Of a DNA stretch of 64,000 nt, positions 1 to 64,000 are shown one piece after another. Source of the stretch: Octopus sinensis (lineage: Eukaryota); the NCBI RefSeq assembly GCF_006345805.1, contig NC_043011.1:33430464-33494463 (forward strand), given 5' to 3'. Position 1 is the stretch's first letter, and every line of letters begins with the position of its first letter. Below the pieces are notes generated by a model, which was not told the DNA's origin, made no database searches, and saw nothing but the letters and a program-made list of their open reading frames with translations. A program made the translations under genes and the position numbers.

Positions 1-182
1 GTAGGTCAGAAGACGGTAAAATCGAACAGCTTATAGTAACTTGCATTTTATTTCCTGCTTTCATTTTTTATGTTTAACTTTGTGGCTTATTCCATCCAAT
101 GCTCTTCTTTCACGAAACACTTTTTCTATTTCATGCACCTTATTTGTTCTGTGTTGTTTTCCTTTTCCGATGAAGATCTTTG

Positions 183-312
183 CGACAAGACCAGATATTT
201 TGGCGAAGGTAAAGATTACGCACACCCAGCGGTTAGGGTTAGGGTTACGCTGAAAACGGGTGGTTTGCGTATTCTTTACGTCCGCCGATATTTTTAGGAT
301 ATTCACATGTCG
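183..312. repeat. Imperfect palindrome around a (TTAGGG)2 core (MITE-like)
   Basis: gatattttggcgaaggtaaagattacgca...cagcg / cgctg...tgcgtattctttacgtccgccgatat flank ttagggttagggtta (233-247). Confidence 0.55.
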
Positions 313-1697
313 AAATTGTTAAATATTTCTCACGGCCTTAAATAACACAGCTTTCTGCTTTTAGTTTTTCCCTGTTTCACTTTCATTATTGCCGAGGGAT
401 AAATAATCTCGACTGCCCAAGACCCCTGTTTACATTATGGGCAGGCCTGTTTTCGTTTCAAATAACGTTTGAAAAGGGAGCAGTTTTGTTGCCTGTCTAA
501 AGTATGTATAGTGTTAAACTGCGTGAGGGATCGATAAAATTTCGTTTAATCATTAAATATTCTTCCTTTACTGATATTTGCCTTGCTATTTGCTTGTCCA
601 ACCTTCAAGAAACAGTAGCTAATTCTCCCTCAAAATACATCTACACTTTTAAATAAGGAAAGTATATATTAGATCATTTTTGCAATGCTAGAAATGACAA
701 CCCAATTTTCTTCATATAACTCTTCGCTTCCTAAATATTGATGTCTTATTTAGGCACAAATGCAGCACTTTTGAAGGGAGAGTTTTACTCTGTACCATCA
801 ACTCCAGTATTTGACTGGTACTTTTTTATCATTCCTGGAAGGATGAGAGGTAAAATTGACCTTGGCAGGATTTGAACTCTAAACCTAAAGAGTTGGAAGA
901 AATATCACAAAGCATTTCTTCCTACTCACAATTCTACCAGCATAATGGTTTATGTCCCGCATTTAGGGGTCCACTATAATCTATTTATCCTCTTGCCAAA
1001 TTTCTTAGAAACTGTTAATATGAGAGAATGCTGAAAAGTTCCTGGCTTTAAGAGTATCATGAAAGGCCTGATTGTAGGCCCAACCTTTCAAATTCTTTCA
1101 CAGGGCTTAGAAAAACTGAAGGACCACTGCAATAAGTGTGTGAATCTGAGAAGAGAAAATGTTAAATAAAATCATAATTAACTGATCCTCCTGTATTTTC
1201 TTTTACCCAAAGCCAGGAAGATTGGAAACAAAAGCAGGATCATTACTGCACTGAACAAAGTGTTTAGCAGCATTGTCAACTTTGCTTTTCACTTGATAAA
1301 ACAAGTACCAGTTAAGCACTGGGTTTGATATTATCAACTCCTCCCTCTCAAAATTGTTGGCCCTGTGCCAAAATTAGAAAGAATTATTATTGAGGGTAGA
1401 TTGCAAGATTTATTAGAGCATCGGAGAAAATGCTTTATAGTATTTAGTTACAGCCCTTTACATTCTGAGTTCAAATTCTGTTAAAGTCAACTTAGCTTCT
1501 CAGCCTTCTGTAGTTGATACGATAAAGTATTTTACAGTGAAGTATTGGAGTTATATAACTAATTGTTTCATTTTTGACTGATCCCTTTCTGCCAAATTTC
1601 TGTCTTTCTGGGTTCAATAAATATTGTGCCAGTTAAATACTTGGGTTCAATTTAATTGACTAACTCCTACAACCTCCCACGAAGTTCTTCTAAAAAT

Positions 1698-2002
1698 TAT
1701 TACCTTTGCCTTAGCGAAGGTGGAGGTATTGATTTGGATGAAATTTTCAGAGATGTTTGGCCTCAGGACTGGTACGAGTTGACTAGATTTTGGTATTGAT
1801 CCAGTATGGGACAAGGATTCCAGATTATTTTCCTTGTTTTTTTACTTAACTTATGAAAGGGGTCGGGTTTTTAGTATTCTTGTTTGTGAGAGCAGTCAAG
1901 TATATTTCAGATATTCTCATTTTAAAAATCATCTCCGGCTAACCATTGAGAGGACGTTGGTGTTGCCTTGGCAGAGGTTTGCGCTCTCTGAGTGCTCTTG
2001 TT
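1698..2002 (+). mobile_element. Helentron/HINE-like non-autonomous element
   Basis: 5' tacctttgccttagcgaaggtggaggt hairpin; 3' ttggcagaggtttgcgctctctgagtgctcttgtt. A second copy lies at about 28975-29194. Confidence 0.55.
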
Positions 2003-2505
2003 ATTATTATCATTAACATATATTCAACAGTTTCCCGCCAGTCTCTCCTGCATTGACAGGTGCACATTTGTGTTCCTGAGGCATTGTTATTGTGACAACA
2101 AAGTGGAACTGATTAGATATAATATGCAAATGCATTTCTTTTGAATTACTTTTTTCTATGCTACATTTATTTAGCTTTGTTGCTTGTATTTGTTCTGTTG
2201 GCTACGTTGCTATTTTTTGTACTTCGTCTGTTTGGAACATGTGCTGTGGAGTGGGGATTATGTAATTTTGTTACTTACCTTTTAAGTAACCCTAGCCCTA
2301 ACTTAATTCCAAGATTCATCTCAGATACTCGGGGATGCATCATCAGTGATGTTCCTGGAGTCTCAGAGGATTTCATGGCTTTCAACATCAGATCCTCTTG
2401 TTTAGTTAACCAAGCTGGGGTTGATCAAGTCCTAGCTTGCTTCCCAGTAAATTACTGATCTGCCCTCTTAGTCCAAAGCCATTTATCAGAGCACTATGGT
2501 GGAGG

Positions 2506-2930
2506 TAGCGAACTGGCAGAATCATTAGCACTCCAATGTCCTGAGTTCAAATTCAATGTCTTCAAGTCCTGTGTTCAAATTCCGCCAAGGTCGACTTTGC
2601 CTTTCATTCTTTCGGGGTCGATAAATTAAGTACCAGTTATGCACTGGGGTCGATGTAATCGACTTAGTCCCTTTGTCTGTCCTTGTTTGTCCCCTCTGTG
2701 TTTAGCCCCTTGTGGGCAATAAAGAAATAAGAATCATTAGCACTCCAATGTCCTGAGTTCAAATTCATTGTCTTCAAGTCCTGAGTTCAAATTCTGCCAT
2801 GGTCAGCTTCGCATTTCATCCTTTTGGGGGTCAATAGAATAAATACCAATTGAATACAGGACGATGTAATCAACTTGATCCCTTCTTCTCAAAATTGCTG
2901 ACTTTGTGCCTAAATTTCAAATTAATGAGT
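2506..2930 (+). mobile_element. SINE family B composite (young copy within an older copy)
   Basis: Core gtcgactttgcctttcat..ggggtcgataaattaagtaccag, tail ...gtgggcaataaagaaata, then a second, decayed core. Confidence 0.75.
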
Positions 2931-3334
2931 TAAATAGAGATTAATAAAATAAATACTGAGGTTGATATGATTCACTAAAACCCAACATGGCCACAAAGTT
3001 GTAACTAAACCGAGAAGAAGAATAAGAATATACAATGGGTGTGTGCACGTGTGTATCATCATCATCATCATCATCATTTTAGTGTTGACTTTGTCATGCA
3101 AGCTTGGCGAAGAGAGTTTGTTGAAGCAAGTTTTCTACAGTCAGGTGTTCTTCTTGTCACCAACCCTCACTTATTTCCGAGTAAAGTAATATTCCCACAT
3201 GGAGGGACATGTGCCCATGGAAGGTTGGAAACAAAGAACATGACCTCTATGATTGTGACACTCGTTTACCACAATCATATGATGTCAAGACAAGGAGACA
3301 TAAAATCACTCACATACATACATATATATATATA

Positions 3335-3729
3335 GGTGCAGGAGTGGCTGTGTGGTAAGTAGCTTGCTTACCAACAACATGGTTCTGGGTTCAGTCCCAC
3401 TGCATGGCACCTTGGGCAAGTGTCTTCTACTATAGCTTCGGGCCGACCAAAGCCTTGTGAGTGGATTTGGTAGACGGAAACTGAAAGAAGCCCGTCATAT
3501 AAATGTGTATATATATGTTTGTGGGTCTGTGTTTGTTCCCTCCAACATCGCTTGATAACCGATGCTGGTGTGTTCACATCCCCGTAACTTAGCAGTTCGG
3601 CAAAAGTGACCGATAGAATAAGTACTAGGCTTACAAAGAATAAGTCCTGGGGGTCAATTTGCTCAACTGAAGGCGGTGCTCCAGCATGGCCACAGTCAAA
3701 TGACTGAAACAAGTAAAAAGAGTAAAAGA
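3335..3729 (+). mobile_element. tRNA-derived SINE family A, full length
   Basis: A box tggctgtgtgg, B box ggttcagtccc, CORE-like ggcaccttgggcaagtg, (gtaaaaga)n tail. More than 12 copies in the window. Confidence 0.85.
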
Positions 3730-3730
3730 A

Positions 3731-3768
<38 letters not shown>

Positions 3769-4558
3769 CAGACTTCTTTCAGTTCCCAATCTTCCAAATT
3801 CACTCACAAGATTTTGGTTGGCCTGGAGCTAAAAACACTTACACAAGATGCATAAAAGTGGGACTGAACTTAGAACCAAGTGGTTAGGAAATAACTTAAC
3901 AGCTGTAAGATCTTTTCTTTATAAATGTTCTGAAAACTATTTATAGCCTTGGATTTTTTTTTTATCTCATTCTCTCAATTTATATATATATTTTTCTATC
4001 ATTTGGTTCAGTTCTATTTTCAGTTTTTATGTTTTTACTGCAACAAATAAATGCCTTGGCTTCATTTTTAATGAGATGTTCAATGTTTCTCCAGTAGCAC
4101 TGACACAGTATACAGGTTTGTGCAGGAAAATCATGGCAGGGGTTTAAAAATAGTTTATTGATTAGTAGATATTGCTTTTGTTAAGACTCCTGTTGGGTGC
4201 TTAGATCCGGATGCATGGTTGTTGAGTTTTAGCCCCAGGTTAGCCATATTAAATCTTTAGTCAAAAGTGTGCCAAGCATGACTATCCTGTTATGTATTTT
4301 CAACGTGTCCTTTCACTCATAAATGAAAGGGTGTGATTTGAGAGAGAGATTTAACTGCTATTTCTCTCATTGGTTCATAGTTTTGTGGTGGTTGTCACGA
4401 ATGTTGTTTGGGCCCAGGTCAGGCTTAATTGAACAGACATAATCAAAGGCATTCCATCCATGGCCATCCCATCTTTTTTTCGATATGAAGGGAACTTGGA
4501 GTCACATTTGGGGTTTCTTTTCCTGAAATGGTGTGGTGTGATTTGAGTTATTATTTCT

Positions 4559-4777
4559 TATTTCTTTATTGCTCACAAGGGGACAAACAAGGACAGACAA
4601 AGGGATTAAGTCGATTACATCGACCCCAGTGCATAACTGGTACTTAATTTATCTACCCCGAAAGGATGAAAGGCAAAGTCGACCTTGGCAGAATTTGAAC
4701 TCAGAACGTAACGGCAGACGAAATATCGCTAAGCATTTCGCCCGGTGTGCTGACGTTTCTGCCAGCTCGCCGCCTTA
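4559..4777 (-). mobile_element. SINE family B, full-length monomer with 13-bp TSD
   Basis: Flanked by agttattatttct at 4546-4558 and 4778-4790. Confidence 0.85.
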
Positions 4778-4827
4778 AGTTATTATTTCTAGTAGGCTGC
4801 TAGTCTGTTGCAATTAATATTTATCTT

Positions 4828-5170
4828 TTATTTTTTACTTGTTTCGGTCATTAATCTGTGGCCATGCTGGGGCACTGCCTTGAGGAATATTTTAACCTAA
4901 CAAATCAACCCCAGTATTTATTTTCTTTTTAAGCCTGATATTTATTCTCTTTTGCCAAACCGCTAAGTTACGGAGATATAAATACGCCAACACTGATTGT
5001 CAGGTGGTGGTGAGGGACAAAGACAGACAGACACACACACACGCACATACATACACACACAGATATATACATACAGTGGGCTTCTTTCAGTTTCCATCTA
5101 CCAAGTCCATTCACAAGGAGCCAACCAGTGTGCTGCATAGTGGGACTGAACCCAAAATATGCAACTAGGA
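4828..5170 (-). mobile_element. SINE family A, decayed
   Basis: tttacttgtttc...ggccatgctgg...ttctttcagtttccatctacca...gggactgaaccc. Confidence 0.7.
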
Positions 5171-5454
5171 AAAAACTCCATAATCATACCATTTCTGCAT
5201 ATAGATTTGGAAACTAGTGGTATATTGACATAATATACCATAAGTCATGTGAATTAATGATTATCGTCTTTGTCGTCACCACCACCACCACCACCACGTG
5301 CATCCACTTTTTTATGCTAGCATGGAATGGACAGGCTGACAGTTGGAATCAGTTGTTATTGCCCTCCTAGACAGTTAGATGGCCACCGCTTGCACTTATG
5401 TTCCATTTGTAGTATGTTTTCTACATTTGGACCCTTTTTTATTTTTGGCTAGTG

Positions 5455-5975
5455 TACACATTGTGGGGTCTCACTATTACTGGGGATCTCTCTTGGCTAA
5501 AGCACATCCTTAAGATAGCCACAATTGCATCTCAATGGCTAGGTCTTCTCTCCAAAGCCAAAAGATACTTCGTCCCCCAACACTTACAGATACTCTATAA
5601 AGATCAAGTGAAGCCCATGCTGGAGTATTGCTGTCACATCCAGAACAGCACTGCTGCTGCTACTTCACATACAAACATCTTAGATCACATCCAGGAAAAG
5701 TCACTTATTTGATTGGTCTAAAGTCACTCACAGGCACACTCCAGCCTCTAGTCCACTGCTGTGTGTTCTCTCTCTCTCTGCTCTGCTTTTACTACGCTAA
5801 TGGATTCTGCTCCTCAGATTTGTGGGGAGGGCTCATGTTATTTTTACGCAAGCATTCCCATCCAGCTCGTTTCTCCTCTTCTCACCATCCTTGTGTCCAA
5901 ATTCAGTCCCAAGCCCCAAACTGATCACTAGCTCGGTCCATTCTTCCTAGAATGTTGACCCTCTGGTATCCCCTC
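5455..5975 (+). mobile_element. LINE reverse-transcriptase C-terminal fragment (Jockey/CR1 group), decayed
   Basis: DLSWLKHI...KAKRYF...LQILYKDQVKPMLEYCCHI...LDHIQ, then frameshifted LQPL..C.FSLSLLCFYYANGFCSSDL. Typical LINE ORF2 end. Confidence 0.7.
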
Positions 5976-6391
5976 TCTGCTCATACCTTTCCTTCAGGTA
6001 TGGAACATTAGCAGTAGTAGTAGTAGTATGGGGGAATGCACTTTGATAGTACATCCACCATCTGTTAGTGATTCCCTACTCCTTCCAACCTATGGGTCTG
6101 TTTTGGTAGGCATTGCTAGTAAGGGTTTAACAAGGGTGGAGTGCAAATCTTTCCTCAACCTCTTTTAGTCGCCTTTTACACAAGCAGAGGAAATGTTGGG
6201 CCTAGTTTTTGAAATAGTATGAGAGCAATGTGAAGTGAAGTGTTTTACTCAAGGACTCAATGCACAGCCTAATCTGGAAATTGAACCTATGATCTGGTAA
6301 CCATGAGTGCAACACCCTAAACACTTGGCCATGTGCCTTCACTACATTATTAACATAAAACTCTCTGGCCTAGGCAGAGTCTGTTAGGCCA

Positions 6392-6614
6392 TAGGCGAGC
6401 TGGCAGAACCGTTAGCACACCGGGCAAAATGCTTAGCGGTATTTCGTCTGCCTATACGTTCTGAGTTCAAAATTTCGCTGAGGTTGACTTTGTCTTTCAT
6501 CCTTTCGGGGTCGATTAAATAAGTACCAGTTACGCACTGGGGGTCGATGTAATCGACTTAATCCGTTTGTCTGTCCTCTCTGTGTTTAGCTCCTTGTGGG
6601 TAGTAAAGAAATAG
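6392..6614 (+). mobile_element. SINE family B monomer
   Basis: ggcgagctggcagaaccgttagcac head, core, tail gtagtaaagaaata. Confidence 0.8.
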
Positions 6615-7032
6615 GCACTACCTACCTCTTCCTCCAGGCCTATCAAGTAAAAAAAAAAATTAATAAATTGTGGGTGCATTTTATGGCACTTGTACTTGAG
6701 AGGTTGTCTTGTCCCTGTTAAAGAGGTTCCCTTGTCTTCTCTCAGCTCATCACTGTTGTCTTTCATTATTGTCTCTGTTCATATGGTTACATTTCTATAT
6801 ATATGTATATATATATATCAAAATTTATTACAGACGGGTTTTATACGGTGTGGCTGTGTGGTAAGAAACCTGCTTTTCAACCACATGGTTCTTTTCAACC
6901 ACTTTTAAAGGGACACTACTTTTGGTTCTGCTGTGGGCAGTATGTGTATTTTGTAGTTGTCCAGGGGCAGCAATCGGAAGGACCGCCCTGGTGGCACACA
7001 TTAGCTACGCTAGTGGGCAGGGTCTAACAATA

Positions 7033-7424
7033 CTCTTTTACTCTTTTACTTGTTTCAGCCTTTAGTCGAGCAAATCGACCCTGGGACTTATTTTTTGTAA
7101 GCCTAGTACTTATTCTGTCGGTCTCTTTTACTGAACCGCTAAGTTACGGGGACGTAAACACACCAGCATCAGTTGTCAAGAGATGTTGGGGGGACAAACA
7201 CAGACACACAAACATACACACACACACACTCACACACTATATATATATATATATATATACATATATACGATGGGCTTCTTTCAGTTTCCGTCTACCAAAT
7301 CCACTCACATGGCTTTGGTCGGCCCGAGGCTATAGTAGAAGACACTTGCCCAAGGTGCCACACAGTGGGACTGAACCTGGAACTATGTGTTTGGTAAGCA
7401 AGCTACTTACCACACAGCCACTCC
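7033..7424 (-). mobile_element. SINE family A, full length
   Basis: Reverse-complement match to 3335-3729. Confidence 0.85.
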
Positions 7425-8394
7425 TTAGTGATTTTGATCTCATTAAAACTTTTGTACAATTTTTTTACTGCTCCTGCTGCTTGCCTCAGTGAACTCTGAA
7501 ATCCCTCACTAAACCTTTTTAGAACATGGTGTATTGAACAAATGAGAGTTAAATATTTACAAGTGTCATTACTGGAATTTGAACCACTGGCTTGCTACTT
7601 CAATTCACAATTGTGCATCTAAATACAATTACAATTGTTCTTATAGCTTAACCCACATCAAGCAGATGCACTGCAGAACATCATTGTTGTAGTTTGGTTC
7701 CAGGTGTACTGATCAAATGTAGCTATGGTCAAAAGCATTCCTGTGCAATACTATAGAGGTTTTTTTTTTTCATTTGAACAATTACAATTTGTTTTGCCGA
7801 GAGAACATATTGCATAGATAACTGTAATATATTGATTAATAACATTGGCGCAAGACCACACTCTCCTGGTGGAGTTAATAGTTTGTTAAATCAATTCTAG
7901 TACTTGACTGGTATTTAGTATATCAACACGGCAATAATGAAAAACACGAAATGTATGAGTCAGTTGGAAATTAGGCTATCATATGTGCCATCTGTTGTCA
8001 CATTATTTAACTGGTACAGCTACACTTAAAAACATATTTCTAATGTAGCAAGCAATGAAAGCAATTAATGTAGGCTAATAGCCTATAAAATTTTACTTCT
8101 ACAGTGAAGAAACCTCTACCAGGTCACATAGCCTGCTAGATAGAGTAAACAAATCTTCAATATGCTCCAAACTTTGATCCACAGATGTGCTGTTTCTTTT
8201 CTCTACATTTTTTAACAAATTGATGCATTAGCCCTTTCTCCTCTTTACATTGTCCTTCTGGAATTCCATTCTTGCACTCATTATCTTGTAAATGTTCAGG
8301 CAGGTGCAATGATAACCATGTCGATCTCACTGGTCTCAAAATATTATATGTGTGTGTGTGTGTGTGCTGGTGGAACATAAAAAACACTATCCGA

Positions 8395-8612
8395 ATGTGC
8401 TCAATGCCAGGCCCGCCTGATTGGCTCCTGTCCTGGTGGCACGTAAAAAGCACCCACTATACTCTCAGAGTGGTTGGCATGAGGAAGGGCATCCAGCTGT
8501 AGAAACATTGCCAGATCAGATTGGAGCCTAGTGCAGCTGCTGGCTTTCCAGACCTCAGTCAAACTGTCCAACCTATGCCAGCATGGAAAACGGATGTTAA
8601 ATGATGATGATG
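8395..8612 (+). mobile_element. Short retroposon family D with (GAT)n tail (RTE-type 3' end)
   Basis: gggcatccagctgtagaaacattgccagatcagattggagcc...ccatgccagcatggaaaacggatgttaaatgatgatgatg. Other copies at about 9282-9415 (-), 34800-34926 (+) and 34960-35110 (+). Confidence 0.7.
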
Positions 8613-8619
8613 AACCATG

Positions 8620-8938
8620 CAGTTAAGAGGCTTGCTTCCCAACAACTTAGTTTCTGGTTCAGTCCCAAAGCTTTGTGAGTGGATTTGGTAGACGGAAACT
8701 GAAAGAAGCCCATCGTATATATGTATGCGTGTGTGTATGTCTGTTTGTCCCCTCAAAATCGCTTGACAACCAATGCTGGTGTGTTTACGTCCCCGTAACT
8801 TAGCGGTTCGGCATAAGAGACCGATAGAATAAATACTAGGCTTACAAAGAATAAGTCCTGGGGTCGATTCGTTCGACTAAAGGCAGTGCTCCAACATGCC
8901 CACAGTCAAATGCCTGAAACAAGTAAATGAGTAAAGAG
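8620..8938 (+). mobile_element. SINE family A, internally deleted
   Basis: ggttcagtccc|aaagctttgtgagtgg junction lacks the CORE-like part; the 3' body is intact. Confidence 0.75.
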
Positions 8939-9043
8939 CCTGAATTGAAACAGCTGTAAGGGATGTTTGTCAAATTTTAAATTAATAAATAATAATTTAT
9001 TAATTACCTTTCTATTCTCTCTCATATATATATATATATATAT

Positions 9044-9174
9044 ATTTATTTTATAGAAGGAGCTTCTACGGGACTAGAACTGTTTCATTCAAATGAAATC
9101 ATCAGGAAGCTTGCTGATGATTTCATTGAATGAAACAGTTCTAGTCCTGTAGAAGCTCCTTCTATAAAATAAAT
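9044..9174. ncRNA. 131-bp palindrome made of two inverted type I hammerhead-ribozyme-like motifs
   Basis: The arms differ by one substitution and one indel around a central g-AAGCTT-g. Each arm reads CTGATGA-(11-12 nt)-GAAA-CAG-loop-C(T/C)G-TA-GAAGCT, with stem I AGCTT(C/G)/GAAGCT. Confidence 0.6.
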
Positions 9175-9240
9175 TAATTTACTCTGCTATGTATTGAGTA
9201 TCTTATTACTGTGGTTAACACCGACTCAACCCGGGACCTA

Positions 9241-9278
<38 letters not shown>

Positions 9279-9429
9279 ATCATTTAGCATTTGCTTTCCA
9301 TGCTGGCATGGGTTGGATGGTTTGACTGAAAACTGGTAAGCTGGGGAGCTGCACCAGGTTCCAATCTGATCTGGCATGGTTTCTACAGCTGGATGCCCCT
9401 CCTAAAGCCAAAGCAAACTTCTTACCAAA

Positions 9430-9800
9430 CATAGGCACAGGCATAGGTGTGCGGTAAGAAGTTTGCTTCCCAACCACAGGGTTCCAGTTTCACTCCTACT
9501 GTGTGGCACCTTGGGTAAGTAAGTGTCTTCTACTCTAGGCTCAGGCTGATTAAAACTTTGTGAGTGGATTTGGTTGATGGAAACTGACTGAAAAAAGCCC
9601 GTTGTGTGTGTGCTTGTGTTTGTCCCTGCCCCCACCCCTTGATAACCAGTACTGGTGTGTTTATAGCCCCATAACTTTGAAGTTCCGCAATAAGTTCCAC
9701 GCTTAAAAAGAAAATGAATATTGGAGTCAATTAGTTCAATTAAAATTCCTCAAGGCGATGCCCCAGTATGACCACAGTCTAATGGCTGAAACAAGTAATA
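9430..9800 (+). mobile_element. SINE family A
   Basis: gtgcggtaagaagtttgcttcccaacc...ggcaccttggg...gaaacaagtaa. Confidence 0.75.
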
Positions 9801-10078
9801 AATAATTAAATATATTTCCTATAGACACACCCATGCAGTGTTTGCCTTTATATATATATTTTTTTTATTATTCCAAATCTTAATATCGCTTAAATCACAT
9901 TTAAGATGAAAGGCTGCATGCTGAATTCTCACCAATGGTTAATTACAATGACCATTATTGTTTGTGAAATTGCATGAGATCGTAGGTATGTTATGAGTAA
10001 CCTATTAAACGAATCTGGTACTAATATTTCAGAATTCACCTAGTTACCAATTCAATAGTATATTTTCTGTTTCTACAG

Positions 10079-10106
10079 GTGAAGTGAACTCGTTTAGTAT
10101 TTTAAG
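10079..10106 (+). other. Candidate 28-nt 5'UTR micro-exon of the BTB gene
   Basis: tattttctgtttctacAG acceptor, 28 nt, then AAG|gtgagg donor. Splice signals only; no transcript evidence. Confidence 0.35.
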
Positions 10107-10942
10107 GTGAGGTCCACTCAATATACACACGCCTTTAAAATTTGTATTTTTATTTATTTATTTTTTTTGTCGAATATTTTGTTTGCTTATTTTCTCTCTT
10201 TCTCGCTCTCTCTCTTTCACATATATACTATGAAGGATTTTCTTTTGAAGTTTAATATTGAGCTTTTTTTTCTTTAAAGCAAATTCATTTTTATTTCATT
10301 TTTTCCTGTAAGTGGAAAAAAGGGAAATAACTATTACTTATGGAAAGAGAGAGAGAGAGAGAGAGACGGAAGGGAAACAACGTTGATACTGATTGAAAAT
10401 TAAGGTCCCTTAGAATTATGGGAATCAAATATGAAGTTTGGCTACTTGAACACCTACCATGCAGGGAGGGGGAATAACTCAGATGTTTTTATTTTTTTTT
10501 AAACTTGTTTTTATCACCAACTATACTGTTTTCTTCAGTGGTTTTCCTACCTTTTCTTTTCACCTTCTCCATTCTCTCACTTGTTACATTCACACCTAAT
10601 CACACAACTCCCTCCCACACTGGTACCCCTCTACATACCCCAGAAACCACCTACGCCATTACCCTCTCTTCCTGACTTGTTGTTCCCATAGAACCACATA
10701 CCCATCTGTCCCCTAAACATTTATTTGTTTCTCTCCACCACCTTTCCTCTTTTTTTTTTTTTCACTTTTAGATGAAAGCCTCGCTTCTGAAACATTGGAC
10801 TCTTTCCCTTTCAATTGTTATAATAATAATAATAATAATAATATTTTTGTTCAACTCATTCCTCTCGTGTTTTTCTTCATTATAAACATATATATCTAGA
10901 TTACTGATAATTGTGAATAAATATATGTATACAGAATCATGT

Positions 10943-11245
10943 GGAGGTGCAATGACCCAGTGGTTAGAGCAGCGGACTCGCAGTCGGAAGATCACAGTTT
11001 CGATTCCCAGACCGGGCGTTGTGTGTGTTTATTGAGCAAAAACACCTGAAAGCTCCACAAGGCTCTGGCAGGGGGTGGTGGCGATCCCTGTTGTACTCTT
11101 TTGCACAACTTTCTCTCACTCTCTCTTCCTGAGTAATGCTGCGATGGACTGGTGTCCCGTCCAGCTGGGGGGAACACATACACCACAGAAGCCAGGAAAC
11201 CGGGCCCATGAGCCTGGCTAGGCTTGAAAAGGGCAACGAAAAAAA
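10943..11245 (+). mobile_element. tRNA-derived SINE family C with V-domain-like 3' part
   Basis: ggaggtgcaatgacccagtggttag head, gtttcgattccc B box, gcgatggactggtgtcccgtccag motif. Copies at 27680-27987 and 11880-12073 (-). Confidence 0.75.
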
Positions 11246-11879
11246 TTCAGAATCATACTGTATTTAGTATCTCTGGACTCAGGTATACATGCATACACTC
11301 ATATATATATATACACCCATACATTTAGGTCCTTGCATATTCTGAGATGCATAAAGTTCCAAGTCTCTATCAGCATGATTGATCTGCTGCAGTTCTTTCT
11401 ATGCTTGTCTAATGGTACTTGTGCATTTGAACACTTGTTGGAGTGTTCAGTACCAGGTTTTCTTAGATACACCCTTTTCCCATTTACCTTCTTCCAGTGT
11501 CCACACTGTATGCCAGACTCAGCATATGCATACATATACCCATTCACTTTAACATTTATGTATTTGTATATACAACCAAGTTCATATGCATACACTTACA
11601 CATGCATGCTCTCACAATAAAACCTAATCTAAATCAGGTCATTTGTAAACAAACATAAGTTTGTTTTTGAAGCGTTGAAATGTATTCTAGAACAAGTAGA
11701 AAGATATATTTTTCAACACGTAAATACTGAACATATATAAAGTAAGTAGCTTGCTTACCAACCATATGGTTCTGGGTTCAGTCCCACTGCATGGCACCTT
11801 GGGCAAGTGTCTCCTACTATAACCTCAAGCCAACCAAAGATATATATATGTGCGTTATAATAATAATAAGAAATATAAT

Positions 11880-12073
11880 ATAATAAGAAACAGGTAGACA
11901 GAGTGAGAGAAAGTTGGGGTGAAAGAGTACAAGAGTCGCACCCCTCACCCCACCGCACCCCTGCCGGAGCCTTGTGGAGCTTTAGGTGTTTTCGCTCAAT
12001 AAACACGCAAAACGCCCTGTCTGGGAATCAAAACCGCGAGTCTGCTGCCCTAACCACTGGGCCATTGCGCCTC
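11880..12073 (-). mobile_element. SINE family C, 5' portion
   Basis: Reverse complement of the family C head (ccctaaccactgggccattgcgcctcc). Confidence 0.7.
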
Positions 12074-12264
12074 CACATATGTGCTATGCCTTATCAGTAT
12101 TTATGTAAACTGATGTCTGTCTGTGTGAGTGATGAGGAAACCTGTTCTGAATTGAATGATTTACTCTTTCAGGAATCAAGACAAGTATCTTTTATTTTTT
12201 TCCTATTTAAGGTGAGGTAAGATAAAGTAAGTTGTTCCAGACCACAATGTCATGTTTGTATTTT

Positions 12265-12477
12265 CCCTTTAACATTCAGATTACTCTGTCAAATGTAATG
12301 TCTATTTATTCACATTGTTTTAAATTAATCATGCATTATTTCATAGCTTCAAGATTTTGAGGTTGTGATTTTTTTTTTTTTTAGAATGACATTGTGGGTT
12401 AGGTGTGAGAGGCCAGTTTGAAAACATAAAACAGGTCGAATATTTGAACTGGGTATGATCAGTTTAAATGCTAAGGG
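12265..12477 (+). mobile_element. piggyBac-like MITE (CCC..GGG ends, TTAA)
   Basis: ccctttaacattcag...aatgctaagggTTAA. Homologous to 31649-31859 (-) and 25405-26204. Confidence 0.65.
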
Positions 12478-12665
12478 TTAAAAACTGACCTTATAAACTT
12501 TTTGAACCTAGTCACTTTAGGTTCTCCCAGAATAATAATAATAATGTAAAATTGCTTAAAGAAATGTTTATTTTTCACACATATATTTATAATATTTTTG
12601 TTTTTGAGTTTTTCTGCTAATTGAGTTAATATTTATTAAATCAATGATCAAGATATTTTGACTAA

Positions 12666-12700
<35 letters not shown>

Positions 12701-12720
12701 TTGTTGTTTATTCTATAAAC

Positions 12721-12749
12721 ACTGACATGATTTTTATTGTTTATTCCAG
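12721..12749 (+). promoter_or_regulatory. Branch point and 3' splice acceptor immediately before the BTB start codon
   Basis: CTGAC at 12722-12726, then T-rich tract ttttattgtttattccAG, then ATG at 12750. Confidence 0.7.
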
Positions 12750-14003
12750 ATGATGGAAGGACCCGTGACTCCTGGTAGCCAAGAGTTTATACTGAAAGAT
12801 GAAGGTACGTTCATATCCAACGTGTCTCGATTTTATAACCAGGAGTCACTCAGTGACATAAAATTGAATGTTGGCAACAAAGTCTATTTTGGTCATAAGT
12901 TTGTCTTGGCCAAGTCCAGTGATGTATTTCGCACAATGCTTTATGAAAGTCGGTGGAAAGAGAAAAGCACTGCAAGCATTGACCTGAATGAGTCTGCCGA
13001 ATGCCAGGCTGTCTTCAATAGGTTTCTTCGCTATCTCTACACTGCTGAAATCAAAATTAATCCGGAATCTGCAGTTGGTGTTCTTTGTCTTGCAGATAAA
13101 TACAATGTTGCATCACTGAAGCATCTTTGTACCAAATATATGGTAGAGAACACGAAATCTCCTAAGGTTCAGAATGCGCTGAATTGGTATTCGTGGGCGA
13201 AGGCCCTACATTTGGAAGACCTTATTGAACAGTGTGCCAAGACGATTGCATGGAATGCAGATAATATCATAAAGTCTCCAGAATGGTTGACCATGGACAA
13301 TGATTTTGTTACTGACCTGTTGCAGAGTTCTAGCTTAGTTGTCACCAACGAATACACATTGTACCTTGCTCTCACACATTGGCTGGAACACCAAGAAACC
13401 TTAAAGCCAAATAGTTATGGAGAGAACGTGCAAAAGTTAATGTCCTTCATTCGTTTTCCACAAATGCTGGTTTCACAACTGTATGACATTGAGAACTCTG
13501 AGATCTCTAAATTGCCCGAGTATAGGACTTTGATGCACCACCTAATCAGCAAAGCATACCGATTTCGTTCGCTGTGTCCAGCACAAAAAGAACTGAAGGT
13601 GTCATTCAACGAACCATTCTACATACCACGTGACTACAAGGAGCTGATGGTGGACAGTGTGCGTATGCACAATACTCACCGGTTTGGCATTCAGGTCGAT
13701 GTCCGAACATACGTTGGCCCTGTGCCTTCCGAAATCAAGGAAGGTGACTGGAAAATTACTTACCGAAAGAATGCTGACCAATGGATATTACAAATCTTTT
13801 GCCATGAGTCTGCCCTTGTCCAAGGGGAGGCAAGGGTAATGTCCAGCTTGATAGTGTATAACGATGATGAAGAAGTCATCCAAGTGGAACAATCCACACC
13901 AACTGTCTGTTCCCGTGGCAACCATATGTCCCATACAATTGATATAATCAACCCTGAGGTTGCCCGGACAATGGCAGTTTTGATTAAACCTGTACCTATA
14001 TGA
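12750..14003 (+). CDS. BTBD17: BTB/POZ-BACK domain protein, BTBD17-like (417 aa, single coding exon)
   Basis: Uninterrupted 417-aa ORF. It has BTB motifs (SDIKLNVGNKVYFGHKFVLAKSSDVFRTML; FLRYLYT; LCLADKYNV) and a BACK-like segment (W..M...DLLQSSSLVVTNEYTLYLALTHWL; IRFPQM). The symbol reflects family resemblance (BTBD17/Tango10-like); orthology is untested. Confidence 0.92.
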   Translation: MMEGPVTPGSQEFILKDEGTFISNVSRFYNQESLSDIKLNVGNKVYFGHKFVLAKSSDVFRTMLYESRWKEKSTASIDLNESAECQAVFNRFLRYLYTAEIKINPESAVGVLCLADKYNVASLKHLCTKYMVENTKSPKVQNALNWYSWAKALHLEDLIEQCAKTIAWNADNIIKSPEWLTMDNDFVTDLLQSSSLVVTNEYTLYLALTHWLEHQETLKPNSYGENVQKLMSFIRFPQMLVSQLYDIENSEISKLPEYRTLMHHLISKAYRFRSLCPAQKELKVSFNEPFYIPRDYKELMVDSVRMHNTHRFGIQVDVRTYVGPVPSEIKEGDWKITYRKNADQWILQIFCHESALVQGEARVMSSLIVYNDDEEVIQVEQSTPTVCSRGNHMSHTIDIINPEVARTMAVLIKPVPI

Positions 14004-14250
14004 GCAAGAAAAAGACAGTACATGTTTGTGTGTGAGATATATATGAAGATATGTCTGAATGGAAGGTATCCAGAATATAAAGAATATGCTACAATCAAAG
14101 TTATTTGAAGGGAAAAGTGCAAAATTACCTAAATTGATAATATTAAAAACAAAGGCAAAAATGAATCCCTTCCCTAAAAAAAAAAAAGAAGACCTTTATA
14201 TTCTGATCCCAATTTTTATTAAATATTTTTGATCAGCTTAAAAACAAACA

Positions 14251-14256
14251 AATAAA
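14251..14256 (+). terminator. Candidate polyadenylation signal of the BTB gene
   Basis: AATAAA about 250 nt after the stop codon, in A-rich context that is weakly diagnostic. Confidence 0.25.
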
Positions 14257-15029
14257 AAAAAAAGTGCCCTTCCCCTCCTGCTCCCCACCAAAAAAAAAAA
14301 CCTTACATGAATACTTCCAGGAACATTCACATGAGTGTGAAGAATGAAATAACTTAGTTTTTTCTAAATTCAAGATATGCTTTTATGCAAATGAGGGGAC
14401 CAAACACAAACACTGAAATAATTATGTTTGTATGTATATGTAATATATTTATATATATATGTTTTCTTTGAAATTTTAAATTCTTTTACACAATTCAAGC
14501 TAGTTGCTAACAAAGTCACCTAGCTTCTTTGTTTGGGTTAATACAATACCAGAGGTTTGTGAACATGCCTGCATACATTTATGCGTGCATACATGTATAT
14601 GTGTATGGCCGTTCTACGTAGGTATTTGTTGATGCACAAATGTGCTCAGACTCATGTAATGGCTGTACATGTGTCTCTTTGGTAACGAATTGTGCACTTG
14701 CTTTTTATTCATGCGTGCCTGCATGTACATGCGATGGTGTGTATATTATGCTTCTATGGAGACTCAAAAGGAGAAGAAAAAAATCTTTTGATTTTGCATT
14801 CGAGTTTCTCGAAGGAAATATATATGCATGTCTTCACTGTACTAATTGGATTTGGAAGGCACAGGTCCATTTTTGTTGTTGGAAAGCCCCAAGCATTCCA
14901 AGCTTTTATGTAAATATTTTGTTACATAACTTCAATGCATGTATGTTAATAGATGCAAATGAAAATTTGTACCTCGAATACAAAATTGACCAGTGATTTT
15001 TTTTTTTCCATTATTTTGAGGCATTCACA

Positions 15030-16290
15030 CCTGCCGGCCAGTTGACCTCCATATCACTGTATGACACTTGTTGTTCAGCTTCGTAGAACAATATGAGGCC
15101 TGTTTTCATTGGAATACTTCATTAATATTCCCTATTTTTAAAAAATGTGGATACATTATGATTCTGGTGTGTCTTTGCTAATGCCACTAGGACAATTCTT
15201 TATATATAGATAAGTATTTTAAAGTTTTGGCAACAACATCATGTCTCATGGCAAAGTGGTACTTTGCAGAAAATTTGGGGAGCAGCTGCTGCTGATATAA
15301 ACAATGTCTTCCACACTGATATGGCACAATCCACATTTCTTTTCCCTGAGGTTTAGTTGGAAAAAAACTTTTATCTCTTGTTGATCAGGCATTTCGTATC
15401 ACACGTACAAGAGAGATAACTCTTCATCTTAATGTTGGAATTTTCAGGTTTACAGGATTACAGGATATGTACTCGTGCATAACTTTCTGTTGCATGTTAA
15501 GTATCCTCACCACCACCACTGAGTTTCTATGTAGCTTAGTCCAGTTGCCCATGATTAACATGGAATAGATGTACACTTAAAATGCTTATTCAGGAGTTTT
15601 CACTTACTGACGATGCTATCAGTTTTATTTTTCTGTACACACATTCTGTTCCCCCTTCATTATCCATTAGGTGTTGTCTGAGGGGTATGATGTGGCTCCC
15701 TTTTTCAGTATTGATGTCCAAACTGCAGATCTCTTCAGCTGTTCAGTGTAATATGCCAAATGTTGGTATTCGTACTAGTATTGCAAAAGCATTATGTTAC
15801 TGAATGAGACTAGCTGTGACTTCCATGCCTTCCAAAGTCAGCTGACAAATTTTTTTCTTGCTCCTGTTTTATTCATAAGCAACAATGCCTGCAGTATTTA
15901 GCATTGATTCCAAAAAACACTTGTTGCCATTGATATCTATATTCCTTGCCTGGTCAACAATTTAGTTTTTGAATTGATTACCAAATATGAACACCCATGT
16001 TCACCTAACTCCATTTCTATGTTCCATGAGAATATTGGGACCAGTATTAATGATATTTCCTGGATATAGCTCCAGAACATCGACCTGTGAGTAGCATGTC
16101 GAACTTCAGCAGTTGAAGCTTTGAAGTGCACTGATCCAAATATCCATGAGTGAGGTAACAGTCAAATGTCTTCATATTTTCTAGCCATATTGTCAGTAGA
16201 CTTAAGTAGTGCTGTTTGGCTTCCTTGAGAACTGTTTTTCCTCCTGCTTGTTCATCAGTCAGCACATAGTTCTGCTGCAATCTTGGAGAA
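15030..16290 (-). mobile_element. Highly decayed R4/Dong/NeSL-type (RLE-encoding) non-LTR retrotransposon
   Basis: Minus-strand frames give, in order: EQAGG, LPHSWI (about 16141-16157), PTFGILH*TAEEI, NEGG..YRKIKL, HGQL, KKCGLCH..EDIVYISSSC..MRHDVVAKT (about 15238-15339), NRPHIV (about 15087-15104), EVNWP. This is the RT-thumb-CCHC-RLE order. Confidence 0.7.
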
Positions 16291-17299
16291 ATTTAATCAA
16301 GCAACCTGTGTATAGCTTATACATAACATTTAGAGACGATATGTGTGTGTAGAAATGTATATACAAATACATTTTGTGTGTGTGTATATATGTATATATA
16401 CAAGTGTGTATGCATATATAAATATATACACACACAAATTATACTGTAGAAGGAGCTAAAGATTAAAATATTTATCTACAGGACATATTTAACATGTGTA
16501 TACAGTTGAAATATCAGAAGCTGCAGTGGTTGTTTGGGGGGAAAAAATTTCTTTATAAATAGTGTGTTAAAAATGTAATATATTTCAGAGCTAGACATGT
16601 GTGCAGCATTGAGAAACTACAAAATTGCTGAAATATGCACCTGCCATTCTTGCAGTTGCTTCTAGGGCAGTTTTGTTTCATCTAGCTTTTGATATGTTTT
16701 TTTTTTTTTAACACATTGCATCTATAAAAGGATCTTTTCTCAGATGATTGCAACAGCCTCTAACATTACAAAGAGATACAGGAGTCATAAGTATGCCATG
16801 TTTTCCCCATCACCAACACAGCCACCTGCACATTAATCATACATCTCTATCATCATGTCTATTCCCTCCCAAACGACTTCAGGCTAGGCTTCTTTTTTTT
16901 CCCTTTTTATCTAACATGTGCAGCTCCACTTCACCATCTTCTTCTTCTCAAAACAAAGTGAAGAAAGAAGATGGAAAAGAGAAAGCAATAAACAAAAAAA
17001 AAATGTAAGAAATATTACACAAAAAAAAATGAACAAAAATAAGCAATAACAAAATTAACCAAAGAAAATAAATTAATAAATCACATACATACTTATGTCC
17101 ATACACATACGTACACACAAGTATTGGTGTATTGAAGAATACAATAATATTGAAATTGTTTTTCGAAAAACTATTATTTCTATAAATTATTGTTAATATT
17201 CTTTATTTCTTTTTGTTGTTTTTTTTATTAATATTATTGATTTTTATTATTATTATTATTGATTTTTATTAATATTATTAATGCTTTGTGGCATTTTTT

Positions 17300-19200
17300 T
17301 TAAACTCCATGTGTCCTGAGTTCAAATTCTGTCAAAGTTGTCTTTGCCTTTCATCCTTTTGAGCTCAATGAAATAAGGATGAGGTAAGCCCTGGGATTAA
17401 TGTGGGCGACTTGCCCGCTTTCCTCAAAATTCCTGGCCTTGTGTCAAATTTAGAATTACTATTTGGTTCTTTACATTCTCGGTAAAAATTCCTCTGGGGT
17501 CAACTCTGCCTTTCATCCTTAGGGGGTCAATAAAATTAAGTACTAGTAAAGTACTGAGGGTTAATGTTATCAACTAGCTCCCTAAAATTGCTGCCCTTTT
17601 ACCTATAATAGGAAGGATTATTATTGTTTTACAGCTGAAGATTGGCAGAAACATTAGTGTCAGACAAAATGATTTGCAGTATTTGTTTTGGTTCTTCATC
17701 TTTTGAGTTCATATCCTATTCAGGCCAACTGTCTTTCATTTTTTTTTTTATACCCTAGGTAGCCCAATTTTTTTTTTTGTTTAATTTACTACCAAAAATA
17801 TTTTATATACAACTTTATCTGATACTAAATACATAAAAAAAATTTATTACAGTATTTGAAAGACACTCCAGTTTTGATGACAAACTAAAGATATCTCAGA
17901 AAAATACAGGTGTTGCAGAAATATGATAGATTATCCTTCTGGTCCCAAAAGAAGGACCATGGATGCTAATGGGTCAAAATCAACCTCAAATGCAATTTAG
18001 GCAACGAAACCTTTCTCCTAAATTTCTGACCGTCTGCATATGTTAGAAATTACTTTTATTAAGGACCACAACATTGCAGAAATGGCTGACTGCTGCACCA
18101 AATGCTCTGCAGTATTGTGTCCTTTCTGTTAACTTTACTTTTTATGGTAAAGTATTTGTCATTTAAGTCAGCTACACTGTTTCCTAATATTGTAGGCATG
18201 GCTGTTGGGGTTAAGAAGCTTGCTTTGTAACTGCATGGTTTTAAGTTCATTCTCATTGCATGGCACCTTGGAAAAGTGTCTTCTACTATAGCTCCAGTCC
18301 GTCCACTGCATTATGAGTGAATTTGGCAGATGGTGTGTGCGTGTGTGTTCCTCCACTGATTGACAGCCAGTGTTTGTTTACGCCCTCATAAGTGAGCAGT
18401 CTGGCAAAAGAAGCTGATAAAATAAGTACTAGACTTAAAAGAATAAGTCCTGGGGTCAGTCCTTTTGACTTAGAATGCAGAGTGTTGCCCCAGCATGGCC
18501 ACACTTTAATGACTGAAACGAGTAAAAGGAAGAAAAAAAGTTTAGTATTATTCTGTACTTGTTGAGTGCATAACAGTTCCTTGTGACTCAGATCTCTAAC
18601 TTGGTTCAATTATAAAATCACTTCACTTCTGCAGCTAATGCTGTCAAAAACACCAAGAAAATTCAAATAGATTATTATTATTATTAAGGTGGCAAGATGG
18701 CAGAATCATCAGCACACCAGGTGAAATGCTTAGCAGTAATTTGTCTGCTGTTACATTCTGAGTTCAGATTCAGTGAAGGTTGACTTTGCCTTTCATTCTT
18801 TCGCAGTTGATAAAATTAGTACTAGTTACACACTGGGGTTGATGTAATTGACTTAATCCCTTCCCCCAAATTTGAGGCCTTGTGCTTCCAGTTAAAAGGA
18901 TTATTATTATTTCCTACCACCACATCACTCAATTCCAATATAAAGGATCTTTTGATTTTAGTTGTAAATATATTTAGTTCCATAAAGGAGGTGAATTGAC
19001 AGAATTATTAGCACGCCAGGCAAAATGCTTTGTGGAATTTCATTCGCCCTTATGTTCTGAGTTCAAATTTCACCGAGGTCAACTTTGCCTTTCATCCTTT
19101 CAGGGTCAATAAAATAAGTACCAGTTGATCACTGGGGTTGATGTAATCGACTTGACCCCTCCCCACAAATTACTGGTTTTGTGCCAAGATTTAAAACCAA
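17300..19200 (+). mobile_element. Cluster of decayed SINE-B copies (about 17300-17620, 18688-18910, 18985-19200) and one SINE-A (about 18195-18530)
   Basis: Repeated ttctgagttcaaatt..g(t/c)caactttgcctttcat cores with CpG decay. Confidence 0.7.
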
Positions 19201-20139
19201 TATACTTAGTCCCATTCCATTTATGTTTTGAATTCAAATCTTGCCAAGGTAAGGATATAGATGGAGTCAGCTCTGCTTTTCACCATAAAGTAGGATGCTA
19301 GCAACAGTTGACATGATAAACCAAGAAATATTTTTATCATTAACCCTATTTTATACCAATATCTACAACTGTAGGCTCTGCATATTATTTACCGCAATAA
19401 GTTACTGTCAATTGGCAAGCTTAAACTGTGTTATACACTTGTATGGCTATTCAATTCATTTTTGGTGAAAAATCAGATTGTAGTCATTTAACGTTTAAAC
19501 GTTTTTTTGTTTGCTTGCATACTTGGAAAAATGAAAAACATGAATAGTATTATCCTTTTGTTGCAAAACTATTTTATAAACATGTATTTTTCTTATGTGA
19601 CGGAGTAAAAGCAATAGATTTGCTCAGTTACAACACAGTTTGTTGTATTTTCCAAGTTTAATCCCACGTCATCTTAATGTCTACAGATGTAGACCACTTC
19701 GAGAAAACAGGGACCCTTTAGTTCAATGAAGTTGAAACTTCACCAACATCTAAGGTTGATAAAAGCAAGCTTGAGTTCCTAATTTCATAGGTTTTAATAG
19801 ATTCTTTGTGCTTTAAAATCACACTATTAATGATGTAATAAGCCATTTCCTGAATCAGTCATTCTCAAACGGTGTACCACAAGAGATATCTAGGTGCACC
19901 ATGGCTGTTTAAAAGTATTTAAGGATTTAGTAAATCCATGTGGATGTTTGAGCACTTTATGAAATGTGTTATTCATAATTTAATCAGGGATTCTTAAATG
20001 GTGCATTGCAGTGCAATGGTGTGTCACAGATTTTTAGAAATATATTTTAAGTCTTCAGAAAATCCATACCAGTGCTTCAAGACATAATTTTTGCCATACA
20101 TAAATATGATTATTAAAATAAGGTAAGCAATAAGTTTCT

Positions 20140-21258
20140 ATCTTTTACTTGTTTCAGTTATTGGACTGTGGCCTTGTTGGAGCACCATCTTGAAGAGTTT
20201 TAGTCAAACAAATAAATGCCAGTACTTGGCTTTAAAGCCTGGTACTTGTTCCCTTCATCTCTTTTTTTACCAAAACAATAAGTCACTGGGACTTCAAGCA
20301 ACAACAGTTGTTAAATGGGGGACATACACAGACAACAGGCCTTTTAGTTTCCATCTACTGAATCCACTCTGGTTGCCCCAGGACTATATAGTAAATGACA
20401 CTTGGTGCCATATAGTTATGAAGTAAGCATCTTACTCACCCAACCATTCCTGCATATATATATATAATTATAATTAAGGGTACCAATTAGGCACCACCAT
20501 GCCAGATATAGCAGTTAAAACTATAGAACAACATCATGTATTCATATAGCACAGGTGATAAGATAAATGAACAAAGAAATTAGCCAAAATTGAATATATA
20601 TATATATGTGTGTGTATATGTATGTATATTTCTAAACTTTTAGTATCAAAACATTATTTTACATTTTAATTTTTCATATGAAGGATACTGCTTTTTCTGA
20701 CTTGTACAAAATCGCTTTTTGTTTTATCTGCAGTGAGTAACAAAAACAAAATGAGAGAGTACTACTGATCTAAATGGATAATTTTGACAAAATAAAAATT
20801 AAAAAAAACACAAATAGCTCAGTACTAAGAATAGAATTTTTGTTAATTAAAAATTCTTAGTTCATCTCGTCAAATATCAATAGAGCCTACTTTGCTACTA
20901 AGTTTTCATACAACAAGCATCTTTGGATAATTTTTGTTCCTAGCCATTCACTGGTCCTTATATCAGTACTTTTTTTGTTTCGTTAAGTCTGGTACTTATT
21001 TTATCAGTCTCTCTTTTAGTGAAGTGTTAAGTTCTGATGATGTAAACAAACACCAGTTGTTGAGTGGTGGTGAAGAACAAAGGCAAACGTAGATATGTTT
21101 ATGACAGGCTTCTTTCAGTTTCTCTCTGCCAAATCCACTGTCAAGGATTTGGCTGGCCTAGGGCTATAGTAGAATACCCTTGCCCAAGGTGCCATGCTGT
21201 GGAAGTGAACCTGAAACCATATGGCTGGCAAGCAGACTACTTACCACACAGCCATGCT
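20140..21258 (-). mobile_element. Two decayed SINE-A copies (about 20140-20452 and 20960-21258)
   Basis: cttttacttgtttcag...; ggcttctttcagttt...ccaaggtgccatg...ttaccacacagcca. Confidence 0.7.
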
Positions 21259-22318
21259 CACGTTTCTCATATTTTTAGTCTAGGGTAAAGGTTGTGACCT
21301 ATGACCTTTATAGGTTCTCAATGGTTGGATAAATATAGTTGGTTTGTATAGGAAAGAAATGTGGGCAAGCCAGTAAGGGAGCATATGTGGTCGTTTGATA
21401 GGCTAGAAATAACAGTCAAATCTCCATCATAGTATATGCTACAGTCTTAAGGAAAGGAAACCCTAGAGATTATGGTCCTAGATAAATCGCTATAAAGACA
21501 GGATGATTAGGGTTGAAATGTCTTACTCATGTCTGCTTGGTCATTACAGAACTAGGGTCCAACAACAATAACATGTAGTGAATTCTAGTAAGGAAAGATT
21601 AAAAAATGGGGGAGGGGAGAATTGGTTGAGGTGGTACATACCTAGCAAGTACAGATATTTAAAATAAAATGAGCTAAGGGAAATAACTCAAACGGGCCAA
21701 TGTTATTTATTGGGATAAATAAGTTAAGGCACTATGTACTGAATGCCATTTGCAAAGAGAGCTCATTGAAATTTCCACTCTTAGATGGGAAATGAAAGCC
21801 TAACTACAACAGTTAACAATTCTGGAAAGGGGAGATAATTTTAAGGCATTAAGAATTAATCCTTATCATTTAACGTGTGTTGCCCATGCTGGTATAATCA
21901 AATTCAAAGACTCAATTTTCAAACATCTCACCAAAAATGGTATATTACTAAACTTAATCATGCCTTTAAATCAATATATAAATAGACTTAAGTGGCTATC
22001 TATGAGCCAAGAAAGAAACTTTCTATGGTCACTTGATTTGCTGAAAATAGCAGCCAAATTTCCCTTAATTCACAACCTACCATTTTACATGCAGGAACAG
22101 AATTTATTTGCTATATGTCTGAAAAAAAACATAATGGCCATGTTCAAAACATCAATGATTATGTGCACACATGCATATGATACAATATATAATAGTGCCA
22201 GTGTTTACTGTTAGATGCATGACTGTTACTGATGAATTTAGGGTTCCATATTGAATATAATCTTCCTGTCTACTTTGAGTAAAGTGATGTGGTTACTATA
22301 TATATATATATATACATA

Positions 22319-23568
22319 CAGGATGAGGTGAATAAATTATGCAAATATGAAAATAACACTTTCAACTCATTTTAACAGGTATATTTATCAAAATTACATA
22401 AAAATATTTTGAAATGCTAAAGAGTAAATTTATTCAATAAAATCATCATTGGCTTCAACCACAGCCTCTAGATGCCTTCTGAATCTCCTGCAACTCTTCT
22501 AGACAGTCTCCTTGATTAAGTTGTTGGATGGTGCCATAATCCTTGCCTTCAGTTCATCTTTGGTGTTATAAGCAGTTTTGTTGGTCTCTCACTCAAATGC
22601 TCCCCACACACAATAACCAAGGGGGTTGCAGTCTAGGGAGTTAGGTGGCCAGATGTTAGGAGTTGATGTGGTCACAGAAATTGTCTGACAGCCATGACTG
22701 GGTTCTCCTGCTTGTGTGTCATGGTGCAGAGTCCTGTTGCCAGACATAGGGTCTTCCAGCAGTCACCCTCTTGATCCAGAGCAGCACTACCTCCTCCAGG
22801 CACTTGATGTAGGCCTCCATGTTGAGTCTGAAGCTGTGTGGGAAGATGAATGAAGGCATAACATCGCCATCACTAGTGATCACTCCAAACACCATGATGT
22901 TGACTGGATGTTTGATTTTTTATCACTCTTGGTACATGTTTTGGGGATACAGCAAGCCAATGGTTGTTCTGTATGTTCACCATCTGATCCTGGCAGAAAT
23001 TTTTCTTGTCTGAGAAAAACCAAAGCATGTTCGGTTGGAGGGGATGTTTGAGTTTGTTGAAAAACTTTGTAGTGCAGTTTTTCTTTTTGTCCTTGATGGC
23101 TTGGGATGAAAATTGGCCATTTCTCATTTTGTATAAGAAATACCGAATGTCTTTATGCACTCCCTGCCTGATAAGAAACTCAGACTCACATGTTCCTGGC
23201 AATGGACCTGATTGAATTGGAGGGATCATTGTTAATCGTGGTCTGGGTCTCACCAACAAATTCAGGAGTTCTTTTCTTATCAGAACAAAAAGAGTGGGTT
23301 TTCCAAGCTGCCAACTCTTTCCATATCCTCTGCATTGTCCTCAGATTGACACACTGAAATGTTCATATTGAAGCTTCCGGCATTAATGCCAAGCAGTACA
23401 GCATGTCATTTCCAAATTTCTGACAGAGTGAATTGTGTCATAGTGCTGTTTTTCTCACAGACAGTGCCCAACTGACCCAACGATAATATGTAGTTGATAA
23501 AGTCAAAAACAATGTGCAAACACGAAATAAAAAATATAAAATAGCAATAATTTACCCATTGCACCCTG
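22319..23568 (-). mobile_element. maT-family (DD37D) Tc1/mariner transposon, full length, inactivated
   Basis: Degenerate TIRs caggatgaggtgaataaattat / ataatttacccattgcaccctg with TA on both sides. Frames give LWFFSDKKNF, QQDSAP*H, WPPNSLDCNPL; stops and frameshifts present. Confidence 0.85.
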
Positions 23569-24447
23569 TATGTATGTGTGTGTGTATATATAGAGAGAGG
23601 CACAAGGTTGGTTGTGTAGGAATGGTGATTGCTTTGTAATCTCACGACTGAGTTCTATCTCACTGCATGACACCTTGAACAAATATCATCTCCCACAACC
23701 TTTGGGCCCAACTAATTCCTTCTGAGCTGTATTAGTAGACAGAAACTGTATGGAAGCCTATCAAGTGTGTGTGCTTGTGTAAACATCGATATTTCATGTC
23801 TTTGCATGTCACCATCTGAGCAAAATGGTAATGCCTTGACTACATTCCCTGCTTATGATACATCTTGTCGCTTCATACTTTCAAAGACCAGTAGAATGTA
23901 AAATCAGTTTCTTAAAAACAGTTAAAAGGTTGGTGACTATAAAATACTGTCTCAAGTTTCCATCCAACTCATGCTAACAGGGAAAAACAGACGTAAAACA
24001 AACAAACAATGGAATTGTATATTAGAAAAAGAAATAACATATTATATATCGGTTTATTATGCGCTATTACAAGTATGGTTGTATGCTTAAAATGCTTGCT
24101 TCCCAACCATGTGGTCTCAGGTTCAGTCCCACTGCACAACACCTTAGGCAAGTACTTTTTACTGTAGCCCCTGCCAAACTAAAGTCTCATGAGTAGTTAT
24201 GTGAAATTTAACAAATAGGGGCTTAACGGGTGAGATGACGAAGTAGAATTAAGATAAAAGGAAATAATAGTAGATTAGAGACCTGATTAATCTGTATGAC
24301 TGTATGGGAGAACAGAGCTTAAATGATTGATTCATCACCATTTTGTGTAAAAATAATTATTTGTTCATTTGTTTTCCATGCTTGTATGAATGGAAATAAT
24401 TTCTATGGTTGGGTGACTTTCATTCTGCTTATCACTGACAGGAGTAA

Positions 24448-24830
24448 CTTCCTTACTTGTACTTTTGGCTACATTCACCCTGGGCGGGTTGAGTCGGCTT
24501 CTTCTACTCATGGAAGAAGTTTCGTGGGAATATGTGGATTTCACAAGCGGTCCCCCACAATCCCGCATGTGGAGACATCCTGTTTGCTGCAGATTGTCCG
24601 CAGACGCAAGAACAGAACGACTGAGGAGCTGCCGGTTGCCGAAGCAAACACTCCAAGTATTTTCACCAGAGCTCCGTCTGCCGGGTTGTGGCCTTAATAC
24701 CACTCGGTGCCAGACCAATCCGCCTTGGGTGGCCCTACCAGGAACTGAAGTTCCCAACGGCATAGCTCTGACACTACCCGTTGCCAGCGTTCCCACCACG
24801 GTGAGGAGGGGATGGACTTTGGGGACACAT
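24448..24830 (+). mobile_element. RTE-clade 5'UTR-like insert with 8-bp flanking direct repeat
   Basis: GC/CpG-rich island. ccctaccagg...catagctc...ccaccacg..aggagg resembles RTE (Rex3/Expander-type) leaders as recalled. aggagtaa at 24440-24447 and 24831-24838. Confidence 0.55.
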
Positions 24831-25404
24831 AGGAGTAAGGTTTTTTTTTTTATAACTAATGAAGTAAACTGAAGGACACAGATTTAAGTACACACAATAG
24901 CACATTAATTTGAACTCATGGACTATGTAGCCAGAAGTCTAGCACCTTAATCATCAGGCCATATCTTGTATTCCAAGATAACCAGATAAAATGTTGATAT
25001 AGTTGTAGACTATGGGGTTCAGTTACAAAAAATTGATAGTTCATATTAAGTTGAACCAAATTCTCTAAGTTTCATTGCTGTGAAGAATAAAAAGTCTAAT
25101 GTTTGTTGGAGTTTTACCCTTTAAGTCTTTTGATATCAACTTGCCTTAGTCATTGGTTGTAGAATATAAACTTACTGTTTTAAAGCAATGTAAATTGAAA
25201 CCTATCAAAATTTCATGTTAATTTGTGTTCCAGCTTTTGTAGTGAAATTATTTTACTTAATTCATTAGTTTCAAAATTAACTGAAACAATGTCAGTATAT
25301 TTCAACAAAAATAAGATAACAAAAGGGTTAACACAGATTATTAGCTTAATGTGAAGATGTTGATCTAGCTGTTGGCACATTTTGCAAACTTTCCTTCAAC
25401 TTAA

Positions 25405-26204
25405 CCTTTTAGCATTCAAATTCCTTTGTCAAATGTATTGCTTATTTACTCACATTGCTTTAAGTTAATCACACATTATTTTGGAGCTTCAACATTTCAA
25501 TGGTGCGTTTGTATAGTTTGGATCTTTACATTTTGATCTACGGATTTAAAAAAATAGTTTTTTGTAACTAAACACTTTCAAACTTCGTATACTGGTAGAA
25601 TGTGTCATAAAACATCTTTTACTCTTAGCATTTTATATTTACAAAGTTATTTCATATTAAAGTTCTCATATTTCGGTAATTTCAACCAATCAATGATGTG
25701 TATTCAGCTGAATAGAATTACTGCTGTTGTTTGTCAACAAGAACTTCCAGCAATGTATATTTCGTTTGTCACTGTTATTTATGACAAACCTAACCTCAAA
25801 ACCAGTACAAACGCATGAACGATGTCATAAATAACAGTGACAAACGAAAAATACACCGCCGATAGTTGTTGACAAACAACGGCAGTAATTTTATTCAGCT
25901 GAATACACATCATTGATTGTTTGAAATTACCGAAATACAATAACTTTCATGTGAAATAACTTCGTAAATATAAGTTTTTCTCAAAAATGCTAAGAGTACA
26001 AGATGTTTTATATGACACATTCTACCAGTGTCGAAAGTTTGAAAGTGTTTAGCTACGAAAAATTATTTTTTAAATCTGTAGGTCAAAAGGTAAAGATCCT
26101 ATAGTTTTAGAATGAGATTGTAGAGTAGGTGTGATAGTTTGGATCTGGTCAGTTTTAACATAAAACAGGTAGAATATATTTGGGCTAGATTAAATGCTAA
26201 AGGC
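25405..26204 (+). mobile_element. piggyBac-like MITE interrupted by a foldback MITE
   Basis: TTAAcctttttagcattc ... aatgctaaaggcTTAA; the host sequence resumes after 26107. Confidence 0.65.
25520..26099. mobile_element. 580-bp foldback MITE, 8-bp TSD, GG..CC termini (Merlin/Mutator-like)
   Basis: Arms of about 270 bp, ggatctttac...tatgaca / tgtcata...gtaaagatcc. TSD tatagttt at 25512-25519 and 26100-26107. Confidence 0.8.
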
Positions 26205-26705
26205 TTAATTGCTGCTATCACAGGTCTTCAATAGTTTTGTCAGATCCCTGACTTTACAACACAGAAATATTAGCTGAACAAGTGTGACACATTCACTCCA
26301 TTTTAGCTGAAAACTAAACATTGTTTACCACTTCTTGGTTGAGTGGTTCACAGGACACTCATCCTGCAGCTAAGGTATAATTAACTAGAATAACTACTCA
26401 GTATCTGTCTGTGTCATAAAAAGCAACTAAAATTAAGAACATCTAGCCATAAAATACTGTCCCTCAAAAGTTTCATCCAAATTAAGTCTGCATTGGAAAA
26501 GTGGATGTAAAAACAATGAAAATGACTGAGGAATCAGTGCTAACACAAAGCACAGAAAATTAAAGAAAATGAAGGGAACAATAAGCAATATGCAAATGTA
26601 GTTGATGAAACGCTTTGCAGTGTTTATTGCAGTTCTTTATAATCTGAGTTCAAATCCTGCCAAGGTTAATTTTGCTTTTCCTTTCTACAGGATTGATAAA
26701 GTATA

Positions 26706-27057
26706 CTCTTTTACTTGTTTCAGTCATTTGACTGTGGCCATGCTGGAGCACCGCCTTTATTCTTTGTAAGCCTAGTACTTATTCTATCGGTCTCTTTTTT
26801 GCCGAACCGCTAAGTTATGGGCAAGTAAACACACCAGCATCGGTTGTCAAGCGATGTTGTGGGGACAAACACAGACACACATACATACATATATATGACG
26901 GGCCTCTTTTCAGTTTCCGTCTACCAAATCCACTCAAGACTTTGGTCGGCCCGAGGCTATAGTAGAAGACACTTGCCCAAGGTGCCACGCAGTAGCACTG
27001 AATCTGGAACCACATGGTTTGTAAGCAAGCTACTTACCACACAGCCACTCCTACGCC
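26706..27057 (-). mobile_element. SINE family A, full length
   Basis: Reverse-complement match to 3335-3729. Confidence 0.85.
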
Positions 27058-27472
27058 TATGAGAATTGCAGATTTATAAGATTGTTAGTAGGTCGGATGA
27101 GATATTCTGCCATATCTGCCCTGGCTCTTGGCATTCCGAGTTCAAATTCCACCTAGGTGCCAACAACTAGAGGTGAGTCAACCTGGTCTCAGAAGTAACC
27201 CTACAAAACTGGCCAACATAGATAATAGGCCCACAACCAGTATAGACAAGCTGGCCATGCAGTGCTGACTCTTTTGCATTCAGCAGTGGACCAAAAATAG
27301 GTGAATGGAATAGAATATATAGATTTCATAAATATGATTGTGTAGGTTTTCTCATTTCATGTACATATTTCTCACACACATTCAAATACACACACCTATC
27401 ATGGCAATGAAGAAGCTTCCACATGTTTAATCAGCCTGCTTGAAATAGCAGACAACTCCCTCAAATCTAGTA

Positions 27473-28031
27473 CAGTGATTCTCAACCAGTTTTTACCTAT
27501 GATTCCCATTTTACTCAGTGGGTGGGACCCTTCTAGTCATTCAATGTCTAAAAACTATTATATTTTTATGATTAAATATTATTAGGAATTGTATAAAAAA
27601 TAGTTTAAATATTTTGTGTATTGAAGAAATATAACCAGTTTATATTGCACATAAATTTTAACATCTCATATGGACCCCCGGAGGTGCAATGGCCCAGTGG
27701 TTAGGACAGCGGACTTGCTGTCCGAGGATCGCGGTTTCGATTCCCAGACCGGGCGTTGTGTGTGTTTATTGAGAAAAAACACCTAAAAAAAGCTCCACGA
27801 GGCTCTGGCAGGGGGTGGTGGTGACTCCTGTTGTACTCTTTCGCCCCAACTTTCTCTCACTCTTTCTTCCTGTTTCTTGAGTAACACTGCGATGCACTGG
27901 CACCTCATCCAGCTAGGGGGAAACACATATGCCCAGAAACCGGGCCCATGAGCCTGGCCAGGCTTGAAAAGGGCGCATAAATATAAAATATGGACCCCCA
28001 AGGGTTATATGGATCTGGTTGAGAACCTCTG
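27473..28031 (+). mobile_element. hAT (Charlie-like) MITE carrying a nested SINE-C
   Basis: TIR cagtgattctcaacc / ggttgagaacctctg; 8-bp flanks atctagta / gtctagca with a TCTAG core. A partial second copy lies at about 37677-37880. Confidence 0.7.
27680..27987 (+). mobile_element. SINE family C, full length, 12-bp TSD
   Basis: atatggaccccc at 27668-27679 and 27988-27999. Confidence 0.85.
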
Positions 28032-28425
28032 GTCTAGCATCTTAAGAAAAACAATAAAAGGCATACATAATGCCCCCCTTCTACTCCTTGCATATGGGTG
28101 GGTTCATGCCATACTCTACTCAAGCATTCATGATGCACACACCACTTAGCTTTGTTTTGTCAAGTTCTACCACACTCCAAGCCCTACACTAATTACTATC
28201 CCCAGTCCTTCCACCCAAAACGTTGTCCCTCTGGAGTTCCGTCCCAGCTCATGCCTTTTCTACAGCTATTAACTTACAAAGGTTTGAGAGGAACATTACT
28301 GACATCAACCTCTCCAAAATAGTATGGCTTAAAAAGGTAATAGGCACTACCCCTTCCTCAAAACCCAGTAAGAAAAAATTTTGAAAAAAGTAAAGTATAA
28401 TTCTAGACAGAGTAGGATGTGAAGA

Positions 28426-28745
28426 CACATGGCTCAGTGGTTAGAGCATCGAGCTCATAACCATGAAGTAGTGAGTTTGGTTCTCAGACCAGGCTGTGTG
28501 TTGTGTTCTTGAACAAGACACTGTACTTCACATTGCTCCAGTCCACTCAGCTGTAGAAATGAGTTTTGACGTCACTGGTGCCAAGCTGTATCGGCCTTTG
28601 CCTTTCCCTTGGATAACATTGGTGGTGTGAAGAGGGGAGGCTGCTATGCACAGGTGGCTGCTAGTCGTCCATAAACAACCTTGCCTGGACTTGTGCATTG
28701 GAGGGTAAATTCTAGGTGCAATCCTAAGGTCATTCATGATCAAAA
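28426..28745 (+). mobile_element. tRNA-derived SINE family E
   Basis: tggctcagtggttagagc A box, then gtgttcttgaacaagacact...ctccagtccactcagctgtagaaatgagt central domain. Confidence 0.6.
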
Positions 28746-28974
28746 TGGCTCATTACCCTACTTCTAAAAAAAAGATACACTATGTCTGAAAACAAGACCA
28801 TTTATTTTACATGATTACGATCTTATGTTAACTTTCAAGTCTTTCTCAGTTATCTCCCTTTAGGCTGTAACTATTTTGAATGGTGAATTTGTTAACTTTG
28901 GCTTGTACTGCTGTTACTAAATTTTCTACCGCCATCTTCACATTCCATGACTGTGAAGATGGCTGATCCCAATG

Positions 28975-29194
28975 GATCGATCCAGTACCGGAAAAGGATT
29001 CTGGATTATTTTTCCCTTTTTTTTTTTTTTTACTTAATTTTTGAGAGTGGTCAAGTTCATTTTTAGTATTCTCATTTGTGAGAGCAGTCAAGTTTATTTA
29101 AGATATTCTCATTTTAAAACTCATCTCTGGCTAATCGTTGAGAAGATGTTGATGTTGCCTTGGCAGAGGTTTGCAGTCTCTGAGTGCTCTTGTT
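28975..29194 (+). mobile_element. Helentron/HINE-like element, partial second copy
   Basis: Clearly homologous to 1800-2002 (gtgagagcagtcaag...ccttggcagaggtttgc...tgagtgctcttgttatt). Confidence 0.55.
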
Positions 29195-30364
29195 ATTATC
29201 AACCGGGAGAAATTCAATGCATAAAAGAGTATTCGTCTAACTATGGAGCTACATCAGTGAATCAAGTGCCTAAAGCTTTGTGTTGATACGTACTTTAGCA
29301 CAAAGCTATTGCTTGGAGTCATTGATTTAGCTTCACAGCTGTTAATATGTGTGTGTGTGCAAGGGGGTGAGCTGACAAAATTGTTAGCATGCCAAGCAAA
29401 ATGCTTAGTGGCATTTCATGTCTGTACATTCTGAGTTCAAATACTGCTGAAGTCCACTTTGCTTTTCAATCTTTTAGGGGGTTGATAAAATAAGTACCAG
29501 TTGAGCACTAGGAACCAATGTAATCAACTTACTCCCTTCCTGGAATTTCTGGCCTTAAGTCAAAATTTGATACCTATGTGAGTGTGTGTGTGTGTGTTAG
29601 GGTAGCTGTTTTTTATTCCTATTCCCTGTGATTTATCAAACTTCAGCTTTATTCCACCCCTACCTTACTATTGTTTGCACCCTCTCAAAGTAAACCCTTA
29701 TGCTGTTATGAGTCACTTAATATTGAAGACTTTTGTTATCATGTAGTGTGTCAAATAAGGGTATCTGAAGCATGCATTTATTTTTTGTTTTTCTTTTCAC
29801 AGTCAAAGGATTTATCAGGTTACTTGTATGAAAGGAAAACAAGATGTGATTGAAATTCTTGTATCACCCTGCCACCTCACCTTGCCAACAGCTTATCATT
29901 CCATTCAGTGTTCACATACCATATCCACCCTCAATAGATCAGTCTATGTTGACATCAACACTTTGCCTCAAATTGTCTTTTTCTTTCTTTTTCCCACTGG
30001 AATGTATATTATCTAGAAGCAGTAACAATTTAGATTAAAAAAAAAAAAAATAATTGCAATAACTAAATCTTTCATTCCTTCCCAATTCATCTACCCATTA
30101 ACCATACTTGTCTGTTGCATGAGGGACTAATTGAAAACTGCTATGGACTGTATCCTTTATATATGGTACCAAATGAAAAAGGATTTTTAAAAAAATGAAA
30201 AGTATTGTATTTATGCTTTTGTCCAAAAACTTGCCATTTTAAGAAATATCTTTATAACAAAGAAAAAAAACGTTGTTATGGAAAATTTTGAACATTCTGC
30301 TTTTTAAGCTACAAGAAATAATATTTTATAAAGATTGATGTAACTCTTCATGAAGGCAAATAGA

Positions 30365-30775
30365 CAATTAGAAGAGTGTGATGCAATTTGTAATAGAATG
30401 TTTATTTAATGGTTTTAATGATTTTTCAACAGCTCATCTGACTTCTTCAGGCTCAAAATGTAAAATGAGAACAACTATACAAACAGAAATTCAAAATACA
30501 AACGAAGAAATTCTGCGTTCCTATTCTGATAGGATGACATCAATAATTTTCAATTTTGTAACTGGTAAATGGAAGAAAAAGAGAAAAAAGTTACAAAATT
30601 GAAAACTATCAGAATAGGAACACAGGATTCCCTCGTTTGTGTTTTGAATTTCTTTGTTTCTGTAGTTGTTTTCATTTTACATTTTGAACCTGTAGAAGGC
30701 AAATGAACTGTCTAAATATTGCTTAAACCATAAAATAAACAATCTATTATAAACCCCATTGCGCCCTTCTTAATA
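30365..30775. repeat. Old degenerate inverted repeat of about 410 bp
   Basis: 30385-30561 is the reverse complement of 30590-30760 (e.g. aaaatgtaaaatgagaacaact / agttgttttcattttacatttt), with a spacer of about 28 bp. Confidence 0.7.
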
Positions 30776-31114
30776 ATAATAATAATAAATGAAGATTGAC
30801 ATAATAGTCCATGAAGGTAAATACGCAATTAGAAGAGTGCAATATATAACACAGATTCAATATTTGTTGAACTTAATGTTTTTTCTTCTTTTCCCTTGTT
30901 TATTTATTTATGAACAAGCAGAACAATGTCTATTTGTATCTAGGAAGGAACGCAAGATAGTCAAGCTGAAATTTTGAATTTCTCATTTTCTGTTATTCTT
31001 GTCTTATTTTGAACCTGAAGAAGACAGATGTATTGTAGAAATATTATTTAATTCAACAAAGTCTGTCTGTATTACATATGCTTTTCTAGTAATAATAATA
31101 GTAATAAGTTTATA

Positions 31115-31400
31115 ATATTAATAGTTATCGCCAAGCTAACATGGCAGTCCAGATAAATAGGATGAATGCTGCTGTTGATTAAATCCAAGAGGCCATCACC
31201 TCTAGCTAGCTATGTGACACACAAACCTGTGTCCATTATAACCTTCGAACAGGGGAGGTCAGCATTATAACCCCTTTTCGAAGGTTATACAGGTTTGTGT
31301 GTCACATAGCTAAAGGTGATGGCCTCTTGGAGCTAATCAACAGCAGCATTCATCCTATTTATCTGGACTGCCATGTTAACTTGGTGATAACTATTAATAT
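31115..31400. mobile_element. 286-bp near-perfect foldback element (MITE-like)
   Basis: atattaatagttatcgccaagctaacatggcagtccag... / ...ctggactgccatgttaacttggtgataactattaatat; short central loop. Confidence 0.8.
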
Positions 31401-31648
31401 CCGGTACCGCTGCCGTAGTCTCCTTTAGAGAGAATTAGAAATAATATTTCTAAGTTTATAATAATTCTATAGTATCACCATAGTATGTTTTTCTTGTATA
31501 TTTTTCCAGATTTACCACCTTGCTCTTTGCTTGTGGGTTTGTAACAGTTGTGATTCTTTCAAATATATATATATATATATATATAAAATAGGGGTTTCTT
31601 CTTATTCTAACTATTTTTCATAAATAATGTAAAAGTATTGTCTTTTAA

Positions 31649-31859
31649 CCCTTCAGCATTTAAACCAGCCATATCCAACCAGAAGCTCTACCCATTTTAT
31701 GTTCAAACCAGCTAGATTTGGCCTCTCGCACCCACCCTACAATGTCGTTTAAAAAACAATCACATCAAATCTTGAAGCTGCGAGATAATCCGTGATTAAT
31801 TCAAAACAATGTGAATAAATAAACAAGGCATTTGACAGAGTAATCTGAATGCTAAAGAG
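31649..31859 (-). mobile_element. piggyBac-like MITE
   Basis: TTAAcccttcagcatt...aatgctaaagagTTAA; homologous to 12265-12477. Confidence 0.7.
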
Positions 31860-32934
31860 TTAAGAATGATTATGCTATATACAAGATGAATGCTTCCAGA
31901 AGCTACAATTGTCATTGTATTTTTATTAAAAGTTTCAAATGAAAGTACTGCTGCTCATTGTTAGTAAATAGTTATTTTTACTTAGTCCATAATCTTAAAC
32001 TAGTTATCGGTATTTAGTGCTAAATAAATAGAATTAGAAAAATAGATTTTGTTTAATTCTGCTAAAGAGCCTAGAGAGAAAAAAACTGAACCCATTATGT
32101 AATGTCCAGCATTTACTCTGTCAGTGTCTTTTTATCAGATAATTGAAAGGTTGGGAGGTAAACCATTATTAAAGTTAGAATTATGGCATCAAATGGCCTT
32201 AATTGCAAATTACATATTAAAACAGCAATTGTATATTATGCATAAAGCAGATATATCGTTCAAAGCCTGATAAACAACAATATTCATCTTGAAAAAATAT
32301 CTCTTATAGATGAAGCATCAAAACACAAAAATATCAGTTCAATTTTTTTTTTCAGACAAATACTGCAGTTTAATAGGCTTTCAGTGACATATCTGCTTTA
32401 AGTACAATTTACAGATTGCCGTTTTGAACTAAAACAGATTCCATTGCTAATAACGAATTTTTATATTTTAATGTTAAAAATATTGATCCCTTACAAGTCA
32501 CTAGGTTTTATTTGTTTGTTTTCTTTGTGTTTTTTTTTTTTAGTTTTTTTTTTTTTTTAACTCTCAGAGCAGTGAAAGGTAAATTGAGTTTACTGGGATT
32601 TGAAATCAGAACCGAGGATAAGGAAAACTAGATAACTTTCCCTCACTTACATCCCACATGCACCAACACAGTTCTGTCAATAGGCACAAGGTTATAAATT
32701 GTGTGAGAGGGAACAAATAATTAAAATTAACCCTCCTTCTCCACCTCCACTTGTTCATTCTTTAATTGAACTTAATTTATTCAGCTAGAAAGATAGGATT
32801 TGATCTGAGTAGAATATATATGTGTGTGTGTGTGTGTGTGTGTTTGCATTTACCTACAGCCACACCAATTTTCCTGTATTCTTGGTTCCAAAGCTTTGAC
32901 TGATTAACCATTTTGCTGAACCATCCTTAGTCAC

Positions 32935-33395
32935 ATAATAATGCTTTCTACTCTAGGCACAAGGCCTGAAATTTGTAGGGAGGGAACTAGTTGATTACAT
33001 TGCCCCCAGTGTTTCACTGGTACTTAACTTTGCGACCCTGAAAGGATGAAAGGTAAAATCAACCTCTGCAGATTTTGAACTCAGAATGTAGTGACAGTCG
33101 AAATACCTATTACTTTACTACCCACAAGGGGCTAAACACAGAAGGGACAAATAAGGACAGAGAAACGGATTAAGCTGATTACATCGACCCCAGTGCATAA
33201 CTGGTACTTAATTTATCTACCCCGAAAGGATGAAAGGCAAAGTCGACCTCGGCGGAATTTGAACTCAGAACATAATGGCAGACGAAATACGGCTATGCAT
33301 TTCGCCCAACATGCTAATGGTTCTGCCAGCTCGCCGCCTTTCAAAATACCATTAAGCATTTCATCCAGTGTGCTAACGATTCTGCCAGCTTAACT
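32935..33395 (-). mobile_element. Young SINE-B (33108-33343) inserted in an older SINE-B, TSD aaatacc
   Basis: aaatacc at 33101-33107 and 33344-33350; the old head continues at 33351-33393. Confidence 0.8.
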
Positions 33396-35115
33396 AGCAG
33401 GACCCACGAATATTTCATGGAATTAATGGTAAACCTATTGGGTTATTTCTGAAACTTTATCCAAAAAAACCTGAAAGCATAGCCTGTGTTGTGTCTGTAT
33501 GGAAAGATAGTTGCTCATCTGCTACTTATTGTAAAGTGAAAGAAACTGGAATATGATGATTACATATTGTACTTTATATATACAGTTTATATAATTTATG
33601 CACAATTTTATAGACTCAATGCACACTCATAAAAAAAATATTCACTCTTATTTTTCCCTTTTCCCCATAAACAAAAAAAATTCCGTACATATGATACAAC
33701 CTTTAGTTAAATTGCATATATCTGCCACCTAAATAAGCATGAATATTTCATGGAATTGCACTTATGCACGTGTTAAGTGACTGGTGATATATAAAAACTT
33801 GGTTTAATTAAAAATAAAAAATCACTTTTCACTATCCAATCACCACCATCATCATCTCTTTCTCCTCCTCCCTCCCTCCTCACTCTGTCTTTAACCTCAC
33901 TATCAGAACATCACCCCTCTCCTAAAATTATATTTTTAACGCCTCCTCTACCTTCAACTAACTTTTAACCACATAATATTACATTCCCCCACCTTACATC
34001 ATGGACACGTCTTCCTCCCACTTTTTCTTTCTCATTCTTTCTGTCTCACTCTTCACCTTACCCTCTTTTTCTCCTTCCTCTCTCTCGCTTCAACTAATCA
34101 CATGAAAACATTACAATTACATTCCCTCTACCTCATGTCATGAACGCTTCTCTCTCCCGCTTTTCCTCTAATCATGCAAAAGCATTACCAATGGGTTAAG
34201 TAACACAATGACTAGCAGAATTATTATAAGATAATAATAATAATTCATCAACACACCTATTAATTATGCCTCTCCCAAGCATCTGATCAGTTCTACTTAA
34301 TCTAACATCAACATGGATTAGTGTCTATGTTTGATACTACCACTGATGTTCTTAGTTTTCTTACCAGTAGGAACTATAGCAAAGGGTAACTTTAAGCTAA
34401 ATAAGCAGAGGATATTTTGAAATTTTGGTACCACCACTAACAAATGCTGTGTGAAAAGTGCATGTAAACACTTGGTGCACACAACACCACCTGCAGTCAA
34501 GCAGTGAATTAGACTGGTGGCTACAGGAATTTCAAGTTGAATTAAAGGAGGTGTAGACTACCAGCTGCTAGAAAAATGCAGGTGTACCTCATATAGGAAG
34601 ACGTGGGATGAAGTGGTGAGAAAGGATCTTCAAATGCTGGGCCACACTGAGGAAATGATAAGGGACTTGGGGATTTGCTGTACTTGATAAGACATGTCAA
34701 GCTAAGTAAAATCAGTCTTCTACATATAAAGGCTGGTCTTTCAGGTGTTGGTGCCACTTAAGGGGTACCCATACTGGGTGCTGCATTAATGCACTCATGT
34801 AGAAACAGCTGTAGAAACACTGCCAGATCAGACTGGGCCTGGTGCAGCCTCCTGGCTTCCCAGACCCCAGTTGAACCGTCCAACCCATACTAGCATGGAA
34901 AGCAGACGTTGAACGATGATGATGATGTCAGTGATGCATAAACATACCCGTGACAGTGAACATAAAAAGCACCCTGCACCCTAAAGTGGTTGACATTAGG
35001 AAGGGCATCCAGCTGGAGAAACTATGCCACAACAGGCAGTTGGAACCTGGACAGCTCCTATGTCAAACAGTCCAACCCATCCCAGCATGGAGAGCAGACA
35101 TTATATGATGATACA

Positions 35116-36395
35116 CAAGGTGCGATGAATAAATTGTCATCTAAAATAACACCGACATCTCATTTTAACAGATATATTTAATGGAATTACATAAGAATAT
35201 CTTGAAATAATTGAGAGTTAATTTATTCAGCAAAATTGTCATTGGCTTCAATCACAGCCTCCAGATGACTTTAAAATCTCTTGCAACTTTTCTGGACAGT
35301 CTCCATGTTTAAATTGGTGAATGCTGCCATAATCCTTGCTTTCAGTTCATCTTTGGTGTTACAAGCAGTTTTGTTGGTCTCTTGCTCAACTGCACCCTCA
35401 TATAATCAAGGGGTTTGCTGTCTGGGGAGTTAGGTGGTTAGCTGTCTGGGGAGTTAGGTGGTTAGCTGTTAGGGGTGATGTGGTCGCAGAAATTGTCTGA
35501 CAGCCATAATTGAATTCTCCTGCTTGTGTGTCATGGTGCAGAGTCCTGTTGCCAGACATAGGGTCTTCCAGCAGCCACCCTCTTAACCCAGAGTAGCACT
35601 ACCTCCTCCATGTTGAACCTGAGGCCATGTGGGAAGATGAATGGAGGCATAACATTACCATCACTAGTGATCACTCCAGACACCATGATGTTGACTGGAT
35701 GTTTGATTTTTATCCCTCTTGGTACATGTTTTGGGAACATGGCTAGCCAATGGTTGTTCTGTGCTTACCATCTGATCCTGGCAGAAATTTTTCTCATCAG
35801 AGAAAAACCAAAGCATGTTCAGTCGGAGGGGACTCTTGGGTTTGTTCAAAAGCTTCGTAGTGCAGTTTTTCTTTTTGTCCTTGATGGCTTGGGATAAAAG
35901 TTGGCCCTTTTTGTCATCTTGTATGAGGAATACCGAATGTCTTCATGTATTACCTGCCTGATAATAAACTTTGACACTCTCATGTCCCTGGCAATGGACC
36001 TGAATGACTTGGAGGGATCATTGTCAAACATGGCCTGGATCTCACAAACAAACTTAAGAGTTCTTTTCTTATCAGAATGATCAGAGTATTCCAAGCTGTC
36101 ATACCTTTGTAATCACCATTAGATTCATCTAACTCTTTTCGAATCCTCTGCCCTGTCCTCAGAATGACACCCAAACATTCTGAAATGCTTGTATTGGAGC
36201 TTCTGGCATGAATGTCAAGTAGTTCAGCATGTTGTTTCCAAATTTTTGGCAGAGTGAATTGCGTCATGGTGCTGTTTTTCTAACAGATAGTGCCCAACTG
36301 ACCCTACTATACTGTGTAGTTGACAACATCAAAAAGACAATGCACATGCGTGAAATTAAAAATATAAAATAGCGACAATTTACCCATCACACCTG
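35116..36395 (-). mobile_element. maT-family (DD37D) transposon, second full-length inactivated copy
   Basis: TIRs caaggtgcgatgaataaattgtc / gacaatttacccatcacacctg. LWFFSDEKNF and QQDSAP*H..PPNSPD..PLDY give 37-aa D-D spacing once a 24-bp tandem duplication (35417-35464) is discounted. Confidence 0.85.
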
Positions 36396-37127
36396 TGTAT
36401 ATATATATATATACATACATACATGTTTACACGTGTGTGTGTGTATACATACATGTATATGCATATAGATACATATATTCAGAATGTGCCTCAATGTTGT
36501 TTGGTTGATTTACAACTGAGATGAATCATGCAGAAGAGATTTAGGAAACACCAGAGAATCTTCATTGGCTAAGTAAACATCCTCTTCTGTCATGTGACTA
36601 CCTCTGAACCTCTGACCACCCACAATGAAGTACATCATTCACGAATCCATTCTATCATTTGCTAACCAACATCTCAATAATTCCCCTGGTCCATGGATCA
36701 CTCGATCACTTCCAAACTCATTTCTCAATTGTTGTTGAAGTGAAATTAGATATTGAAATGAATATTTCAGCTTTACAAGCCATAAACATTGTGCAATGTA
36801 GTGCTATAATGTAACTCATTCATATCTCTGAAATGGAAATATGATATATCTAGAATTATATACAGTATTTACTTTGATTCCATCTTGAATACAATGCAAC
36901 CCCAATTTTTTGTGTCGACCTAAAAATCAGTAATATATTTTTATCCTATTATTGTTATTGAGTGAGAGAGCAGTGCATGCCATCAAATTGACACTTGGGT
37001 AAAATATATGAAGCCCAATATACCCATCATGACTACCCATCTGATAAGAGCACACCAGGCACATGCATCACAACCATATGTGCACGATATGGTGACCTCA
37101 TCAATAACCAGTGCATGACTTTGCAGG

Positions 37128-37575
37128 TGAGGCCTAGTGAGTTGGCAGAATTGGTAGCACACTAGTGAAATGCTTAGCGATATTTCATCCATCTTCATGT
37201 TCTGAGCTCAAATTCCACCAAGGTCAACTTTGCCTTTCATCCTTTAGGGGTCAATAAAATAAGTACCAGTTGAGTACTGGGGATCAAAGTAATCATCTAT
37301 CACCCTCCCCCAAATTTCAGGCCTTGTGCCTATTGTAGAAAGGATTATTATTATTATTATCATCATCGAAGGTGCCGAGCTGACAGAATCAGTAGTGTTT
37401 CTCCCAGCTTTATGTTCTAAGTTCAGATTCCACCAAGGTTGACTTTGCCTTTCATCCTTTCAGGGTCAATGATAAAATAAGTATCAGTTGAGCACTGGGA
37501 TCAATGTAATCGATTTAGCAAACGCCACCCCCACCCAGAATTGTTGGCCTTGTGCCAAAATTTGAAATTATTATT
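37128..37575 (+). mobile_element. Two tandem decayed SINE-B copies
   Basis: Cores at about 37215 and 37438 with (att)n tails. Confidence 0.75.
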
Positions 37576-37927
37576 ATTTGCAAATAAAGATTGACAATCA
37601 TTAACTATTAATGTGTTGTGTTGTTTTTTTTTAACTGATCTCTTCTTTTCAGTTGAAGGTGGTTGGTCCAGTGATTACCACAGAGGTTCTCAATCACTTT
37701 TTTTTTTTGCCTATGGACCCCTTTGACTCCTATTTTACTCTGGTGGACTCCCATAGCCATTCCATGTTTAAAAACTAGTTTCATAGAAACTTCTTTCAAA
37801 ATTCCGATTTTGTTTATCACACATTCACTTGTGTAAGTTGAACTACAGAAAATGTCAGAGAAAGAAATCTAGTTGTTTCTTGCAATACATACACATTCTT
37901 TTACATGCTTCAGTCAGACTGAAAATT

Positions 37928-38509
37928 TCACTAGAAAATCGTTAAAAGCACATAAAATCAGGTTACTGTACAATAAAAATAAAAGCATATAAAAACGTAT
38001 TAAAATACGTACAGTAAATGTTAAGATACACACCATAAAGTAGTGTAGCTTTATAAACAAAATCACGAAATCAGCTGTGTTGTCTGTATCGCTCCTTCGG
38101 AGCTCATGTTGCACTGTAGTTCCAATATCTATCGTTATACGTCGTTGTCACTCATAATTTCCGCGACTGTTTTGAATTCTGATTTGTTTACGTCTGTTTA
38201 TCGGTTACTTTATCATTCTCATTCATTTGTGACTATACTTTGCCCCCATGGCTCCTAAGAAAATTCATAGTAAAAATTCATAGTAAAAGTGCTAAGCGTC
38301 ATAACGCTGGAAGATGAACTAGCTACGATAAAACGCCATGAAAAAGGTGAAAAAGTGGTAGTGATTGCACGATCTTTTGGGCTGAGTCGGACAACTGTAT
38401 TGAAAATTGCACATACTAAGGACAAAATTTAAGGAGTAAAGAAGTTATCACTCCATTAAGAACCAAAGTGGACGTGCATCAGCAGACGAATAAGCAGCAG
38501 CGGAATTCC
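37928..38509 (+). mobile_element. Tigger/pogo transposon 5' fragment, copy 1
   Basis: ATG GCT CCT AAG at 38248; psq-type HTH RHEKGEKVVVIARSFGLSRTT; near-identical to 41870-42630. Confidence 0.75.
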
Positions 38510-41500
38510 TAAAATTTTCGCAAAATTTTTGGGTGAAGTTATTCGGAAAACTTTTGAGTAAAATTTTTGGGTAAAATTTTCGAAAGCTTTTTAGGTGAAA
38601 TTTTCGGTAAATTTTTGGGTAAAGTTTTCGTAAAATTTTTGGGGAAAATTTTCGGAGTAAAATTTTCAATGAAAATTTTTGAAAAATTTCGGTGATAATG
38701 TTTGGAAAATTTTGGGGGAAAATTTTCGGTGAAAATTTTCGAAAACTTTTTAGGTTAAAATTTTCGGTGAAAATTTTCGTAAAATTTTTGGGTAAAATTT
38801 TCGGAAAATTGTCGGATAACATTTGCGGTGCCAAAATCACAAAGTATGGAAGGCCAGTTGTGCAGAAATCACAAAGTATGGAAGGCCAGCGGTGCCCAAA
38901 TCACAAAGTATGGAAAGCCAGCGGTGCCAATTTTCGAAAAATTTTGGGGAAAATTTACAGTGAAAATTTTCGAAAACTTTTTAGGTGAAATTTTCGAAAA
39001 TTTTTAGGAAAAATTTTCGGTGAAAATTTATGGGTAAAATTTTCGAAAGGTGAAACTTTCGGTAAATTTTTGGGTAAAGTTTTCCTTGAAAATTTTCGAA
39101 AACTTTTTGGTTAAAGTTTTCGAAAAAATTTTTGGGTAAAATTTTCGGTGAAAATATTCGGAAAATTTTCAGTGAAAATATTCGGAAAATTTTGGAGTAA
39201 AATTTTCAGTGAAAATTTTCGAAAAATTTTTGAAAGATTTCGGTGAAAATGTTTGGAAAATTTTTGGGTAAAATTTTCGGTGTAAATTTTCGAAAACTTT
39301 TTAGGTTAAAATTTTCGGTACATTTTTGGGTAAAGTTTTCGGTGAAAATTTTCGACAAATTTTTGGGGGAAAATTTTCGGTGAAAATTTTCGAAACCTTT
39401 TTGGTTAAAATTTTCCGAAAATTTTTGGGTAAAATTTTCGATGAAAATTTTCACAAAATTTTTGGGTAAAATTTTCGATGAAAATTTTCACAAAATTTTT
39501 GGGTAAAATTTTCGCAAAATTTTTGAAAAATTCCGGTGAAAATTTTTGGAAAATTTTTGGGTAAAATTTTCGACAAATTTTGGGGGAAAATTTTCGGTAG
39601 ATTTTTGAGTAAAGTTTTCGGTGAAAATTTTCCACAAATTTTGCGGGGGAAATTTTCGGAAAATTTTTGGGTAAAATTTTCGGTGAAAATTTTCGAAAAC
39701 TTTTTAGGTGAAATTTTCGGTAAATTTTTGGGTAAAGTTTTCGGTGAAAATTTTCGAAAACTTTTTGGTTAAAATTTTTGGGTAAAATTTTCGCAAAATT
39801 TTTGGGTTAAATTATTCGGAAAATTTTCGAAAAATTCCGGTGAAAATTTTTGGAAAATTTTTGGGGAAAATTTTCGGTGAAAATTTTCGAAAACTTAGGT
39901 GAAATTTTCGGTAAACTTTTGGGTAAAATTTTCGGTGAAAATTTTTGCAAAATATTTCGTGTAAAATTTTCGGTGCCAAAATCACAAAGTATGGAAGGCC
40001 AGCGGTGCCAAAATCACAAAATATGGAAGGCCAGTGTAGCCAAAATCACAAAGTATGGAAAGACAGCGGTGCCCAAATCACAAAGTATGGAAAGACAGCG
40101 GTGCCAATTTTCGAAAAATTTTCGGGTAACATTTTCGATGAAAATTTTCGAAAAATTTTTGGGTAAAATTTTCGCAAAATTTTTGGATAAAATTTTCGAA
40201 AAATTTTTGAAAAATTCCGGTGAAAATTTTTAGAAAATTTTTGGGTAAAATTTTCGACAAATTTTGGGGGAAAATTTTCGGAAAATTTTTGGGTAAAATT
40301 TTCGGTGAAAATTTTCGAAAACTTAGGTGAAATTTTCGGTCCAAAATCACAAAGTATGGAAGGCCAGCGGTGGCAAAATCACAAAGCATGGAAGGTCAGC
40401 GGTGCCCAAATCACAAAGTATGGAAAGCCAGCGGTGCCAATTTTCGAAAAATTTTCGGGTAACATTTTCGGTGAAAATTTTCGAAAAATTTTTGGGTAAA
40501 ATTTTCGGTGAAAATTTTCGAAAACTTTTTAGGTGAAATTTTCGGTAAATTTTTGGGTAAAGTTTCCGGTGAAAATTTTCGAAAACTTTTTGGTTAAAAT
40601 TTTCGGTGAAAATTTTCGCAAAATTTTTGGGTGAAATTATTCGGAAAATTTTTGGGTAAAATTTTCGAAAAATTTTTGGGGAAAATTTTCGAACACTTTT
40701 TAGTTGAAATTTTACCCAAAAATTTTTCCCATAAATTTTTCGAAAATTTCACCCAAAAAGTTTTCGAAAATTTTCCCCAAAAATTTGTCGAAAATCTTTT
40801 ATGGAAAATTTTCGGTGAAAATTTTCGAAAAATGTTTGAAAAATTTCGGTGAAAATCTTTGGGTGAAATTTTCGACAAATTTTGGGGGAAAATTTTCGGA
40901 AAATTTTTGGGTAAAATTTTCGGTGAAAATTTTCGAAAACTTCGGTGAAATTTTCGGTCCAAAATCACAAAGTATGGAAGGCCAGTGGTGCCAAAATCAC
41001 GAAGCATGGAAGGTCAGCGGTGCCCAAATCACAAAGTATGGAAAGCCAGTGGTGCCAATTTTCGAAAAATTTTCGGGTAACATTTTCGGTGAAAATTTTC
41101 GAAAACTTTTTAGGTGAAATTTTCGGTAAATTTTTGGGTAAAGTTTCCGGTGAAAATTTTCGAAAACTTTTTGGTGAAAATTTTCGCAAAATTTTTGGGT
41201 GAAATTATTCGGAAAATTTTTGGGTAAAATTTTCGAGGAAAATTTTCGAACACTTTTTAGTTGAATTTTACCCAAAAATTTTTCCCATAAATTTTTCGAA
41301 AATTTCACCCAAAAAGTTTTCGAAAATTTTCCCCAAAAATTTGTCGAAAATCCTTTATGGAAAATTTTCGGTGAAAATTTTCGAAAAATTTTTGAAAAAT
41401 TTCGGTGAAAATCTTTGGGTGAAATTTTCGACAAATTTTGGGGGGAAATTATCGGAAAATTTTCGAAAACTTTATTAGGTGAAATTTTCGGTAAATTTTT

Positions 41501-41852
41501 GGGTAAAATTTTCGGAAAATTGTCGGATAACATTTGCGGTGCAAAAATCACAAAGCATGGAAGGCCAGCGGTTTCAAAATCACAAAGTATGGAAGGCCAG
41601 TGGTGCCAAAATCACAAAGTATGGAAGGCCAGTGGTGCCAAAATCACAAAGTATGGAAAGCCAGCGGTGCCCAAATCACAAAGTATGGAAAGCCAGCGGT
41701 GCCAATTTTCGAAAAATTTTCGCGTAACATTTTCGGTGAAAATTTTCGAATAATTTTTGGGGAAAATTTTCAGTGAAAATTTTCGAAAACTTTTTAGGTG
41801 AAATTTACGGTAAATTTTTGGGGAAAATTTTCGGTGAAAAGTTTCGAAAAAT
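38510..41852. repeat. 3.3-kb modular array of A3-4T4-5(CG/GG) units with clusters of a 32-bp repeat
   Basis: Dominant modules are gaaaattttcg, aaatttttgggt and aaaactttttaggtg. The unit gccaaaatcacaaagtatggaaggccagcggt (32 bp) occurs in five clusters. Confidence 0.9.
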
Positions 41853-41869
41853 ATTAGAATCGTAAAAAA

Positions 41870-42985
41870 TCACTAGAAAATCGTTAAAAGCACATAAAAT
41901 CAGGTTACTGTACAATAAAAATAAAAGCATATAAAAACGTATTAAAATACGTACAGTAAATGTTAAGATACACACCATAAAGTAGTGTAGCTTTATGAAC
42001 AAAATCACGAAATCAGCTGTGTTATCTTTATCGCTCCTGCGGAGCTCATATTGCACTGTAGTTCCAATATCTATCGTTATACGTCGTTGTCACTCGTAAT
42101 TTCCGCGACTGTTTTGAATTCTGATTTGTTTACGTCTGTTTATCGGTTACTTTATCATTCTCATACTTTGCCCCCATAGTAAAAGTGCTAAGCGTCATGC
42201 TATAACGCTGGAAGATGAAATAGCTACGATAAAACGCCATGAAAAAGGTGAAAAAGTGGTAGTGATTGCACGATCTTTTGGGCTGAGTCGGACAACTATA
42301 TTGAAAATTGCACATACTAAGGACAAGATTTTAGGACATATCAAATCTGACGCCTCAGGTTTGAAGAACACTGTCACCAATAAGAGGAAAAATCTTTGAA
42401 GAAATGGAAAGTCTTCTTTCTCTTTGGATTGTTAGGTTGAATCGTCAGCGTGCTACTATTAGTCAAGAAATCATTCAAGAGAAAGCGCTGTCTTTGAGAA
42501 CCTGAAGACAAAATATGCAGATGAGAAAGATGTAGAGTTCAAGGCAAGTCAAGGATGGTTCATGAAATTTAAGGAGTAAAGAAGTTATCACTCCATCAGC
42601 TGACGAATAAGCAGCAACGGAATTCCCTAATACATTAAAGAAAATCAACGAAGAAAACGAGTTTCTTCCCGAACAGATTTTTAACGCAGACGAAACTGGA
42701 TTGAATTGGAAAAAATTGCCAAACCGTTCATTCATTTCGATGGCGGAGAAAACTATTGCAGGCTACGAGGTCTCAAAAGAACGTGTGACCATTATGTTGG
42801 GAGGTAACTGTGCATGAGATTTTAAGTTAAAGTTTGACCCCAACGTTACTGTCGTACACCTCCCTCTGAACACCACGTCTCTTCAGCAGTGAATGGATCA
42901 GGGAATAATTGCTATCATCAAGCGCTACTATATGAAGTGTACGCTACAGCAAGCAATAGCTGCAACTGATCTTGATGAGTCTAGA
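41870..42985 (+). mobile_element. Tigger/pogo transposase pseudogene, copy 2
   Basis: Frames give EMESLLSLW, IIQEKAL, FKASQGWFMKFK, QIFNADETGLNWK, SKERVTIMLGGN, MDQGII. Stops and a large internal deletion are present. Confidence 0.85.
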
Positions 42986-43096
42986 ACTGGGAATGGCTAT
43001 TATCGGTTTACCCTAGGGACAAGTAAATTCAGCCTAGCCTAGATGCAAGTTAATTCGACTTAGGTCGTGTCTTCGGGAACCAAGAGGTGAGGTATG

Positions 43097-43146
<50 letters not shown>

Positions 43147-43383
43147 CACACATATATACATAAACACACATACACATACAAGCGTCTTTCAGTTTCCGTC
43201 TACCAAATTCACTCACAAGGCTTTGGTGAACCCAAGGCTATAGAAGAAGACACTTGCCCAAGGAGTCACACAGTGAGACTGAACCCGGAACCATGCGGTT
43301 GGGAAGCAAGCTTGTTACCACGCAACAATGTTTTGAAACAAACTATTCTCATACACACACACACACACACACGTATATAGGTA

Positions 43384-43602
43384 CAAGACGTCACCAACGG
43401 TGCGAATAACATGAAATACGTAACAACGAGAAAAAAGGAAAACAGAACAAGTTAATATAGGTCTTTGAAGACTCATCTTGTCGTTGAATGAAGGATCCTT
43501 TCCTCTGGGTTAACTTGTCCTGCTTTCCATTCTTTTCTCGTTTACGTATTTCACTCGCTATCCCTAGTATTGCATGTTATTTGCACCAATGGTGACGTCC
43601 TG
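43384..43602. mobile_element. Tc1/mariner-type MITE with TA TSD
   Basis: TAcaagacgtcaccaacggtgcgaataacatgaaatac ... gtattgcatgttatttgcaccaatggtgacgtcctgTA. Confidence 0.75.
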
Positions 43603-43616
43603 TACACATATATGCA

Positions 43617-43660
<44 letters not shown>

Positions 43661-44311
43661 TATATACATACATACATACGTGTGTGTGCGCGCGCGCGCG
43701 TTTGCTTGACCTCCCACCACCGCTTGACAATGTTGGTTTGTCTACGTCCCTGTTCAAACTGGCGGTTCGGCAAAAGAAACCGATGCCATAAGTATCGAAC
43801 TTTATTAAACAAAACAAAAAATAGTGCCAGAGTCGATTTTTTTTTACTAAACCCTTCACAGCATTGTTCCAGCATGGCCGCAACCTGGCTGAAACAAGTA
43901 AAAGATAATTCAAGGACGGTCCGTGTCGGAAACATTTTACGCAAAGGCAAAATCGTGGAAGACTACGAGTGCAAGGGAGATAAATCTAATTGCATTACCG
44001 CGTAAATATATCTACGATATTTCCGAGGTTTGAAGCTCTTGTGCTTAAACAGAGAGTGATCGTTAGTGAAGTAAATAACACCTTCAAAGTTTTCCAATGA
44101 TCTATCAAAGAAAAAAATACGAAAATCTTTGATTCATTTAATATTTCACTTAAACTGAAGTTATTCTTGTTTTTCCAATACATGTACGTTATTATTAGGT
44201 CAGTCGATGCAAGGGAGATAAATCTGGTTATTATTACCTTAATGCCGAAAATATTTGCAAATATTTTCAGTCTACTTTTTTATTGATGCCAAATTCACCA
44301 ACTACTAAAAG

Positions 44312-44858
<547 letters not shown>

Positions 44859-45094
44859 GTAGATTTTGCATGCATGAAGTGGATTCGATTCACCATAGTC
44901 AAATTTAAATTAACGCTGCAACAGAACTTTTCCCACGATGGAACAATGGTTTTTCTCCGACAGCAGTTTTACATTTTCCAGATGCCTTTAGCTCGGCCGA
45001 AATAATGTCTTCACCGCTTGACCCTCTCTAACCTCTTCTACTTCACCAAAAACTAGAATAGAGATAACAAGACTACCAACTAAATTTATTGTTC

Positions 45095-45590
45095 TCAATT
45101 TATTGTTTGCCATATTCTGAACGCCTTCCTTCCGAGGGGATGGATACATTGAAACTCCGACGTCTGGCAGCTGACTTGGTAGACACCCATAAAATGATTA
45201 ACCATCTTACAAACAATAACTCTGAGCACCTTTTCAAACTCCATCTGTCTAACACCCGTGGACATGTTTACAAAGTCAGTAAACAGCACAGCTCCCATGA
45301 TTTTCGGAAATATTTTTTTCACGCTAAGAGTTGCTGAAGCATGGAACAAACTTCCAGTATCAGTTGTTAGTTGTCGGAGCACTGCATCCTTCAAAACTTC
45401 CATGCTTCCTGAGATTCGCCAACACTACACCTGATTTTTCTCCCCTCCATACACACGCAAGCATGTATCTGACTCATACACTGTTCATTTTCCAGACATT
45501 TGTACATTACTGCATATACTTTATACGCACTTTTGACAAGTTGAGATGCACCTGAGCACTGTATACAATACTTTCATTATTATTACTATA
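45095..45590 (+). mobile_element. CR1-type LINE 3' fragment with (ATT)n tail
   Basis: LPYSERL..TLKLRRLAADL..TRGHVYKV..FRKYFF(T)LRVAEAWNKLP; ends ttcattattatta. Confidence 0.85.
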
Positions 45591-46874
45591 TTATTAAAAT
45601 AATGCCAAGTAATAAAACAATGCAAATCTTCCCGAAACCTAAAAGTAATGGCAGAGGTGGGGATTTTTCCATATCTTTAGGCGCTTGACTCTGGGCTCTT
45701 TTCCCTAACAAAAGGAAAGATAACTATTGCTATTGTATGTGAATCAGTCTATTTTGTATAACACTTTTAGAAAATCAAGTAGCTCTTTGAGACGAGTAAG
45801 TGAAATTGCTGCTAATTGCATAATTATTGCTCTCTCACTTTCTCTGCTATGCTATGCTATGCTTACAGGTGGCGATGATCAGTAGACCTCTACGCTAAAG
45901 CCTGAAAACTGATCTTTGAGAAAGATGCAGTAATGATTTCCTGTTGCCTTCTGCCGGTTTCTTTATAGTTTACCCTGATAATCTCATGCTTTCATGAACT
46001 TTCTCTTGAAACACGAGGCCTATTTAGTCCTTAGGCCGGGGGACTCATTCACCTGACAATAAGTGCATCTTCGCATACCGGTGAGTCCGTGGGGACTTAC
46101 CTAACAATAAGTACTCACCCATTTGCACAGAGATAAAAACCACCTTCAGCTAAAAACAAATGTAGGTTATGGAAAACTTACCGCATTAGTTGCATCACTG
46201 TCACGCGTGAGAAACAGCGTACTAGAAACTACTTTTCCCATGAAGTATGTTGTATTAGCTTAAACAATATAAAGTAAAAGAAAATGTAACAACCAATAAA
46301 GACAAGCGCATTATCGAGAATCAAGAAAATATTTATGGAAATTAAACAAAGCAGCAACGAAATCATATGACAGCCGATTTGCTATTATTATCCGCAAAAT
46401 ACAAATATACTTTATTGTAGCAACGAGCTATCCTCTTGAAAAACGCATTGATTGTTATGGATCGAGGAAATATTTATGGAAATTAAATATAGAAGGGATT
46501 AAATATAAAAGTGTGTTATGGTACTGGGGACCACAAAATAAAAAGTATTATATTGTGGCAATCAGCTTCCCACATGTTAGATAAATGGGGGAGAAAGGAG
46601 GCATTTGTTGGTGACTGATGAAGAGTTTACAAATCCACTAAACAAAATACTCTTTTAGCTTTATATAACTATTATAACTGGAGGAGCAGAATATGTACAG
46701 AACCTTCAAGATTGAAACGTGTCTGAAGTCGGGTTCTTAGTGGGAAGAAACAGCCACATAATTCATATACTACAGATGATTAACATTATTGGAACAAAAA
46801 AAATTACCAAGAAATTAATTAAAAGAGAAGCTGTTCTCAATTATTGTAATTTTCGTGTATCACTACTACACATC

Positions 46875-48268
46875 TAATAGGCTAACTTGTCAATTTTTGT
46901 TATTCCAGATTGAAGGAGACGGCTGCACCAGCACTTTGAACTTATTTTATTAAATACTGGCGAGTTTGCAGAATGCAGTCGGGACGTGAAGAAAATTTGG
47001 AAGCTCACGATGCAATAAAAGTTTGTGTTAAACTGGGGAAAAATGCTGTGGTTACAGAACGTACATGCCAGAAGTGGTTTTCAAGATTTCGATTGGAAAC
47101 ATTTTCTGTTCAAGATGCACCTCGCTCCACCTTACTTTCCTTGAACGACACTAAAATTCAAGCACTGATTACAAACTTCAATGATACTTCAACGTAGTTT
47201 GATGCAAACTTGTGATCTGACGGGTTGTAGTTTGTGTGCTTGGGATCACCCTGAAAACGCAGAGCCAAAACGAAATTATCGACGCGTCATGCTTCTTTAT
47301 TTTAAAAAATGCAAGAAGGCAGCGGAAATCTGCTGGAAGACATGTGCTGCGTAATGAGAGGATGTGGTTTTCAAGATTTCGATTGGAAAATTTTTCTATT
47401 CAAGACACACTTCGCTCTGGCTGCCCTAATGAGATTAACAGCGACACCAACCCTCGTTATATGAACAAGATGGTCACAGATATTCCCCAAATATCCAAAT
47501 TGAGCGTTGAAGACTATCTACATCAATTTGGTTGCGTCAACAGGCTCGATGCTTGGGCCCCACATCAATTGAATGAGGCTATTATCGCTCAATGGATTCC
47601 CATCTGCAATTTGTTGCAGAAACATGACGAAAGGGGTCCATTTTTTTTTTTACAAGAATGGTGACAGGGGACAAAAAAAATGGATCGGCTATAACAATAT
47701 GAAGCGCAAACGATCACGAAGAAAGCGCGGTGAGTCACAAACAACCTCCAAAGCAGGAATTCGCCCGAAGAAGAATATGCTTTTAATTTGCTAAGATTGG
47801 AAGGGTGTTGTCTTTCACGAACTTCTGCCTACGGACAGAACTACCAATTCGGATGTGTACTGTGACCAGTTGGATATTTTAAACGTGTCTCATCACGACA
47901 CTGCCAGACGGCACGCATCTTTGCAGACACGGCAGAAGTTACTGGAGCTTAGTTGGGAAGTTTTACCGCACCCTCCACATTCGTCCGACTTTGCACTTTC
48001 AGATTTCCACCTGTTCGGTCTCATCAAATGCCCATTGAATGGACAGACCCTCGACTCTGAAGTGGATATAAAAACTCACGTGAAAATGTTATTTTTTGCA
48101 AGTAAAGACAGGAAATTCTTTGAACAAGGAATAATGGATCTGCTCACATGTTGGCAGAAGATACTGGAACGAAACGGTAACTATATCATTGATTGAATAA
48201 ATCGTTCTGTATTTAAAACTCGTATCATTTCCATTTAAAAACCGAACGGACTTTCGCCCTGCCTATTA
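46875..48268 (+). mobile_element. Mariner (DD34D) transposon remnant with duplicated N-terminus
   Basis: WAPHQL, TGDKKW, HHDTARRH, PPHSSDFALSDF with 34-aa D-D spacing. Right TIR accgaacggactttcgccctgcctatTA; the left end keeps only TAataggc. Confidence 0.85.
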
Positions 48269-48415
48269 CTCAATGTATGCTTCATTCCTTTTACATTTCA
48301 AGAGACAAGGGTAGGATTCGAGGGAATTTTGCCTGCAATTTACAACAGGTTAAACAACTGTACAGAGATTCCCTCGATGGCTCGTAAGACATGATGACGG
48401 TGATATATATATATA

Positions 48416-48912
48416 TCTATATATATAAAACTCTAGTTGTGTGAGTGTCTGTCCCCTTCGATTTAGATTCCTAACTCCTCCCACATTTTGCGGTGCAGTT
48501 TAACCAAATTCGGGTATCTTATAGTCGTGATTCATATCGAGCCCGTCTGACTATTAGCGCGCGTCAACGATGAGTCTACGATTTTAAAAATAATTTAACA
48601 TCATTTTTTATTCCATTTTAATGCATAAAATGCATCGTATGTCGATGGCGGCGTCCACGCTCACAGCTGCACCTGTTTGCTTCTCCCCCTTCCCTCCCTC
48701 GTGAAGCTGTGGGGAAGGGAGTGTAAAGAAATCAACGTCGTAATGCGTTGTGAAGGAAACCAGCGTTCTTTTAGAACAACGACTTCATGGCTTGAAGACA
48801 CCAAAACAAAAATGGCTAAGAAAGCCCGAATTTATAAGGGAAGTAACTCTCTAAAAATGCTTATATAGTTATTTCCCTTACAAACCCGAGCAACGCCGGG
48901 CGATACTGCTAG
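48416..48912 (+). mobile_element. Non-autonomous Helitron
   Basis: A|TCtatatatataaaa 5' end; cccgagcaacgccggg hairpin; CTAG|T 3' end. Confidence 0.85.
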
Positions 48913-49066
48913 TATATATATATATAAGTATATATTTCTATGTGTGTGTGTAAGCGTAAAATATAGGCATATACACGCGTGTTTGTATTGTATAAGCATA
49001 TACATGTATCTATGAATGTATACACACACACATACATACAGAATGAAGGATAAGCTATTATACAAT

Positions 49067-49259
49067 GAGAGAGAGAGAGAGACAGCGAGAGACAGAGAGA
49101 CACAGAGAGAGAGACAGACAGAGAGATAGACAGAGAGAGAGAGACAGAGAGAGAGAGACAGAGAGAGAGACAGAGAGAGAGACAGAGAGAGAGAGACAGA
49201 GAGAGACAGACAGAGAGAGAGAGACAGAGAGAGAGACAGAGAGACGGACAGACAGACAG
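49067..49259. repeat. (GA)n/(GACA) microsatellite
   Basis: Direct reading. Confidence 0.9.
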
Positions 49260-49661
49260 TGTGAATGTAAGAGATTAAGTAACTGCTGGAACATCAAGCG
49301 GAAATATTAATGTCCCTGGTTAAAGATGTGTAGGACGTATCACAATGTTATCAAAAGGAGATCGACAGGATTTGAATAATAGATACAATAATAACAACAA
49401 CGACTACTACTACTGTGTTAAAGACTACACACCAAGTTAATTGACTTTGCAGTTCTCTATGGCAACGCAGGAGAATCGATAATAAATACCTTGGCTTTGT
49501 TAAAGGAACTGGAGGAAATTTATGTAAGATTAAAATGTCTGCATTAGTTAAAGATACAAATATTACGTAAGCAGCAGTACGATTAAGATATCTCATAAAG
49601 TCATTAGGAATTGTGTGTGTGCGTGTGCGTGTGCGTGCGTGTGTGTGTGTGTGTGTATAAA

Positions 49662-49773
49662 AGAGAGAGAGAGACGGGAGAGAGAGACGGGCGAGAGGGG
49701 GGAGAGAGAGAGAGAGAGAGACGGGCGAGAGAGAGACGGGCGAGAGAGAGAGAGACGGGCGAGAGAGAGACGG

Positions 49774-49808
<35 letters not shown>

Positions 49809-51185
49809 GGGCGGGCGAGAGAGACGGGGCGAGAGAGACGGGCGAGAGAGAGAGAGAGAGACGGGCGAGAGAGAGAGAGACAGGCGAGAGAGAGAGAGAG
49901 AGAGAGAGACGGGTGAGAGAGAGAGAGACGGGCGAGAGAGAGAGAGACGGGCGAGAGAGAGACGGGCGGAGAGAGAGAGAGAGAGAGAGACGGGCGGGCG
50001 AGAGAGACGGGGCGAGAGAGAGACGGGCGGGCGAGAGAGACGGCGAGAGAGACGGGCGAGAGAGAGAGAGAGAGAGAGACGGGCGAGAGAGAGAGAGAGA
50101 GACGGGCGAGAGAGAGAGAGACAGGCGAGAGAGAGAGAGAGAGAGAGACGGGCGAGAGAGAGAGAGAGACGGGCGAGAGAGAGAGAGACGGGCGAGAGAG
50201 AGAGAGACGGGCGAGAGAGAGAGAGACAGGCGAGAGAGAGAGAGACAGGCGAGAGAGAGAGAGAGACGGGCGAGAGAGAGACAGGCGAGAGAGAGAGAGA
50301 GACGGGCGAGAGAGAGAGAGAGAGAGAGAGACGGGGCGAGAGAGAGACGGGCGAGAGAGAGACGGGCGAGAGAGAGACGGGCGAGAGAGAGACGGGAGGC
50401 GAGAGATAGAGAGAGACGGGCGAGAGAGAGAGATAGACGGGCGAGAGAGAGAGAGAGAGACGGCGAGAGAGAGAGAGAGACGGGCGAGAGAGAGAGAGAG
50501 ACGGGGCGAGAGAGAGAGAGAGAGAAGAGAGACGGGCGGGGGGCGAGAGAGAGAGAGAGAGGGCGGGCGAGAGAGAGAGAGAGAGACGGGCGAGAGAGAG
50601 AGAGAGACGGGGAGAGAGAGAGAGACAGGCGAGAGAGAGAGAGAGACGGCGAGAGAGAGACGGGCGAGAGAGAGAGAGAGAGACGGGGCGAGAGAGAGAG
50701 AGAGACGGGGCGAGAGAGAGACGGGCGAGAGAGAGACGGGCGAGAGAGAGACGGGCGAGAGAGAGAGAGAGACGGGCGAGAGAGAGAGAGAGAGACGGCG
50801 AGAGAAGAAAGAGAGAGAGAACGGGCGAGAGAGAGAGACGGGGCGGGGCGGGAGAGAGAAGAGACGAGGCGGGCGAGAGAGGAGAGAGAGACGGGCGGGG
50901 GAGGGGAGGGGCTAAGGGGCGGGGGGGCAGAGAGAGAGAGAGAGACGGGGCGAGAGAGAGAGAGAGACGGGGCGAGAGAGAGAGAGAGACGGGCGAGAGA
51001 GAGAGAGAGACGGGGCGAGAGAGAGAGAGGACGGGGCGAGAGAGAGAGAAGAGACGGGGGGCGAGAGAGAGAGAGAGACGGGCAGGAGAGAGAGAGAGAG
51101 AGACGGACGGGCGAGAGAGAGAGAGAGAGAGAGACGGGCGAGAGAGAGAGAGAGACTGACGGAGGGCGGGAGGGGAGGACGGGCG

Positions 51186-51230
<45 letters not shown>

Positions 51231-51452
51231 GGGGCGAAGAGAGAGAGAGAGAGAGAGATAAGACTGGGCGAGAGAGAGAGAGAGAGAGAGAACGGGGGCG
51301 GAGAGAGAGAGAGAGAGACGGGGGGCGGGGCGAGAAGGAGAGAGAGAGGACGGGGAGAAGAGTGGGCGAGAGAGAGAGAGAGATAGAGACGGGGGGCGAG
51401 AGAGAGAGATGAGAGGACGGGGGGGGCGGGGCGGAGAGAGGAGAGAGAGAGA

Positions 51453-51495
<43 letters not shown>

Positions 51496-51687
51496 AGAAC
51501 GGGCGGGCGAGAGAGAGAGTAGAGAACGGTCGAGAGAGAGAGAGAGAGAGACGGTCGAAGAGAGAGAGAGAGAGAGACGGGGGCGAGAGAGAGAAGAGAG
51601 AGAGATACGGGCGAGAGGGAGAGAGAGAGATACGGGCAGAGAGAGAGAGAGAGAATACGGCGAGAGAGAGAGAAGAGATACGGGCGA

Positions 51688-51728
<41 letters not shown>

Positions 51729-51807
51729 GGGGCGGAGAGAGAAGAGGAGAGAGGAGGCGAAGAGAGAGAGATAGAGAGCGGGCGAGAGAAGAGAGAGAGA
51801 GAGACGG

Positions 51808-51848
<41 letters not shown>

Positions 51849-51989
51849 GGGCGAGAGAGAGAAGAGAGAGAGAGAGAGACGGGAAGAGGGCGAGAGAGGG
51901 AGAGAGAGAGAGAGAGAGAGCGGGCGAGAGAGAGAGAGAACGGGGCGAGAGAGAGAGAGAGAGAGAGCGGGCGAGAGAGAGAGAGAGAG
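49662..51989. repeat. 2.3-kb GA-rich satellite, unit approximately (GA)n-CGGGC
   Basis: gagagagacgggc repeated with variable GA counts; irregular after about 50800. Confidence 0.9.
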
Positions 51990-52921
51990 TATTTCTTTAT
52001 TCACCATAAGTTGAGAAAAGAGGGGCCAAAACAAATGTTGGGGTCAGGTATCGAATGAGACGAAACATGAATAAACAAAAATTAATATATATACAATTAA
52101 TGAGAATGAGTGATTAACAAAAAATGAAGCGGAGGAGGACGCGGTCGACCCCACAAACCACATACTCACACTGAAGACTTTGCTTTATCCTTTTTTTACA
52201 TTCTCGATTAAATAGGTTCTTTCACTCGCAACATACTTGCTATAGACTTCCATCTTTTACGAAACACACTTTGCGACAGGCATTTCTTTCTCCAGCCTTA
52301 TTTTCCGTTTCATGTGGAAAACGAAAAAGTCGATTAGCTCGAGACTGGAGATAAACATGCCTGTTGCAATTCCTTTTACTCTCGTCTTCCACACTACTTC
52401 TTTCGCCATAGCAACTACCGAAAAAAAACAGGCTCGCTCCTCCCTATTCAGGAAGGTCGGCGGAACTATCTTAATTACAGATTCGCTCGACAGTTGTACT
52501 CTTCTCGAATGCGACAGCAGGTGTTCGACATAAGTCCAGAGTTCAGTCACTTGGGGCATTGCACAATCGCGTGCAGGACAGTTTCACTGTCCCTCTTACA
52601 TCTTGCACAAACCGGCGAAGGTGCACACCCATGTCTAAAGAGCTTATCTCGAACCGGTAAAGCTCCTCTGTAACATTGCCAGGCCAGGGACTTTTGGTAA
52701 TTATCCATAGGCCCCGGACCGAATGTTCTTTGGAACAGGCTGGCCAGTTGATTTTCGTCGAAGCCCAGAGTTTCTCCTAGGACGTCGTCACACTTAAACT
52801 CTACTAACCCTCTATAGAAGAACGCGGTAGTAGCCCCGCCACCGGCGTTGCCCGACTGGGAGAGAAGCACGAGTGCCTGATAGCACTCTGCATGCCTGCC
52901 TGATAGCACTCTGCATGCCAT
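51990..52921 (-). mobile_element. 5'-truncated Tx1/L1-clade LINE (ORF2 C-terminus, zf-RVT, plus 3'UTR)
   Basis: LAWQCYRGALPVRDKLFRHG..CARC..ETVLHAIVQCP..LW..AKEVVW..RWKSIASMLRVK. Two frameshifts; stop at about 52208; AATAAA at 52001-51996 then runs into (TC)n. Confidence 0.85.
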
Positions 52922-53719
52922 AGAGAGAGAGAGCGAGACGGGCGAGAGAGAGAGAGAGAGAGACGGGCGAGAGAGAGAGAGAGAGAGAGAGAGACGGAGA
53001 GAGACGGAGAGAGACGGAGAGAGACGGAGAGAGACGGAGAGAGACGGAGAGAGACGGAGAGAGAGAGACGGGGCGAGAGAGAGAGACGGAGAGAGAGAGA
53101 CGGGGCGAGAGAGAGAGACGGGGCGAGAGAGAGAGACGGGGCGAGGGAGAGAGAGAGAGAGAGACGGGCGAGGGAGAGAGAGAGAGAGAGAGAGAGACGG
53201 GGCGAGGGCGAGAGAGAGAGACGGGCGAGAGAGAGAGACGGGGTGAGAGAGAGAGACGGGGTGAGAGAAAGAGATGGGGTGAGAGAGAGAGAGAGATGGG
53301 GTGAGAGAGAGAGAGATGGGGTGAGAGAGAGAGAGATGGGGTGAGAGAGGAGAGATGGGGTGAGAGAGAGAGAGAGATGGGGTGAGAGAGAGAGAGAGAG
53401 ACGGGGTGAGAGGGAGACGGGGTGAGAGGGAGACGGGCAAGAGGGAGACGGGCAAGAGGGAGACGGGCAAGAGGGAGACGGGCAAGAGGGAGACGGGCAA
53501 GAGGGAGACGGGCAAGAGAAGAGAGAGAGAGAGACGAAGTGAGATAAGGAGGGAGATAGAGTGAGAGGGAGAGAAAAGGAGTGAGAGAGGGAGAGAGAAG
53601 GAGTGAGAGAGGGAGAGAGAGGGAGTGAGAGAGGGAGAGAGAGGGAGTGAGAGAGGGAGAGAGAGGGAGTGAGAGAGGGAGAGAAAGAGAGCGAGAGGGA
53701 GAGATGGGGTGAGAAAGAG
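52922..53719. repeat. GA-rich satellite, right part, with sub-arrays
   Basis: Same CGGGC unit near 52930, then gagagacgga, gagatggggt and gagggagacgggcaa runs. Confidence 0.9.
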
Positions 53720-53989
53720 CCTGTGGTTAATTCGATCTGCCAAAAATTGTTAATCTCAATCAAATAATAGCCTGTTTGTCATGAATAAAGATTGATACAT
53801 TGAACAATGTTGGTGTCCCTGATATTCTAAAACAGATGAAATGGTCACAACAGTTTATCCCACTTTCTTAAATATAACTGGCTTTAGTTTAAAAGGAAAG
53901 CGAGAACAACAATAGAATCATTTGACACAATTAGCTACAGAGACAGAATTAGGTAATTCTAGAAATCTTGAAATCATATCTTGTAAGGG

Positions 53990-54705
53990 TACCAGGAGAT
54001 TTGCTCGAAATTTGAAGAGTATTTTTGGTGACATCCTCCATCAGTAGCAGACAGGCATCAATAAAATTAATAAGGGTTTCAAATTGCTGGCACAGTGGCA
54101 GCAATTTTGGTTGGTGGTGGGAAGTCGATTAGATCGAGAACAGTACTTGATTGGCACTTTATTATATCGACCCCGAAAGGATGACAAGCAAAGTTAATCT
54201 CGGAGATATTTAAGCTTAGGTCATAGAGAGCCGTGTGAGATGTCGCTAAGCATTTTGTCTGATGTGTTAACTACTCTGTCAGCTAGCTGCCTTGCTATTA
54301 ATATTAATAACCCTTTCTACTATAGGCACAAAGCCTGAATTTGGGTGAGGGGCTAGTCGATCACCTCAACCCCAGTGTTTCATTGGTACTTAATTTATCG
54401 ACCCCGAAAGGATGAAAGGCAAAGACAACCTCGGCGGAATTTGAACTCAGAACGTAACGGCAGACGAAATACCTATTTCTTTATTACCCACAAGGGGCTA
54501 AACATAGAGGGGACAAATAAGGACAGATAAAGGGATTGAGTCGATTACATCGACCCCAATGCGTAACTGGTACTTAATTCATCACCCCCCGAAAAAATGA
54601 AAGGCAAAGCCGACCCTGGCGGAATCTGAACTCAGAACGTAGCGACGGGCGAAATACCGCTAAACATTTCGCCCGGCGTGTTAACGTTTCTGCCAGCTCG
54701 CCGCT
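53990..54705 (-). mobile_element. SINE-B cluster including a dimer (54305-54705)
   Basis: Two cores joined at gacgaaatacc|tatttcttta. Confidence 0.8.
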
Positions 54706-54727
54706 TTTTTAATATTAATATTAATAA

Positions 54728-55335
54728 CTAGACTACCCGTAACTCGTTGGGTCACTGACAGTTCAGGTTATAAAATATTGAAGCTGATTTCAACATTGCA
54801 TTGAAATGAAAGTTAATTTTATGATGATTCAATTAAATATTTCAATTCGTTCTTGTCATCATAGGTCAGGTTTACAAGTTCATGTTTAAGGTCTTATTGA
54901 TTATTTACAGCATCTAATAGAAACAGAACTTCTGGGATAAACTTGATCTCCATTAACAGCATTTAATTATGGCTTATGTGCACACTTCTACAAAAATTCA
55001 AAAGGAATTGTTATATAACAAACATAAAATTAATGGAAACAATTTTCACAGTATTATATAGTGCCATTTCAAAGTTATGTTACTTTCGGAGTATTTTCCC
55101 ATTATGCGCCGTTTTGGTTATTTATGAAGGTACCCCCCAAAATCGCGTGTCTTTGGAATCCGTGATCCGATTCACGCGAAAGTTGTTTTATTCCGTTTGT
55201 ATTCGTATTTCAGGGGTAACTTACTTTCAGAGTATTTTCCCATGATGCACCGGTTTGGCTGTATTAAATTACAGACAAGCACGCACGCAAGCAAAGTGAT
55301 AGACAGACAGACAAATAGATAATGAGTAAGGTGGA
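54728..55335 (-). mobile_element. Non-autonomous Helitron
   Basis: On the minus strand: cccaacgagttacggg hairpin then CTAG|T. Probable 5' end A|TCcaccttactcattatc at 55335 is less certain. Confidence 0.65.
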
Positions 55336-55499
55336 TTAAGAGAAACGTTAGAGTTTCTTAATAAAAATAGGGAATACGATCACGTTGTCGAGCGACTATG
55401 CAGAAGTTATCTTTATTTGGTTCATCTGAGAGCTTCAGAATCTGCAGGGAAATTTCAAGATAAACTCGTTTCTACTATTTGTACTATGCGGGTCCCCTT

Positions 55500-55705
55500 G
55501 TATAATCCCTTCTACTATAGGTACAAAGCCTGAAATTTTAGGGGAGACGGCTATTCGATAATATCGACCCCAGTGCCCAACTGTTATTTATTTTATCGAC
55601 CCCGAAAGGATAAAAAGTCGATCTCGGAACGTGAAGACGAACGAAATACAGATTAACTGTCTGACGGTCTGGTGTGCCAATGATTCTGCCAGTTCACCAC
55701 CTTTT
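55500..55705 (-). mobile_element. SINE family B
   Basis: atcgaccccagtgc...atcgaccccgaaagga...ctgccagttcacc. Confidence 0.7.
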
Positions 55706-56032
55706 CGCCCTTGTAAAATAAAACGAAAAGTTTTTTTTATCGTTTAGTCACGGGGAGGTGCATGATATTTTTAAGGGCCTGCGAGGATGGTAGGAGGGAG
55801 AGGGAGAAAGTATACTAAAATTAGAGATCTGACCTGAAGCGTGCAACAGAACACACCCAAGGACTAGGTGGTGATGGTGTTAAACTAGATAATATAAGTC
55901 TACCATCCAAGAAAACCACGGCAGGATTCGAACACAGAACATGGAGAACAAAAAAAAATACTGCGAGACATCCGACGTTTTAAGGATTCTAATGAGTAAA
56001 CATTACAGCAGAGAAAAAGAATATCCTAAAGA

Positions 56033-56280
56033 CTAGCTATTTTGACCCGTGCTTCGCTCGGGTTTTGATGGTGTTGTTGTTTTGTGCGTGTTGTCTTCTT
56101 TGCCTTTCCCATATTCCTCACCCGAGCGACTTGCAACCCTCCTCACACCATTACCCACCCCATTTTGCCCCCAGTGTAAATTTTGGCGCCAATCCGACCC
56201 CATCTACCTCACATCCCAAAATGAGACAAATAACCAAGAAATCAAACAACTTTTTCGCATTTCATCTTTATAGATATTGA
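56033..56280 (-). mobile_element. Non-autonomous Helitron (248 bp)
   Basis: On the minus strand: A|TCaatatctataaag 5' end; cccgagcgaagcacggg hairpin; CTAG|T. Confidence 0.8.
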
Positions 56281-56668
56281 TTAATACAAAAGTTGTACAT
56301 GCATTATAAATTCAAATGCCCTGTCCTGTATATCACATACGATACGCAGGACATGTTTCCTTGGTGTCCATGCATTCATGTACGATACAGATTTCCCATT
56401 TCTTTTTCAACCGCTAGAGTAACTTGTGACTTTAAAGCTTTATATTAGTAAGAGTGTATGAAACAAGGACTAATTAAACGTCTGGAAAGAAGCATGGCCG
56501 TTTAGGACAAACTAACTTGAATACTTTCATTAGGAAAAGGATTAAATAGACATTTTTGAATCTATACAAACTTATAGCAATAAGAAGCAGCTGAAGAGTA
56601 TCGTTTCTTATGATATACTATAAAGGCATCGTGATTACCAAAAGTCGTAGTCTTCTCTATGGTATATA

Positions 56669-57016
56669 CTCTTTTACTCTTTTACTTGTTTCAGTCATTT
56701 GACTGCGGCCATGCTGGAGCACCGCCTTTAGTCGAGCAAATCGACCCCGGGACTTATTCTTTGTAAGCCCAGTACTTATTCTATCGGTCTCTTTTGCCGA
56801 ACCGCTAAGTTACGGGGACGTAAACAATGCTAGGGGGACAAACACACACACCTACATACACATATATATATATATACGGCAGGCTTCTTTCAGTTTCCGT
56901 CTACCAAATCCACTCACAAGGCATTGGTCGGCCGGGGCTATAGCAGAAGACACTTGCCCAAGATGCCACGCAGTGGAACTGAACCCAGAACCATGTGGTT
57001 GGTTAGCAAGCTACTT
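56669..57016 (-). mobile_element. SINE family A body; its 5' end lies at 58942-58972
   Basis: Stops at gcaagctactt; the missing accacacagccactcctgcgcc reappears at 58951-58972. Confidence 0.85.
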
Positions 57017-58941
57017 TATTTCAATAATTTGCCACTAGGGCAGCACACAGAGTAGCTACGGGCTGGACAAAGACATTAATGGATGATGGTGGTGGTGGAT
57101 GAAGATGGTGATGGGAGAAGTCAGAAAGCGCCCGCCGACTTTTGCTTCTCTAAAACAATGTTCAATAATTACATTTAATACAATGATTACAAATTACAAA
57201 TTTTAGAGGAGGCAATAAACCTCCTCTTCAAAATGTTACAAAATGTTCACATGATATCAAATTACATATTTTAGAGGAGGCAACGAACCTCCTCTTCCAC
57301 ATATTACAAAGATGTTACACCGCCTAAGTGACCCGGCGACCATTGCTCTTGCCTCATTGAGGCAATACTCGCTGGTCAGGCCGGTGTCCAGAAGTATATA
57401 CTTGAAGGAGTCTGCCGGGATCCTTCCCGACTCATGATCCTGCGTAGATCAGAAATTCCCACGACCTCCGCAGCTAGCTGCGAAGGCCACTCGGGGTCTT
57501 CCGTGCAGGGCCGGAGCCCCTACCAGCGTCCTCTCTTTTTCACTTTGCGTGCGGTGTTTTCCACCGCTTCTCCCCTAAAAAAGAGGAGCACGCAGTCTTC
57601 TACAAATTGTCCCTCAGGCGGCACACCCGCCTGAGAGGACCCGGGATACTCGGGAACCGTCGTCTGCGTGTAGCAGTCCGCCTGCGACGCTCCGTTTCTC
57701 TTTTTTTTCTTTTTCTTCTGGCCCTGGGCCACGGGAGGCTGAGGTTCCGGAGCTGTGCGCACCGGGTTCTCTCCCGCAGCTTTCGGGTCCTTTGGTGTGT
57801 CGCCATTGCTCCCCGCCTTTCTCTTTCTTTTGGAGGAGGATTTTTCCCCCTCCTCACTTTGCTTCTCTCCCTCCATTGAAGAGGCAGGGAGAGGCTCCAA
57901 TATCAGCCGCTCCAGGATCCTACTCTGGTCCCTGGGGCAGCTCTTCTTGATGTGGCCGGTCTCCAAACACAGGTGACACTTGGGGGGGGGGCGTCCCTCA
58001 AATATCACCGGATACTTGGACCCGGCCATTCTCAAAAAGTCTGGCAAAACCAGACTTTTGGCTGACTGGGTCCATAGGGTTAAGGTAGCCTTAGACCCCT
58101 CCCAATCAGCCGCAGACTGTATATTGACATTCAGGATCTTTGCGTCCCTGTCACCCAGACCCCGGCGGATAGAGTCTTCTATCCACTCGGGTTCAATGCC
58201 GGGTGGCAGGCGGCAGACCCATAGTCTTGTCAATTTTTCTCCCCTGTAACTGGGGAGAAACAAGATTTCCTTGCCCTCAATGGACCTCGAGGTCATTCAA
58301 ATATTTTTTGGGAGGTGTCAATTCCCACACAGTGAATTTCTTTGCCATAACGTAAGAAAAAACAGTTCAAAATGTGATTAACTAAAATAAGACACAGAAA
58401 GGAGAATGAAAAATGCAACAGAAGGGAAGAAATAAAATTGGAAATAACAGTTCAAAAAAAAGTTCTTTTTTAAAAATAAATGATAGACGGAGAAAGAGAG
58501 TTCAAATCCAGGCAAAGGAAATAATTTTTTCTTTTTTTGTTTTCACTTTTTTCGGCCAAAAAATTGTATTCCAGGCCAAATGCACAGTTGGTAAAACACC
58601 TTGGTAAAATAATCCTTGGTACTCCTTGGTAATTCCCGTGGATAACACAAAGACAATTTCAAAAACTATTTTTGCAGACGGACTACGCCGCTTTAAAAAT
58701 ACAATTTTCTTTACACTCGACAACAGGCAGAAAAATTATATCTCGAGCAAAGTGGAGTTTTATTATCTGCTAAAAAATATTCAATGCTAAAAAAACATCA
58801 AATGCAAGCAATAAAACTTCACTAAACTCCCAAAAATACAAAACGCCTACCTGCAGTCGAGTCAAAAGTTCAATATTTCACGTTAACACGTGACATCTGA
58901 AGCAGCTCCAAAAAACACGTCTAACTCAGACGAAGGTGAGA
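57017..58941 (-). mobile_element. 1925-bp ORF1-only non-autonomous LINE-like element with 9-bp TSD
   Basis: aagctactt at 57008-57016 and 58942-58950; one ORF; no TIRs; no RT/EN motifs seen. Confidence 0.8.
57520..58296 (-). CDS. Gag-like LINE ORF1 protein with CCHC zinc knuckle (258 aa)
   Basis: RRM-like RLWVCRLPPGIEPEWI, knuckle CHLCLETGHIKKSC (CX2CX4HX4C), basic/low-complexity tail. The true start may lie upstream of a frameshift. Confidence 0.75.
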   Translation of the reverse strand: MTSRSIEGKEILFLPSYRGEKLTRLWVCRLPPGIEPEWIEDSIRRGLGDRDAKILNVNIQSAADWEGSKATLTLWTQSAKSLVLPDFLRMAGSKYPVIFEGRPPPKCHLCLETGHIKKSCPRDQSRILERLILEPLPASSMEGEKQSEEGEKSSSKRKRKAGSNGDTPKDPKAAGENPVRTAPEPQPPVAQGQKKKKKKRNGASQADCYTQTTVPEYPGSSQAGVPPEGQFVEDCVLLFFRGEAVENTARKVKKRGRW

Positions 58942-59124
58942 AAGCTACTTACCACACAGCCACTCCTGCGCCTGTATAATCGTTATTCAAAAGGTATAAA
59001 TAGGTGAATTAAAAACAATTATAGCAGCCTAAAGAAATTTGATGATCGTTGGAATATCAATGATGTTAGGCTTGCAAAAGATGTCACTATTATCATTTAG
59101 ATTGTTATATGCAGGAAAAGCAAA

Positions 59125-59340
59125 ATTAAAAAGCGGTGAGCGGGCAGAATCCTCTGTGTGTTGGAGAAAATATTTAGCTGCATTTCCTCCAGCTTTCTAT
59201 GTTCTGAGGTCAAATGCTGCTGAGGTTGACTTTGCCTTTCATTCTTGGTAAAATAAATAAATAGTAGGTAAGCACTGAGACCGATAGGATTGACTATGCC
59301 CTTTCCCCAAAATTTCAGAACTTTATGCCAACATAATAAA
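59125..59340 (+). mobile_element. SINE family B, decayed
   Basis: gcggtgagcgggcagaatc...gaggttgactttgcctttcat. Confidence 0.65.
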
Positions 59341-60593
59341 GGTAGTGAGAGAGAACCCCGCCTCCCAGAAAATTGTAATTACTTTACGGGATTCGACTGA
59401 CAAGCCCGACAGATGCTGGTTGTCGTTCTGTAGTGAAGCCATAACACAGGAGTGAAATAATCTTGTAATTTATGGATGCTTGGGTGTGGTTGTGAGTAAA
59501 ATTGGGCGTGAGAGAGATACGAGAATTTGGTGTGAATATTTTAAAAGAATAAAACACATAACTGAAATATCATTTGAACAGTAAGTAGATTATCAATAGC
59601 ATCAACATATTTTCACTATCAACAAACTGTTACATGGTTTTATTATACTGAAGTGAACACACAACTTCAAATTCTATCAGTGGTAGTTAGCAGAATTATA
59701 ATTTTAGTTTAAAAAGGGTATCACGCGTTCTTCACAAAGACGACGTTTCTAGTAAAAAAAAAAAAAAACTTCCATGCCATTACACTGTATAACAATTTGA
59801 TTTTTTGTTGTATTTGGTCAGTAAGTGTTATCTCCTATTTGCTTCTATCTAGAAATCAAAGGAAATGACTACTATTCCCTTCAAACTTTGCTTCTGTGAT
59901 CTGGTCATCAATGCTTTGAAACTGACCTATTTTCATAACATTTCAGACAGATTCAGCGCAGAGTTCCTGAAGCAGAAATATGGTTATAGCAAATATTCTG
60001 CTCAATACCAGATTTTCTCGTCATTTGCTTGACCTTAACCGTCCATGTATGTGGCTAACGATATGTGCATCTCTGATCAAGAGTAGAAGTAGTGGGGAGC
60101 ATCATAGCCATATGTTGAGAGGGATTCTTTAATAAATGTAACAAAAGCAAAGGTGGAAGGAAATATTAGCCATTTTTAATACTTTCTAGGGGTAAGCAAA
60201 CAAAAAATAACAGTTGCTACCCAGGGACAAAAATCGTATTACATAATGTTATTTTAAATTACTGTATTTAATGGCATAAAAGACGCAGAGGTATATTAGG
60301 GGAACCTAATTTCAGCAGTACATATTTAAGAAAAAAAATGTTATTAGTGTATTGAAGCACATAATATTAGCTTACAGGAGGCCTAATTTCGCATATAGGA
60401 GCCGGGTGATTTTTCAAGATATTTGTTGTTTCGGTGGAGAAATCATGCGTCTTATATATCGTCAAATTACGGTATCTAATCCCTGAAGATTACACGAAGT
60501 GGTCTTACAAGAAGCTGTATATACAGTGGTAGAGGCAGAGAGTGAGATTTGCTACTCGGAAAGAGATGATTATTTTCAATGAAATCTTATATA

Positions 60594-61320
60594 CAGGGTG
60601 CGTAAGATATTTAAGGACAGATTTACGTTTATAAAAAAAAAACAGATGTAATAACATAACTTTATTTACCAAGAAATGCTATGAGGATAAGAATAAACCT
60701 TTTCTATAATGTTATTCAATAGAGCTTCAACGACTGCTTCTATGAGATCTAAATCATCTACATGCTCAAATCAAATGGTCCTGGTTCATTTTGGACATTA
60801 CTCTGACTATGGCAGCTTTCAAAGTATCTTTGGTGTTATGGGCGTATTCATTGACCACTCTCTCAACAACGCCTCCACATGTGATAGTCCAGTGGATTGA
60901 GATCTGGGGAATTAGGAAGCCAAATGGTAGGGGTTATGTGATCATGAAAATTTTCAGCCATCCACTCCTGCTACGAGAGCCATGTGTGATAGTGCAGAGT
61001 CTTGCTGAAACACATATGGCCTTGCATTGCATACACAGTCTATCCAGCGCTTAATTATTTCCAGGACCTCAATGTAGGCGGCAGAGTTAATTCTAAGGCC
61101 TTGTGTAAAAAAGTAAGGAGGCATCACATGTCCTTCATTGCTGACAACCCCTAAAACCATGACAGTTGCAGGAAATTTTGTATACATAACACTTGGAACT
61201 TCAGAAGGGTCTGCACATAACCATCTGTCTCTTCTGTTAACTTCTGTGATCTTGGTCGAAGTTTTTCTCGTTTGAGAAAAACCAAATCAAATCTTCTGCT
61301 GCATTTTTCAGTTTGTTTAA
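60594..61320 (-). mobile_element. maT-like transposon fragment, second subfamily
   Basis: TAcagggtgcgtaag end; TKFPATVMVLGVVSNEGHVMPPYFF..YVFQQDSA..PNSPDLNPLDYH. The other end was not found. Confidence 0.75.
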
Positions 61321-62254
61321 GAGCTTTTTAGATTTGATGTAGTGACAAGGGTGGGGAGAGGTGGGAGAAACAAGAGTGTTGAGTGATCACATGATTTGCG
61401 ACATGATTTGGGATGAAACACTTCAAATTTACTCAGTGATATAAAATAGATTTCTTAGTAGAAATTTAAAATCTCGATTGCATTTTTTAACTGGACTAAA
61501 GATGGTAATGATTGGAAGAAGCTGTAGATAACTAGAGAAGTGGACGCCCATAATGGGGCAGGACAAAGAGTCGTGTTCATAGAGCTGACTTTGCGAGATG
61601 AATGTCGTGGCATCAGCTGCTTTCAGTTATTCTAAAGACTGATATACAAGAGTAAAACTATGCTTCGCTGAGGAGGTCTAATTAGATCGAATCATGTCTG
61701 GAGTTGTCACCTATGATTAGACTCACAGCAAGCTCTCATTAAGTTGTTTACCGATTTGAATATCGGTGTTTTCCTTGCTGTTGACATTAACTATTTGTTC
61801 GTGGCATAATTTTGATTGAGGGAACATTTTTACTTTTGACTCAGTTCATACCGTTAACGCTTATGTATATCACATGATATACACGACAACTGAACAGATC
61901 AAGTGATGAAGTGGGAGGATGTATATCTAGTGTCAGAACAGTTTTAAAAAGCGTTTATTAATGTCACCCACATCAAATTCACACGAAAGCCCGGTACGTG
62001 CCAAAGCAGACGATACCTAAACCTAAGAAAAATATTAAATAAATCATCGATGCAGAAGTAAAATTTCTATACGAAATTGATTTTTCAGCATAATCCAAAG
62101 TAGCCCAACAAATGGACTTGCGTGTGTGTGTGATGACCATATCACTTATTTTATAACACAATCGTTGAAGCCCTAATTTTTGCGATATTCTGTAGAACAT
62201 ATTCATGAACATTTCACATTTAACCAAGTATTTCGAAAGTAAAAGATTCTGTCT

Positions 62255-62865
62255 GTAGAACTTTACAGGCACGGAAGTACCTTCAGCCAGACCTGTCCGA
62301 AATATGTGCTGTACAACAAAGCTGTTCTGCATGCGCTCGTTCGGTGACTTCATGAGTTACCTCGAACACCTGATGTCACGCGTGTGGCCTTCTTTTGGCG
62401 TGAGAGAACAAACGTCCTTCATCTGTCTGGTGGTTTTGGTGAAAGAGGTTGTGTGATGGATGAAATTGGAAGGTTTCAAAAGAGATACTGGCCTCTTTGA
62501 CCAAAACCATTTCAAGTCTCATTTGAAAGGGAAAGTGATGGTGAAGAAGGAAGTGTTACCTTTCAGGTAATATATTGAAAGGTGGATGAGAGTTGCAAGC
62601 ATGGTCCGAATGAAGAGGCTTGCTCTGAGCATGCGCTAATAGATTAGAAGACAAATGGAAGAGGAGACATACTTTGGTTGTTGGGGTGACTGTGGTTCTT
62701 GTGGGGTCTCCACAAGTAATTCTCGGAAACTCCCCACCCCATTTGGGTAATTATTCAATGAAATTTTGTTCTGTTATTTTCCTTTTTACTTGATCCTTTA
62801 TGTAATCGTCCTGTACCGTCCTCAATGTTTTTACCAATCTTTACTGGTTAACAAAGAGAATATTA
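62255..62865 (+). mobile_element. Older Tx1/L1-like ORF2 3' fragment
   Basis: YRHGSTFSQTC..VLHALVR..YLEHLMS..VKEVV*W..RWMRVASMVRMK parallels the 52-kb element. It may extend upstream to about 61490. Confidence 0.65.
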
Positions 62866-62869
62866 ATTT

Positions 62870-62966
62870 GTAGGGATAAAACAAGTATCAATTAAGCACT
62901 GGGGTTGATGTAATCGACTTCCCCAGGTCCTCAAAAACTACTAAGCCCCGTGTCAAAGTTTGAAAC

Positions 62967-63000
<34 letters not shown>

Positions 63001-63850
63001 ATAAACGCGGCGAGCGGGCAGAATCGTTAGCACGCCGGGCGAAATGCGTAGCCGTATTTCGTCTGCCGCTACGTTCTGAGTTCAAATTCCGCCGAGGTCG
63101 ACTTTGCCTTTCATCCTTTCGGGGTCGATTAAATAAGTACCAGTTAGGCACTGGGGTCGATACAATCGACTTAATCCGTTTGTCTGTCCTTGTTTGTCCT
63201 CTCTGTGTTCAGCCCATTGTGGTTAGTAAAGAAATAGGTATTTCGTCTGTCGCTACGATCTGAGTTCAAATTCCGCCGAGGTCGACTTTGCCTTTCATCC
63301 TTTCGGAGTCGATAAAGTAAATACCAGTTGAACACCGGGGTCGATGTAATCGACTAATCCCCTCCCACCAAATTTCAGGCTTCGTACCTTTATTATTATT
63401 ATTATTACTATTTAAGAAAGCGACGAGCTGGCAGAATCGTTAGCACGCTGGACAAAATGCTTAACGGCGTTTCGTTCGTCTTTATGTTCTAAATTCAAAT
63501 TCTGCCGAGGTCGACTTTACCTTTCATCCTTTAGGGAGGTCGATAAATTAAGTCCTGAGGTCGACGTAATCGACTGCTCTCCTCCCCCAAAATTTCAGGC
63601 TTTTCATTGTTATTAAAGAAATCATTAAGACTGAAATGACAGGATTGTAGCTTTTAGAACAAATGTCTAACGACTTTTCTTCCAGTTGTTTACGTTGTCA
63701 AGTTCAATTGCCACCGAAGTTGACTTCGCCCTTTATCATTCTTTCGGGGTCGAGAAAATGAGTACCAGTTGAGCACTGAGATCGGTGTAATCGACTTCCC
63801 TGTCCTTTAAAAATTGCTGGCTTTGACCAAAATTGGAAACCATTATTTTA
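62870..63850 (+). mobile_element. Cluster of SINE-B copies including a dimer (63005-63405)
   Basis: Four to five cores; dimer junction aaagaaata|ggtatttcg at about 63236. Confidence 0.85.
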
Positions 63851-64000
63851 CGTAGTAGTGGTGGTTTCTGTTCGAGTTAGAAATGTTCACCTCGGCGCTG
63901 CAGTTTTGAATTACTAAACGTGTTTTAAAGAGTTGGTAAAGTTTGTACTCTTATTTCATGACGATAACATAACGGAAATATTTATTAATTTTTTCTGCCT

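What the first reader, a model, noticed from the sequence alone, without database searches (positions are those of the whole stretch)
38510..41852. 3.3-kb array of A4T4-CG modules spaced 11-13 bp
GAAAATTTTC is the classic strongly bending decamer (established). A-to-T junctions in 39681-39800 are spaced 11,13,11,13,13,11,13,13,11 bp (counted, mean about 12). This is off the 10.5-bp helical repeat, so a superhelical rather than planar path is predicted. The modules are self-complementary, shuffled rather than tandemly fixed, and CpG-intact. Possible roles include nucleosome exclusion, a boundary at the CpG transition, or a nascent satellite. No function is shown.
Basis: partly seen in the sequence, partly recalled or inferred. 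Interest (0 to 1): 0.75.

Follow-up and report, generated by a model that had tools for sequence, protein, structure and literature searches.

The report
Octopus dispersed A4T4 satellite array
The 3.3-kb block is a real tandem array of about 12-bp AAAATTTT-CG units, but it is one of 37 or more scattered copies of a low-abundance satellite DNA family in an octopus genome, and nothing found here shows a special function.

Summary
**Observation: confirmed.**
- Window 38510-41852 holds 119 AAAATTTT (5 in the other 60.7 kb).
- It has 184 A-to-T junctions (7.8 expected after shuffling), with a mean spacing of 12.25 bp.
- It contains no TTTTAAAA, and its CpG o/e is 2.0.

**Anatomy.** About 12-bp subunits form loose 24/37/61-bp higher-order units. 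Five blocks of a 32-bp repeat and two short inverted patches interrupt them.

**Family.** The array is not unique.
- An 18-mer of the unit occurs 761 times in the 2.72-Gb genome (control 2).
- A 37-mer consensus marks 37 loci on 12 chromosome-scale contigs and 7 unplaced contigs.
- Sixteen other arrays mostly have cores of 1-1.9 kb and share no flanks, termini or target-site duplications.
- A regional subfamily exists: the junction between the 12-bp array and the 32-bp block occurs 14 times, all on this contig between 33.5 and 44.8 Mb.

**This locus.** The array sits between two truncated, locally duplicated pogo/Tigger fragments. Both junctions are unique in the genome.

**Shape.** A wedge model gives doubled local curvature. 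The 12.2-bp spacing turns it into a tight right-handed corkscrew with no net bend.

**CpG step.** The step is real but lies about 500 bp left of the array. It is absent at 16 other loci.

**Verdict.** A new member of a known kind, dispersed euchromatic satellite DNA.

The parts
38510..41852 (+). Whole composite array: about 12-bp A4T4-CG subunits, G-rich on the + strand, plus 32-bp repeat blocks
38510..38824 (+). 12-bp array, left arm of the 'canonical' roughly 1.5-kb composite unit shared with other loci on this contig
38805..38832 (+). 28-nt junction from the 12-bp array into the 32-bp block (AAAATTGTCGGATAACATTTGCGGTGCC). It occurs 14 times in the genome, all on contig C15 between 33.47 and 44.84 Mb
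38825..38930 (+). 32-bp repeat block 1 (3.3 copies)
38931..39970 (+). 12-bp array. TRF calls a 61-bp higher-order unit of five subunits, 14.2 copies at 72% matches, at 39126-39974, which overlaps the first bases of block 2
39971..40107 (+). 32-bp repeat block 2 (4.3 copies)
40108..40336 (+). 12-bp array segment
40337..40958 (+). About 600-bp composite unit (32-bp block 3 at 40337-40440, then 12-bp array). It is 86% identical to the next unit
40959..41535 (+). Second about 600-bp composite unit (32-bp block 4 at 40959-41058, then 12-bp array)
40700..40790 (-). Patch of 12-bp subunits in inverted polarity (C-rich on the + strand)
41255..41345 (-). Second inverted patch, the duplicate of the first
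41516..41543 (+). Second copy of the 28-nt junction (1 mismatch)
41536..41705 (+). 32-bp repeat block 5 (5.3 copies, 92% matches)
41706..41852 (+). Terminal 12-bp array segment
37925..38509 (+). pogo/Tigger fragment A. It is 5'-truncated, carries an internal deletion of about 230 bp, and ends at the array. It is 88% identical to fragment B
41848..43040 (+). pogo/Tigger fragment B. It is 5'-truncated exactly at the array end. It encodes CENP-B_N and HTH_Tnp_Tc5 domains in broken frames
37900..38000 (.). Position of the CpG o/e step (0.12-0.38 to the left, about 1 or more to the right)

Best explanation
**What it is.** The array is one locus of a non-coding, low-abundance satellite (minisatellite-type) DNA family of an octopus genome. 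The family is dispersed at 37 or more loci. By my rough estimate from 18-mer counts it totals about 0.2 Mb.

**How the units arose.** The basic unit is an about 12-bp A4T4-CG(+GTG/GGT) motif. I infer that replication slippage and unequal exchange built it into loose 24/37/61-bp higher-order units. The same processes combined it with a 32-bp repeat.

**How this locus formed.** It begins with a roughly 1.5-kb 'canonical' composite unit that it shares with sister arrays on the same contig. Four shorter [32-bp block + 12-bp array] units then extended it by local tandem duplication.

**How the family spreads.** Whole array segments spread without transposon ends. They spread mostly within a chromosome region. 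The most likely routes are capture of array fragments (extrachromosomal circles or templated break repair) at microhomologies, and interlocus gene conversion. This step is inferred. Here the array was fixed at a rearrangement junction between two duplicated pogo/Tigger fragments.

**Physical properties.** In the model the DNA is locally curved, but the 12.2-bp spacing cancels the bends into a tight right-handed corkscrew. No cellular function is indicated.
For: **Tandem structure and periodicity:**

**Family size and spread:**
- 342 BLAST matches at 74-84% identity across many contigs.
- 761 exact hits of an 18-mer against 2 for the control.
- 52 exact hits of the 37-mer consensus at 37 loci. 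Six of these loci are on C15, which is 2.5% of the genome.

**No transposon ends:**
- Across 17 loci there are no shared flanks, no fixed termini and no target-site duplication (TSD) visible at the boundaries.
- Most array pairs align equally well in several registers. This is typical of tandem repeats and not of colinear element copies.

**Regional subfamily on C15:**
- All 14 copies of the 28-nt junction lie on C15 at 33.47-44.84 Mb.
- C15 arrays share 18-44% of their 18-mers with one another, against 6-18% with arrays on other contigs.
- Next to the junction, C15 copies are 89-93% identical, against 74-76% to a C16 copy.

**This locus:**
- Local duplication inside it: 40337-40958 is 86% identical to 40959-41535.
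- Both array/Tigger junctions are unique in the genome.
- They show 3-4-nt overlaps (TAA(A), AAAT) with the Tigger sequence.

**Independent reads:** family words occur in contigs of runs under three organism labels, and an exact contig spans the left junction.

**Not a known RNA or protein:** no Rfam family reaches its gathering score, and ORFs in the array are low-complexity read-through.
Against: - The mode of dispersal is inferred, not shown.
- Single arrays have a modal core size of about 1-1.9 kb. Three C15 copies have similar left-arm lengths of about 260-330 bp before the 32-bp block. Both would also fit a discrete mobile unit.
- Confinement of the subfamily to one chromosome region is also what local hopping of a cut-and-paste element produces.
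- Microhomologies of 3-4 nt are weak evidence in AT-rich DNA.
- Counts from the genome search are lower bounds.
- Total array length and the right junction are not confirmed by long reads.
Confidence: 0.78

Rival explanations
1. The arrays are non-autonomous mobile elements of a Foldback-like kind. Their ends are made of the self-complementary subunits (5'-AAAATTTTCG...CGAAAATTTT-3'), so any array segment carries its own inverted termini. A transposase moves them, mostly to nearby sites (local hopping).
For: - The junction-defined subfamily lies only on C15 at 33.5-44.8 Mb, at 7 loci on both strands, without shared flanks.
- Single arrays have a modal core size of about 1-1.9 kb.
- The units are palindromic.
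- The 32-bp repeat forms head-to-head foldbacks at other loci. One is an isolated 420-bp foldback at L018:1299-1721, with arms 93% complementary.
- Drosophila FB, Galileo and Tetris have ends built of tandem subrepeats (PMC4079207, PMC3573991).
Against: - No target-site duplication was seen at any of the 17 loci.
- Array ends fall in different registers of the repeat.
- The window array is unidirectional apart from two 90-bp patches.
- No transposase gene is associated. The adjacent Tigger copies are a locus-specific accident, and nine other Tigger copies examined carry no array.
Confidence: 0.12
2. The array is a structural chromatin element. Rigid, locally curved, off-phase A-tract DNA excludes nucleosomes and insulates an unmethylated domain from the CpG-depleted (germline-methylated) domain to its left.
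For: - There is a sharp CpG o/e step within about 600 bp of the array.
- Modelled local curvature is twice that of flanks and shuffles (14.5 against 7.4 +/- 0.5 and 6.2-6.6 degrees per turn).
- There is no 10-10.6-bp AA/TT periodicity of the kind that favours nucleosome wrapping.
- The arrays keep their CpGs.
Against: - The step lies at 37.9-38.0 kb, at the left edge of Tigger fragment A and not at the array.
- 16 other arrays have similar CpG o/e on both sides, mostly 0.5-1.1.
- The high CpG o/e follows from a CG-containing unit in C-poor DNA.
- Modelled 150-bp compaction (0.913) is no different from shuffles (0.925 +/- 0.014).
Confidence: 0.06
3. The array, or its length, is an assembly artefact of long-read consensus in low-complexity DNA.
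For: No listed contig spans the whole array or the right junction. Many alternative joints between array positions appear in short-read contigs, as expected for repeats.
Against: - An exact 190-nt contig lies over the left junction.
- Near-exact array contigs occur in a run of another organism label.
- Family words stand at high depth in three organism labels.
- Dozens of independent loci have the same architecture.
Confidence: 0.03

Closest known systems
Dispersed euchromatic satellite DNAs (Tribolium castaneum Cast1-Cast9, PMC11610590; review PMC10048060; Drosophila X-linked 1.688/Rsp-like, cited in PMC11610590 as Sproul et al. 2020)
   Same: - Short arrays (kb scale) scattered in gene-containing regions.
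- Most arrays have no transposon flanks.
- Junctions lack a regular pattern but show A/T-tract microhomology.
- Regional or chromosome-biased subfamilies.
- Proposed spread by eccDNA reinsertion and interlocus conversion.
   Different: - The basic period is much shorter (about 12 bp, against 170-1100 bp).
- The array is a composite with a second, 32-bp repeat.
- My rough estimate of abundance is much lower: about 0.007% of the genome, against 0.1-1.5% per Cast family.
- eccDNA and transcription are untested here.
Synthetic curved DNA (GA4T4C)n of Hagerman 1986 (as cited in PMC2879501)
   Same: The same decamer, GAAAATTTTC, occurs 45 times. Only the A4T4 polarity occurs, never T4A4.
   Different: The tracts are spaced 12.25 bp apart, not 10 bp. 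The bends therefore do not add in one plane. Modelled end-to-end/contour is 0.87-0.91, against 0.41.
Foldback-type transposons with internally repetitive ends (Drosophila FB, Galileo PMC3573991, Tetris PMC4079207)
   Same: Arrays of short subrepeats whose unit grows inward (here about 12 bp, then 32 bp). The 32-bp part forms head-to-head palindromes at some loci. Tetris shows that such repeats can seed a satellite.
   Different: The window array has no inverted arms. There is no TSD, no defined terminus and no coding partner.
Satellite-like repeats carried by mobile elements in bivalve molluscs (Crassostrea gigas satellitome, PMC8268682; that the carriers are non-autonomous Helentrons is from my own memory)
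   Same: A mollusc genome with short satellite arrays scattered genome-wide.
   Different: Those arrays have conserved transposon flanks. Here the flanks of 17 loci are unrelated.

Membership tests
Satellite / minisatellite DNA (dispersed type) | Head-to-tail tandem repetition of a unit | tested here: met
   TRF periods 12/13, 24/25, 37 and 61. Autocorrelation and periodogram.
Satellite / minisatellite DNA (dispersed type) | The same unit forms arrays at several genomic sites | tested here: met
   at least 37 loci on 12 chromosome-scale contigs plus 7 unplaced contigs.
Satellite / minisatellite DNA (dispersed type) | Non-coding, not a known RNA | tested here: met
   Only low-complexity ORFs. 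No Rfam hit reaches its gathering score.
Satellite / minisatellite DNA (classical sense) | Long homogeneous arrays making up a sizeable genome fraction or heterochromatin | tested here: not met
   My rough estimate is about 0.2 Mb in total, from 761 18-mer hits genome-wide against 13 in this 3.3-kb array. Arrays are 1-9 kb. Unassembled arrays cannot be excluded.
Intrinsically curved DNA by phased A-tracts | A-tracts of the bending type (AnTn, not TnAn) | tested here: met
   119 A4T4 and 0 T4A4.
Intrinsically curved DNA by phased A-tracts | Tracts in phase with the helical repeat (10-11 bp), so that bends add | tested here: not met
   Spacing is 12.25 +/- 1.16 bp. There is no power at 10-10.6 bp, and modelled compaction equals that of shuffles.
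Foldback-like transposon | Two long inverted arms built of subrepeats | tested here: not met
   The window array is unidirectional except for two 90-bp patches. Only the 32-bp repeat forms foldbacks, and only at other loci.
Foldback-like transposon | Target-site duplication and defined termini | tested here: not met
   Boundaries of 17 loci inspected by eye. No formal TSD scan was run.
Transposon-borne internal tandem repeat (Helentron or MITE type) | Conserved transposon sequence on both sides of the arrays | tested here: not met
   All-against-all BLAST of 400-bp flanks gives only unrelated SINE hits and the local Tigger A/B pair.
pogo/Tigger transposon (flanking fragments A and B only) | CENP-B-like and Tc5-type HTH DNA-binding domains | tested here: met
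   PF04218 at 1.6e-7 and PF03221 at 7e-7 in fragment B. There are 594 first-look candidates for related copies in the genome, of which 40 were scored.
pogo/Tigger transposon (flanking fragments A and B only) | DDE catalytic domain, TIRs and TA duplication | tested here: inconclusive
   No Pfam hit for the 42611-42814 piece. Both copies are 5'-truncated. The ends were not examined.

The most novel reading that the evidence does not exclude
Arrays made only of self-complementary A4T4-CG subunits behave as self-propagating 'mobile satellites'. Whole roughly 1.5-kb composite arrays have been copied to at least seven sites within 11 Mb of one chromosome. They have no transposon ends, no target-site duplication and no shared flanks. 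This would be a chromosome-local dispersal route (circle reinsertion, or a transposase that reads the palindromic unit itself) not yet described for cephalopods. An earlier scan note on this genome reports another repeat that also spread as whole arrays along one scaffold.
Probability: 0.15. Interest if true: 0.6.

Novelty: new member of a known kind. Interest (0 to 1): 0.3.

Why it matters
My paper searches found no description of cephalopod satellite DNA. Two searches for octopus or cephalopod satellite DNA or satellitome gave nothing relevant. The one repeat-annotation paper I term-searched (PMC13282606) does not contain the word 'satellite'.

This family is a clean natural example of the textbook A4T4 bending motif used off-phase. 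Its chromosome-regional subfamily gives a tractable case for asking how short satellite arrays move in a large, repeat-rich genome.

For annotation, the practical message is to mask it as a satellite. Its ORFs and its miRNA-like hairpin hits should not be read as genes. The CpG step beside it should not be read as caused by it.

Tried and rejected
- **Array as the internal repeat of the flanking pogo/Tigger element: rejected.** Nine other Tigger copies examined carry no array, none of the listed Tigger matches coincides with an array locus, and both junctions are unique.
- **Conserved flanks or TSDs across loci: none**.
- **Colinear 'element-like' alignment of all arrays: rejected for most pairs.** They align in several registers. 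It holds only for the C15 composite subfamily and partly for a C16 copy.
- **CpG boundary as a family property: rejected**.
- **Known RNA families:** only sub-threshold miRNA-like hairpin hits, caused by low complexity and the inverted patches.
- **Proof of transcription: none.** A run guessed to be RNA holds family-like contigs with 4-8 differences. These may be DNA or other copies.
- **Fetching the large loci failed.** The targets were C13:49.36 Mb, C2:22.6 Mb, C886, C7:71.4 Mb and the other C15 copies. I used the 3-4-kb loci already held.
- **Earlier scan findings:** nothing by place or by sequence. Two related notes turned up by words.
Full report
**1.

Between 38510 and 41852 the sequence is built almost wholly of A-run/T-run modules.
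- Inside there are 119 AAAATTTT, 45 GAAAATTTTC and 69 AAAATTTTCG. The remaining 60.7 kb holds 5, 1 and 0.
- The opposite polarity (TTTTAAAA, TTTAAA) is absent from the array.
- With a tolerant definition (A3+, optional C/G, T3+) there are 184 junctions, against 7.8 +/- 2.9 after shuffling. Their core spacing is 12.25 +/- 1.16 bp.
- In 39681-39800 I get 10.5, 13.5, 11, 12.5, 13.5, 10.5, 13.5, 13, 11.
- The periodogram peaks at 12.1-12.3 bp. Nothing is seen at 10-10.6 bp.
- CpG o/e is 2.0.

**2. Anatomy.**

Tandem Repeats Finder (TRF) reports periods 12/13, 24/25, 37 and 61 with only 65-75% matches. The clearest higher-order unit is 61 bp, made of five subunits, with 14 copies at 39126-39974.

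The commonest subunits are AAAATTTTCG, AAAATTTTTGGGT and AAAATTTTCGGTG. The GTG/GGT tails give the array a strand polarity (GC skew +0.43).

- The array is interrupted by five blocks (18 copies) of a 32-bp repeat, at 38825-38930, 39971-40107, 40337-40440, 40959-41058 and 41536-41705.
- Two 90-bp patches hold subunits in inverted polarity, at 40700-40790 and 41255-41345.

The stretches 40337-40958 and 40959-41535 are 86% identical copies of one roughly 600-bp composite unit.

**3. It is a family, not a singleton.**

The window lies on contig C15 (33.43-33.49 Mb) of a 2.72-Gb, 13,516-contig genome.
- An 871-bp piece of the array finds 342 matches at 67-84% identity on many contigs.
- The 32-bp block finds 137 matches, partly at the same loci.
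- An 18-mer of the unit occurs 761 times, against 2 for the reversed control. Thirteen of these are in the window. I take this to mean a family total of about 0.2 Mb. This is my own rough estimate.
- The 37-mer consensus occurs 52 times at 37 loci, on 12 chromosome-scale contigs and 7 unplaced contigs.

In sixteen further loci fetched with flanks, most array cores are 1-1.9 kb. Neither side shows conserved sequence, fixed termini or target-site duplications that I could see. Most array pairs align about equally well in several registers, as tandem repeats do.

**4. A regional subfamily.**

The passage from the 12-bp array into the 32-bp block runs through a distinctive 28-nt junction. That 28-mer occurs 14 times in the genome (up to 3 mismatches allowed). 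Every copy lies on C15 between 33.47 and 44.84 Mb, at about seven loci and on both strands.

- C15 arrays share 18-44% of their 18-mers with each other. They share 6-18% with arrays on other contigs.
- Next to the junction they are 89-93% identical, against 74-76% to a C16 copy.
- Three of the C15 copies (L035, L045 and the first 1.46 kb of the window array) share the layout [about 260-330 bp of array][32-bp block][about 1.0-1.25 kb of array]. L035 and the window carry about three 32-bp copies there. In L045 the block is degenerate.
- C15 also holds 6 of the 37 loci that carry the consensus 37-mer, although it is 2.5% of the genome.

So whole array segments were copied within one chromosome region without carrying flanks. 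Alternatively, a variant was spread among older arrays by conversion. I cannot tell these apart with the data at hand.

**5. The local setting.**

The array is bracketed by two fragments of a pogo/Tigger-type transposon.
- Fragment B (41848-43040) encodes CENP-B_N and HTH_Tnp_Tc5 domains in broken frames. It belongs to a family with 594 first-look candidates in this genome, of which 40 were scored.
- Fragment A (37925-38509) is the same 5' part with an internal deletion. It is 88% identical to B, and so closer to B than to other copies, which are at most 86%.
- Other genomic copies continue further 5' than either A or B. They carry no array.
- The left array boundary cuts the element at a downstream position. 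The right boundary cuts it about 780 bp further upstream. This is the topology of a tandem duplication with the array at its junction, not of a simple insertion.
- Both junctions are unique in the genome. They overlap the Tigger sequence by 3-4 nt.

I read this as an array segment captured during a microhomology-mediated rearrangement. This is inference.

**6. Shape.**

I coded a wedge model with the Bolshoy/Trifonov dinucleotide table recalled from memory. It reproduces the classical contrast: (GA4T4C)n gives 21.6 degrees per turn and (GT4A4C)n gives 1.4. This agrees with the gel results summarised in PMC2879501.

- The array has 12-15 degrees per turn. Flanks have about 6, and shuffles 7.4 +/- 0.5.
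- Because the tracts are 12.2 bp apart, successive bends rotate by about 60 degrees. The axis becomes a tight right-handed corkscrew: positive torsion in 95-100% of steps, and about 67 bp per turn for a pure 12-mer.
- Over 150 bp the end-to-end/contour ratio is 0.913. That is no different from shuffles (0.925 +/- 0.014) and far from 0.41 for in-phase tracts.

The corollary is that strong gel retardation is not expected.

**7. The CpG step.**

The step is real. In 2-kb bins o/e is 0.15-0.56 from 1 to 38000 and 0.60-1.07 from 42001 to 64000, apart from one AG-rich bin at 1.77.

At 500-bp resolution the jump is between 37501-38000 (0.38) and 38001-38500 (1.09). That is the left edge of Tigger fragment A, about 500 bp before the array. 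Fragment A itself has o/e 1.17.

At 16 other arrays, CpG o/e in the flanks is similar on both sides, mostly 0.5-1.1. The array family is therefore not a general marker of such transitions. Here the step more likely marks the edge of a germline-methylated unit to the left, which is inference.

The high o/e of the array itself follows from a CG-containing unit in C-poor DNA. After the T-run, CG follows in 76 modules of the window array, TG in 33 and CA in 6.

**8. Reads.**

Only assembled contigs of public runs were available.
- Run X1 is probably the source sample. It has an exact 190-nt contig across the left junction (38427-38616).
- Run X2, under a different organism label, has exact contigs in fragment A and a 120-nt array contig with one difference (38625-38744).
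- Family words stand at high depth in runs of three organism labels.
- A run guessed to be RNA holds family-like contigs with 4-8 differences. That does not show transcription of this locus.
- The interior length and the right junction remain unconfirmed.

**9. Comparison with what is known.**

The closest described systems are dispersed euchromatic satellites. Examples are Tribolium Cast1-9 (PMC11610590) and the cases reviewed in PMC10048060. They share these features:
- short arrays in gene-containing regions
- irregular junctions with A/T microhomology
- regional bursts
- proposed spread by eccDNA and transposition

Foldback-type elements (Tetris PMC4079207, Galileo PMC3573991) resemble the way subrepeats of growing size are stacked. 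At other loci the 32-bp repeat forms head-to-head palindromes, including an isolated 420-bp foldback at L018:1299-1721. The window array, however, lacks inverted arms, termini and duplications, so membership fails.

My two searches for octopus or cephalopod satellite DNA or satellitome gave nothing relevant. The repeat-annotation paper I term-searched (PMC13282606) does not contain the word 'satellite'.

It is probably the same family, but I did not test this. The assembly size and contig count fit that species from my own memory. I did not verify the species otherwise.

**10. Verdict.**

The array is a real, well-observed, non-coding tandem array that belongs to an old, low-abundance, dispersed satellite family with a chromosome-regional subfamily. 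The structural prediction is sound, but it implies little net bending. The boundary idea is not supported at family level. The array is a new member of a known kind and of modest interest. The one thread worth following is how whole arrays spread along one chromosome without transposon ends.

Noticed in passing
L018:1299-1721 (G000 C11, about 12.17 Mb): An isolated foldback made only of the 32-bp repeat: about 5.5 units forward, a 19-nt spacer, then about 7 units reversed. The arms are 93% complementary. No 12-bp array lies beside it and no obvious target-site duplication.
   Followed up: partly
L015/L022 (C13, 49.357-49.362 Mb), L017/L020/L023/L024 (C886): Large tandem repeats of a 1.2-1.55-kb composite unit. 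Each unit holds a head-to-head pair of 32-bp blocks followed by a 12-bp array in one orientation. This is a macro-satellite form of the same family.
   Followed up: partly
window 1-38000 against 42001-64000: A sharp, stable change of CpG o/e (0.15-0.56 against 0.6-1.07) with raised TpG+CpA on the left. This suggests a germline-methylated domain that ends at about 37.9-38.0 kb.
   Followed up: partly
window 12750-14003 (+): A 417-aa open frame with BTB and BACK domains (Pfam 8e-20 and 6e-18), inside the CpG-depleted domain. It is probably a large exon of a BTB/Kelch-type gene.
   Followed up: no
window 49662-51989 and 52922-53704: Very long degenerate (AG)n tracts of 2.3 kb and 0.8 kb, with extreme purine/pyrimidine strand asymmetry.
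   Followed up: no
window 37700-37892: End of an extremely abundant repeat (summed word depth about 2x10^5 in the contigs of run X1). Its family consensus continues differently after 37892.
   Followed up: no
window 37140-37320, 37380-37520, 33188-33303: SINE-like copies. From my own memory they resemble the tRNA-related SINEs of octopus. Copies at 33188-33303 and 37167-37282 form an inverted pair, 83% complementary.
   Followed up: no
window 46973-47197 (+) and 35846-36094 (-): Remnants of further DNA transposons. The first has an HTH_48 (Mos1-type) domain by Pfam. The second looks like a transposase N-terminus by eye only.
   Followed up: no
G000 C2 179-207 Mb and C15 33-45 Mb: Sampled hits of the family cluster in these two regions. 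On the large contigs C1 and C2 almost none were listed in the central parts. Only the first 100 of the 761 18-mer hits were listed, so this is a partial view.
   Followed up: partly
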